Shown: piece after piece, positions 1 through 64,000 of the stretch | Position numbering within the stretch: position 1 is the first letter of the stretch | Layout of the letters: each line of letters opens with the position of its first letter | Position numbers and translations under genes: made by a program | Assembly: GCA_051313645.2 (NCBI GenBank) | Contig: JBNRSN020000009.1 | Span: 160,332,001-160,396,000, forward strand | DNA from: Centroscyllium fabricii | Taxonomy: Eukaryota | Reading direction: 5' to 3' | DNA: 64,000 nucleotides | The notes under the pieces: model-generated | Database searches by the model: none | Seen by the model: the letters and a program-made list of their open reading frames with translations, nothing else | Told to the model about the DNA's origin: nothing

Positions 1-290
1 GCCCCCTGGTTATTGACCCCTCTACTAAGGGGAAAAGTTCCTTTCTATCTACCCTATCTATGCCCCTCATAATTTTGTACACCTCAATCAGGTCCCCCCT
101 CAGCCTTCTCTGCTCCAAGGAAAACAACCCCAGCCTGTCCAGTCTCTCTTCATAGCTGAAGCGCTCCAGCCCAGGTAACATCCTGGTGAATCTCCTCTGC
201 ACCCTCTCCAAAGCAATCACATCATTCCTATAGCGTGGCAACCAGAACTGCACACAGTACTCCAGCTGTGGCCGCACCAGCGTTTTGTAC
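1..290 (-). mobile_element. CR1-clade LINE ORF2 3' fragment
   Basis: Positions 1-105 are the reverse complement of the CR1 fragment at 14177-14285 (GGDLIEVYKIMRGIDRVD...). Confidence 0.85.
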
Positions 291-499
291 AGCTCGGCGC
301 GGACGCGATGGGTCGAAGGGCCTCTTTCTGTGCTGTATAACTCTATGACGCAGGAAGCAGCAACAACTCAAACTGCCACGCTGAATTTGAGACAACTGAC
401 CACAATTGAGAATAAAATCCAATGGCTTTTATTAAAAAGGCTAAAAGATGAGGTTGGCTTGTCGTGCCGGCCCACAGTCCCATCAAGCAATAGAAACAC

Positions 500-790
500 G
501 GGTTGGGTTCCCAGCTCTGGTTGGACATATTCCAGGAGGTTTCATCACATTACCTCCTGCCTCCAACCACCCCGCCCAATGAAACTGCCTTTCTTTTCCC
601 GCCCACACCTCCAACCATCTCCAATACTTTTACAACTAATAAACAAGAGTCTTCAAAGCAAATGGGGGGGAAAAAAAAGACACAATCGTTTATAATGGCT
701 CCTTATGAATTTTCTCCTGGGTCACTCACAGGAGATTCATCTTAAATTCCTGAAGACTCCACGACAAATCCTGGAGGTTCGGCAAACCCC
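500..790. mobile_element. Degenerate non-autonomous TIR element (family A, GGGTTGCCAAC-type ends, probably hAT)
   Basis: Shares the 'cctggaggtttcatcacat' and 'atcttaaattcctg.agactcc...aatcctggagg' motifs with the copies at 6940/10847 and 24742-25657. Confidence 0.6.
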
Positions 791-829
791 GAATGCTTCC
801 TCACACAGCCCTCACCTCTTGTTTTCAGC

Positions 830-1350
830 CAGGGCCGGCCTTAGCGATTGCGGGGCCCAATTTGGTGGGGCCCCCTGGACTTAAGATTATTTCAAATGAG
901 GTACTCACGTGTAGGCCGATCCAAAGTGTCAGTTTCGTGCATGCACAGCGCATGCGCGCGAAACCGGCACTTCTGATCCCCTGACAGAAGGGTTCAGAGG
1001 TCGGGACGCGTGTGCATTGTAAGTTTATAATCTACTAAGAAGTGAAGTGCTGCGAGCAGGGTGGAGCCTAAGCAATATGATATTACACATCACACAGGGC
1101 TGGCTAAACTCAAGTCAGCGCCCAGTCTGATACCTTAGCATCAATGTGAAAGTAAAGTGATCCAGATCTCCTTCAAGGTTGCTATAATTAGTCATGTTGT
1201 GCATTTCTAGCCTTAGACTAATTATTGATTGGTGCCTTTTTGCAGCTCAGAAGAATAAGACACAGGTTTGGTTTGAAGGTGTTAGGGTTTTGAGCATGGA
1301 CTTACATGTAATGGGGTCAAATAGGTTCAATTGGCCTAAGGCCGGCCCTG
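830..1350 (+). mobile_element. hAT-type MITE (family B)
   Basis: TIR CAGGGCCGGCCTTAG...CTAAGGCCGGCCCTG; 8-bp TSD TTTTCAGC/TTCTCAGC (1 mismatch); inverted sister copy at 32380-32766. Confidence 0.9.
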
Positions 1351-1547
1351 TTCTCAGCTACGATGGTGCATAACCAGCTTAATGGGGGACCAGGCCACAT
1401 CCCACATAGAAGGGGGCAACATTCAGCAGCTGAGCATTTGCACGCACTGCCCGGCAGCCATCTTGGAGGTGATGCTGGGAGCTGGTTATCCACCCCTCCC
1501 TTTGTTCCCCTTGGTGAACGGCCCCTTGCAGACTGGACTGGGTAGGG

Positions 1548-1851
1548 GATGACACGGTGGCGCAGTGGTTAGCACTGCTGCCTCGAAATAAGGAGCTCCT
1601 GGGTTCGAATCCTGCTTGGCCCGGGACCTCTCTGCGTGGAGTTTGCATGTTCTCCCCGTGTTCGTGTGGGCTTCCTCTGGGTACTCCGGTTTCCTCCCAC
1701 CACCCAAAGACATGCAGGTTCGGTGAATTGGAGATACTAAAAATTGCCCATGAGTATGTGTGTGAGATATAGTTCTTCGAGTTGGGGGTGTCGGGGGATA
1801 TGGGGAGAGGGTAGGAGGGGGGTGCTGGGTTTGGATGATCAGCCATGATCT
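1548..1851 (+). mobile_element. tRNA-derived V-SINE (HE1-like, subtype 2), 5' part; interrupted by the Gypsy element
   Basis: A box TGGCGCAGTGG, B box GGTTCGAATCC, V-domain 'gtggagtttgcatgttctccccgtg'; the 3' tail resumes at 5446. Confidence 0.9.
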
Positions 1852-2097
1852 TGTAGCGCCAGCAAGGCCTAGGAACCACACGTGAGCCAGAGCTAGAGAA
1901 AACACAACTTTAATACACTAGAGTTAAACAAGAAAGAGAGTGAACCACTCGCAACAAGCATATTTAAACTGTCCCGCGGTTGGTGACGTCATCGCGTCGG
2001 CAGACGTGGTGACGTCGTCGCGTCACCCGGATGAGCGGGGCTCTGCTCCGCGGAGTTCCCGTGGCGGATTCGGTGTCCCAGTGGGCGTGCCGCCACA
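1852..2097 (-). repeat. 3' LTR of the Gypsy element
   Basis: 246 bp, one mismatch to 5196-5441; preceded on the minus strand by the purine tract TCTGGGGGGAGCTG (PPT, about 2098-2111). Confidence 0.95.
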
Positions 2098-2139
2098 CAG
2101 CTCCCCCCAGAATCCGTCCGGGAGGAATAGTAAAAGAGT

Positions 2140-3806
2140 CTATGTGAGCCGTTGGGGTGGCCGGATGATGCGGCCGGACCGTGTTGCATGTTGCTTCTGG
2201 TTCTGCGGTGGAGTGTGGGCGGGTTTTGTTGCGGGAGGGCGACCGCGTTGTGGTGGTTGTACGGGGACAGTCGTCTCGCCTGCTATAACGTGTGCCGGCT
2301 TGAGCCGGTCTATTGTCACAGTTTCAGTCCTGTTGCCCATTTGCAGTTCGAAAGCTTTAGCTCCCGCCCGAAGCACTCTGTAGGGGCCATCGTATGGTGG
2401 CTGTAGTGGAGATCGGTGTCCGTCACGCCGGACGAACACGAATTTTGCGTTTTTGATGCCGTCCGGCACCCGAGCTGCCGGCTCTCCGTGCCGGGCCACT
2501 GGTAGCGGCTGGAAAGCTCGTGCCGGGTTGGCGAAGTCTTTTAAATACTGGTCGGCTGACCAGGGAGCGTTGGGCTCGGCTAGGAACTCGCCCGGCACTG
2601 TTAAGGCTTGGCCGTAGACGAGTTCTGCTGCCGAGGCGTTTAGCTCTTCCTTGACTGCCGAGCGCAGCCTGAGAAGAACCCATGGGAGGCGGTCGGTCCA
2701 CGACGCGTCCTTGAGGGTGGCTCGTAGTGATGCCTTCATTGAGCGGTGGAACCGTTCGCATAGCCCGTTCGCTTGTGGGTGGTATGCGGTGGTTCGATGT
2801 AGTGTTACCCCGAGGTCGCGGGCGATGGCCGCCCATAATGCTGACGTGAACTGGGGTCCTCTGTCGGAGGTGATGTCGGTGGGCACGCCGAAGCGGGCGA
2901 CCCAGGTGGCGATGAACCCCCTGGCCAAGTCCGTGGTGCCGGTGGCGGTGAGGGGGACTGCTTCTGGCCAGCGAGTGTTGCGGTCGACCATGGTCATTAC
3001 GTGCGTGTGGCCCCGGGATGGCGGTAGTGGCCCGACGAGCTCAATGTGGACGTGGTCAAAGCGTCTGGCCGGCACTTTAAAAGTTTCCAGCGGTGCCCTG
3101 ATGTGCTTATGCACTTTGGAGCGCTGGCAGGCAATGCAGGAGCTGGCCCAGGCGCGAACGTCCTTGCGCAGGCCGCGCCATACGAACCGGGCCGAGATAA
3201 GTTTGAAGGACGCGCGGGTGCCGGGGTGGGACAGGTCATGGAGGGTCCTGAATATGTGTCGCCTCCAAGCGTGGGAGACGACGGCCCTGGGCTGCGGCAG
3301 GGATACGTCGCAGCAGACGACGGTGGCAGCGGGGCCGTGCGCTATATTGGCCAAGTGGAGACCCGGGAGATTTGCTGCTGAGTTGAGCAGGTCAGGGTCG
3401 GCCAGCTGGTCTGTGGCCAGCTGGGCGAAATCGACCGCCATTTGGGCGGCGTTAATGGTGGGGCGTGAGAGGCAGTCAGCGACCACGTTGTCGCGGCCGG
3501 AGATATGTTGGATGTCGGTTGTAAATTCCGACACGGCCGCGAGTTGGCGCTGCTGCCTGGCCGACCAGGGTTCGGCGACCTTAGCCATCGCAAACGTGAG
3601 TGGCTTATGGTCGACGAAGGCTGTGAAGTGGCGGCCCTCCAGGAGGAAGCGAAAATGTCGCACTGCCAGATGGAGAGTGAGGAGCTCCCTATCGAAGGCG
3701 CTGTACTTAACCTCTGGGGGCCGGAGTTGCCGGCTGAAAAAGGCCAGGGGCTGCCACGAGTTGCCGGTCCACTGCTCAAATACGGCCCCGACCGCGTGGT
3801 CGGAGG
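2140..3806 (-). pseudogene. pol: pol remnant: RNase H (RT_RNaseH) plus integrase
   Basis: SDHAVGAVFEQ...PLAFFSRQL...YSAFDRELL (RNase H); HHCC zinc finger (LHDLSH...CIAC); catalytic core HIELVGPL / TSDRGPQF / NGLCERFHR with the first Asp changed to Glu; GPY motif. Confidence 0.92.
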
Positions 3807-5104
3807 ATCTCCTGTTTGGCCGGGTCGAGCCTACGGGCGTGGGCATGGACGGGAGGGCCTGTGGTAGTAATAAAGTGTTCCACCCCGTGTTTGGCCTGGC
3901 GGGCGGTGAACGTGGGGTTGGTTAGGGCGGGGAACTCTGCAAGGAGTGTGCCGTAGGCATCGGAGTTCCGAGAGCGGCATTGGGCTGCCGCGTGGGCCAG
4001 GAGTGCGGGCCTTGTGGAGCATGGGATGGTCGACATGTTATTCATGTTGACCAAGCGGCGCCGGGTCACATCGACCAGCAGGCCGTAGGCGCAGAGGAAA
4101 TCTGCCCCGAGGAGGGGTGAAGTGACCTGGGCTGTGACGAAATCCCAGGTGTACGTGTGGCTTGCAAGTGTAATTATGAGCTTGCGGGTGCCGTACGTTT
4201 TAATACTGGAGCCGTTGGCCGCTGCGAGTGGCGGGCCCCGGGTGCCTTGTTTGGTTTCTGCAGGGGAGGCTGGCACGATGCTGTGCTGCGCGCCTGTGTC
4301 GCAGAGGAACCTAAGGCCTGTGCCTCTGTCTGTAACAAAGAGCAGTGCTCCTGTGTGGCCTACAGACATAGTGGGGGCTGGGTTGGGCCGTGGCTTGAAT
4401 GCGCATGGCTGGACGCAGCGGTGCGCTTTGTTATCGAACCGCGTGTGGTAGTAGCACCAGCCGGTGCTAGAGGGACGCGGTTGCCTAGGTGGGCGCGGGG
4501 CCCTAGGTTCAGGCGTAAAGTTAGGCCTGGGGGGTGATTGGTTGCGCTCTACCGATGCGGAGTTAGGGTCGCACGTGGTTGAGCGGGTGCGCTGCGCCTC
4601 CATGAGCCTGTCGGCTTCCTCAGCGAGCTCGTCGTCGCTCCGTTGGCCAAGGGCCGCCAAGGCCGGTCTGATGGAGCGGGGCAGTTTAAGGAGGAAGACG
4701 GTGCGGAACAGGGAGGCGGGATTGGCTGTAAGCGCTTGCATCTGACCTAGGAGGTCTGATGGGTCTGCGTCCCCGAGTTCGGGGAGGTCAAGGAGCTGGC
4801 AGTCGCGCTCGATTTGAGAGGGGGTAAAAAAAATTATAAGCGCGGCCTTAAGGGATTCGTACCTGCCTGTGGTGGGCACACGCTGTATTTTTGACCACAT
4901 CCGATCGATCGTCGATTACGGTAGGGCTGAGAACACCAGGTCATAGCGGTCGTCCCCCTGGATGCCATGTGTGCGGCAGCTGGTCTCGATGCACATAAAC
5001 CAGGCCGCTGGCCGTTGCTCTCAGAACTCCGGTAGAGTTAGTCTGTGTCCGAAGTTCTGGCCAAGTCCTTGTGTTCGTGGAGCTTGGTTCCTTGCTCTTG
5101 CCAT
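3776..5104 (-). pseudogene. gag: gag plus aspartic protease with two in-frame stops, ending at the RT deletion
   Basis: ATG at 5104 is in frame with ORF 3776-4900; LPEF*EQRPAAWF gag N-terminal motif; CYYH...AHRC..PC knuckle; protease FLCDTGA; KHGVEHFITTTGPPVH linker. Confidence 0.85.
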
Positions 5105-5182
5105 GTTTTCTGTTTTAAAATGTTCTTTGGCTGGTGGTCCCTGATCCTGCGGCAGCTTTTCTTCTTTGGAAGTCGTTCCAAT

Positions 5183-5194
5183 TCGGGGTCACCA
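5183..5194 (-). promoter_or_regulatory. Primer binding site, tRNA-Trp type
   Basis: TGGTGACCCCGA lies 1 nt inside the 5' LTR and matches the first 12 nt of the known tRNA-Trp PBS (TGGTGACCCCGACGTGAT). Confidence 0.75.
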
Positions 5195-5195
5195 C

Positions 5196-5441
5196 TGTAG
5201 CGCCAGCAAGGCCTAGGAACCACACGTGAGCCAGAGCTAGAGAAAACACAACTTTAATACACTAGAGTTAAACAAGAAAGAGAGTGAACCACTCGCAACA
5301 AGCATATTTAAACTGTCCCGCGGTTGGTGACGTCATCACGTCGGCAGACGTGGTGACGTCGTCGCGTCACCCGGATGAGCGGGGCTCTGCTCCGCGGAGT
5401 TCCCGTGGCGGATTCGGTGTCCCAGTGGGCGTGCCGCCACA
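5196..5441 (-). repeat. 5' LTR of the Gypsy element
   Basis: Direct repeat of 1852-2097. Confidence 0.95.
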
Positions 5442-5445
5442 ATCT

Positions 5446-5515
5446 CATCAAAATGGCGGAGCAGGCTCGAAGGGCCGAATGGCCTACTCCTGCTCCTAAC
5501 TTCTGTGTTTCTGTG
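5446..5515 (+). mobile_element. 3' tail of the SINE split by the Gypsy insertion
   Basis: catcaaaatggcggagcaggctcgaagggccgaatggcc...(tttctgtg)n continues the SINE from 1851. Confidence 0.85.
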
Positions 5516-5594
5516 ATGGATTTTACCCTCAAATTGCAAACTCACTCCCAGAAAATTACTTGCTCCTTTTTTTAAAGAGGCCATCAATATAAGA

Positions 5595-5782
5595 TGGGCC
5601 CTAAGCGCTGCAATTCCCTGCCTCTCTTTCCTCCTTTAAGACACTCCTTAAAAGCTACATCCTAGGCCAAGTTTTTGGTCACCTGCACCAATTTCTCCTT
5701 ATGTGGCTCGGTGTCAAATTTTTTGTCTTGTAATATTCCTGAGATGCGCCTTGAGACGTTTTACTACATTAAAGGCGCTATG
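5595..5782 (+). mobile_element. L2-clade LINE 3' end
   Basis: Matches the 3' end of the L2 fragment at 56135-56345. Confidence 0.7.
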
Positions 5783-6572
5783 TAACGTGGATAAATGCGA
5801 GGTTATCCACTTTGGTGTCAAAAACAAGGTGGCAGATTATTATCTGAATGGCAATAGATTAGGAGAAGGGGAAGTGCAATGAGACCTGGGTGTCCTTGTG
5901 CACCAGTCGCTGAAGGTAAGCATGCAGGTGCAGCAGGCAGTTAAGAAAGCAAATGGTATGTTGGCCTTCGTAGCGAGAGGATGTCTTGCTGCAGTTGTAC
6001 AGGGCCTTGGTGAGACCACGTCTTGAATATTGTGTGCAGTTTTGGTCGCCTTATCTGAGGAAGGATGTTCTTGCCATGGAAGGAGTTCAGTGAAGATTCA
6101 CCAGACTGATACCTGGGATGGCAGGAATGATGTATGAGGAGAGGTTGGGTCGATTGGGCTTGTACGCGTTGGAGTTTAGAAGAATGAGAGGGGATCTCAT
6201 TGAAACTTCTAACAGGACTAGACAGAATAGATGCAGGAAAGATGTTCCTGATGGTAGGGGAGTCCAGAAGCAGGGGTCACAGTCTAACGATAAGGGCTAA
6301 GCCATTTAGAACAGCGATAAGGAGGAATTTCTTCACCCAGAGAGTGGTGAACCTGTGGAATTCTCTACCACAGAAGGCAGTAGAGGCCAATTCATGAAAT
6401 ATATTGAAGAAGGAGTTGGATATATTTCTTAAGTCTAAAGGGATCGAGGGATATGGGGAAAAAGCAGGGACAGGGTACTGAGTTTGGATGATCAGCCATG
6501 ATCTCATTGAATAGCAGAGCAGGCTCGAGGGGCCGAATGGCCGACTCCTGCTCCTATCTTCTATGTTTCTAT
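5783..6572 (+). mobile_element. CR1/HER1-like LINE, 5'-truncated
   Basis: RT C-terminal peptides (RRNFFTQRVVNLWNSLP) and a (ttctatg)n tail. Confidence 0.9.
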
Positions 6573-6614
6573 AAATACAAGTTGTTGTTGTGGATAGTCA
6601 CCAAGAAATCAATA

Positions 6615-6870
6615 TAGAATTCAGAAGAAACCTCTTCACCCAGAGAGTGGTGAGAATGTGGAACTCGCTACCACAGGGAGTGGTTGAAGCGAATAGTATC
6701 GATGCATTTAAGGGGAGGTTAGATAAGCATCTGAGGAAGACGGGAATCAAGGGTTACGCTGATAGATTTAGATGAGGAAAGACAGGAGGAGGTTCGAGTG
6801 GAGCATAAACACCGGCATGGACTGGGTGGGCCGAATGGCCTGTTTCTGTGCTGGATATTCGATGTAATCC
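6615..6870 (+). mobile_element. CR1-clade LINE 3' fragment (different subfamily)
   Basis: RRNLFTQRVVRMWNSLP...FKGRLD and a 3' UTR ending gggccgaatggcctgtttctgtgctg. Confidence 0.8.
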
Positions 6871-6939
6871 TCTGGTAACAATGTCTGCGCTGCGTCAGCT
6901 CACTGACTCCATTTCTATACCACTAATCCCATGTTGAGC

Positions 6940-7080
6940 TGGGGTTGCCAACTCTGGTCTGACGTATTCCTGGAGGTTTCATCACATGGGCCAGGGCCCT
7001 CGCCTCTCCTCCGCCCCCACCCCCCACCCAACAGCCCTGCCCAGTCAAACAGCCTTTTTTTCCCCCATTTCCAATATTTA
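6940..7080 (+). mobile_element. Family A MITE, left half (split by the CR1 LINE)
   Basis: Starts GGGGTTGCCAAC; continues after the LINE at 10847. Confidence 0.7.
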
Positions 7081-10000
7081 GGCTAAATACGTGGCTTGAG
7101 CAGTGGTGCAAGAGGGAGGGATTTAAATTCTTGAGGCATTGGAACCAGTTCTGGGGGAGGTGGGACCTGTACAATAGGTACGGTCTGCATCTGGACGGGA
7201 ATGGTACCGATGTCCTCGGGGTAATATTTGCTAGAGCTGTTCGGGAGGATTTAAACTAATATGGCAGGGGGATGGGAACCTAGGTAGTGGAAAAGAGGGA
7301 AGTCATATGCAGCCAGAAATAAATGGTAGAAGGGTGAGAAGCAATAGGCAAAGGCGAGAAACACAAAGGGCCAAACTAATTCATAATGAGAGTGTGAAAA
7401 AAGCAAGCCTGAAGGCTTTGTATCTTAATGCAAGAAGCATTAGAAACAAGGTAGATGAATTAGCTGTGGAAATGGAGGTAAACGAATATAATTTGATTGG
7501 GATTACAGAAACATGGCTGCAGGGGGGGCAAGGCTGGTAACTTAACATCCAGGGGTATACAATATTTAGGAAGGATCGGCAAAAAAGGGAGGTGGGGTAG
7601 CATTGCTGGTGAAAGAAGGGATTAACGCAATTGAAAGGAAGGATATTAACTCGGATGATACGGAATCTATATGGGTAGAACTGAGAAATAGCAAGGGGCG
7701 GAAAACTTTAGTGGGAGTGGTATATAGGCCTCCAAACAGTAATATGGAGGTGGGGGAAGGCATAAAAAGGGAAATTAGAAAAGCGTGTAATAAGGGCACA
7801 GCTGTCATCATAGGTGACTTTAATTTACATATAGATTGGACTAGCCAAATTTGTAAAAATACCGAGGAGGAGGAATTCATAGAATGTTTACGGGACGGTT
7901 ACCTGGACCAATATGTCGAGGAACCAACTCGGGATCAGGCCATCTTAGACTGGGTATTGTGCAATGAGAAGGGACTAATTGGCAATCTTGTTGTACGAGG
8001 CCCCTTGGGTCGGAGCGATCATAATATGATCGAATTCTCACTTGAGATGGAGAGTGAAAAAATTGACTCTGAGACTAAGGTCCTCAATTTAAATAAAGGG
8101 AATTATGATGGTATGAGAAGGGAATTAAGTAAGATTGATTGGGCGGTGTTTCTGGGGGAGATTAACGGTGGATAGACAATGGCAAGCATTCAAAGATAGA
8201 ATGGAAGAATTACAGAACTTGTTTATACCGGTTTGGCATTAAAATAAACCTAAAAAGGTGACTCAGCCGTGGATAACAAGGGAAATTAGGGACAACATAA
8301 AATCCAAAAAAAGGACATAGCAATTGGCCAAAAAAAGCACCAGACCTGAAGATTGGGAGCAGTTCAGGATACAGCAAAGGAGGACAAAGGGATTAATCAG
8401 GAGGGGGAAAATAGATTATGAAAGTAAGCTTGCGGCAAACATAAAAACCGACTGCAAAAGCTTTTATAGGTATATCAGGAGGAAAAGATTGGTAAAATCC
8501 CAAGTCGGTCCCTTGCGGTCCGATTCAGGGGAATATATAATGGGGAATAAGGAAATGGCAGACCAATTAAATTCATATTTTGGTTCTGTCTTCACAAAGG
8601 AGGACACAAATAACCTCCCTGGGATATCGGGAAACATAGGGACGAATGCAAGGGAGGAGCTGACAGAAATCAGTATTTCTAAGGATATGGTGTTGGGGAA
8701 GTTGAAGGGATTGAAGGCCGACAAATCCCCAGGGCCTGATAATCTACATCCTAGGCTACTTAAGGAGGTGGCCCTGGAGATACAGGTTGAGCACCGTTAA
8801 TCCGTGTCCCTAATAGCTGGCAGCTTCAGTCTGCCGGCACAAATTGCCCCGACTGCACTGCGCATGCGCAAAATGGCAGCCCCCATCGTGGCTTCAGCGA
8901 ATGATCTGCGCATGCGCCGAGCGCATGCGCAGATCATTCAAAACAGCTGCGGGTGTTTTGAATGATCTGCGCATGCGTCACCGGACGGTTAGCGCATGCG
9001 CAGATAATTCAATACGGCCGCCCGTTATTTTCTCGACAGCTGAGCCCCGTGACTGAGGCGGACAGTCACTAGGCAACAGCTGTCAGCCTGAGTCCGGCTC
9101 GGCGGCAGCAGCAACCCGAAAGGCGATGGAGAGGGAACGCGGACCCGTGCCCGATCTGCGCATGCGCGCGCCAGCCAATCGCAATGCTGCGCGCATGCGC
9201 GCGGCCATTTTGAATGGCGCGCATGCGCAGTGTCCAAACTCGTTCTCCCGGTTTTTTCCATTTCCCGGCACGGGCCTGGTCCCGCCCGTGGCGGATTAAC
9301 GGTGCTCAACCTGTAGTAGATGCCTTAATGATCATTTTCAGGAACTCGATAGACTCGGGAGCAGTGCCCATGGATTGGAGGGTAGCAAATGTTACCCCAC
9401 TGTTTAAAAAGGGGGGTAGAGAAAAAGCAGGGAATTATAGACCAGTAAGCCTTACATCAGTAGTAGGCAAAATGCTAGAGTCCATTATTAAGGATGTAAT
9501 AGCGGAGCACTTGACAAATAGGGATGGGATCAGACAGAGTCAACATGGATTTACAAAAGGTAAATCGTGCTTGACTAATCTATTGGAATTCTTTGAGGAA
9601 GTAACAGGTAAAATAGATGGGGGAGAGCCAGTAGATGTGGTGTACCTTGACTTCCAGAAAGCCTTCGATAAGGTCCCACATAAAAGATTAGCATGCAAAA
9701 TCAAGGCTCATGTGATTGGGGGCAAAGTATTGACGTGGATAGAGAACTGGCTGGCAGATAGAAAACAGAGTTGGAATAAACGGCTCGTTTTCTGAGTGGC
9801 AGGCGGTGACTAGTGGGGTGCCGCAGGGATCTGTCCTGGGACCCCAGCTGTTCACAATATATATTAATGATCTGGATCAGGGAATTGGATGCAACATCTC
9901 CAAATTTGCAGATGACACTAATCTAGGATGGGGGGTGGGCTCTGAAGAGGATGTCAGGAAGCTCCAGTGCGATTTGGACAAGTTGGGGGAATGGGCAGAT

Positions 10001-10846
10001 ACATGGCAAATGCACTATAATGTGGATAAATGTGAGGTTATCCACTTTGGGGGCAAAAACAGGAGGGCAGATTATTATTTAAATGGCAATAGATTGGGAG
10101 ATGGGGAAGTGCAGAGAGACCTGGGTGTTCTTGTGCACCAGTCACTGAGGGCGAGCATGCAGGTGCAACAGGCGGTTAAGAAGGCAAATGGTATGTTGGC
10201 CTTCATATCAAGAGGGTTCGAGTATAGGAATAAGGATACCTTACTACAGCTGTACAAGGCACTGGTGAGACCACACCTTGAGTATTGTGTACAGTTTTGG
10301 TCGCCTCATCTGAGGAAGGATGTTCTTGCCATGGAAGGAGTGCAGCGGCGATTCACCAGGATGATACCTGGAATGGCAGGAATGACCTACGAGGAGAGAT
10401 TTTGTAGTTTGGGCTTGTACTTGCTGGAGTTTAGAAGATTGAGAGGGGATCTCATCGAAACATAAAATTCTGACAGGCCTGGACAGGTTAAATTCAGAAA
10501 GAATGTTTCCAATGGCGGGGGAGTCCAGAACCAGGGGCCACAGTCTAAGGATAAGGGGTAAACCATTTAGGACAGATATGAGGAAGAATTTCTTCACCCA
10601 GAGAGTGGTGAGCCTGTGGAATTCCTTGCCACAGAGGGCAGTGGAGGCCAGTTCATTAAATATATTTAAGAGGGAATTGGATACAATTCTTCAGGCTAAA
10701 GGGATTAAGGGTTACGGAGAGAAGGCGGGGACGGGGTACTGAACTTGAAAGATCAGCCAAAGATCAGCCATGATCTCATTGAATGGCGGAGCAGGCTCGA
10801 AGGGCCTACTCCTGCGCCTATCTTCTATGTTTCTATGTTTCTATGA
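7081..10846 (+). mobile_element. CR1/HER1-like LINE: ORF1 3' end plus full ORF2 (APE + RT), pseudogenised
   Basis: ORF1 esterase-type end (WCKREGFKFLRHWNQFWGRWDLY...GLHL, stop near 7259). ORF2 has LNARSI, GITETWL, IIGDFN, SDHN (APE) and KSPGPD, YRPVSL, QGSVLGP, FADDT (RT), broken by stops, frameshifts and a MITE. Ends in a (ttctatg)n tail. Confidence 0.95.
8783..9313. mobile_element. Tigger/pogo-like MITE (CAGGTTGAGCACCG TIR) inserted in CR1 ORF2
   Basis: TIR CAGGTTGAGCACCGTTAATCCG; TA duplicated; interrupts EVALEI|VDALMII. Confidence 0.92.
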
Positions 10847-10996
10847 ATCAACAAAAGTATTCAAAGAATATGGAGAAAAACAAATATTTTTTTTTAATGG
10901 CCTGAGGAATTTCCTGTGTTGCTCGCAGCGGTTGTCCTGGAGATTAATCTTCAATTCCTGGAGACTCAAGGGCCAATCCTGGAGGGTTGGCGACCG
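10847..10996 (+). mobile_element. Family A MITE, right half
   Basis: Ends ...cctggagggttggcgacc, the approximate inverse of the 6940 end. Confidence 0.7.
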
Positions 10997-11639
10997 GATG
11001 TTGAGCGGAGACAAACTCTACCCCTTGGGCCCCACTGCCAAAACCTCGAACTATCCCAAAGATACCTAGAAATTCTCAAACCCCTCAGAATTTTGAGACA
11101 CAGTGAACAATTAATGAAACATAGGATAACGTAACACAGTGCACTGGACTTTCAACATACTGCGCCACAGGGCAATAGGGGGCACGAGATATTTTAAGTT
11201 TTTTTACGCAAATATAGGATTCCTGTAAACATTACATATAATACACTTTGCATGACAGAGGTACAGAGACACTACATATATTAAATAACACACTGCGCCA
11301 CCGCGGTAGAGCATTTTTTTTATGGTAGGGGTGTTGCGACCCCTGACCTCCCAGGTCTCGAAGCCTAGGTAACTCAGTCCTATTTGCGGTCTTGCCCGAT
11401 TTGAATTTTGCGGGTGCCTGGAGTTTTGCGAATCGTAAAAATTTATGGCCCTGAAGGAGGCCATTCAACCCATCATGTCCGTGCCGGCCGAAAAAGAGCA
11501 GTCCAGCCTAATCCCACTTTCCAGCTCTTGGTCCGTAGCCCTGCAGGTTCCGGCACTTCAAGTGCATATCCAAGTACTTTTTAAATGTGATGAGGGTCTC
11601 TGCCTCTACCGCCCTTTCAGGCAGTGAGTTCCACGCCAT

Positions 11640-11909
11640 TGTTACGTTTTATGTTAGAAGTAGGACAAATGACGACAGACTCAGGTTAAGTTCTAACTGG
11701 GTGATGTTTACTGTACATGGTAAAATCACAACTTAACCCGTGGCGCTTCTCGCGCCAACATATTTACATTAGCTTACAGCCTAGTCTAGTACAGGACTAA
11801 TAGCGAACTCATCGAGGACTGAGGACTAATGGAAGACTGAACAGGAACTACACATGCGAGCTTATATACACACGACAGTGGCTGGTAAGGGTACTGCAGC
11901 CTGGTAACA
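11640..11909. mobile_element. Probable LTR (solo or truncated)
   Basis: TGTTAC...GTAACA inverted termini, about 270 bp, placed abruptly after a CR1 tail; no TSD seen. Confidence 0.5.
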
Positions 11910-12439
11910 TCACCTGATACAGTGCCCAGCACCATCCTTAAAGGCACAGGCCATCGTATAGCGGGGTGATGCCGAGGTAGAGTCTAGCATCATCAGTACA
12001 TAGGTGTATGTTGTCCATACACCACGGTAATTTGGAACACTAAGATCTGTTGGTGTCAACAGCCTGAGATATCCGCCGCTTAATGTGAACGTGGACCACA
12101 AAGGCAAAGCGTTTGGACAGCCCTGCACCATTTTGTGTTACAGAGCACTGATATCCCCGCACATCAGAGAATGTGAGGTTATTTCTAAAAATCAAGCCAC
12201 ACGATAGTTACATGAAGACAGACTCCATGCATGCAGTTTCGGGACATGACATTCTGTCACTGAAACATCACATCACCATATCGCTGGCAATCTGCCACCA
12301 ATTAGAAGTTGACTGCATGTGGAGTGGGATTAATTTGTAGCTGCCGCAGGCCAACTTTAATCCTGGGATCTGACGTCCTTTCCTGCGGCAATCTCGCACC
12401 CTGCAGTCAGCCAATATCCCTCAATCAACATAGCCAGAA

Positions 12440-12620
12440 AAAATGATCTGGTCATTAGCACATTGTTGTTTGTGGGAGCTTGCTGTGCGCAAATTGGCTG
12501 CCGCGTTTCCTACATTACAACAGTGACTACACTTCGAAAGTACTTCACTGGCTTGGAAAGCGCTTTGGGATATCCGGTGGTCGTGACAGGCGCTAGATAA
12601 ATGCAAGTCTTTCTTTTTTT
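12440..12620 (+). mobile_element. Deu-domain SINE (SacSINE1-like), 3' part
   Basis: 'tgtgggagcttgctgtgcgcaaattggctgccgcgtttcctacattacaacagtgact' motif, repeated many times in the window. Confidence 0.8.
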
Positions 12621-12649
12621 TCCCCGATAAGACCGGTAAGATCAGCACA

Positions 12650-13880
12650 GACAAAAAGAAAACACTGCAGATGCTGGCTATCTGAAATAAAAACAGAAAA
12701 TGCTGGAGATACTCAGCGGGTCAGGCAGCATCTGTGAAGAGAGAAACAGAGTTGACATTTCAGGTCGATGACCTTTCGTCAGAACTGACAGAAGCAGGAA
12801 ATGGAACAGGTTTTTAAGCAAGTGCAGGGGCTGGGAAAGGGGGGAGGGGCTGAAAGAACAAAAGGGAAGGTCTGTGATAGGATAGAAGGCAGGAGAGGTT
12901 AAGAGACATTGAGAGATATTCAAGGCAAAAGGAGGTGGTAATGGGACAGGTTAGAAACAAAGGATGGCTCTAGATGAAGTGTAAATTGCACTGGCAGAAT
13001 GAGAGACAGCTGCCCTGTGGAGGAGAAGAACAGGAGTGTGGATAAAAAATATATATATGTTATGATCTGAAGTTGTTGAACTCTATGTTGAGTCCAGAAG
13101 GCTGTAAAGTGCCTAATCGGAAGATGAGGTGCTGTTCCTCGAGCTTACGCTGAGCTTCAGAGGAACAATGCAAGAGGCCGAGGACGGTGAGGTCTGAGTG
13201 GGGGCGGGGCGCAGAATTAAAGTGACAGGCCACCAGGAGCTCGGGGTCCCCCTTACAGACTGAACGGAGGCGTTCCGCAAAGCGGTCACCCAATCTGCGT
13301 TTGGTCTCCCCCAATGTAGAGGAGGCTGCATCGTGAGCAGCGAATACAGTACAGGTTGCGCACCGTTAATCCGGCACCCGATGGTCCGGCAGCTTCAGTG
13401 GTCCGGCAGCTTCAGTGGTCCGGCCCGAATCCCGCTGGCCGGCCCACGTGATCCCAGGGACGCTCGCGATGCGCGGGCCTCTCCCCGACTGGTCTGCGCA
13501 TGCACAGTGGCCATTTTGAACGGGCTGCGCATGTGTGGTGGCCATTTTGAATCAGCTGCGCATGCGCTGTGGCCATTTTGAATGGTCTGCGCATGCGCGG
13601 TGGCCATTCTGAATGGTCTGCGCATGGGCGGTGGCCATTTTGAATGGTCTGTGCATGGGCGGCGGCCATTTTGAATGGTCTGCGCATGGGTGGCGGCCAT
13701 TTTGAATGGTCTGCGCATGCACTCCCCGAACCTTCAGTGGTTCGGATTTTTCAGTGGTCCGGCACCAGCCTGGTCCCGAGGGTGCCGGATTAACGGTGCA
13801 CAACCTGTACTAGATTGCAAGAAGCACAAATAAATTGCTGTTTCACCTGAAAGGGGTGTATGGGGCCCTGGACAGTGGGA
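12650..13880 (-). mobile_element. Penelope-like element 3' part (GIY-YIG endonuclease end plus pLTR), split by a MITE
   Basis: ORF 13060-13314 (GETKRRLGDRFAE...HFN...EEQHLIFRLGTLQPSGLN) followed by pLTR sequence with a hammerhead-like core at about 12750-12787. Confidence 0.88.
13352..13807. mobile_element. Tigger/pogo-like MITE with an internal 31-bp tandem array
   Basis: TIR CAGGTTGCGCACCGTTAATCCGGCACC; TA TSD; units ggccattttgaatggtctgcgcatgcgcggt at about 13490-13720. Confidence 0.92.
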
Positions 13881-14006
13881 AGATGTGCTGAACCTGCTAA
13901 CCAAATAAAAGAACATTAGCCTTGTGCGGTTAAAGGAATCTGTGCTGTAATATTGAAAATCTTAACATCCTGAGAGTTATGCTTTAGAAATGCAAAAAAT
14001 AAGTCC

Positions 14007-14176
14007 ATTATCCAAAGATGTGTGGGTTAGGTTGATTGGCCAGGATAAATTGACCCTTAGTGTTAGGGGGGATTAAATATGTAGGGGTTACGGGGATAGG
14101 GTGGGATATGTGTCGGTGCAGGTTCGATGGGCCGAAATGGCCTCTATCTGCACTGTAGGGATTCTATGATTCTATG
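14007..14176 (+). mobile_element. V-SINE 3' fragment with an alternative (gattctat)n tail
   Basis: Same body as the other subtype-1 SINEs but ends gatgggccgaaatggcctc...tgtagggattctatgattctatg. Confidence 0.8.
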
Positions 14177-14530
14177 AAGGCTGAGGGGGGACCTGATTGA
14201 GGTGTACAAAATTATGAGGGGCATAGATAGGGTAGATAGAAAGGAACTTTTTCCCTTAGTAGAGGGGTCAATAACAAGGGGGCATAGTTTCAAGGTAAGG
14301 GGCAGGAGGTTTAGAGGGGATTTGAGGAAGAACTTTTTCACCCAGAGGGTGGTTGGAATCTGGAACTCACTGCCTGAAAGGGTGGTAGAGGCAGGAACCC
14401 TCACAACATTCAAGAAGCATTTAGATGAGCACTTGAAACGCCATAGCATACAAGGCTACGGACCAAATGCAGGAAAATGGGATTAGAATAGACAGGGCTT
14501 GATGGCCGGCGCGGACTCTCTGACTCTATG
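14177..14530 (+). mobile_element. CR1 LINE 3' fragment
   Basis: ORF 14202-14486 (YKIMRGIDRVD...FFTQRVVGIWNSLP). Confidence 0.85.
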
Positions 14531-14680
14531 GCTGGTTTGGAAAGGAGAAATATTCACACAGATGCAGTGCCAGGAGGGAGAGCAATGTTCTTCTCAGATT
14601 GAAGCTAAGGCATGTTTGTTGGGATATAATGGGAGATTAGCTCTGTGTCTGCCTGTGTTGTACCTGATCCCACCATGCTT

Positions 14681-15090
14681 CATAGAAACATGGAAACATA
14701 GAAAGATAGGAGCAGGAGTAGGCCATTCGGCCCTTCGAGCCTGCTCCGCCATTCAATGAGATCATGGCTGATCATCCAAACCCAGTACCCTGTCCCTGCC
14801 TTGTCCCCATATCCCTCGATCCCTATCGAGCCTGCACCGACACATATCCCACCCTATCCCCGTAACCGCACATATTCAAACCCCTAACACTAAGGGTCAA
14901 TTTATCATGGCCAATCAACCTAACCCGCACATCTTTGGACTGTGGGAGGAAACCGGAGCACCCGGAGGAAACCCACGCAGACACGGGGAGAATGTGCAAA
15001 CTCCACACAGATAGTACCCGAGGCTGGATTTGAACTCGGGTCCCCAGCGCTGTGAGGCAACAGTGCTAACCACTATGCCACCGTGCCGCC
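14681..15090 (-). mobile_element. V-SINE (HE1-like subtype 1), full length
   Basis: tRNA head, V-domain and CR1-derived tail on the minus strand. Confidence 0.9.
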
Positions 15091-15889
15091 ATGTGACAAG
15101 TGTGGAGAAAGCGTTCAATCCTGAGCACTGATCTCCTTCACAATAATGAGCAGCATATCCGCCCCCACCCCCAGTTAAGATAGAAGAGGTCAGATCTGGC
15201 AACTTTTAATATATCACGCTCGGCCTAACACTTACCAGACAGCTTATAAAATCAAGCTTGCACTGGCACATGGGAAATTCAAGAGCTCCTGTGAAATCAG
15301 TCTCTAATATTTATAATTTGACAAATCTCATGAGTAAATACTGCCCCTATTTTTAATCAATGGCCAATCATTTATCAGATCCCAGGGATCTTCTAAATCC
15401 CATAAAATGAGGGAATCTAGGAACACTGCATTAGGATATCTGGGTTTCTGGAATGTTCTTTAATCTTGGAATGTGAGAGATGTTTTTCCTTGTCAATGTG
15501 TCAGCTGTCAAACGACTACAATCGCAAGGTTAATAATTAAACAGTGTTGCTCCTTTTAGATTTTGATTCAATAGTATTGGTTTCACGTGTGCCTCGCTCA
15601 TAGAACTTGTAAAAATAACAGTGCCAGTGGGGGAAAGGCCCCCAAGAACAACTGTATCTAAACCTGAGATTCTGATCGCCCAACTCATTAACAAACTGCC
15701 AAGTAGCACCATGGGGTGGTAGGACATGACTCTCCTTCTACCCCTGCCCCAGCCCCCAATTCTTCTTCGAGGAGTATCTTACCCTGGCAAAGCTTCCCCC
15801 CCGCCACCACCACCACCACCCCGCCCCCCCCCCCGCCGCAAGGTGCTAATCCCAAGTGAAGGATTATTTTGGGGGGTAATCTTAAAGGA

Positions 15890-16452
15890 TAGAAACATAG
15901 AACCATGAAAGATAGGAGCAGGAGTAGGCCATTCAGCCCTTCGAGGCTGCTCCGCCATTCGATGAGATCATGGCTGATCATCCAAACCCAGTACCCTGTC
16001 CCTGCCTCGTCCCCATATCCCTCAATCCCCATCGAGCCTGCGCCGACACATAGAAACATATGAGATAGGAGCAGGAGTAGGCCATTCGGCCCTTCGAGGC
16101 TGCTCCGCCATTCAATGAGATCATGGCTGATCATCCAAACCCAGTACCCTGTCTCTGCCTCCTCCCCACATCCCTCGATCCCCATCGAGCCTGCACCGAC
16201 ACATATCCCACCCTATCCCTGCAACCCAACATATTCAATCCCCCGAACACTAAGGGTCAATTTATCCTGGCCAATCAACCTAACCCGCACATCTTTGGAC
16301 TGTGGGAGGAAACCAGAGCACCCGGAGGAAACCCACGCAGACACGGGGAGAATGTGCAAACTCCACACAGATAGTACCCGAGGCTGGATTTGAACCCGGG
16401 TCTCCAGAGCTGTGATGCAACAGTGCTAACCACTGTGCCACCGTGCCGCCCA
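15890..16452 (-). mobile_element. V-SINE with a duplicated 3' tail
   Basis: Full copy at 16050-16452 plus a second tail segment at 15890-16049. Confidence 0.88.
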
Positions 16453-16659
16453 TTAAGAGGAGATTTAATCGAGGTTCAAAATCATGAAGGGTTTTGATAG
16501 AGTAAATAAGGAGACACTGTTTCCACTGGCAGGAGGATCGGTAAACAGAGGATGCAGGTTTACAGTAATTAGCAAAAGATGATGACTTTCTTTTTTACAC
16601 AGTGAATTGTGATGATCTGGAATGCGCTGCCTGAAAAGGTGGTAGAAGCAGATTCAATA

Positions 16660-17007
16660 CAGGTTGAGCACCGGTAATCCGGCACCCGATGGTCCGGCAG
16701 CTTCAGTGGTCCGGCACGAATCGAAACCGGCGCTCTTCAGTTTGCGGAGCAGCTGCTCGGCGGCGCCACCATTTCCCACAAAGGGTGAGCGAGCGCCGAA
16801 GGCATCGGGCATTTGGGTTGCTGTTGCTTTAGGTCTCCTAAGTGTTCTGTCCCCGGGCTCCCTCCCGGGGAGTGCTCTACCCGCACGCTCCGGGCCCCGG
16901 GGAGTGTTCTACCCGCGCACTCCCCCCAAACCTTCAGTGGTTCGGAATTTGCAATGGTCCGGCACCGGCCTGGTCCCGAGGGTGCCGGATTACCAGTGCT
17001 CAACCTG
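16660..17007. mobile_element. Tigger/pogo-like MITE
   Basis: TIR CAGGTTGAGCAC.GGTAATCCGGCACC; TA TSD; inside a CR1 3' fragment (about 16455-17160). Confidence 0.92.
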
Positions 17008-17624
17008 TAGTAACATTCAAAAGGGAATTGCATACTTGAATGTTAAAAATTTGCAGGGCTATTGTGAAAGACTAATTGGCGAGCTCTACCAAAGAGCCAA
17101 CATGCACGATGGGCCAAATGGCCTCATCCTGTGTTGTATCATTCTATGATCCTATGATTCAATGATCTGACCCATGCTGGTTTCTCACATCTTCAACTTC
17201 CATTTCAGGTGGGCGTAAAAGCTCCTGTGGCAGTTTTCGAAGAGGAGAACGGATGTCCTCCAAGCCTCCTGACCAACATTCCTTCCTCAAGCAACACCAT
17301 CACAAACAGATGATCTGCTCACTCACTGTTTGTGGGACTTTGCAGTGCACTAATTGGCTGCCCCCTTCCCCTAGATAAAAGTGACTGTACTTCAGAATTA
17401 ATTCCTTGGTATATAAAACGCTTTGGGACATCCTGAGGACATGATATGGTGCAATATAAATGCAAGTTCATCCTTTCTAATTTCTCCGGTAAACCTTTAT
17501 CCCATTACCACCAGCATTCCACTCGGAGATGCTATCACTGCCAGTTAGAACTTGCAGAAAACCATGTGCCGTAACTCACGGTGAAGCGTAAGAGGTTTTG
17601 ACCTTCTCGTTGCAGGTGACTACC

Positions 17625-18035
17625 TACAAATACTGACACACTCTCAGGGAATCCTTCCAAATATTTACACTCCCAGCCACCCTCAACAAATACTGACACA
17701 CTGCCACAGACCCCCTTAAATACTCACACATTTCAACAGACCCCCTTAAATACTGACACACTCCCACAGGACCCCTTAAATGCTGACACACTCCCACAGG
17801 ACCCCTTAAATACTGACACACTGCCACAGACCCCCTTAAATACTCACACATTTCAACAGAGCCCCTACTAATACTGACACTCCCACGGAACCCCTTAAAT
17901 ACTGACGTTCTCACAGAACCCCTTAAATACTGACACACTCCCACAGAACCCCTTAAATGATGACACACTCCCACAGAACCCCTTAAATACTGACACCTCC
18001 CCATGGGCCCCAAACATTGACACCCCTAGGGACCC
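17625..18035. repeat. Minisatellite, about 30-bp unit (cccttaaatactgacacactcccacagaac)
   Basis: About 13 imperfect tandem copies. Confidence 0.9.
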
Positions 18036-18247
18036 CTGTTTTAAGGTCCACAAGACAATGCCAGCTGCCTATTAATGCGTAAACAATTAGGAGACAACAA
18101 CAGAAATCATGTGGCGACAAATCAACAGATCCAGAGAACTATATGATACAGATCTCTTGAGACCTTGTACTTGAGGTGCATGATGTAGCCAGCCTTAGAC
18201 AGGCAGAAATTCTCGGGATTCCCCAAGCAGGCTGGAAACCCCACTAT

Positions 18248-18762
18248 GATGTGTGGGTTAGGTTGATTGGCCATGATAAATTGACCCTTAGTGTTAGGGG
18301 GATTGAATATGCGGGGTTACGGGGATAGGGTGGGATATGTGTCGGTGCAGGCTCGATAGGTGAGATGCCTCAAATCAAAGACGGCAGCGAGTTCTTAAAT
18401 AAGTGGCTTTTATTAACAAGAAACTGAACCGTGTCCCCGATGAGCCTGCCCGGAATGAGAGATAAGTGGGCGGAGCATTCTCCTTTATACTAGTACCCAG
18501 AGGCGGGGTCAGCCGGTACAGGTCCTTACAGAAGGGTACAGATATTAACAGATATATAACAAACACATTAAACAAAACTATATACAATAACCGTACAGTG
18601 TGAACCACACCAAAGGTTCATCACAATAGGGATTGAGGGATATGGGGAGAGGGCAGGGACAGGGTACTGGGTTTGGATGATCAGCCATGATCTTATTGAA
18701 TGGCGGAGCAGGCTCGAAGGGCCAAATGGCCTACTCCTGCTCCTATCTTCTATGTTTCTATG
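18248..18762 (+). mobile_element. 5'-truncated V-SINE interrupted by a solo LTR
   Basis: The SINE body resumes after 18625. Confidence 0.85.
18361..18625 (-). mobile_element. Solo LTR (family L-a)
   Basis: TG...CA ends; 5-bp TSD ATAGG; TATA and AATAAA on the minus strand; near-identical copies at 42770 and 60340. Confidence 0.92.
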
Positions 18763-19865
18763 AAGGACCTAGCAGAGAAAACCAATAGTTACAAGGCTGG
18801 ATAACGAGAGATCTGACAGGCTTAAATGTTATTTTTCTCCCTTTTGCCCTGGCATTACACATTGCAGGTGCTGAAGCATAAAGCCATGGCAACGGCAACG
18901 TGGGCCCATTCCTAGTACGCGGAACTCTGCGTCAAGCGCCAAATCACAGTGACTTCACTGGCACTGGATGCCTCTGGCTGATCCCTTTACCTCAGCAGTA
19001 ATCCGACACTCTCAGAATGCTCTGAAGGCCTCGAGTTACCATCTGAGCAACACCTGGCTCAATTGAAAAAATAAAACAAGTGGATCAATTCCTTCTGTGC
19101 AGATGGTTTGAAACTTAAGTAGCTCGGTGCAAAGCTAATATTTGATACAGAGATAAAAGCTCCCTGGCATCCAACTACCAACCAGTAATCAGTTTAATTT
19201 TTCTCCACAACTGGAATAGATGGGATTTCAAAGCAGCTTTTTTTCCCCCTCATTTAGTGACAACTGCCTCATTGAACAGTGACAATCTCATTTGTAGCAT
19301 CATCCGGCCAGCTGAGCTCCCACTCCTGGCTGTCAGAACACTGGGCTCCGAGGCCTGAAATATTAACTTTGAAGTTGATTTTGAATTTGATGATTACATT
19401 CTGTTGTAATTATGGTGACTCAACACTGGAAGTCTCCTTTTAACACTCCGATTGATCGAGCGTTAATCTCTCTAGTGTAGCACTTAAAAGGCAACAATCT
19501 ACTTGCAATTTTTAAATAAATATGTACTTCATGTTGTAGCTTTGTTGAAATGGTTTTTTTTTAATGTAAAAGCTGGTGTATATGCTTTCAAAGAGTCTGT
19601 TTTGAGCAATTTCGGCCTTTGATTTTAATCCTAAAATTGAAGCCTAACTTGCCGGCCTCTCTATGGACCATACACCACCTATTGATGAGCTTATTGTTCT
19701 TAACCCACTGCCAGCTGTAAAGAAGCAAATTATACAACATCTGAGGTCAAAGCCCCCTGGGGGTAACACGCCACCCTGCTGACTGGAGAAGAATCACTGC
19801 GGTGATATCGTCACTGTTTTAAGAAATTAGAATCTACAACACAGAAAAGGCCATTCGGCACAAAT

Positions 19866-20331
19866 GGGGGGGATTTTCATGTCCCCGTGAGGCGGGGTTT
19901 TCGGAACCGGCGGGTCCCACCTACCCCGCCCCCCCCATTTTGCCCTGTTTCCCGCCCTAACCCCGTCACCTTAAACCCCGCTGGGTGAAACCCAGTGGGA
20001 GCACAGCACTGGTTATAGCTTTCTCCTTCAAGGTGTGAAGGACATGCTGCAAAATGCTTGGCATGCCTCCAGCACCTTAGAGGAGTAAGTAACTCCGCTG
20101 TGGCTGCAGCAGCTGATGTCACAGTGGAGTGTTTCCATGGGAACTGTCAATCAAGCTGCTCGCAGCCCCGATGCAGCCCGACTCGATTGACCTAATTACC
20201 TCCCGCTGCCGCCAGCGCGGATTTAACAACCTAACTAAAATTGCGTGGCCTTCTCAGCTGTTTGGGTGGGCGGGGCCAGAGGCGGCCCAGACCAATCCCC
20301 GCCAGGTTCCCGCCCTTCCGGCAAAATCCCC
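19866..20331. mobile_element. Degenerate GC-rich MITE (GGGGATTTT...AAAATCCCC ends)
   Basis: Short inverted ends; no clean TSD. Confidence 0.5.
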
Positions 20332-20459
20332 GTGGTCTCTGCCGCTGTTTATACTCCACCACGAGCCTTCTCCCACTCTAACTGCCTCTTCTCACCCTGC
20401 CCCCATATCGCTTGCTTCCCTTCTCCCTCATGTATCAAGCCTTCCTTTAAACACATCAA

Positions 20460-20640
20460 GCCCAACATCCCCAGCATCGAAGCTTTGACCATGCTCAATC
20501 GTCCGTATGCCCGATACGAGACTCCTGAAACAAGCGCTCTAATCGGAGCTCCGACATGGCAAGAGAGCCCCAGGTGGGCAGAGGAAATGCTTCAAGGACA
20601 CCCTCAAAGCCGCCTTGAAAAAGTGTAACATCCCCCTCGG
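20460..20640 (+). mobile_element. RTE-clade LINE ORF 3' fragment
   Basis: Translates to MPDTRLLKQAL*SELRHGKRAPGGQRKCFKDTLKAALKKCNIP, typical of an RTE C-terminus. Confidence 0.75.
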
Positions 20641-20939
20641 TTCCGAGGGACTGCCTAAGAAGAAGAAAACACATCAATGCTCTCTGTTTCAACCACTCCA
20701 TGTGGCAACAAGTTCCACATTCTCACCACTCTCTGTGCACAGAAATTCCTCCTAAATTCTTTATTTGATCTGTTGTTAATGGTCTTCTATTTATGCCGAC
20801 CTTCTTGTGGACTCGGCCAGATGCAAAACAAAATATAACAGCGATTTGCAGATTGAATCCATTCGACCTTCACAGTCTGCTGGATTTTCTTTAGATACAC
20901 TCGACGACCTTCCGTAGGCATTTAGAATTGAAATTATTG

Positions 20940-22830
20940 ACCATTGAGTCGAAAAGATTAAGGGGTGATCTGATCGAGGGGGTTAGAAAGTTTAAATGAT
21001 TCGTTAGGGTAGTTACAGAGAAACTATTTCCTCTGGTGAGGGAACCAAGAACAAGGCTAGAGTTTAGAAGAATGAGAGAGGATCTCATTGAAATGTATGA
21101 AATTCTGACAGGGCCAGACAGACTAGATGCAGGGAGGATGTTTCCCCTGACTGGGGGGGGTCTAGAACGAGGGGTCACAGTCTCAGGATACGGGGTAGGA
21201 CATTTAGGACTGAGATGAGGAGAAATTTCTTCACTCAGCGGGTGGTGAACCTGTGGAATTCTCTACCACAGAGGGCTGTGGAGGCCAAGTCACTGAATAT
21301 ATATATATATTTTTTTAATTCATTGATGGGATGTGGGCGTCGCTGGCTGGCTAGGCCTGCATTTAGTGCCCATCCCTAATTGCCCTTGAGAAGATGGTGG
21401 TGAGCCACCTTCTTGAACCGCTGCAGTCCATATGGTGTAGGTACACCCACAATGTTGTTAGGAAGGGAGTTCCAGGATTTTGGCCCAGCGACAGTGAAGG
21501 AGCGGCGATACAGGTCCAAGTCAGGATGGTGTGTGGCTTGGAGGGGAACTTGTAGGTGGTGCTGTTCCCATGCGTCTGCTGCCCTTGTCCTTCTAAGAGG
21601 TAGAGGTCGCGGGTTTGGAAGGTGCTGTTGAAGGAGCTTTGGCGAGTTGCTGCAGTGCATCTTGTAGATGGTACACACTACAGCCACAGTGCGCCGGTGG
21701 TGGAGGGAGTGAATGTTGAAGGTGGTGGATGGAGTGTTGTTGGAGCTGCACTCATCCAGGCAAGTGGAGAGTATTCCATCACACTCCTGACTTGTGCCTT
21801 GTCGATGGTGGAAAGGCTTTGGGGAGTCAGGAGGTGAGACACTCGCCGCAGAATTCCCAGCCTCTGGCCTGCTCTTGTAGCCACAGTATTTATATGGCTG
21901 GTCCAGTTCAGTTTCCGATCAATGGTAACCCCCAGGATGTTGATAGTGGGCGATTCAGCGATGATAATGCCATTGAATGTCAAGGGGAGATGGTTAGAGT
22001 CTCGCTTGTTGGAGATGGTCATTGCCTGGCACTTGTGTGGTGCGAAGGTTACTTGCCACTTGTCAGCCCAAGTCTGAATGTTGTCCAGGTCTTGCTGCAT
22101 ATGGACACGGACTGTGTCAGTATCTGATGAGTCTCGAATGGTGCTGAACAGTGTGCAATCATCAGCGAACATCCCCACTTCTGACCTTATGATGGAGGGA
22201 AGGTCATTGATGAAACAGCTGAAGATGGTTGGGCCTAGGACACTGCCCTGAGGAACTCCTGCAGTGATGTCCTGTGGTTGAGATGAATGACCTCCAACAA
22301 CCACAGCCAACTTCCTTTGTGCTAGGTATGATTCCAACCAATGGAGAGTTTTCCCCTTGATCCCCTTGATATTTAAGGAGATAGATAGATTTCTAGACAC
22401 AAAAGGCATCAAGGGTTTTGGGGAGAGAGCGGGAATATGGTATTGAGATAGAGGATCAGCCATGATCTCATTAAATGGCAGAGCAGGCTCGAAGGGCAGA
22501 CTCCTGCTCGTGCTCCTATTTTTCTGTGTTTCTAAGGAAACTTCCTCTTAAAATTAGAGCTGAGCCATTCAGGAGAGAAATTAGGAAACACTTTTTCACA
22601 CAAAAGTTAATGGAAATTTGGAACACTCTCCCGCAAAAAGCTGTGGAAGCTAGGACAACTGGTGCTTTCAAAACAGAGATCGATAGATTTTTGTTAGGCA
22701 AGGGTATTGAGGGATTATGGAACCAAGGCAGATAATAGGAATTGATATACAGAGCAGACATAATTTAATTGAATGGCGGAACAGGCTCGAGAGGCTGAAT
22801 GGCCTACTCCTGTTCCCATGTTCGTATGAA
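20940..22830 (+). mobile_element. Nested CR1 3' fragments (old: 20940-21058 + 22535-22830; younger: 21059-21305 + 22366-22530)
   Basis: Each pair is collinear across the inserted sequence. Confidence 0.7.
21315..22365 (-). mobile_element. CR1/L2-group LINE (second lineage), RT and 3' end
   Basis: ORF 21678-22463 (GVPQGSVLGPTIFSCFINDL...MFADDC...WQVTFAPHKC). Confidence 0.9.
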
Positions 22831-23336
22831 TGGCAGCATGGTGTGTACCACTAACGCGAGTGTTCGTGATGTTGCTGGACAGGCTGCCAATATCACGTGC
22901 AGAACGGGCCTATTTTCAAACCACAGCCACTGGCACAGAAGACACAGCTTCCCTTTCTCTGCATAACCCCATCTGCTCCCTTGACGCTCTCTGCATTCAC
23001 CATCAATCATGTCAAGCCCATCAAGGCCGACACTGCAGTCTTGGCCTCAGTATGTGCGCATGCAGCAACAGTCGCGTGAGCCAGAAATCTCTTAGGGGTA
23101 GGAGGAGAGAGAAAAAAAAAGATTGCTTTTTTGGCTTTGTTAACACTTTAACCTTGTTGAACTGAAGCAAAAATAAGTCTAGTCTTCCTGCTGGAGATGG
23201 GCACCTTGGCTCTACTTACAGATATAGGATGCTGGCTCAGGGAAAATCATTGAATAATACAGCACAGAATGAGACTATTCAGCCCATCAAGTCTGTGCTG
23301 GTTCTTTGAAAGACCAAGCCAGTTATAGAGTCATAT

Positions 23337-23690
23337 GGGCGCGAAATTTGGGCTCTAGCGCCAGCCCGTGGGTGCCACAGAGTTAGCGCTAAGAATAGCG
23401 CCCAGCGCTAAATTCAGCTGGGCACTAAGTTGGGGGCTAACTGGTAGCGCCCCAATGAATTTAGCGGCCAGCTGGACGTCGTGAATGATGTCATCAGGCC
23501 ACGCAGCGCCTGGGAGGCGCCCACGGCTGAAATTGGGCAGCGCCTGCCGTCTTATCGCTGGGCTACACTTCAGGTATAAAAATAGGGATTAGGCAAAAAA
23601 CTGCCTGTTAACTACCTGTTGGAGGCGAGTTGGGGGCGGGATGGGTTTGTGCCTCCCTGATTTCGCGACTTTAACCCCCCACACGCCTCC
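23337..23690. mobile_element. GC-rich MITE end (same family as 25024-25558)
   Basis: gggcgcgaaattt...gctctagcgc...agagttagcgctaagaatagcgcccagcgctaaattcagctg is the reverse complement of 25450-25558. Confidence 0.65.
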
Positions 23691-23753
23691 AATCCCGCCT
23701 CAACGGCCCAATGAGTCTCATTATACCATATTGACATTTTACTCCATCGATTA

Positions 23754-24151
23754 GGGCGGCACGGTGGCACAGTGGTTAGCACTGTTGCCTCACAGCTCTG
23801 GTGACCCGGGTTCAAATCCAGCCTCGGGTACTATCTGTGTGGAGTTTGCACATTCTCCCCGTGTCTGCGTGGGTTTCCTCCGGGTGCTCCAGTTTCCTCC
23901 CACAGTCCAAAGATGTGCGGGTTAGGTTGATTGGCCAGGATAAATTGACCCTTAGTGTTAGGGGGATTGAATATGTGGGGTTACGGGGATTGGGTGGGAT
24001 ATGTGTCGGTGCAGGCTCGATAGGGATGTGGGGACAAGGCAGGGACAGGGCACTGGGTTTGGATGATCAGCCATGATCTCATTGAATGGCGGAGCAGGCT
24101 CGAAGGGCCGAATGGCCTACTCCTGCTCCTAGTTTCTATGTTTCTATGTTT
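23754..24151 (+). mobile_element. V-SINE, full length, flanked by a 63-bp direct repeat
   Basis: Complete head, body and tail; 23690-23752 is repeated at 24152-24214. Confidence 0.92.
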
Positions 24152-24741
24152 CAATCCCGCCTCAACGGCCCAATGAGTCTCATTATACCGTATTGACATT
24201 TTACTCCGTCGATTTCTCTCGTTATGCCTCAAGCCAATATCACTTCTGCCGCTTAGCCATCCCCTGTTTACCACATAAGCATTTTCACAGGCGCGCGGAC
24301 ACCTGCGTTTTTCTTCTCTCTCCTGTGCCCCGTGTTCGGTTCATCTGGAATATCTTCCCGTTTTGATGAAAGGTCATCGACAGGAAAGCTCAACTCTATT
24401 CCTCCCTCCGCAGGCAGAGAGCTCAGTCCCAGGAGGCTGGCCTCACCCCGGCATGTCGCTGGCTTCATTCCCAGTCCGTCCCTCGAGTACTTGACTTCTG
24501 CTGAGTGTTTTCTGCACACGTGCATGAAAAATCTGCTGTGTGTTGCTGGTAAATTCACAGCATCATACAATAATGCAGGACAGAAGGGGCCTTTCGGCCC
24601 TTTGTATTTGTGCCTGCTCTTTGAAAGATCTATCCAATTAGTTCCATTCCTCCCACCCTTTCCCCACTCCCTTGCAAATTCAGCCATTGTGCCCCTTACT
24701 CTCTGGAATTCTCCCTGCCAAGCCACTGTTGCCTTCCTCCC

Positions 24742-25657
24742 AGGGTCACCAACTCAAGTTGGAACGATTCCTGGAAGCTTCATCACATGACCGCCTGCCT
24801 CCAACTGCCCCGCCCCCACAGTGCTGCCATTGGTTGGCCAACACGTCCAACCTGGCGGTGTAACACCTTCCCAAGCCAATTAGAAAGCGAATAGTCTTCT
24901 CATTACCCAATTGGATGATTCAGGACTGTCAATCAAACAGCCCGCCCACCCCCCGCCCGATATTTTTACAGCTAATAAACAAAGAAGTGTTCAAAGAATT
25001 TTTCTTTTTTATTAAAACACAATGGGGGCTAAATTGGTCAGCGCACACTTTGTGGCGCTGACCCGGGCGATGCGCTATTGCTAAAAATGCCGAAATAGGC
25101 CGGCATCGCCCATTACGGGTGGGCAGGCGCTGAATCGGGCAGGCCGCCTTGCACTTGGTGCAAGGCGGCCAAATACCGGGCCATTGGGGCAGCGCTGCAA
25201 GAAGGAGGCCGCAGCGGCGGCCCGCGGAACGGCAGCCCTTCCTCCCCCATTCAAGGGGAGGGGCCTAACGCGGCTGCGGCCAGAGCCCCGCGGGGCCGCC
25301 GAGGGAGCAGGAGCCGGAGAACGAGCCCGGCACTGGAGTGAAGTGCCGGGCTCAGCTGACGAAGGCCTCATCCCACCGGGGGAGGCCGAGGGGGAAGGTG
25401 CTGGTGGTTGGCCAGCAATAAAAATGGCCGACCGCCGCACTTCCCTTTATCAGCTGAATTTAGCGCTGGGCGCTATTCTTAGCGCTAATTCTGTGGCGCC
25501 CGATTAACGCCCATTTTGGGTGCTAACGGGCCAGCGCTAGAGCGTGAATTTTGTGCCCAATTTCTTTTAATTCCCTGATGATTTTTCTCCCGGGTGTTGC
25601 TCGCAGCAGTGTCTTAGAGATTAATCTTTAATTCCTGGAGACTCCAGGGCAACCCTA
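24742..25657 (+). mobile_element. Family A MITE containing a nested GC-rich MITE
   Basis: AGGGTCACCAAC start, ...GGCAACCCT end; same internal motifs as 6940/10847. Confidence 0.7.
25024..25558. mobile_element. GC-rich MITE with a 3-bp TSD (PIF/Harbinger-like)
   Basis: AAT|GGGGGCTAAATT...AATTTTGTGCCC|AAT; related interior at 61878-62545. Confidence 0.75.
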
Positions 25658-25768
25658 CATCCTCCCTAAGTATGCAGATGAAGAGGGGTGGGAGGAGGCT
25701 CGTGTCGAGCATAAACAGCGGCTGGCCCGAAAGGCCCTTTTCTGTGCTGCAGACTTGATGTAATTGTA

Positions 25769-26361
25769 CAGGTTGAGCACCGTTAATTCGGCACGGGCGG
25801 GACTATACCAAAAAAAACGGGAGAATGAAGTCGGCCAGTGCGCGCACCATTCAAAATGGCCGCGCGCATGCGCACAACATTGGAAATGGCCCCCGAGAGT
25901 TTTGATCACCTGCAGTGCAGCTGCAGCCGCCCAGAACCCGCCGTGCAAAGATCCCTCGGCACGGCTCAACAGGCAGACAGGATGGGACTCTCCCCCCACC
26001 CCACCCCACCCCGGCACACAATCATAAATTAAGGCCCAGGCTGCAGGCCCAGCACAGCACTAACAAGTTAATAGAGTGCGGTCCCGGTCCCGGGCAGCGC
26101 TGAGGGAGTGAGGCCGGAGCGAGCGACAGATCCTTACCGTTCGGCGGCGCACGAATGAGGAGGCAAAGGTCGGTCCAGCCTCCGGCGGCCGTTTGAATGA
26201 TCTGCGCATGCGCTCGCCGTTCGGTGGCGCATGCGCAGATCATTCGCCGAAGCATCGACCGCGGCAGCCATTTTGCGCATGCGCAGGACAGTCAGGGCAA
26301 TTTATGCCGGACGACCGAAGTTGCCGGCTTTTTGGTTTCCGGATTAGCGGTGCTTAACCTG
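25769..26361. mobile_element. Tigger/pogo-like MITE (subfamily of 8783, inverted)
   Basis: TA|CAGGTTGAGCACCG...CGGTGCTTAACCTG; interior resembles the reverse complement of 8783-9313. Confidence 0.85.
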
Positions 26362-26559
26362 GATTTCAGAGGAGCCTCAAATCAGAGCCGACAGCTTGTT
26401 CTAACGAAAGGCTTTTATTTACAAAGAACTGAACCTAGTCTGCGAACAACCTTCTCTCCTCCTCTCCTATCGGCCCCAACTCAGATAGAGGTCTGATTCC
26501 ATGGGTACCATGCGACCTTTGGTACCTTTCCCCCGTGAACCATTCTTCAAGTGTGAGCC

Positions 26560-26925
26560 CAGGCGGTGACTGTCAGCAGGTTGTGTGGGTCAGCTTGGCT
26601 CGGATGGATGCTCTCTCACCTCTGGAGTCAAACGCCACAACAGGATTCCAGCTGGCTATTAAAACCGATGTTCCGGTGCGGCGCTGAGGGAGTGATGTGT
26701 TGTTGGAGGGGTCATTGCCCTGGGTCAATATCCCTCAACCAACATCACTGAAACAGATGATCTGGCCTTTATCACATTGCTGTTTGTGGGAGCTTGCTGT
26801 GTGCAAATTGGCTGCCGTGTTTCCTACATTACAACAGTGACGACACTCCAAAATTACTTCATTGGCTGCAAAGCGCTTTGGGTGTCCTGATGTTGTGACA
26901 GGTGCGGTATAAAAACAAGTCTTTC
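26560..26925 (+). mobile_element. Deu-domain SINE
   Basis: Deu core motif at 26770-26920. Confidence 0.75.
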
Positions 26926-27050
26926 TGAAGAAGGGTTTCGACCTGAAACGTTAACTCTGTTTCTCTCTCCACCGATGCTGCCTGGCCTGCTGAGTTTTTC
27001 CAGCATTTTCTGTTGTTATTTTGGATTTCCAACAGCCGCAGTATTTTGCC
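26925..27050 (+). mobile_element. Penelope pLTR fragment with a hammerhead-like core
   Basis: CTGAAGA-agggt-ttcg-acct-GAAACGTT followed by the pLTR sequence also seen at 12680-12750 and 49770-49870. Confidence 0.7.
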
Positions 27051-27079
27051 ATCGTCTTTCTTTCTTCAGATGTCATAAC

Positions 27080-27675
27080 AACATAAGAACATAAGAAATA
27101 GGAGCAGAAGTCGGCCAATCGGCCCCTCGAGCCTGCTCTGCCATTCAATGAGATCATGGCTGATCTGATCCTAACCTCAATTTTATTTTTACTCTCCATC
27201 CCGCCCAAACCCATGTGATTACCCGGGAGAGGCGAAAAACCAGATAAAAAACCCAGTGGCCAATTTGGGAGAAAAAATCTGGGAAATTCCTCTCCGACCC
27301 ATCTAGGCGATCGAAAACTGGTCCAGGAGATCACATGGCCGATCTGAACCTAGTCATGTCCACTTACCTGCCCGCTCACCATAACCCCTAATTCCCTTTA
27401 CCTCCAAGAAACTGTCTATCTCAGTTTTAAATTTATTCAATGTAGTAACTTCCACAGCTCTCTGGGGCAGCGAATTCCACAGCCCCACCACCCTCCGAGT
27501 GAAGAAGTTTCTCCTCATCTCAGTTTTGAAATGGCAGCCCCTTATTTTAAGATCATGCCCCCTAGTCCTAGTTTCACCCACCATGGGAACATCCTCACCG
27601 CATCCACCCGATCAAGCCCTCTCACAATCTTATATGTTTCAATAAGATCGCCTCTCATTCTTCTGAACTCCAATG
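27080..27675 (-). mobile_element. CR1 LINE 3' fragment with an extended 3' UTR
   Basis: ORF 27354-27584; (ttcttatg)n tail; sister copy at 43447-44315. Confidence 0.85.
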
Positions 27676-28009
27676 ACGCATTAACCTGACGCCGTGTCTG
27701 GCTATTCAGCGAATATTAAATTCCCTTGGCTCTTTTTGAAGAAGAGCAGGACATTCTCGTGGTGCCCTGGCCGAACTCCCTCCCTCAACCAGTATCAATA
27801 CGCCTTTAATACAGGAGCGTTATAAAACAAACTTTGACACCAGGCCACATAAGGAGATGTTAGGGCAGGTGACCAAAAGCTTGCTCAAAGAGGTCAGTTT
27901 TAAGCAGCGTCGTAAAGGGAGGAAAGAGAGGTAGAGAGGCGGAGAGTGTTACAGTCCTCACCGCCTACAGTGGGCGCATTGGTGTTAACGTGATTTGCCC
28001 GTGATAAAT

Positions 28010-28381
28010 ATGGACGATGCAAGTGGTGATGACAGTACAGATACAGGATCAAGCTTGACTGATATGCTGCCACATGATGGGAATATAATACATGCATTCA
28101 ATTTTAATGATGTGATAGTGCGTGCTAGGTTTTACGAAGCTATAAATATATATATTGGGCGAGGGGAGGACAACATAACAGCTGGGCCCGATTGTGCCCT
28201 CACTCGCACATATGGATTTTTCAACAGGAGCCACTGTTTAGCAATCAGGAGTGGGAACTCAGACAAAGTCGCCCCTCTTTTCCTAGCCCAGAACCACTGC
28301 AGATCTAGGCCCCTACAGGATGAAATCAGACAACTCAACACAGAAGAGGGAGGTCAAATCTGGCATCTTCCTGGTCTGTAG
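28010..28381 (+). CDS. Orphan 123-aa ORF of unknown function
   Basis: aaatATGG start context, uninterrupted non-repetitive frame, ends TAGTAG; no family recognised. Confidence 0.3.
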   Translation: MDDASGDDSTDTGSSLTDMLPHDGNIIHAFNFNDVIVRARFYEAINIYIGRGEDNITAGPDCALTRTYGFFNRSHCLAIRSGNSDKVAPLFLAQNHCRSRPLQDEIRQLNTEEGGQIWHLPGL

Positions 28382-28391
28382 TAGAATCTGT

Positions 28392-28800
28392 GGGTGGCAC
28401 GGTGGCACAGTGGTTAGCACTGTCGCCTTACAGCACTAGAGACCCGGGTTCAAATCCAGCCTCGGGTGACTATCTGTGTGGAGTTTGCACATTCTCCCCG
28501 TGTCTGCGTGGGTTTCCTCCGGGTGCTCCGGTTTCCTCCCACAGTCCAAAGGTGTGCAGGTTAGGTTGATTGGCCATAATAAATTGACCCTTAGTGTTAG
28601 GGGGATTGAATATGTGGGGTTACGGGGATTGGGTTGGATATGTGTCGGTGCAGGCTCGATAGGGATATGGGGACAAGGCAGGGACACGGTGCTGGGTTTG
28701 GATGATCAGCCATGATCTCATTGAATGGCGGAGCAGGTTCGAAGGGCCGAATGGCCTACTCCTGCTCCTATCTTCTATGTTTCTATGTTTTTCTATGTCT
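28392..28800 (+). mobile_element. V-SINE, full length
   Basis: Head, V-domain and tail present. Confidence 0.9.
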
Positions 28801-29490
28801 TGGGCCAGGGATTCCCAGGCGCGCGGTAGAACACACCCCGGGGCCCGGAGCGCGCGGTGGAACACACCCCGGGGCTCGGAGCGCGCGGTAGAACACTCCC
28901 CGGGGCTCGGAGCGCGTGGTAGAACACTCCCCGGGGCTCGGAGCAAGCGGTAGAACACTCCCCGGGGCTCGGAGCGTGCGGTAGAACACTCCCCGGGGCT
29001 CGGAGCACGCGGTAGAACACTCCCCGGGGCTCGGAGCGCGCGGTAGAACACTCCCCAGGGCTCGGAGCGCGCGGTAGAACACTCCCCGGGGCTCGGAGCA
29101 TGCGGTAGAACACTCCCCGGGGCTCGGAGCGCGCGGTAGAACACTCCCGGGGCTCGGAGCGCGCAGGTAGAACACTCCCCGGGTCCCGGAGCCCGTGGTA
29201 GAACACACCCCGGGGCCCGGAGCGCGTGGTAGAACATTCCCCGGGGCTCGGAGCGTGCGGTAGAACACACCCCGGGGCCCGGAGCACGCGGTAGAACACT
29301 CCCCGGGAGGGAGTCTGGGGATAAAACAGAAACCCAAATGCCCGACGCCGTCGACGCTTGCTCACCCATCGCAGGAAACGGCGGCGCTGCTGAGCGGCTG
29401 CTCCGCAAACTGAAGACCGCCGGTTTCCAATCGTACCGGACCACTGAAGCTGCTGGATCATCGGGTGCCGGATTACCGGTGCTCAACCTG
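28801..29490 (-). mobile_element. Tigger/pogo-like MITE, one end lost, with an expanded 31-bp VNTR
   Basis: Right end CGGTGCTCAACCTG|TA; about 16 copies of gcgcggtagaacactccccggggctcggagc at 28810-29310. Confidence 0.88.
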
Positions 29491-30204
29491 TATTTATCCA
29501 ATTCCCTTTTGAAAGTTACTATTGAATCTGCTTCCACTGCCCTTTCAAGCAGCGCATTCCAGATCATTGTATCTCACTGCATTAAAAAAAAATGCTCATC
29601 TCACCCCCTTGTTCTTTTGCCATTCATCTGAATAGCTCAAGACCTATACCACACAGTTCATCGGCATCAGTGGAGCCCTCATCAACAACTTGAATAAACA
29701 TAAACAGATAAAAATCTAAAAACGATATTGTTTCTTGGAGGGTGCCTGCCCCTTTAAACAAGCGTTGATATTTGCGTCAGTTCTAATCCCTCATGAAATT
29801 ACTTGCGGTAAGATTACTCTTCCCCAAAGCAGCTTAAGTTGTATGTTTAGTACAAAGCAATCCCACTTAATCCTGTAGCCTGGGTCAGCTGCCTTCTATA
29901 AAGGCTTTCATATCTATTTGAATGTCCCAATGATCATAACTGATCTTCAAGTCATGAGCCGAAAATTTATTCTGGTGACATTAACAAGCGAGGGGTTAAT
30001 AATTTTGTGTGTCAGCCTGCTCTGCTAAATTTCTTTTAAATAGATTAAGGGCCCTCCGGAAGAATGTCACGTGACTTGCGCCTGCGAGTGTTACCAACAG
30101 TAATCTCCAGACTCTGGTTCTTACATCAACAATGGGTTCCGAAAATAAGAGACCGACAGAATGCTGGAAGATAATGAAATGAATTCCCAGATGGCTCACC
30201 CTTG

Positions 30205-30700
30205 CGTTCCAATCCCTCCACAGCCTCACCCCCCTCCCAATCTCTGTAACCTTCTCCAGCTCTACAACCTGACAAGATCTCTGCGCTCCTCCAATTCTGG
30301 CCTCTCGTGCACCCCGATCTTCTTCACTCCACCATTGGCGGCCGTGCCTTCGGCTGCCCGGGCTCCAAGCTCTGGAATTCCCTCCCTAACGCTCTCCGCC
30401 ACTCATAGAACACGATGGCACAGAAGGAGGCCATCGTGTCTGCACCGGCCGAAAAATAGCTATCCAGCCTAATCCCACTTTCCAGCTCTTGGTCTGTAAG
30501 GGCTGTAGGTTACGGCACTTCAAGTGCATATCCAAGTACTTTTTACCCCCTTTAAGTCGCTCCTTAAAACTTGCGTCTTTGATCACCTGTCGTAATATCT
30601 CTATTTGTCTCGGTGTCAAATTTTGCCCGATAACGCTCCTGTGAAGCGTCTTGGGACGTTTTACTATGTCAAAGGCGCGATATAAACACAAGTTGTTGTT
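30205..30700 (+). mobile_element. L2-clade LINE 3' fragment with an inserted CR1 tail
   Basis: LRSSNSGL...AVPS...LWNSLP-type region; reverse CR1 tail at about 30405-30545. Confidence 0.7.
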
Positions 30701-30834
30701 GCACAGTGTGATAAAGCATCAGTGAGTATCTCAGAGCAGCAGGCAATCTCCCATGATGAGTCTTCAATTACAATCTTCCAGGGTAGTCCACGATTGCCAC
30801 ATGCCCTCCAGTACCTCCCTCAAGTCACCAGGAG

Positions 30835-31825
30835 CAGGTCAGAGGCTGGGTATTCTGCGGCAAGTGTCTCACCTCCTGACTCCCCAAAGCCCTTCCACCA
30901 TCTACAAGGCACAAGTCAGGAGTGTGATGAATACTCTCCACTTGCCTGGATGAGTGCAGCTCCAACAACACTCAAGAAGCTCGACACCATCCAGGACAAA
31001 GCAGCCCGCTTGATTGGCACTCCATCCACCACCTTAAACATTCATTCCCTCCACCACCGGCGCACTGTGGCTGCAGTGTGGACCATCTACAAGATGCACT
31101 GCGGCAACTCGCCAAGGCTTCTTCGGCAGCACCTCCCAAACCCGCGACCTCTACCACCTTCAAGGACAAGGGCAGCAGACACATGGGAACACCGCCACCT
31201 CCAAGTTCCCCTCCAAGTCACACACCATCCTGACTTGGACCTGTTTCGGCCGTTCCTTCATCACGGCACGGTGGCGCAGTGGTTAGCACTGCTGCCTCGC
31301 AATAAGGAGCTCCTGGGTTCAAATCGTGCTTGGCCCGGGGACACTCTGCGTGGAGTTTGCATGTTCTCCCCGTGTTCATGTGGGTTTCCTCCGGGTACTC
31401 CGGTTTCCTCCCCCCACCCAAAGACATGCAGGTTAGGTGAATTGGAGATACTAAAAATTGCCCATGAGTATGTGTATGAGATATAGTTCTTAGAGTTGGG
31501 GGTGTCGGGGGATATGGGGAGAGGCTAGGAGGGGGGTGCTGGGTTTGGATGATCAGCCATGATCTCATCAAAATGGCAGAGCAGGCTCGAAGAGCCGAAT
31601 GGCCTACTCCTGCTCCTATCTTCTGTGTTTCTGTGTGTTCATCGTCGTTGGGTCAAAATCCTGGAACTCCCTCCCTAACAGCACTGTGGGAGCACCTTCA
31701 CCACACGATCTTCAGTGGTTCAAGAAGGCGGCTCACCACCACCTTCTCAAGGGCAATTACGGCTGGGCAATAAATGCTGGCTTTGCCAGCAATGCCCACA
31801 TCCCAGGAACGAATATTAAAAAAAA
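30835..31825 (+). mobile_element. LINE 3' part (same lineage as 21315-22365), interrupted by a SINE
   Basis: EYSPLAWMSAAPTTLKKLDTIQDKAARLI peptide. Confidence 0.85.
31263..31637 (+). mobile_element. V-SINE subtype 2
   Basis: Same body as the 1548 copy; TTCATC duplicated at the flanks. Confidence 0.9.
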
Positions 31826-32379
31826 TATTCTTCATACAAGAGACTGACCAGTGAAAATTCGCAGGCATCACAGACAAGCCAAATCTGGCAATCAGGAGCG
31901 GAATCGGGAAGCACTTTGCCACACAAAGTGCAGTGGGAATCTGGAACTCTCTCCCCCAAAAGGCTGTGGGATACTGGGACAATTGAAATTTCAAAGCAGA
32001 GATCGGTAGATCTTCGTTCGGTGAGGGTATCAATGGAGCTAAGTCGGGTAAATGGAATGGAGGGACAGATCAGCCTTGACTGGCTGAACAGGCTCGAGGG
32101 GCTGAATGGCCTCCTTCTGTTCCTATGTGGGGAGCTGTTGAACGGCACGGACAGGAGCATTGCAGTCTTTGTCCTCAGGCTGCTGATCTGCACTAATCCC
32201 GTCATTAATGGCAGTAAGCAGATCAATCTTGTGTTAACGCTATCAATCCATCTTGTCAAGTTACCTTTAACAGTAGCACATTTGCATTTTAGTAGCACGT
32301 TATCACATCAAACATAATTGTGTCAGTGATTTGAGGTGTTTTAAAGTGCGGTTATATCAGCAAATGCTGCAGCCATTGT

Positions 32380-32766
32380 CAGGGCCGGCCTTAGGCCAAT
32401 TGAACCTATTTGACCCAATGGGGCCCCGCCCCACAGGGGGCCCCGCACCCATTACTTGAAAGTCCACACTCAAAACCCTAACTAACATCTTCAAACCAAA
32501 CCTGTGTCTTATTCTTTTGAGTTGCAAAAAGGCACCAATCAATAATTAGTCTAGGGCTAGAAATGCAGGCATGGAGCAGTCATGTACAACATGACTAATT
32601 ATAGCAACCTTGAAGGAGATCTGGATCACTTTACTTTCACATTGATGCTAAGGTATCATGCTGGGCACGGACTTGAGTTTAGCCAGCCCTGTGTGATACG
32701 TAATATCATACTGCTTAGGTTCCACCCTGGTCCAAATTGTGCCCCGCAATTGCTAAGGCCGGCCTG
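32380..32766 (-). mobile_element. hAT-type MITE (family B)
   Basis: TIR CAGGGCCGGCCTTAG; perfect 8-bp TSD GCCATTGT. Confidence 0.92.
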
Positions 32767-32842
32767 GCCATTGTGACCCAACAACAGCCACGAGATGAAT
32801 GGCCAGTCCATTTGTTTTTAGATGCGACTGGTTGAGGGAATG

Positions 32843-33355
32843 ATGTGGAGGTGCCGGTGTTGGTCTGAGGTGGACAAATGTAAGAAGTCACACAACACCA
32901 GGTTATAGTCCAACAGTTTTATTTGAAATCACAAGCTTTCGGAGCGCTGCTCCTTCGTCAGGTGAAGTGAAGAGATGCACATAGGCACAGCATATAATAG
33001 TCAGAGAACAATGCTAGATGATTACAGGTAATTTTTCTAACTGCCCTTTATCACACCTCGGCAGAAAGATAATCACCGCAATCAAAGGTGTAAATGGTGT
33101 CCAAACAGGTCAGTCAGCAAAGCATTCCATCAAAGAACAATGAGGTGGGGTCACAAGAGGTCAAATGTTGCACATGTTGTATGAAAAATAAAAAAGCAAA
33201 CAAAGCAATAAACGATAAAATGAAATAAAAATGTTTTGCTGGAAATCACAGCAGGTCCAGCCGCATCTGTGTAGAGAGAACAAGCCAACGACGACTCGAG
33301 TCTGGATGGCTCTACGTCAGGTGGGGTTACATGTAGCGTGACATGAAGCTAAGAT
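32843..33355 (-). mobile_element. Penelope-like terminal fragment(s)
   Basis: The minus strand reads hammerhead core, then AATAAA, then 'gttggactataacctggtgttgtgtgac'. Confidence 0.7.
32929..32965 (-). ncRNA. Minimal type-I hammerhead ribozyme motif (Penelope-associated)
   Basis: Minus strand: tcac-CTGACGA-a-ggagc-agc-gctcc-GAAA-gctt-gtga. Stem I is tcac/gtga, stem II is ggagc/gctcc, and the stem III region is the palindrome AAGCTT. Confidence 0.7.
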
Positions 33356-33760
33356 GGTTGAGGGAAGAATGTGGGGCAGAACTGCTCCTCGTCTTCAAAT
33401 GGTGTCATAGAGCATTTAACAACCACATGAATAGGCTGGAAAGCTTTGGGTTGTAACCTCTGGCGTGAAGACCCTTCAACAGTGCAGCGGAACGTCAGTA
33501 CAGCAATCGACTGCTCGGCCTAGATTATGAGCTCAAACTGTGGGAAAATGCTTGAGCCCACAAACTTCCCACCCAGGTGCGAGTTCACTCCTGCATCTGC
33601 AGCCAGGAAGGCCACTGCTAGAGTAAAGAGCGGCAGCCGGCAGGAGCTGGATCTTGGACCTGTAGCGGGGTTGAGTTGAGACGAGGGGGAGGGGGGGCTG
33701 CTACTTAACGGAGGAGGGTGGGGGGGGAAAGGCAACTTTTGAAAGGTGTGAAGACAACTA

Positions 33761-34100
33761 CAGGTTGAGCACCGGTAATCCGGCACCTGATGGTCCGGCA
33801 CCTTCAGTGGTCCGGCATGATTGGAAACCGGCGCTCTTCATTTTGCGGAGCAGCCGCTTGGCAGCGCCACCGTTTCCCCCGAAGGGTGAGTGAGCGCTGA
33901 AGGCGTCGGGTGATTGGGTTTCTTTTTTTTAGGGCTTGTCAGTTTTCTATCCCCGGGCTCCCTCCCGGGGAGTGTTCTACCCGCGCGCTCCAAACCCCAG
34001 GGAGTGTTCTGTCGCGTGCTCTGCCCAAACCTTCAGTGGTTTGGAATTTTCAGTGGTCCAGCCTGGTCCAGAGGGTGCCGGATTACCGGTGCTCAACCTG
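33761..34100. mobile_element. Tigger/pogo-like MITE
   Basis: TA|CAGGTTGAGCACCGGTAATCCGGCACC...|TA. Confidence 0.92.
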
Positions 34101-34169
34101 TACCAATTTATTGCCTGCACTACTGAATGACATCATAATAGTTATGTGGAAATGTAGATTGTAAATTTA

Positions 34170-34565
34170 AAACATAGAAGATAGGAGCAGGAGTCGGCCA
34201 TTCAGCCCTTCGAGCCTGCTCTGCCATTCAATGAGATCATGGCTGATCATCCAAACCCAGTAGCCCATCCCTGCCTTCTCCCCATATCCCTCGATCCCTA
34301 TCGAGCCTGCACCAACACATATCCCACCCTATCTCCGTAACCCCACATATTCAATCCCCCGAACACTAAGGGTCAATTTATCATGGCCAATCAACCTAAC
34401 CCGCACATCTTTGGACTGTGGGAGGAAACCGGAGCACCCGGAGGAAACCCACGCAGGCACGGGGAGAATGTGCAAACTCCACACAGATAGTCACCCGAGG
34501 CCAGATTTGAACCCGGGCCCCTAGCGCTGTGAGGCAACAGTGCTAACCACTATGCCACCGTGCCT
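34170..34565 (-). mobile_element. V-SINE subtype 1
   Basis: Full reverse copy. Confidence 0.9.
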
Positions 34566-34825
34566 TGGACACTGCCCTGAGGAACTCCTGCAGCGATGAT
34601 TGACCTTCAATCACCACAACCATCTTCCCTTGTGCTCGGTATGACTCCAGCCAGTGCAGTGTTTTCTCCCTGATTCCCATTGACTTCAGTTTTAATCGGG
34701 CTCCTTGATGCCAGACTCGGTCAAATGCTGCCTTGATGTCAAGGGCAGTCAATCTCACCTCACCTCTGGAATTCAGCTCCTTTGTCCATGTAATGAGGTC
34801 GGGTGCTGACTGGTCTTGGCGGAAT
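34566..34825 (-). mobile_element. LINE RT fragment
   Basis: LTALDIKAAFDRVWHQG peptide. Confidence 0.75.
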
Positions 34826-35071
34826 ATATATTTATATATATATATCTTTCGGATGAGACATTAAACCGAGCTCCCAGTTGCCCTTTCAGGTGGATGTAAA
34901 AGGTCCCATGGAACTATCGCGAAGAGCAGGGGCATTTTCCCCGTTGTCCTGGCCAACATTACTAAAGCAGGTTATCTGGTCATTATCACATTGCTACTTG
35001 TGGGAGCTTGCTGTGCGCAAATTGGCTGCCCCGTTTCCTACATTACAACAGTGACCACACTTCAAAAAATA

Positions 35072-35484
35072 CAGGTTGAGCACCGGTAATCCGGCACCCG
35101 ATGGTCCGGCAGCTTCAGTGGTCCGGTACGATTGGAAACCGGCGCTCTTCATTTTGTGGAGCAGCCGCTCGGTCGCGCCACCGTTTCCCGCGAAGGGTGA
35201 GCGAGTGCCGGGCGCTTGGGTTTCTGTTGTTTTGGGTTTCTGTTTTTTTAGGTTCTCTAAGTGTTCTATCCCCGGGACCCTCCCAGGGAGTGTTCGACCC
35301 CGCGCTCTGGGCCCCGGGAAGTGTTCTACCGTGGGCTCTGGGCGCCGGGGAGTGTTCTACCGCGCGCTCTGGCCCTGGGTAAAGTTCTACCCGCGTGCTC
35401 CCCCGAACCTTCAGTGGTTCGGAATTTTCAGTGGTCCGGCACCGGCCTGGTCCCGAGGGTGTCGGATTAACGGTGCTCAACCTG
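35072..35484. mobile_element. Tigger/pogo-like MITE inserted in a Deu-SINE
   Basis: Same TIRs; flanks TA/TG; the Deu-SINE 'ttcaaaaa.ta|cttcatt' is interrupted. Confidence 0.88.
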
Positions 35485-36505
35485 TGCTTCATTTCTCTAT
35501 CAAGAAGCATTTAGATGAGCACTTGAAATGCCATAGCATACAAGGCTATGGACCAAGTGCTGGAAAATGGGATTAGAATAGACAGGGCTTGATGGCCGGC
35601 GTGGACGTGATGGGCCGAAGGGCCTCTTTCTGTGCTGTATAATTCTCTGGCCCAGAAATTCCACTCATCGCATATCGGGTTTAAGCTCTACGAGCGCACC
35701 AGAGCTTAAACCCGCAGGAAGCAGCCAGAGCGCACGCTTCGGGTTTTCCTGTGCCGCCCAGTGGGGGGGTCGCTGCTTCCTGCGAGGTCCAGCGCAGGGA
35801 GCTGCGAACTACGAGATCATCCAGTCTTTCCGATGTTTTTAAAAAGTTTTTCTATGGACCAAGAGCAGAAAATTCAACACTGGATAAAAGCAGTCGTAAA
35901 CACCCGTTTTTATCTGGTAAGTGTGTATTTTATTAATTTTAATTGTTGTTTTTTCAGGTTTTTAATTGTTGATAACTTTAAAGACAGGTAAGTATTTTTT
36001 TAGACCTGTTGGAAGTAGAAACATTTTTCTGCAAAAAAATTTTTTCTTTAAAATCGGTTATTTGTGTAAAGCCCCGCTTTCACTGAGGGCTACGAATATC
36101 CCGAATCGTCCCGAATCGAAATTCGTGGCGATTCGGCAAAAAATGTGAAAATTCGTGGTGATTTCGTGGCGATTCGGGAGAAGGTACGAAGCTGTTACGA
36201 ATCTATCACGAATTATTCGTGGCTATTCCGCTTGAAAGATATGCCGAATGCCAAGAATGGTTTAAGAAACAAGTACGAATTCAAAGAATCAGGTAAGAAT
36301 TGTACGAATAAGGTACGACTCACTTACGAATATGCCGAATTATTTTACGAATCCACTACGACCTCCACGATTAAGTTACGACTACTACGAATTATCTACG
36401 AATAGTTTTTGATAATCGGCATTGTTCTTGACATTCCGGCATATTCTTGGTTGACGAAAGGCTATAAAAATCCCCCGAACCCCGGTTGAACCTGTCATTT
36501 CTACA

Positions 36506-37795
36506 ATGGATGTTCAACGGAAAGCATGTGTGGCTCTGGCTATGGAATTGGAGCACCATCACCAACTGCTGGTGTTAAAGGAACCCCCAAGAAGACAGAG
36601 AAGACGCAAGCGCTGGTGGGTTCGACCATGGCTGACACCTGCTAGAAGGCTACAATATGGGCACTACAACAGACTGTTGCAGGAACTGAGGGTGGAAGAT
36701 GAGAACTCCTTCAGCAACTATGTCAGAATGCCACCCCAGATGTTTGATGAGCTCCTCCAAAGGATCACCCCTGTCATCCAGAGGCAGCACACCCGCCTGA
36801 GACCACCCCTAGAAGCTGGACTGACGCTGGCCCTCACCCTCAGACACCTGGCTACAGGAGACGGGTACCCGACCCTCCACTACAACTTCAGATGTGGCAG
36901 GAGCAACGTGGGAGTGATCGTCAAGGAGGTGTGCCACGCCATCATTCAAGCGCTAAAGGACGAGGTCATGCCACTGCCCCGGACCCAGGAGGACTGGAAA
37001 GCCATTGCCCAGCAGTTCCATGACCGGTGGAATGTTCCTCATGACCTGGGGGCCTTGGATGGCAAACACATAGCCCTCAAGAAACCACCCAAGTCCGACA
37101 GTCTGTACTACAACTACAAGGGCTTCTTCTCCGTGGTTCTGCTGGCCATGGTGGATGCTGATTACAAGTTCATCTGGATTGACACTGGTGGACAAGGTCA
37201 TCAATCTGATGGACAGATATTTGGGGCCTCACAACTGAGGGAATGCATCGATGACCACACCATCCACTTCCCTGACGACGACCCTCTGCCTAATGATGAC
37301 AAAGACACGCCCTACTTCATCCTGGGAGACGATGCTTTTGGCCTCAGAACTTTCCTCATGAAACCATATTCCAGGAGGGGTCTCAGTGATGAGATGATGG
37401 TGGCCAACTACCGAATCTCAAGGGGCAGACGCGTGGTGGAGAATGGCTTTGGAATCATGGCCAGCAGATGGAGATGCTTCCTTCGAACCCTCGAACAACA
37501 TCCAGATATGGTGCGCACCATGGTGGAAACAGCTGTCCTCCTTCACAACCTCATGAGGATCAGGTTCCCCGCCATTGGAAACGCAGAGGTGGACCACGAG
37601 GATGACAACCACAACATCATCCCTGGAGCCTGGAGGGACGGCATGCAGATGCACGCGGTTCCACACCCCTATGCACGCAACATAGACCATCAGATGGGCA
37701 AGATCCAGAGGGACTACCTCACAGCTTACTTCAACAGTGCTGCAGGATCTGTTCCGTGGCAGGAGAGAGTGGCAGGACTGAACAACCAAGTTTGA
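36506..37795 (+). CDS. Harbinger transposase (DDE_Tnp_4/HARBI1-like), 429 aa, intact
   Basis: LALTLRHLATG HTH; GALDGKH (D), YYNYKG, LGDDAF (D), RRVVENGFG (E); TATAAAA about 40 nt upstream. Confidence 0.95.
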   Translation: MDVQRKACVALAMELEHHHQLLVLKEPPRRQRRRKRWWVRPWLTPARRLQYGHYNRLLQELRVEDENSFSNYVRMPPQMFDELLQRITPVIQRQHTRLRPPLEAGLTLALTLRHLATGDGYPTLHYNFRCGRSNVGVIVKEVCHAIIQALKDEVMPLPRTQEDWKAIAQQFHDRWNVPHDLGALDGKHIALKKPPKSDSLYYNYKGFFSVVLLAMVDADYKFIWIDTGGQGHQSDGQIFGASQLRECIDDHTIHFPDDDPLPNDDKDTPYFILGDDAFGLRTFLMKPYSRRGLSDEMMVANYRISRGRRVVENGFGIMASRWRCFLRTLEQHPDMVRTMVETAVLLHNLMRIRFPAIGNAEVDHEDDNHNIIPGAWRDGMQMHAVPHPYARNIDHQMGKIQRDYLTAYFNSAAGSVPWQERVAGLNNQV

Positions 37796-37984
37796 ATTTC
37801 AGGATACACAATGACAGTGATTTGACATTTCCTGTGATTATGGTAAAATTGAGGATAAATGGATAAATATGGATAATAGACTGAGGTGTTAAAGTATGAT
37901 AATTTGCCTTTGTGTGCTCAAGGGTTAGATGTATAAGATCAGATTTCTCCCCTCCCCCATGTGTGATCTTTGACTTCAGTCTCT

Positions 37985-38075
37985 CTGTGTTACATGTCGA
38001 AGGGGCAAAAGCACCGAAAGCTTGTGATTTGAAATAAAACCGTTGGACTATGAAACTGGTGTTGTGTGACTTTTT
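37985..38075 (+). mobile_element. Penelope terminal fragment inside the Harbinger intergenic region
   Basis: cgaaagcttgtgatttgaaataaaaccgttggactatgaaactggtgttgtgtgact matches the reverse complement of 32885-32945. Confidence 0.8.
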
Positions 38076-38323
38076 GGATAAATTGAGACAATTTTAATTT
38101 GAAAGTTATTTTTATTGTGATAAATAAATAAAGTGTTAAGCAACAAAAGGAAACCAGGATTTAAACAGCAAACAAGGTATATTGGGAAAAATTTTTACAA
38201 CTTACATATAACCACAAATTTTTAGAACTATTATTATAACCACAAATTTTTAGAACTAACATATAACCACAAATTTTTAGAAATAACATGTAACAATAAA
38301 TTTTTTGAACTTACAATTAACAA

Positions 38324-39778
38324 CTAAAATTCCAATTGCTCCTGTTCAGTGTCGTGTTCAGAGAGGCTGACAAAAGAGTCATCCAGTGGTGCACTCATGT
38401 CAGGCTGTTGGCTGTCTGCAGGTGGATTAAGGGTCGCGTATGTGGGGGAATCAGTGTGCCTGGAGGTTCCTGCCTGCTGATCAATCCAGGATCTTTCAGC
38501 GGGATGCCAAGCATGATGAATCACAGGCTTCGAGGGCCACTGCGGCTGATGTGCCTGCCACTGGCCTTGCTGTTGGTAGGGTTGATACCACTGACGAGGA
38601 GGAGGCATGGACAGGGTGGATGAGGTGCGTGGTCTCTGTCGAGAGGCTGCTGGTTCTGGTGGAGGTGGTGCTAGCGATGCTGCCTGGCGGGACTGCTCCA
38701 TTTCATCCACCTCACTTTCAGCTTCGGATAGGAGCTGTGACATTTTGTCCCTCAGCTGTATGAACATAGTGGTGGGCAGTCGCTGAAATGCTTGCCCCAA
38801 ATATTCGCCATACTTGAGGCGGTCCGGAAAGGGAACAGCAGGAACAGTGGGTGCTTTCAGGATCTGGAGCAGCTCTCTCTGCCTCTCCCTTGAGCAGGCC
38901 ATCTCCCCTGCAATGTCCTCCTCTTCCTCCATGGCTGACCCTCTCCCCTTTCCTCTGCCACCTCTGGAGCTGCTGGCGGTGGTGAGGGTGGAGCTTGGGG
39001 TGCTGTCCTGCGGTGGCGTGGTCACATTACCTTCCTGCAGGTCCACATCATGATCCCTGTCCTCAGGATCTCCAGTAGCCGGCTGTGTGGTAGCAGGCTT
39101 GAGGCTCTGCACAGTCCGCCTCATGACCTGGCCGATGTGCAGTACGAGGAACTGGAAGCGGCTCCAGATCCACTGCTGCCTCTCAGTCAGCTCCAAGGTT
39201 CCCTGGCCACTCTTTTTCCTCCTCATCTTCCCCATCTGTGTCCTAATACTGTCAAAGAAGGTTGTCAGGGCCTTCACCTGCTTGCCCATCCTCTTGGCCA
39301 GTTCCTCCCACGCCCTGTTTTTCCGGTCAGCGAAGCAGTGGTCCAAACGCCTCTTGTTAAATATGAAGTCGTGGGTTTCCAGAAAGAGGGCCACCTAGAA
39401 TAAAATTAATATAGTTGTATACAAAATCAAATTGACGATAGTGATTATTAATAAAGGAATATCACATATAAATATAACAGTTACCTCCTCTTGTTCTCCG
39501 TCAGTCAGTTTTGAAAGGAGCCTTGCCTTCTTTGGCTTGAACCCCTGTGACCCCGTGGATGGAGGAGCTTCCCCGTCGGTAGCATCGTCGGCCTCCAGCT
39601 CGACCTCGTGCGACTGGTGTTCCTCCTCCGATGGAAGATCTGGGTCGGCTACATGTGCTGTAGGGATGTCTTGAGGTACAGCTGGTTCCCTCTGGCTGTC
39701 CTCTATCACATCTTGGGCGCGCTTGGTGGCTTTGCCGCGTCCCTTGGCCTTGCTTGCTGGTCCTGCTCTTCTCTTCAT
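38324..39778 (-). CDS. Harbinger Myb/SANT (MADF-like) DNA-binding protein; 2 exons (39778-39485, 39394-38324), about 454 aa
   Basis: 90-bp AT-rich phase-0 intron GTAACT...TTCTAG (39484-39395); the joined reading LTDGEQEE|VALFLETHDFIFNKR...KNRAWEELA...DSIRTQMGK...KSG is MADF/trihelix-like. Confidence 0.88.
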
Positions 39779-41314
39779 GTTTTAAAGTGGTGAACTGTAG
39801 CACTCAGTGAACTCTGACCTGGTCAGTTTGGCGCCAACTGCCTGATTCGTGACCGATTCGTACTTGATTCGTACTACATTCTGGACATTCGTGCCTGTTT
39901 CGTGATGTATTCGGCGTGGGTCCACGAATTTGAGGGAGTCACGAATGCCCACGAATAGGCAAGAATGCAGAAGAAGCGATTACGAAGCCGTTACGGACGA
40001 TAAGAAAGGTTCACGAAGTGTTTACGAAGCGTTGACGAATTTGAAATTCGTGAACCCTCCCACGAAAGTTTTTGACAAGCAAAAACTTTCGTGCAAAATC
40101 GAAGAAATCACGCGAACTCACGCGAACTGTACGAATGTTTACGAATCAACTACGAATCAACTACGAATCATTTAAGAACTCCAAGAATTATCTACGAACC
40201 GGACAAATTTCAGATTCGGGACGAATCGGGATTTTCGTAGCCCTCAGTGAAAGCGGGGCTTTAGTTGGGGTAATGTTTAAAAAATGTGGTGTTTGTAAAA
40301 TTTTATTTTTGTGTTTAGATGTCTTTTGGGAATCTCTCCTTTCAAAACTCGCACAGATTTCTCTGTGGAAGTTTTGAACGGAGAATTGCTTCCACTGATT
40401 GGCAGGGCACGTGGTCTCAAAAGCCACTTCGCACTAATTACGCCCTTCAGATGCCCATGAAACTCGCATGGAGCTCTGACAGGCTGGGCTAACGGGAATT
40501 TCTCAGTGCAAAAAAGCAAAACTGAATATGGGCAATTAAAGTGCGTTAAGCAGGTACTGCACCCGCACGAAGGCTCCACTGCAATTTCTGGGCCTATGAC
40601 TCTATGGTCTGTGGGAAGTCCTGAGGTTGTGAAGGACTATACATTATATGTTTACATATCAGACTTCCACTGACGATCTCATAGTGCTAATCATGACCTC
40701 TTGTTGTGGTGCTGCTTTTCCTGGTAATCTTCAGTACAGAGAAACCTCTCGCCCTGCCTCTTCGACCCTGCTGTTACCGTGTGCCCACCATAGCTCAGTG
40801 ACTGGGCTGTGATAAGCATAATAAGGGTTACAAATGAGCCTGGAGATAATTCTGTCCTTTGGGCTGTGCTAGATAAAGCAGCATTATGATGATACAGCTT
40901 ATGACAACCTTCACTCCAGCGAATCCTCTAGGGCAGGTGAATGAAAGGGGGGGGGGGCGTCGAGGGGGAGGAAATGTTCGCTGCTATTTTCAAATCCCTT
41001 CTGCCAGATGGGACTTTATTAATTTCATGCCAAATAGTCAGAATTAAGAGACTTTTCTGCGTTCAAAGAAAAATCGAACTTCCATTTATGTAGCGTCTCA
41101 TCACATCCTCAAATATCCCAAATTACTTAACAGCCCAGGAGATACTTTTTGAGGTTTAGGCAGTGTTGGTATGTAGGCAAATACAGCAGCACAGCAAGAT
41201 TTTAGAAACAGCAAGTCGATGACCACTTTTAAGGTTGTTGGTGTTACACAAATAACAAAGCAAATGGTGAGCACAGACCAGCTGCCGAGTGTGAATCAAC
41301 TGTAATTTCTCTCG

Positions 41315-42170
41315 TCACTGTCAGTGTGTGTGCGTGTGTGTATAAATACCTCACTGACGGCGCGTGTGTAAATATCTCACTGACGGCGCGTGTGTGTAAA
41401 TACCTCACTGTTGTTACGTGTGTGTAAATACCTCACTGACGGGGCGTGTGTGTAAATACCTCACTGACGGTGCGTGTGTGTAAATACCTCACTGACGGTG
41501 CGTGTGTGTAAATATCTCACTGATGGCGCGTGTGTGTAAATACCTCACTGTTGGTACGTGTGTGTAAATACCTCACTGACGGTACGCGTGTGTAAATACC
41601 TCACTGACGGGGCGTGTGTGTAAATACCTCACTGACGGTGCGTGTGTGTAAATATCTCACTGACGGCGCGTGTGTGTAAATACCTCACTGTTGGTACGTG
41701 TGTGTAAATACCTCACTGACGGTACGTGTGTGTAAATACCTCACTGATGGTACGTGTGTGTAAATACCTCACTGACGGTGCGTGTGTGTAAATATCTCAC
41801 TGATGGTGCGTGTGTGTAAATACCTCACTGTTGGTACGTGTGTGTAAATACCTCACTGACGGTACGTGTGTGTAAATACCTCACTGACGGCGCGTGTGTG
41901 TAAATACCTCACTGATGGGGCGTGTGTGTAAATACCTCACTTACGGCGCGTGTGTAAATACCTCACTGACGAGGCGTGTGTGTAAATACCTCACCGACGG
42001 GGCGTGTGTGTAAATACCTCACTGACGGGGCGCGTGTGTAAATATCTCACTGACGGCGCGTGTGTGTAAATACCTCACTGATGGTGCATGTGTGTAAATA
42101 CCTCACCGACGGGGCGTGTGTGTAAATACCTCACTGACGGGGCGTGTGTGTAAATACCCCTCTGACCATG
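41315..42170. repeat. Minisatellite, about 28-bp unit (gtgtgtgtaaatacctcactgacggggc)
   Basis: About 30 copies; constant core of about 21 nt plus about 7 variable nt. Confidence 0.92.
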
Positions 42171-42235
42171 TATGTGTTCCCCCAGGTTGCTGGCATTTCA
42201 TACAGATTGACAATCCGGACACTTTTCTTTCTTTT

Positions 42236-42685
42236 GCAGTGTCAGCTGTGGCTCTGTTGGTCGCACTCCCGCCTCTGTGTCAGAAGGTTGTGGGTTCACA
42301 GTCCCACTCGAGAGACTTGAGCACAAAAATCTAGGCTGACGCTCCAGAGGTGCTGTATTTCAGATGAGATGTTAAACCGAGGCCCCGTCTGCTCTCTCAG
42401 GTGGATGTAAAAGATCCCGTGGCACTATTTCGAAGAAGAGCAGGGGAGTTATCCTCGGTGTCCTGGGGACAATATTTATCCCTCAATCAACATGACCAAA
42501 ACAGATTATCTGGTCATTATCACATTGCTGTTCGTGGGAGCTTGCTGTGCGCCAATTGACTGCCACGTTTCCCACATTACAACAGTGACTACACTTCGAA
42601 AGTACTTCATTCGCTATAAAGCGCTTTGGGACATCCTGTGGTTGTGAAAGGCGCTATAGGAATGCAAGTCTTTCTTTCTTTCTTT
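42236..42685 (+). mobile_element. Deu-domain SINE (SacSINE1-like), near full length
   Basis: tRNA-like head (gtggctc...ggttcacagtccc), Deu core and a (tttc)n tail. Confidence 0.85.
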
Positions 42686-42769
42686 CTGAAGAGCTGTGTC
42701 AGTTGGGACTGAGGCCGAGAAGAGACAAACCCAATGCACTGCGGACGATTAGCAGTCAGAGGGGGTAAA

Positions 42770-43035
42770 AGTGATGAACCTTTTGGTGTGGTTCACACTG
42801 TACGGTTATTGTATATAGTTTTGTTTAATGTGTTTGTTATATATCTGTTGATATCTTTACCTTTCTGTAAGGACCTGTACCGGCTGACCCCGCCTCTGGG
42901 TACTAGTATAAAGGAGAATGCTCCGCCCACTTATCTCTCATTCCAGGCAGGCTCATCGGGGACTCGGTTCAGTTCCTTGTTAATAAAAGCCACTTATTTA
43001 AGAACTCGCTGCCGTCTTTGATTTGAGGCATCTCA
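42770..43035 (+). mobile_element. Solo LTR (family L-a)
   Basis: 5-bp TSD GTAAA; the first base of TG is mutated. Confidence 0.9.
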
Positions 43036-43446
43036 GTAAATGTACATCTTACCCATTTGATCCGGACTACTGGTGATCCAAGTTGCTGCAGAGTCGGAGG
43101 AAATCAATCTGTCAATCATTTAGCCCGTCACTCAGCACAAAGTGCATCAATAAAACCAATTCTCTGCAGTTATCACTGAAGCTGCTGTCGGCTGGCAGGG
43201 AGGTGACGGCAAGCTCATCTGTAAAGTGTCAGTGAATGAGCTCCTCTGTGTGAATCAGGCATTGTGATGGGCAGAGCAAGGGCAGGCTAAGTGGTTCGGA
43301 GCCCAGAGGTGTAATTACTAATTGCTGCCGATGCTTTTTCTTCGCACAAGTGAAGTGGTTTTTCTAGTCAAAAATTATTTTGCTAAATTATACGAGGTGT
43401 CAGCCTTGGCTCAGTGGGTAGCACTTTCTCACCTCAGTCACCGGAT

Positions 43447-44315
43447 CATAAGAACATAAGAAATAGGAGCAGAAGTCGGCCACTCGGCCCCTCGAGCCCG
43501 CTCCGCCATTCAACAAGATCATGGCTGATCTGATCCTAACCTCAAATCTACTTTCACTCTCCATCCCGCCCGAACCCATGTGATCTCCCGGGAGAGGCGA
43601 AAAACCAGATAAAAAACCCAGTGGGAAAAAAAATCTGGGAAATTCCTCTCCGACCCATCTAGGCAATCGAAAACTGGTCCAGGAGATCACATGGCCGATC
43701 TGAACCTAGCCTCACGTCCGCTTACCTGCCCGCTCACCATAAGCCCTAATTCCCTTTACTTCTAGGAAACTGTCTGATGCGCTAATCAATCACACCAGTC
43801 TTTCGTGGATCGTAATCAAAGGCTTTTATTCGCTAAGAACAAGACCTGGTCCGCAATGAGTCCTGCCCGGAATGAGAGTCAGGTGGGTGGAGCATCCTCC
43901 TTTATACTCATACCCGGAGGCGGGGTCAGCTGGTCCAGGTGCTTACAGAAAGGAACAACTTTATTAGCATAAACTATATACAATAATAACAGTGTGAACT
44001 ACACTAAATGGTTCACCACACTGTCTATCTCTGTTTTAAATGTATTTAATGTTGTAGCTTCCACAGCTCTCTGGGGCAGCAAATTCCACAGACCCACCAC
44101 CCTCTGAGTGAAGAAGTTTCTCCTCATCTCAGTTTTGAAAGGGCAGCCCCTTATTCTAAGATTATGCGCCCAAGTTTTAGTTTCAACCGCCATTGGGAAC
44201 ATCCTCACCGCATCCACCCGATCAAGACCCTTCACAGTCTTATATGTTTCAATAAGATCGCCGCTCATTCTTCTGAACTCCAACAAGTAGAGGCCCAATC
44301 TACTCAACCTCTTCC
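43447..44315 (-). mobile_element. CR1 3' fragment interrupted by a solo LTR
   Basis: Sister of 27080-27675. Confidence 0.85.
43775..44020 (-). mobile_element. Solo LTR (family L-b, related to L-a)
   Basis: TG...CA ends; 5-bp TSD CTGTC; shares 'cctgcccggaatgagag...ctcctttatact...ggcggggtcagc' with L-a. Confidence 0.88.
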
Positions 44316-44712
44316 TAGGTTCAAATTCCCACTCCAGAGACTTGAGCGCATAATCTCGGCCGACACGCCCAGTGCCGTGCTGAGGGAGTGCCGCACTGTC
44401 GGAGGTGCCGCCTTTCAGACGAGACATTAAGCCCAGGCCCTCTCAGGTGGAGGTGCAAAAGATCCTGCGACCACTATTTCGAAGAAGAGCAGGGTGACCT
44501 GGCCAATATTTATGCCTTATCCAACACCTGAAACAGATTATCTGGTCATTTACTCCATTGCTGTTTCTGGGAGCTTGCTGTGCGCAATTTGGCTGCCGCG
44601 TTTCCGACATTACTGCAGTGACTACGCTTCAAAAGTACTTCATTGGCCGTAGAGCCCTTTGGGACATCCTGCGGTCATGAAAGATGCGATAGAAACGCAC
44701 GTCTTCCTTTCT
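44316..44712 (+). mobile_element. Deu-domain SINE (head at about 43397-43445 separated by the CR1 insertion)
   Basis: B box ggttcaaattccc followed by the Deu core. Confidence 0.8.
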
Positions 44713-44947
44713 ATAGGGGCTTTGGAGGCCCTTCGCAGTTCTCTCTGCTGTTAGTTACTTCCCAAATCGCAAACACACTGAAACATTAATAGACATAAAG
44801 GGGCATATCTTCCTCTGTGCACCAATTTATAAAGCACTCGCTTTTGATTTTGGTAAAGAACCAGAGTAAAGATGAGGAAAATGTATTTTTACGCAACGAG
44901 CTATGATGATCTGGAGTGCATTACCTAAAAAGGAAGCAGGTTCAATA

Positions 44948-45284
44948 CAGGTACACAACCCTTTATCCGAAAACCTCAGGACCGGGCGGGTCTCGGTTTT
45001 CGTGATTTTTCGGTTTTGAGAGTTTGCCCAGTGCGCATGCGCAGATCACAAGCGCATTGCCGTGTTTGCGGCCCAGTTCGCAGTCGGGGAACGGCATATC
45101 AGCCGTTTATTTACTCAGCATGGCATCAACAGCACGGCATTAAGGTAAAAACATACTTTTTTCTGTTGCCGCTGGTCACTTCCTTCAATTTTATTTTTTT
45201 AAATGGTCATTTTGGCGCAACTCGAGATTTCGGTTTTTGGAGCTTTTCGGTTTTTGGAGTTGCGGATAAGGGGTTGTGTACCTG
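44948..45284. mobile_element. Tigger/pogo-like MITE, second TIR type (CAGGTACACAACCC)
   Basis: TA|CAGGTACACAACCCTTTATCCG...CGGATAAGGGGTTGTGTACCTG|CA. Confidence 0.88.
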
Positions 45285-45366
45285 CAGTAACTTTCAAAAG
45301 ACAATTGGATAGATTTCTGGACAGAAAAGGCATCAAGGGGTATGGGGAGAGAACGGGAATATGGTA

Positions 45367-45760
45367 CAGGTACACATTCCTTTAACCAAAATTCTGAAAT
45401 CTGAAAAGCTGCGATAACCGAAAGGTTTTTTCGGAGCGTCACATGGCCCGAGTCGCGCCAAACATGACCCGTTTTGGACTAGAAGCGGTGCTTAGAGTAT
45501 AAGGTAATAACCCTAAAGCTAATTCGGGGCCTGAGGCCTGCAACGGGTGTTTATGAAACTTCCCAGCCCACCCGCGAGTCCAATTCCTCCCCGAGCCCAC
45601 AATCTCCTACTGCCTCCCGGGAGCATCTCTTCCGTTTCAGACCACCGCCAACACGGCAACACGCATGTGCGTGATCAGGGCGCCCTTCCGCGCCTGCGCA
45701 CTGGGCACCCGTTCCAAAATCCGAAAAATTCCGATATCCGAAACCCATCTGGCCCCAAGA
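45367..45760. mobile_element. Truncated MITE of the CAGGTACACA type
   Basis: TA|CAGGTACACATTCC left end; the right end is replaced by a SINE. Confidence 0.6.
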
Positions 45761-46162
45761 GCGGCACGGTGGCACAATGGTTAGCACTGTTGCCTTGCAG
45801 CACTAGAGACCCGGGTTCAAATCCAGCCTCGGGTGACTATCTGTGTGGAGTTTGCACATTCTCCCCGTGTCTGCGTGGGTTTCCTCCGGGTGCTCCGGTT
45901 TCCTCCCACAGTCCAAAGATGTGTGGGTTAGGTTGATTGGCCAGGATAAATTGACCCTTAGTGTTAGGGGGATTAAGTATATGAGGTTACGGGGATAGCG
46001 TGGGATACGTGTCAGTGCAGGTTCGATAGGGATCGAGGGATATGGGGGGGAGGGCAGGGGCGGGGTGCTGGGTTTAGATGATCAGCCATGATCTCATTGA
46101 ATGGTGGAGCAGGGTCGAAGGGCCGAGCGGCCGACTCCTGCTCCTGTTTTTCTGCATTTCTA
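45761..46162 (+). mobile_element. V-SINE subtype 1
   Basis: Full head, body and tail. Confidence 0.9.
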
Positions 46163-46589
46163 AATATTTGAAAAGGAAACATTTACAGGCCTATGAAGAG
46201 TGGGAGCAATCGGACAGCTCTTTCAAAGAGCTGGCGCAGGCATGATGGGGCAAATGGCCTCCTTCTGTGCTGTAAGATTCTGCAACTCTTCCCCCGCCCG
46301 GTCCTTATAGCAGGAGCCCTCACTCTTGTACTCTGAATAAGGATCCTTATATTGAGGGCGGACTCCGAAACATCCCGACTATGCGCGCAATGCAGCCTGG
46401 TATGCCGTACACCCACTGGGGGAAACAAAAATCCTCCCTCAAGAAGCAGGGACTGGCCCTGCGACATTCCACGTGATGGGATCTCAATGGGGAGACGGTC
46501 GGGGCTTTGCCCAAGAGAGGCGCAAATTCGGTGGAGCGACGGCTGTGCCCGCCCGACAGCCGAGCCAAATCCGGCTTTGGGCCTCGGTT

Positions 46590-47115
46590 AACATAGAAAC
46601 AGAAAAGATAGGAGCAGGAGTAGGCCATTTTGGCCCCTCGAGCCTGCTCCGCCATTCAATGCGATCATGGCTGATCATCCAAATTCAGTACCCTGCCCCT
46701 GCTTTCTCCCCATATCCCTTGATCCCATTAGCCATAAGGAATATATCCAACTCCTTCTTGAATATATTTAATGAATTGGCCTCTACTGCCTTCTGTGGTA
46801 GACAATTCCACAGGTTCACCACTCTCTGGGTGAAGAAATTCCTCCTCATCTCAGTCCTAAATGGCTTACCACTTATCCTTAGACTGTGACCCCCTGGTTC
46901 TGGACTCGCCGGCCATCGGGAACATCCTTCCTGCATCTAGTCTGTCTAGTCCTGTTAGAATTTTACAGGTTTCGATGAGATCCCCTCTCAATCTTCTAAA
47001 TTCCAGTGAGTATAAGCCCAATCGACACAATCCTTCTTCATACGTCATTCCTGCCATCCCAGGTATCAGCCTGGTGAATCTTCGCTGCACTCCTTCCATG
47101 ACAAGAACATCCTTA
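46590..47115 (-). mobile_element. CR1/HER1 3' fragment
   Basis: KDVLVMEGVQRRFTRLIPG...FKKELDIFL. Confidence 0.9.
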
Positions 47116-47323
47116 AATGCCACCGGCGCCAAATGGCCGCCCTACTACAGCTCGCTGGTCGGGGAAGAGGGACAGGAAATTGGCCGGATGGCACGTTGAG
47201 GGAGGGAAGAGGGTGGGAGAGATGATCGGGATGGGGGGTTGGTGGATGTCAGAGGGGCTCGAATGTACCAGCAGCAGCCTGCTTCTCCTGGGGCAACATC
47301 AATAAAAACGGAATCTTTCTTGA

Positions 47324-47909
47324 AGGCCCTGTCACACCTAGACGTTTTAGCCAGCGTATGCAAATTTGGCTAAAACGCTGAACTTTTGACTTTTTTTCAG
47401 TTTTGGGCGTATAATAGCGTATTCATAACGTATGCATAACGTATTAGTAACGTACACAGAACGTATCGATAACTTACAGATAACTTATACCAACGAATGC
47501 TTAGCGTGTTGTCGGCGTTCACAACTTATGCCCAACGATAGTCTAACGTATGCATAGCGCGCGGCAGCGTATCGCCGACGTTTTAGATAAATTTTGATAC
47601 GTTGGCATCAAATCGTCAAGGTGTGACAGGGCATGACAGGGGCACAGGTAAAGTGTGTTCAACGTTCGCCTAACGTGCCTACAACGTATGGCCAGCGTAT
47701 GCGGAACGTGTGAATCATACGCAGGATACGTCGAGATTTTTTGTGCATGCTCAAAAAATCTCGACTTACTCGAAGTACAACGACGTATGCAACTTATGCC
47801 CAGCGTATGCCCAGCGTATGCATAACGTACCCATAACGTATCCGACGTAACCCAGCGTTTTAGCCAAATTTGCATACGCTGGCTAAAACGTCTAGGTGTG
47901 ACAGGGCCT
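47324..47909. mobile_element. Non-autonomous Harbinger-type MITE
   Basis: Perfect 57-bp TIR AGGCCCTGTCACACCTAGACG...; 3-bp TSD TGA; interior rich in (A/G)CGTAT motifs. Confidence 0.92.
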
Positions 47910-48424
47910 TGAGACCATTGTTTGAACAGCCTCCAGTGGTCCCTTTAAGGATCGCTGGTTAGGCCGCTCGATACCTGGTAGGACCAGACGGAATGTGCGC
48001 AGTGCAGAGCCTGCCCATTTGTGCCTGAATTTCACCGTCAGGGTCCAACAGCTGACGTAGGAACCCAATTTGCATATTTAAAGGAGCCTCAGGCCTGCTT
48101 CAGGAGGGTGCTTACTAATGCGCATGGTCTGAGCTCCCGCGCGATGGGTGGCCGTTTAAGTGAGGTGCCGAAGAACTGCTGGGGTCATCTGGAGTCGGCA
48201 CTCTCAGGAAAGGAAGGGAGAAAATAAAGGTCAACAAGACCAACTTGTCCATCGGCCAGAAGCATATTGAAATATCGCAGAAACACGAGGCCAACACCAA
48301 AAAAGTCAGAACCAAGGCCCACTGGGATGGCATCAAAGTGGGAGGAGCTTGGCAGCAAGGTCAACATGGATAGGCAAAGATCTATTAATGGATTAAGAAA
48401 TTTAATTACTAGCATAGATAATGG

Positions 48425-48635
48425 TAAATCACTGGGTTGGGAGTGAGTGGTTGAATTGGTGAATCACTGGACTAGGAGTGTGCGGTTGAATTGGTGAATC
48501 ACTGGGCTAGGAGCGTGCGGTTGAATTGGTGAATCACTGGACTAGGAGCGTGCGGTTGAATTGGTGAATCACTGGACTAGGAGCGTGCGGTTAAATTGGT
48601 GAATCACTGGGCTGGGTGTGAATGGTTGAATTGGT
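48425..48635. repeat. Minisatellite, 35-bp unit (ttgaattggtgaatcactggactaggagcgtgcgg)
   Basis: About 6 tandem copies. Confidence 0.88.
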
Positions 48636-48669
48636 GACAGGTGACCGGAAGCTCAGGGTCACCCTTGCG

Positions 48670-49460
48670 GTCTCCTCTACATTGGGGAGACCAAACCCAG
48701 ATTGGGCGACCGCTTTGCGGAACACCTCCGTTCAGTCCGCAAGGGTGACCCTGAGCTTCCGACCGCCTGTCACTTTAATTCTCCGCTTCACACCCACTCT
48801 GATCTCTCTGTCCTTGGCCTATTACATTGTTCCACAGAAGCTCAGCGTAAACATAGAAACATAGAAACTAGGAGCAGGAGTAGGCCATTCGGCCCTTCGA
48901 GCCTGCTCCGCCATTCAATGAGATCGTGGCAGATCATCCAAACCCAGTATCCCGCCCCTGCCCTCTCCCCATATCCCTCGATCCCTATCGAGCCTGCATC
49001 AACACATATCCCACCCTATCCCCGATAAACTCGAGGAACAACACCTCATCTTCCGATTCGGCACTTTACAGCCTTCCGGACTCAATATCGAGTTCAACAA
49101 TTTCAGAACATAACCCTTTACATTTTTATCTCTTTTTTACATTATCCACACCTTTTGCCTCGGCCCTCCCCCGCCCCCTCCCCTTTTTTTCTCTCTCCCA
49201 CACGGCAGCTGTCTCCTATTCAGCCAGCGCATTTCACACCTAATCTCGAGCTGTCTTCTGTCCTATTACCACCTCGTCTCGTTTTGAATAACGCTCATTG
49301 TCTCTTCTTGTCCCTTTGTTCCCTCACAGCCCTCTTCTGTCCTTCTTGCCAGTTTCATTTCAGTCTTGATAAAGGGTCCCGACCCGAAACGTTGACTCTT
49401 GTTTCTCTCATCACGGATGTTGCCTGAACTGCTGAGTTTTTCCAGCATTTTCTGTTATTA
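48670..49460 (+). mobile_element. Penelope GIY-YIG 3' end plus pLTR, interrupted by a SINE fragment (48853-49025, minus strand, TAAAC duplicated)
   Basis: LYIGETKPRLGDRFAEHLRSV...HFNS...QRK|LEEQHLIFRFGTLQPSGLNIEF. Confidence 0.88.
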
Positions 49461-49967
49461 GCCAAATATTAGTGTTGCATAAATCATAGCCTCTGGGCCA
49501 TCTCGAACCCAAGACACTGAGCACAATTGTAGTGACAGAGACTGCACAATAAAGGGACATATGTGTGGGGAGCGTAGCTTTATTTTGAAAAGAATCTGCT
49601 CGGAAATGTCTTGAAAGATCATAAAACCAAGAGAGTTCAGAAGGAAATGAGTGGGAAAAGCTCAACATCTACACAATCCTTAGCCAACACTGCAGCTTGA
49701 GTGACGTGAAGAGCGATCGGAGTTTGTTAATAGCTAACGAAAGCCAGTTCTGACCAAAGGTCATCTTCCTGAAACGTTAACTCTGTTTCTCTCTCCACCG
49801 ATGCTGCCTAACCTGCTGAGTATCTCCAGCGTTTTCTGTTTTTATTTCAGATTTCCAGCATCTGCAGTACTGTATTTTCTTTTTGTATTTGTAAATAGCT
49901 GCATTACTTTATAATCTACTGATGCCGAGGAAGGAGATTAAGCATCGCAAAGTTGTTTAGCGACAAT

Positions 49968-50732
49968 GGCCCAGAAATTCGAGTCCCCACGGGTGAGTAC
50001 GCGCTGGGACTCACCCGTAGGCCCATCTGAAGTGCCAGTTTCGGGCATGCACAGCGCATGCACGTGAAACCGGCACTTCCGATCCCCTGACAGAAGGGGT
50101 CAGGGGTCGGAACGTGTGCGCGTGTGGCAGCGCGTGCGCAGTGCACTTGCGATTTTTAACATTTTTAACAGGTCTGTGTGCAGGTAAGTATGGAGAAAGT
50201 TACGTCTGCTTTTTTCAAGCGCAAAGACCCCCTTTCAGCAGGTAAGTGGTGATTTAATTCAATTTAAAAATCAATTTCCACAGGTTTTTTATTTTTAAAT
50301 ACTTTAAAGAAAGGTCAGTTGATTTTTAGCCCCGTTAAAAACTTTAATTATTTTTTTCAAAATTTTAAATTTTTGTTTAAAATAGATAATTTATGTAATT
50401 GATAAGTTATTTTAAAAAATGTGATTTAATTTTTTTTTTAAGGTTTAATGAAGTTTTGGGGCTTGTAGTATTCATAAGTTTGACGGGCCTTCCTGTCAAA
50501 CATATGAATGGAGCATTCGGTGCTCCGATTGGCTCCCCGTGGCCCACGTGATCCCGAGCGAAGCCTCGCACTATCTTCGCCGCTGGGATCCGGGAGCACG
50601 GCGCACCGGCAGTTCAGGAAGGCCGCGCATCGGGATTCCATGCGGGGGCACAGCTCAACGGCCGGCGCAGTAGGTTAAGTGCAGGTTGGAGGCTTGCACT
50701 CGCGGGAAGCCTCCGACCCGAATTTCTGGGCC
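49968..50732. mobile_element. GGCCCAGAAATT-ended MITE
   Basis: AAT|GGCCCAGAAATTCG...CGAATTTCTGGGCC|ATT; GC-rich arms around an AT-rich core. Confidence 0.82.
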
Positions 50733-51707
50733 ATTAATATTACGGTCCTGGTGTAGCTCAGTGATGAGAGGTAGGTCACGGCACCCCTCGTCTGTGATTT
50801 CATTTCTCTCCTTTTTGTCGAATGCCACAGCAAGCCCGGCACGTCGGGGCAGCTCTCCGCCTCTGGCATCTCCTCTGTGCAAGCCACCATCTCCGTGAAA
50901 ACAGCCAGCGTCTTTGGGAGTGTAACAGGATTCCAGCCAATCGCATTCGATGATCCACAGCTATACAGCAGGGTTTTGGCCGTTTAGAATTTCAGGTTAA
51001 TCAGCTTTCACTGAATGTGACTCCTGGCTAACCCCTGTGAAAGCAGTAACCCCTTTCATCTGCCATTTTCCCAGTACCCTTTTTTATAGTAAAATGATCA
51101 GGTTTAGCAGAGATGGACAAGGGTAAGTAAAAATGCATTAAAACTGCACTTGTACAGGAGCATCTCGGAGCGGGCTCGAGGGGCGGTATGGCCCACTCCT
51201 GCTCCTATTTCTTCGGTTCCTGGCTGAAAATCTCAAAAAACATTTTCGCACAAAGAATTAATTTGGCCTGCCAAAAAGGCAAACGACCGGCTCGCCTTCC
51301 GATTGGCCGTGAGAAGGCAGTGTGTGGCGAGGGGTACGGGGGCATTGGGCGATCAATGGCGGGAGTGTGGGGGCGGAACAGTTGGAGGAATAGGTCATGT
51401 GAGGATACCTCCAGGAAGAGGTCCAATCTACTCCGACAGTGCACCACTTCCTCCGTACTAGAAACATAGAAGATAGAAACATAGAAGATAGGAGCAGGAG
51501 TAGGCCATTCGGCCCCTCGAGCCTGCTCCGCCATTCGATGAGATCATGGCTGATCATCCAAATTCAGTACCCCGTCCCTGCCTTCTCCCCATATCCCTTG
51601 ATACCTTTAGCTCTAAGAACTATATCTAACTCCTTCTTGAATATATTTAATGGCTTGTCCTCAACTGCATTCTGTGGTAGATAATTCCACAGGTTCACCA
51701 CTCTCTG

Positions 51708-52080
51708 GGACGACATGGTGGCGCAGCGGTTAGCACTGCTGCCTCGTAATAAGGAGCTCCTGGGTTCGAATCCTGCTTGGCCTGGGACCCCTGTGGTGGA
51801 GTTTGCATGTTCTCCCCGTGTTCATGTGGGTTTCCTCCGGGTACTCCGGTTTCCTCCCACCACCCAAAGACATGCAAGTTAGGTGAATTGGAGATACTAA
51901 AAATTGCCCATGAGTATGTGTGTGAGATATAGTTCTTAGAGTTGGGGGTGTTGGGGGATATAGGGAGAGGGTAGGAGGGGGGTGCTGGGTTTAGATGATC
52001 AGCCATGATCTCATCAAAATGGCGGAGCAGGCTCGAAGGGCCGAATGGCCTACCACTGCTCCTATCTTCTGTGTTTCTGT
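51708..52080 (+). mobile_element. V-SINE subtype 2 inside CR1
   Basis: Same body as the 1548 and 31263 copies. Confidence 0.9.
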
Positions 52081-52237
52081 GGGTGAAGAAATTCTTCCTT
52101 ATCTTTGTCCTGAATGGCCTACCCCTTATCCTTAGACTGTGCCCCCTGGTTCTGGACTCTCCGACCATCGGGACCATTCTTCCTGCATCTAGTTTGTCCA
52201 GACCTGTCAGAATTTTATAAGTTTCGATAAGACCCCT

Positions 52238-52483
52238 TGTGGCGGCACGCCCACTGGGACATCGAATCCGCCACGGGAACTCCGCAGAGCAAAGCCCCGC
52301 TCATCCGGGTGACACGACGACGTCACCACGTCTGCCGACGCGATGACGTCACCAACCGCGGGACTGTTTAAATATGCCTGTTGCGAGTGGTTCACTCTCT
52401 TTCTTGTTTAGGTCTAGAGTATTAAAGCTGTGTTTTCTCTAGCTCTGGATCACGTGTGGTTCGTAGGCCTTGACGGCGCTACA
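52238..52483 (+). mobile_element. Solo LTR of the Gypsy family at 1852-5441
   Basis: Reverse complement of the 246-bp LTR with several substitutions; flanks CCCT/CCCC. Confidence 0.93.
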
Positions 52484-53187
52484 CCCCGCTCATTCTTCTA
52501 AATTCCAGCAAGTATAAGCCTAATCGACCCAATCTCTCCTCATACGTCATTCCTGCCATCCCAGGTATCAGCCTTGTGAACCTTCGCTGAACTCCTTCTA
52601 TGGCAAGAACATCCTTCCTCAGATAAGGCGACCAAAACAGCACACAGTACTCAAGGTGTGGTCTCACCAAGGCTCTGTACAACTGCAGCAGGGCATCCTT
52701 GTTCCTGTACTCGAACCCTTTCGCTATGAAGGCCAACATACCATTTGCCTTCTTCACTGCCTGCTGCACCTGCATGCTTACCTTCAACAACTGGTGCACA
52801 AGAACACCCAGGTCTCGTTGCACTTCCCCGTCTCCCAATTTATTTCCATTCAGATAATAATCTGCCTTTCTGTTTTTGACACCAAAGTGGATAACCTCGC
52901 ATTTATCCACGTTATATTACATCTGCCATGCTTCTGCCCAATCACCCAACCTGTCCAAATCACCCTGGAGTTTCTCGGTATCCTCCTCGCAGCACACATG
53001 CCCACCTAACTTTGTGTCGTCTGTAAACCTGGAGATATTACATCTAGTTCCCTTATCTAGATCATTAATGTATATTGTGAATAGCTGGGGTCCAAGGACC
53101 GATGCCTGCGGTACCCCACTAGTCACTACCTGCCACTCGGAAAAAGACCCGTTAATTCCAAATAAGCCCAATCGACCCAATCTCTCT

Positions 53188-53675
53188 TAAGAACATAAGA
53201 AGTAGGAGTCGGCCACACGGCCCTTGGGCCTGCTCCGCCATTCAATAGGATCATGGCTGATCTGAACTTAGACTCACGTCCACTTCCCTGTCCACTCCTC
53301 GTAACCCCTTATTCTCTTATCAGCTAGGAAACTATCTCCGTTTTAAATTTATTTAATGTCACAGCTTCCACAGCTCTCTGAGGTAGCAAATTCCACAGAT
53401 TTACTACCCTCTGAGTGAAGAAGGTTCTCCTCATCTCAGTTTTGAAAGGGCAGCCCCTTATTCTCAGATTATGCCCCCTAGTTCTAGTCTCACCCATCAG
53501 TGGAAACATCCTCACCGTATCCACCCGATCAAGCCCCCTCACAATCTTATATGTTTCGATAAGATCGCCTCTCATTCTTCTGAATTCCAATGAGTAGAGG
53601 TCCAACCTACTCAACCTTTCCTCATAAGTCAACCCCCTCATCTCCGGAATCAACCGAGTGAACCTTCTCTGAACC
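53188..53675 (-). mobile_element. CR1 3' fragment
   Basis: ORF 53324-53653. Confidence 0.85.
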
Positions 53676-54339
53676 TCTCCTCATACGTTAGCCTAGATTA
53701 TGTGCTTAAGCCTTGACGCTGGGCTTGAAGCCAAAACCTTATGACCCAGGGGCTATGATTTCAGCAAAGCTAATATTTGGCTGTTAAACTCTATACCCAT
53801 GTCGTACAGCACAGACATACTAACACACAAGGCCTGCTTACGTGAAGCTGACAATGTCATCAACCAAATCGGCCTGATAGACAGAATAAATAATTAAGCT
53901 CCCTTACTGACTGGTTGATTCTTCCTTCGACTTTCGCCCTTCCTCTCTCGACTCTCGCTGGGGCACAGGACCCCCAGTGCCAGCTGTCCTTGATGAAAGG
54001 TTGGACATGTTCCTGAAGGTTTCATAATGTGACCTCGCACTTCTAACCACCCCCCGCCCACTCAAGCAGACTTTTTCCCCATCTTTTTATAACTGATAAA
54101 TAAAGTGCTCAATGGGCCTACTGACAGAATCATCTTCTGGATGTTATGATGATCTGGAATGCGCTGCCTGAGAGGACAGTGGAAGCAGATTCAATAGTAA
54201 CTTTTAAATGGGAATTGGATAAATACTTGAAAAAGAAAAAATGTGCAGGGCTCTGGGGAACGAGCAGGGGGGTGGGACTAATTGGAGAGCCCAAAGAGTC
54301 GCCACAGGCACGATGCACAGAATGGCCTCCTGTGCTTCC

Positions 54340-56360
54340 ACCCTACGTAAACTTCAGCTCATCCAAAACTCGGCTGCCCGTGTCCCAACTCACACCCAGT
54401 CCTGTTCACCCATCACCCCCTGTGCTCACTGGCTTGTGTCCTAACTCGCACCCAGTCCCGTTCACCCCTCACCCCGTGCTCACTGCCCCGTGTCCCAACT
54501 CACACCCAGTCCTGTTCACCCATCACCCCCTGTGCTCACTGCCCTGTGTCCTAACTCGCACCCAGTCCCGTTCACCCCTCACCCCGTGCTCACTGCCCCG
54601 TGTCCCAACTCACACCCAGTCCTGTTCACCCATCACCCCCTGTGCTCACTGCCCTGTGTCCTAACTCGCACCAAGTCCCGTTCACCCCTCACCCCGTGCT
54701 CACTGCCCCGTGTCCTAACTCGCACCGAGTCCTGTTCACCCCTCACCCCGTGCTCACTGCCCCGTGTCCTCACTGTCCCATGTCCTAACTCGCACCCAGT
54801 CCCGTTCACCTCTCACCCCGTGCTCACTGCCCTGTGTCCTAACTCGCACCGAGTCCCATTCACCCATCACCCCGTGCTCACTGCCCCGTGTCCTCACTGT
54901 CCCGTGTCCTAACTCGCAACCAGTCCCGTTCACCCCTCACCCCGTGCTCACTGCCCCGTGTCCCAACTCACACCCAGTCCTGTTCACCCATCACCCCCTG
55001 TGCTCACTGCCCTGTGTCCTAACTCGCACCGAGTCCCGTTCACCCATCACCCCCTGTGCTCATTGCCCCGTGTCCTCACTGTCCCGTGTCCTAACTCGCA
55101 CCCAGTCCCGTTCACCCCTCACCCCGTGCTCACTGCCCCGTGTCCCAACTCGCACCAAGTCCCGTTCACCCCTCACCCCCTGTGCTCACTGCCCCGTGTC
55201 CTAACTTGCACCCAGTCCCGTTCACCCCTCACCCCCTGTGCTCACTGCCCCGTGTCCTAACTTGCACCCAGTCCCGTTCACCCCTCACCCCCTGTGCTCA
55301 CTGCCCCATGTCCTAACTCGCACCCAGTCCCATTCACCCCTCAACCCCGTGCTCACTGCCCCGTGTCCTAACTCGCACCCAGTCCCGTTCACCCATCACC
55401 CTGTGCTCACTGCCCCATGTCCTAACTCACACCGAGTTCCGTTCACCCATCACCCCCTGTGCCCACTGCCCCGTGTCCTAACTCGCACCCAGTCCCGTTC
55501 ACCCCTCACCCCGTGCTCACTGCCCCGTGTCCTAACTAGCACCAAGTCCCGTTCACCCATCACCCCCTGTGCTCACTGCCCCGTGTCCTAACTCGCACCA
55601 AGTCCCGTTCACCCATCACCCCCTGTGCTCACTGCCCCGTGTCCTAACTCGCACCAAGTCCCGTTCACCCATCACCCCCTGTGCTCAGTGCCCCGTGTCC
55701 TAACTCACACCGAGTTCCGTTCACCCATCACCCCCTGTGCTCACTGCCCCGTGTCCTAACTCGCACCAAGTCCCGTTCACCCATCACCCACTGTGCTCAG
55801 TGCCCCATGTCCTAACTAGCACCAAGTCCCGTTCACCCATCACCCCCTGTGCTCACTGCCCCGTGTCCTAACTCGCACCCAGTCCCGTTTACCCATCAAC
55901 CCTGTGCTCACTGACTGACATTGGCTCCTGACAAAGCAACGCCTGAATTTTAAAATTCTCATCCTTCTTTTCAAATTCTACCATGGCCTCCCCCCTCCCC
56001 ATCTCTGTAACCTCCGCCAGCCCCACAGCGCACTCTACCCCACCCCCGAGATATCTGCGCTCCTCTAATTCTGGCCTCTTGAGCATCCCTGATTATAATT
56101 GCTCAACCTTTGGTGGCCATGCCTTCTGTTGCCTAGGCCCTAAGCTCTGGAATTCCCTGCCTAAACCTCTCCGCCTCGCTACCTCTCTTTCTTCCTTTAA
56201 GATGCTCCTTAAAACCCACCTCTTGGACCAAGCTTTTGGTCACCTGCCCTAATTTCTCCTTATGTGGCTTGGTGTCAAATTTTATTTTATAACACTCCTG
56301 TGAAGGTTCTCGGGACATTGTACTACGATAATGGCACTATATAAATACACGTTGTTGTTG
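54340..56360 (+). mobile_element. L2-clade LINE 3' part with an internally amplified segment
   Basis: LRKLQLIQNSAARV before the array; ...LRSSNSGLL...GPKLWNSLP...FKMLLKTHL after it. Confidence 0.85.
54375..55912. repeat. Minisatellite, about 54-56-bp unit derived from L2 ORF2 (RVLTRTKSRSPITP)
   Basis: About 28 tandem copies of ctgccccgtgtcctaactcgcacccagtcccgttcacccatcaccccctgtgctca. Confidence 0.92.
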
Positions 56361-57202
56361 CTGTCTGATTCTATGATCTGGGGGTCCCACTCACTGAGTT
56401 TAGATCTTCCGCTATCGAAGCTCAGTAAAGTGGGAGATCAACAAAATCTGGAAATCTCAGTCACCTGGAGGCCGACAAGCAAATCCTCACAACACGTTTA
56501 AGATTCCTGGGATTCATTCACAGGCAAACTCTGGCAGTCCGTTTGGATCCAAATATAGAAAAAGAAGCATGTTAATAAAGATTGAGATGCTCGTCATTAA
56601 AGAAACTGCTCTCTGCGTAGCGGACTGCTAGAATGACAAAGCTTTTTGAAAACCACTTTCGAGGTTTTGAACAACCTGGCTTGGATGTCAACCCTATTTT
56701 TCTCCTGCGCTGAGGATGATGATTCACACCCACTTCAGGCCACTCTTCCATGAGACATCTCCCACCCCCAGGCCAAGGCCACCTCCAAAATGGGAATTTT
56801 ACGCCCCTGACTGCAAGCAGAGCAAAGTACTCTGCAAGACACAGCTCACGGCAACATGCTGCTGTTGCGTAAAGGGAGCTTCACTACAGCGAGGTTGCGA
56901 GCCCTGGGAATGGGGATTTTCTATCCCACCCTCCCACTGGCACAGGGCAGTGCTACAACCTGCCTGCGATGGAGTTTTCGGATGAGTTGAGATTTGGGTT
57001 CGAACGTGTGAAAGAAAGAAAGGTTCCATTTGTAGACCCCTCTCCCCTTTCCCTGTACCTTCTGGTTTACATTCAAAATTCTGGATTGACGTTTCCAAAT
57101 GCCACACAAGTGCAAGGGTTAGAAAGAAAGATTTTCATTTATACAGCTCTTTATCGCATCTCTCAAAAATGGCCTCAAGTGCTTTACATACAATGAATTA
57201 CA

Positions 57203-57823
57203 ATGAGTACAGGAACAAAGATGTCTTGCTGCAGTTGTACAGGGCCTTGGTGGGACCACATCTTGAGTATTATGTGCAGTTTTGGTCGCCTTATCTGAGG
57301 AAGGATGTTCTTGTCATGGAGGAAGTGCAGCGAAGATTCACCAGACTGATACCTGGGATGGCAGGAATGACGTATGAGGAGAGATTGGGGCGATTGGGCT
57401 TATACGCGCTGGAGTTTAGAAGAATGAGAAGGGATCTCATTGAAACTTATAAATTTCTAACAGGCCTAGACAGACTAGATGCAGGAAGGATGTTCCTGAT
57501 GGCCAGGGAGTCCAGAACCAGGGGTCATAGTCTAAGGATAAGGGTTAAGCCAATTAGGACACAGATGAGGAGGAATTTCTTCACCCAGAGAGTGGTGAAC
57601 CTGTGGAATTCTCCACCACAGAATGCAGTGGAGGCCAAGTCATTAAATATATTCAAGAAGGAGTTGGATATATTTCTTAAGGCTAAAGGGATCAAGGGAT
57701 ATGGGGAGAAGGCATGGACAGGGTACTGAATTTGGAAGATCAGCCATGATCTCATTGAATGGCGGAGCAGGCTCGAGGGGCCGAATGGTCGGCTCCTGCT
57801 CCTATCATCTATGTTTCTATGTT
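57203..57823 (+). mobile_element. CR1/HER1 3' fragment
   Basis: ORF 57169-57729 plus tail. Confidence 0.92.
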
Positions 57824-58524
57824 TAAGTGCTGCGACAGTTGTTATGTAGCTGAATGGAGCAGCTATTTTGTCCACAGCAGCAATGATATGAACGATTAGT
57901 TGATTTGTTTTTGATGCTGCTGTTTGATGGAGGAATGGTTGCCAGGAGACTGGGAGAACTCCCTGCTGCACTTTGGTGGAATTCACGGCACTCACCACAA
58001 TCACAGCCAGGGGAAAAAAAATACCAGAGACAATGTTGCGAACGTGTGCCCGCCAATTTCTGATATGCACCCGCGGTGGGCGAGGTTCTGCGCCAACAGT
58101 TCGTCTTCGAAAAATCGACGCAATAAAGTCCTCACAGTCAGCAGAGGGCAAACGATCAAGAGAGCGGTTCTGAGTCTACCCTGCAAGCACGAGCCAGTTA
58201 AAGTTACCAGAGCAGTTAATCTATCGCATTAAACTCAGCTGCTTATTGGCCTAAAATAAATAGAGAACTGTCGGGTCAGGAACTATCTACTTAAAAACCT
58301 CATTGAACAATATCAATAGAGGTGTTCAACATCGTGAAGGGTTTTGATTGAGTAAATAAAGAGAAACGGTTTCCAGTGGCGGGAGGGTCGGTAACCAGAG
58401 GACACAGATTGAAGGGAATTGGCAAAAGAACCAGAGGGGGAGATGAGGAAAAGTTTTTTTTTTAAACACAGCGAGTTGTTGTGATCTGGAATGCGCTGCC
58501 TGAAAAGGGGGTGAAAGCAGATTA

Positions 58525-59195
58525 GAAACATAGAAGATAGGAGCAGGAGTAGGCCATTCGGCCCCTCGAGCCTGCTCCGCCATTCGATGAGATCATGGCT
58601 GATCATCCAAACTCAGTACCCCGTACCTGCCTTCCCCCCATATCCCTTGATCCCTTTAGCCTTAAGAAATATATCCAACTCCTTCTTGAATATATTTAAT
58701 GGATTGGCCTCAACTACATTCTGTGGTAGAGAATTCCACAGGTTCACCACTCTCTGGGTGAAGAAATTCCTCCTCATCTCGGTCCTGAATGGCCTACCCC
58801 TTACTTAGACTGTGACCCCTGGTTCTGGACTCTCCGACCATCGGGAACATTCTTCCTGCGTCTAGTTCGTCCAGAACTGTCAGAATTTTATAAGTTTCAA
58901 TGAGATCCCCTCTCAATCTTCTAAACTCCAGCGAGTATAAGCCCAGTCGACCCAATCTCTCCTCATAGGTCATTCCTGCCATCCCAGGTATCAGCTTTGT
59001 GAATCTTCGCTGAACTCCTTCCATGGCAAGAACATCCTTCCTCAGATAAGGCGACCAAAACTGCACACAATACTCAAGATGTGGTCTCACCAAGGCCCTG
59101 TACAGCTGCAGCAAGACATCCTTGTTCCTGCACTCAAACCCTTTCGCTACAAAGGCCAACATACCATTTGCCTTCTTCACCACCTGCTGCACCTG
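58525..59195 (-). mobile_element. CR1/HER1 3' fragment
   Basis: ORF 58794-59192 plus tail. Confidence 0.92.
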
Positions 59196-59294
59196 TATCT
59201 AGAAAGTCACAATGTCATCAAGTTCAATAGTAACTTTCAAATGGGAAATCAGATAAATACTTGAAGAGAAGAAAACTGCAGGACTCCGTGGAAA

Positions 59295-60070
59295 GGGCGG
59301 CATGGTGGCATAGTGGTTAGCACTGTTGCCTCACAGCACTGGCGACCCGGGTTCAAATCCAGCCTCGGGTACTATCTGTGTGGAGTTTGCACATTCTCCC
59401 CGTGTCTGCGTGGGTTTCCTCCGGGTGCTCCGGTTTCCTCCCATAGTCCAAAGATGTGCGGGTTAGGTTGATTGGCCAGGATAAATTGACCCTTAGTGTT
59501 AGGCAGATTGAATATGTGGGGGTACGGGGATAGGGTGGGATATGTGTTGGTGCAGGCTCGATAGGGATCGAGGGATATGGGGAGAGGGCAGGGGCGGGGT
59601 GCTGTGTTTGGATGATCAGCCATGATCTCATTGAATGGCGGAGCAGGCTCGAAGGGCCGAATGGCCTACTCCTGCTCCTATCTTCTATGTTTCTATGTTG
59701 CCTCACAGCGCTGAGGGCCCGAGTTCAAATCCGGCCTCGGGTGACTATCTGTGTGGAGTTTGCACATTCTCCCCGTGTCTGCGTGGGTTTCCTCCGGGTG
59801 CTCCGGTTTCCTCCCACAGTCCAAAGATGTGCGGGTTAGGTTGATTGGCCAGGATAAATTGACCCTTAGTGTTAGGGGGATTGAATATGTGGGGTTACGG
59901 GGATAGGGTGGGATATGTGTCGGTGCAGGCTCAATAGGGATCGAGGGATATGGGGACAAGGCAGTGACAGGGTACTGGGTTTGGATGATCAGCCATGATC
60001 TCATTGAATGGCGGAGCAGGCTCGAAGGGCCGAATGGCCTACTCCTGCTCCTATCTTTTGTTTCTGTGTC
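59295..60070 (+). mobile_element. Head-to-tail V-SINE dimer
   Basis: The second unit starts at 'tgttgcctcacag' (about 59696) directly after the first tail. Confidence 0.88.
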
Positions 60071-60339
60071 TAGGTGTGTGGCCAGAGTTATCACGACCGC
60101 CAATGCGCAGTGCGACAGGACAAGCACGTGGGAAACCGTTCATGCCTGGGAAAGTAGTTTACGATTCCCAGACTCTGATAAAAGGAGCGTAAATCACCGT
60201 GTTATTAACTTACCTCGAAAGGCCCTTATACCATCACGGAACTAATCGCAGAATGATACAGCACAGAAGGAGGCCATATGGCCCATTGTGCCTGTGCTGG
60301 CTCTTTGCAAGAGCTCCTCAATTAGTCTCACTCCCCCAC

Positions 60340-60605
60340 TGTGATGAACCTTTTGGGGTGGTTCACACTGTACAGTTATTGTATATAGTTTTGTTTAATG
60401 TGTTTGTTATATATCTGTTAATATCTGTACCTTTCTGTAAGGACCTGTACCGGCTGACCCCACCTCTGGGTACTAGTATAAAGGAGAATGCTCCGCCCAC
60501 TTATCTCTCATTCCGGGCAGGCTCATCGGGGACACGGTTCAGTTCCTTGTGAATAAAAGCCACTTATTTAAGAACTCGCTGCCGTCTTTGATTTGAGGCA
60601 TCTCA
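60340..60605 (+). mobile_element. Solo LTR (family L-a)
   Basis: TG...CA ends; 5-bp TSD CCCAC. Confidence 0.92.
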
Positions 60606-60620
60606 CCCACCCTGCTCTTT

Positions 60621-60905
60621 CATAGAAACATAGAAACTAGGAGCAGGAGTAGGCCATTCGGCCCTTCGAGCCTGCTCCGCCATTCAATGAGATCATGGCT
60701 GATCATCCAAACTCAGCACCCCCCTCCTACCCTCTCCCCATATCCCCCGACACCCCCAACTCTAAGAACTATATCTCACACACATACGCATGGGCAATTT
60801 TTTTTTAGTATCTCCAATTCACCTAACCTGCATGTCTTTGGGTGGTGGGAGGAAACCGGAGTACCCGGAGGAAACCCACATGGACACGGGGAGAACATGC
60901 AAACG
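60621..60905 (-). mobile_element. 5'-truncated V-SINE subtype 2
   Basis: Reverse tail plus subtype-2 body. Confidence 0.85.
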
Positions 60906-61089
60906 CCACATGTCATGATGTTATTTTCCCATCAAGACGCAGGGCCATGCCAAGTGGCTCAGTGCACGTAGAGGGCCAACAGGGCGAGGTCAAGGTTCGC
61001 CTGCAGATCGAGAGATCTGCACCAAAAACCAGGTGCGCCTCCGTTAAAATTGCTGCCTTCACATAGAAACATAGAAACTAGGAGCAGGA

Positions 61090-61565
61090 GTAGGCCATTT
61101 CGATGATAAGAAAGAACTGGCATTTATATAGCGCCTTTCATGACCTCAGGACATCCCAAAGTGCTTTACAGACATTGAAGTACTTTTGAAGTGGAGTCAC
61201 TCTCCACGTAGGGAAACGCGACAGCCAATTTGTGCACAGCAACATCCCACAAACAGCAATGTGATAATGATCAGATAATCTGTTTTAGTGATGTTGATTG
61301 AGGGATAAATATTGGCCCCAGGACACCGGGGAGAACTCTCCTGCTCGTCTTCGAAATAGTGCCGTGGGATCTTTTACATCCATCTGAGGGGTCTCACTTT
61401 AGCATCTCACCAGAAAGACGGCACCTCCAACAGTGCAGCACCCCCCTCAGTACTGCACTGGAGTGTCAGGAAGATTGTGCGCTCAAGTCCCTGGAGTGGG
61501 ACGTGAACCCACGACCTTCTGATTCAGACGAGAGAGCGCTGCCCACTGCGCCACGGCTGACCCAA
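61090..61565 (-). mobile_element. Deu-domain SINE
   Basis: Reverse complement of the 42236-42685 type. Confidence 0.85.
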
Positions 61566-61877
61566 ATTTTACATTTGCCAGTAGCTGCCCACTCCACATG
61601 ACCCACGTCATGTCGAGGGCACTGGTAAACGTCCCTTGAAAGCACTGTCCTCTGGCCATAGAACCATACAGCACAGAAAGAGGCAATTCGGCCCATCGTG
61701 CCCGGGCCAGCTCTTTGAAAACGCTGTCCAATTAATCCCAATCCCCTGCTCCTTCCCCCATAGCCCTGCAAATTTTTCCTGTATCCTGTTCCATTCTGAG
61801 AGTTACTATTGAATCTGCTTCCACTTCAGGCAGAGGGTTCCAGCATATCACCTGCAAGAACACTCATGACACACTTA

Positions 61878-62545
61878 GGGGGAAAAATTGGGTGGCTTGC
61901 GTCAGCTGTTAGCGCCCTAAGAGGGCTGCTGATGGGGCGCAAGGCACCTATCGCCTGGGCTGGCGCTTCCCGTTATATTCATCAGGGTGCTGGCGGCGGT
62001 GGCAGCTGTTAGGGCCCCGTGACACTGCGCCACCGGCGATGACATTATCGCCGTGCGCAGCGCCCCGCTCGCGCCCCCATACGCAGCGCCGGACCGCCGT
62101 CACCGACAGGGTCAGGGGGACGCAGATGCAGCCGGGCCAGCGCTATTTAAAGGGGGGATGCCGGGTGGCCATTTTTCTTGCTGGCCGCCTGCCAGCACCT
62201 GCCCGACTGCCGTCCCCGATGCCCCCCCCCCAAAGAGTGGCGGCTGTGCTCCGTGAGCCCGGCACTTCCCTCGAGTGCCGGGCTTCTTTGGCGGCACTCC
62301 GACCCCCGGCGGTCCAGCGGGGCTCCGGGCCACGCCACCCTAGGCCACTCCCCTTTAAGGGGAGGGAGGCCTGCAGTACCGCGGCGCGGCGTGCTACAGA
62401 GCGTGGCGCAGCGACCCACAGCGGCCGAAATTGAGTTATTGCGCCCAAGGAACGAGGTGGGGCGCCTGCAGTAGCGCCGCACCTCCTACTGTGGGGCGTA
62501 AAACCCAATTTCAGGCTGAACAGCGCTAACTTTTCTGGGGCGCTA
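61878..62545. mobile_element. GC-rich MITE (25024 family)
   Basis: GGGGGAAAAATTGG end; interior resembles the reverse complement of 25200-25440. Confidence 0.6.
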
Positions 62546-62569
62546 AATGTATCTTGCCTGTGAATTTCC

Positions 62570-63000
62570 TCTGAGGGCAGTGCTCAATGATGTGGTCCAG
62601 GGGTCTGATTAGGAGCTCCACAGTTGTATGATGGGGGATGCTTTAATCTTCCATCCAAGGAGAATGTGGCAGCCTCTACCATGACCGGTTCTGAGGCAGT
62701 TGCTGGTTGTCCACTGTTGGCGAGGAAGGTTTGACCTTCAGGTTGTACTGTGGGGTCCTCTATAAGGAATCCGTTCCGTATGTCGCAGTTCCTCCAAGCA
62801 TTTCGCCATCGGTCATCAAGGCTGAGGGGAGATCGCTGAAGGGCTTCGGCGACGGTCCAAAATGGCCTTCTAGATTAGAGACGGTTTGGTGGTGGATTAG
62901 TCAAGTCAGCTTGGATCAGCATGTCTTTGCTGGTGTAGCGGTTGTATTCTCTGGAGACTGCATTTTCGCGGCGTAGGTGCGATGTTTGCAAGCGCGGGGC
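62570..63000 (-). mobile_element. Degenerate non-LTR element C-terminus (RTEX/I/Nimb-like zinc knuckle)
   Basis: With frameshifts it reads DPTVQPEG.NLPRQQWTT.N.LRTGHGR...WKIKASP.YNCGAPNQT.LDHIIEHCP. Confidence 0.65.
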
Positions 63001-63264
63001 AACCAAGGTGTTGGTGTCGATAAAAGCGTACCGGTGACAATTCTCAGCGAATTATCACACCCTTAGTGAATCATTAAAACAAGTCGTGTGATATTTATGA
63101 AGCTGACACGTGGGGGCCCTGCTGCTTGGACAGGGTGCCAGAGGGCTTCTGGATACGCAACCCAACATGTCAGCACCTTCGAAAGAGATGGAACTGGAGA
63201 AAGAAATCTCACTGCTGAAACACAGCGGTAGTGATAACTGGATGCAAGTGTCCTAATAATATAA

Positions 63265-63670
63265 GTGTCAGCTTTGCTCAGTTAGTAGCGCTCTTGTCCC
63301 TCAGTTAGCAGCTTGTGGGTTCAAGCCCCAATCCAGGGTTTAAGCGCATCATCGAGTCTGATGCTCCAGAGCTGTACTGAGGGTGTGCTGCACTGTCACA
63401 ATGGTTCAGGTGGATGCTTAAAAAGAAGTCCTATAGCGTTATTTAAAGAGTGGGGCATTCTCCCGATGTCCTGGCCAGCATTCCTCCCTCCCATCAAAAA
63501 AACAGATTAACCAGTCATTGCACTTTTGTGGGAGTATGCGGTGCACAAATTGGCTGCTGAGTTTGCCTACAGTACAACAGTGGCTGCACTTCAAAACAAA
63601 TTTACTGGACGTGAAACATTTCAGGATGTCCGGAAAGACTTGATCGGGCACTATGCAAATACAAGTCTTT
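63265..63670 (+). mobile_element. Old Deu-domain SINE
   Basis: Degenerate tRNA head and Deu core. Confidence 0.65.
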
Positions 63671-64000
63671 CAAAGCTCTTTAGTTTCGGCGAGCGCACAT
63701 TGTTGGTTGAGTAGACACGCAACGTTAGTGCAGCTTGGCTTGCTTCTGGTCCACTGCACTCGGAAAAAAGCGTCTGTCTGCAGAGGTCAGACGAGATGAT
63801 CAAATTATAAGCGGCAGGCTAATTATTAAACCAGCCCGTCTGGAACATAATGGCAACTGCCGTGCAGGATGCTCTGCAGACTCTCTAACCCCACGTGCTG
63901 TCCCACTGGAGATGGGTTTTTTAACTGAACGACCCATTCATTCAGCTTTCAAAGCCAGTGGTCACTTGGCATCTTGAAGGTCAATACTTTGTTACAATCA

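Follow-up and report, generated by a model that had tools for sequence, protein, structure and literature searches.

The window, a stretch of 64,000 nucleotides of Centroscyllium fabricii contig JBNRSN020000009.1, contains a full-length two-gene PIF/Harbinger DNA transposon. A first-pass annotation had placed an element of this kind, with near-perfect terminal inverted repeats (TIRs), at 36070..40260, and this was confirmed; the ends were set by alignment of 32 copies. The TIRs are each 48 bp long (36070-36117 on the plus strand, 40213-40260 on the minus strand), within the superfamily's range of about 25-50 bp, and extend to 51 nt at 96% once the three flanking bases are included. Subterminal ACGAA/TTCGT arrays (25 ACGAA and 12 TTCGT motifs) occupy 36092..36458 on the left and 39845..40238 on the right. 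The left array is kept in non-autonomous copies of ~680 bp, and both arrays are likely to contain binding sites for the element's MADF protein.

The transposase gene (36506-37795, plus strand, uninterrupted by a stop) encodes 429 amino acids with the catalytic residues D185, D275 and E312, and its product matches PF13359 (DDE_Tnp_4, HARBI1-like; E 9.8e-27, 94 bits against a cut-off of 24.8). The convergent MADF (Myb/SANT-like) gene lies on the minus strand and consists of exon 1 (39778-39485, 98 codons), a predicted GT..AG intron of 90 nt (39395..39484) and exon 2 (39394-38324, 356 aa). Between the two genes is an AT-rich 27-bp tandem repeat (38189..38339) whose copy number differs among copies of the element. 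The predicted splice yields a protein of 454 aa that matches PF10545 (E 1.6e-6, 28.8 bits against a cut-off of 22). The intron's donor and acceptor are kept in 32/32 copies, and alignments to all three homologues tested span the exon junction; a contig from sequencing run X10, possibly an RNA run, continues into the intron, with 190 extra letters, and is uninformative on splicing. The uninterrupted D/D/E transposase and its in-frame, predictedly spliced partner thus stand as first annotated. The TWA target and the two genes rule out membership of the piggyBac superfamily (TTAA, single gene), and a MADF second gene rules out ISL2EU, which has a YqaJ exonuclease in that place, and Spy, which mostly has a single ORF (definitions in PMC9179366).

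The element lies within a MITE-like host repeat with short inverted ends. The left part of this repeat (35649..36066) is joined directly to the right part (40264..40594) in empty paralogues, where the target triplet is TTA in 21 of 24 sites. A single TTA in the empty sites and a TWA on each side of the window copy give the 3-bp gain at TWA that is typical of PIF/Harbinger. The abundant undecayed CpGs noted earlier are confined to the subterminal arrays (CpG o/e of 1.82 and 1.63); the element as a whole (0.64) is no richer than the sequence around it in the window (0.63-0.64), and decay at its CpG sites is 8-14 times faster than at other C/G. Long ORFs elsewhere in the window, labelled by reading their translations, are mostly LINE fragments plus one Gypsy-like piece; for one LINE ORF the nearest proteins are from skate, chimaera and ray.

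Family size, age and the state of the window copy

A transposase 30-mer occurs 1,595 times in the genome, which implies at least 1,595 transposase-bearing copies. Exact ends of the two end types number 1,395 and 18,081, the sister subfamily, D, accounting for ~18,000. These larger counts overturned an early census of ~33 copies with no identical pairs and a minimum divergence of 0.50%, in which only 34 of 9,864 candidates had been scored. A domesticated host gene of the HARBI1/NAIF1 type, which would be single-copy and lack TIRs, is ruled out by 1,595 dispersed copies with TIRs. Both genes are open in 18 of 32 copies in the first full-length set (L037, with ends not called, and L044, with ends mis-called, were excluded from it, and L012 from the flank counts) and in every one of the 24 full-length copies taken from the sister subfamily. 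Intact copies, which had been assumed to be uncommon, are therefore common here; the low divergence that was anticipated was found, in a family whose size does not fit a rare survivor.

A further sample comprised the first 60 additional matches on one contig, picked by exact 30-mer, a choice that favours young copies; five of these loci without both ends were excluded. Three unpaired MITE loci were likewise set aside. Divergence was compared within each subfamily and not against a majority sequence of the whole family, in which the subfamilies were blended. Nearest pairs in the sister subfamily differ at 1-3 positions in 4.2 kb (sample of 55), one pair at a single base of 4,198, and two 730-bp pairs with unrelated flanks are identical (0/730 differences, sample of 20). 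Subfamily D thus combines intact genes with identical or near-identical dispersed copies; judged from these sequences, it is likely to be recently or still mobile and a better candidate for activity than the window copy.

The youthful appearance of the family might instead reflect slow mutation in sharks, all copies being extinct. The epaulette shark mutates at 7e-10 per generation (PMC10587355), and at the shark rate the 14 changes private to the window copy (4,188 sites) would correspond to 2.4-24 million generations. Even a single difference in 4.2 kb would, at the epaulette-shark rate, stand for some 10^5 generations. The identical 730-bp pairs, the 1-3 differences between nearest sister copies and the 24 of 24 sister copies with both genes open lead us to consider extinction unlikely. 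The slow clock also bears on the proposal that the element is young or a recent invader. Low divergence is confirmed, but synonymous sites of the MADF gene have diverged by as much as 24% between subfamilies, and sequencing runs in which the host's flanking repeats also occur contain the family too, which together make a recent arrival doubtful.

The first-pass annotation had further taken the window copy to be special, possibly competent and free of inactivating changes. Three private changes in its transposase, K107T (36825), A180D (37044) and G198D (37098), all on the plus strand, are instead predicted to affect function at conserved sites. T107 was found in 0/119 homologues and D180 and D198 each in 0/120; none of the three occurs in the 55 sampled sister copies. 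The D180 allele is present at two places and the D198 allele at three, both together at the window locus only, and each adds an aspartate within 13 residues of D185. The window copy is joint highest among the 32 copies in its number of such never-seen residues, and 6 of its 14 private changes are CpG transitions.

Never-seen residues are not proof of death: each of the 24 full-length sister copies has at least one, Q77 is such a residue in at least five of them, and subfamily B spread despite carrying S183. That spreading subfamilies have fixed residues of this kind, that both frames, the D/D/E residues and the splice sites of the window copy are intact, and that it lies only 0.65-0.76% from the nearest sampled copies would all fit a competent, recently arrived autonomous element. 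We nonetheless think this distinctly unlikely, given the three changes, the lack of a second locus with both aspartates and the CpG transitions. The window copy's transposase is probably impaired, and the copy itself is probably an ordinary, damaged member of its family and not the active one. The idea of a natively active system accordingly survives for the family, with its low divergence and intact sister copies, and not for the copy on which it was founded.

Swapped flanking triplets

The flanks of the window copy, overlooked in the first pass, are unequal: TAA on the left (36067..36069), unlike the target triplet, and TTA on the right (40261..40263), the same as the target. This pattern recurs across the family. 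Among 180 TWA-flanked insertions, 128 have exactly matching triplets and 52 are swapped at the middle base (29%, CI 22-36%); 17 insertions with a non-TWA flank (12, 2, 2 and 1 across four samples) were excluded from the 180. In 177 insertions, the two triplets disagreed by an A/T difference at the middle base in 47 cases, whereas the outer bases disagreed in just 4 and 5. A swap is present in L259 although this copy is identical to L260, with no internal change. Point mutation is rejected as the origin of the swaps by the A/T excess at the middle base and by the swap in a copy identical to another, and a 2-bp TA duplication is ruled out by the copies' ends. The copy L125 sits at a non-canonical target, whose triplet survives on one flank, the opposite flank reading TTA. 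Li in 2013 reportedly described mutations at non-canonical piggyBac integration sites.

Two other origins of the swaps were weighed. The ends of an inserted element might be altered afterwards, by quasi-palindrome correction or by gene conversion between them: the two triplets of a swapped pair are perfectly inverted copies of each other, TAA...TTA extending the inverted repeat by three bases, and the swap rate is lowest in young long copies (11/53) and higher in older full-length ones (10/29). This appears improbable, because 12 of 23 swapped MITEs retain non-complementary terminal bases adjoining the triplet and because the youngest MITE sample is swapped in 8 of 19 cases, one of them in a copy identical to another. 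Still less credible is that the two flanks derive from different targets, through ectopic recombination between copies or through two nearby TWA sites and a deletion. Internal mosaicism does show recombination among copies, a repeat borders just one flank in a few swapped copies, and no paralogue was available for 34 of the 44 swaps. In all ten testable swaps, however, the window copy among them, the flanks are contiguous with exactly three bases between them, and rearrangement at 29% over ~10,000 copies would be implausible.

Proposed carry-over of the donor overhang

The swaps are best explained, in our analysis, if a 3-base overhang from the donor travels with the excised element to its new site, in the manner of piggyBac. 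The MADF protein would bind the ends and arrays and recruit the transposase, a step established for the reconstructed Harbinger3_DR; a need for both proteins and precise excision are characteristic of the superfamily. The transposase would then make a staggered cut in each flanking TWA, one strand staying on the donor and the other becoming the element's 5' overhang; the donor side of this stagger has been proposed for mPing, and we infer the element side. Upon insertion at an oppositely oriented TWA the overhangs would mispair at the middle base, and if the mispair were left unreplaced by fill-in, or if the two ends resolved it independently, the donor letter would persist on one flank. What we observed directly is a gain of 3 bp, a swap rate of 29%, contiguous empty sites and a swap without internal change. 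As a point against the model, in 4/10 testable swaps the commonest paralogous triplet is unlike either flank. The swap rate excludes 50% (p 1e-8) and is compatible with both 25% and 33%, so it singles out no one repair route. Our literature search returned neither a strand-level cleavage study of PIF/Harbinger transposases nor an earlier report of a triplet swap; junctions on both sides of mPing insertions may be tabulated in the supplements to PMC4561436 and PMC2836001, which could bear on whether the swap is new.

Movement between hosts may have occurred, as suggested by the invertebrate sister clade described below and by run X10, where the transposase is present at 97% but the flanking repeats of the host are not. 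Further organisms (D-H) in the run listing had word shares of 0.07-0.10; none of the 20 runs listed by the search with element words, four of which were compared with the element, was marked RNA, and none matched half of the words. In metagenome contigs, 23 loci matched at 46-67% protein identity but a close full-length element was absent, and the ESM atlas gave generic DDE_Tnp_4 clusters only.

Together, these results make it reasonably probable that the locus is a full-length two-gene element from a family of at least 1,595 copies, its own transposase likely impaired, a sister subfamily likely mobile, and the swapped flanks likely left by a carried donor overhang. More tentatively, and with rather less than even expectation, one may picture several hundred intact, natively active Harbingers in a shark-lineage genome, with piggyBac-like excision rewriting the middle base in ~3/10 jumps, a footprint that identical-duplication pipelines discard, and a family that has crossed between sharks and some host unrelated to them. 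Filters that demand identical duplications would miss ~3/10 copies of such a family.

Comparison with known systems

Like the rice elements Ping/Pong and mPing (PMC4561436), the shark family targets TTA/TAA and accepts either middle base. The mPing model likewise proposes that the flanking triplets are cut in a stagger that leaves 5' overhangs, on the donor side and from yeast genetics (PMC4561436); swapped flanks at 29% are what that model would predict on the element side, and simple junction sequencing would test it. Non-matching triplets were engineered in the mPing donors, whereas in the shark they are natural. By the mPing result, swapped copies would excise less cleanly. In yeast, TCA/TCA donors left TCA at no more than 1/46 mPing insertions (PMC4561436), so carry-over is rarely retained there. 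For piggyBac, PMC7351741 describes an excised element that keeps a target-derived overhang, resulting in seamless excision, and we propose a likeness to this step. piggyBac as described there otherwise differs: it belongs to another superfamily, has one gene, uses the palindromic 4-bp target TTAA and has a proven hairpin intermediate. Because TTAA is palindromic, carry-over would normally be invisible.

Among animal elements, Harbingers from Lingula anatina, Haliotis rubra and Gigantopelta aegis have transposases with 71-75% identity that a quick tree places as the sister clade of the shark transposase, with SH-aLRT 100. The closest named MADF partner (50%) is that of Lingula, on a contig of the same size as that of the Lingula transposase. 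These elements were compared by their proteins and, unlike the shark family, reside in invertebrates. Harbinger-1M_cIno of the nematode Caenorhabditis inopinata is a similarly expanded PIF/Harbinger targeting TWA, with 258 copies and a demonstrated de novo insertion according to PMC13668399; the pipeline described there dropped non-identical flanking triplets, so a swap would have been undetectable.

Harbinger was reported absent from the elephant shark, and testing of other cartilaginous fish was urged (PMC9179366); the shark family fills this gap. The zebrafish Harbinger3_DR, as presented in PMC2836001, resembles it in having a DDE transposase, a Myb-like gene, TIRs, a 3-bp duplication and non-autonomous derivatives. 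Vertebrate Harbingers are described with a 15-bp target preference, whereas the only target bias evident in the shark is a preference for G/C beside TWA. Harbinger3_DR was mobilised in human cells after reconstruction. In the shark family, compared with it by description only, both genes are likely open in natural copies numbering in the hundreds, and a vertebrate family of this kind would make a Harbinger system available without prior reconstruction.

The window element and its condition

The PIF/Harbinger transposon occupies 36070-40260 (4,191 bp) and is bounded by 48-bp terminal inverted repeats. It carries a 429-aa DDE_Tnp_4 transposase on the plus strand (D185, D275, E312) and, on the minus strand, a MADF protein gene whose two exons (454 aa when joined) flank a predicted 90-nt GT..AG intron; every PIF/Harbinger feature that could be tested was present. 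The predicted two-exon model is well supported, since the intron ends are conserved in 32/32 aligned copies and three homologues of the joined protein, one from Lingula, align through the exon junction. The first-pass annotation had thus described the element's structure correctly. The CpG richness it reported holds for the subterminal arrays (observed/expected 1.82 and 1.63) but not for the whole element, which at 0.64 resembles the remainder of the window. CpG transitions exceed the non-CpG rate 14-fold in subfamily A, which includes the window copy, and 8-fold in subfamily B, suggesting germline methylation. Copies terminate in A or T according to the subfamily and the end concerned, and their two ends are often non-complementary at this base.

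The element splits a high-copy MITE-like host repeat (35649-40594) whose right part is 95-98% identical to its paralogues. Nearby lie a further inverted pair (35071-35099 / 35457-35485) and a 28-bp minisatellite with at least five copies (41321-41500). Other transposable elements in the window had been called nearly all broken, but a Gypsy-like LTR retroelement piece (2140-4915, minus strand; labelled from its translation) retains open frames of 593 and 379 aa and a CpG observed/expected ratio of 0.96, so good preservation is not unique to the Harbinger. The best named matches of a LINE reverse transcriptase in the window are skate, chimaera, and ray proteins, which identifies the host as a cartilaginous fish.

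Relative to the subfamily A majority, 17 private differences were listed; three were dismissed as alignment noise in a tandem repeat, and six of the 14 substitutions are CpG transitions. Three alter the transposase. At K107T, 115/119 homologues have K and none has T; the D of A180D is seen in 0/120, and at G198D the original G is present in 119/120. All three original residues are kept in 55/55 copies of the sister subfamily D, and none of the 32 aligned copies exceeds this total of three never-seen residues, though at least one equals it. The D180 allele occurs at two genomic places and D198 at three, and a genome-wide allele match found no second copy with both. These residues make it quite probable that the window copy's transposase is impaired, a reading tempered by the spread of subfamilies B and D with one never-seen residue each. 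Open frames overstate competence: in copy L003 both frames are open although a catalytic residue is changed (D275A), and G198D arose independently in L020. The window copy, previously singled out as possibly competent, is therefore an ordinary and probably damaged member. Its supposed youth is doubtful. At 7e-10 mutations per generation, a rate reported for another species (PMC10587355), 14 changes in 4,188 sites correspond to 2.4-24 million generations, a figure inflated by the CpG changes; in a shark, low divergence is not proof of recency.

A large family and its hosts

In this 7.2-Gb genome, a DNA search scored 34 of 9,864 candidates, and the 32 alignable copies fall into subfamilies A, B, C1, and C2. 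True family size is better conveyed by exact-pattern counts: a transposase 30-mer matches 1,595 times, the window copy's end 1,395 times (mostly in ~680-bp non-autonomous copies), and a sister end type 18,081 times. We sampled 60 further 30-mer matches, the first along one contig (C1). Both ends were found at 55 loci, all starting with TG rather than AG; these copies, a few of them intermediate, were designated subfamily D and share ~93% identity with the window copy in the transposase gene.

Intact copies, assumed to be uncommon, are frequent: both genes are open in 18/32 aligned A-C copies and in 24/24 full-length D copies, and 52/55 D copies retain an open transposase frame of 420 aa or longer. 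Extrapolation gives ~640 copies with both genes open (440-850), from a sample biased to young copies. The nearest D pairs differ at 1, 2, and 3 positions over 4.2 kb, and among 730-bp D derivatives, two pairs show no differences and have unrelated flanks. Judged from these sequences, subfamily D is large and probably active, so the earlier interpretation survives for a two-gene family but not for the window copy itself.

About half of the sampled D copies, L187, L189, and L190 among them, are shorter elements of about 2.4-2.6 kb that lack the MADF gene and keep an open 428-aa transposase; we regard them as transposase-only derivatives that spread as sub-lineages. Head-to-tail tandem insertions with one common TAA, at L063 and L188 (G000:C1:6486651-6491605), indicate that the family inserts into a triplet adjoining another copy. 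Synonymous divergence among A, C1, and C2 is 3-4% in the transposase versus 15-24% in the MADF gene, suggesting that recombination exchanged element halves, an event described as rare between sublineages (PMC9179366).

Among 120 listed of 1,042 matches, the nearest transposases with a named source belong to abalone, vent snail, and the brachiopod Lingula (71-75%; a sister clade in a quick tree), other records reach 86-94%, and the sole named vertebrate is hagfish (60%). The closest named MADF partner is likewise from Lingula. Of four sequencing runs compared, X1, X6, and X8 deeply cover both the element and the flanking host repeats and carry different alleles; the family is therefore likely shared by related hosts. 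Run X10 spans the whole element in separate pieces (27 differences in 916 and 2 in 196 for the transposase; 114 in 815 for MADF), finishes in a terminal repeat and an adjoining TAA, and gives a depth of zero across the host's repeats. At listed sites it matches subfamily C2 in 26/29 and the window copy in 7. This single run suggests an unrelated host nested inside the family's diversity. Harbinger was reported as not detected in elephant shark (PMC9179366). Horizontal transfer at some time appears fairly likely.

Mismatched flanking triplets

The window copy has TAA as its left and TTA as its right flanking triplet. Empty paralogues of its host repeat have contiguous flanks and carry TTA in 21/24, so the left TAA did not derive from the target. 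Such swaps at the middle base are family-wide, occurring in 10/29 full-length A-C copies, 23/79 older MITEs (the non-autonomous copies), 11/53 D copies, and 8/19 D MITEs (pooled, 52/180 = 29%; CI 22-36%).

Mutation does not account for them, given the excess of middle-base A/T disagreements: 47 among 177 insertions, versus 5 with C or G and only 4 and 5 at the two outer bases. Nor does a swap require time, since over 730 bases one swapped MITE has no difference from another copy. Correction between the two element ends could also generate swaps, but the terminal bases beside the triplet stay non-complementary in 12/23 swapped MITEs. Paralogous empty sites, available for 10/44 swaps, had exactly three bases between contiguous flanks in 10/10; their commonest triplet matched one flank in six and neither in four. 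At L125, one flank is the copy's own non-canonical target triplet and the opposite flank is TTA. L098, L119, and L003 are flanked by TAA on both sides, at sites whose empty paralogues mostly read TGA; either mutated host copies were selected, or both flanks received donor letters.

For mPing, a staggered cut inside the flanking triplets has been proposed, with 5' overhangs left on the donor (Gilbert et al., PMC4561436); the complementary strand of each triplet would then have to leave with the excised element. Where donor and target TWA differ, insertion would create a T:T or A:A mispair. A complete lack of repair predicts 50% swaps and is rejected by 52/180 (p 1e-8). If each end were resolved independently and without bias, one third would be swapped at equilibrium (our calculation); both this and partial fill-in fit the swap rate. 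For the two proteins, we assume the functions reported for reconstructed Harbinger3_DR (PMC2836001).

Expressed vertebrate Harbingers and fish-to-fish transfer (PMC9179366) and an active animal family (PMC13668399) are already published. Searches of open-licence papers turned up neither naturally swapped flanks nor a Harbinger family from a shark; a recent survey drops non-identical flanks by design (PMC13668399), which may explain why the swap is overlooked. The interest lies in the large, probably active subfamily D and in the swap, which would be a readable trace of transposase cutting, rather than in the window copy. Whether carry-over is general is made doubtful by mPing in yeast, where TCA donors reportedly gave TCA at 1/46 insertions (PMC4561436). 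The proposed carry-over resembles piggyBac, whose element ends retain a TTAA overhang (PMC7351741); because TTAA is palindromic its carry-over is silent, whereas with TWA the mispair would become visible.
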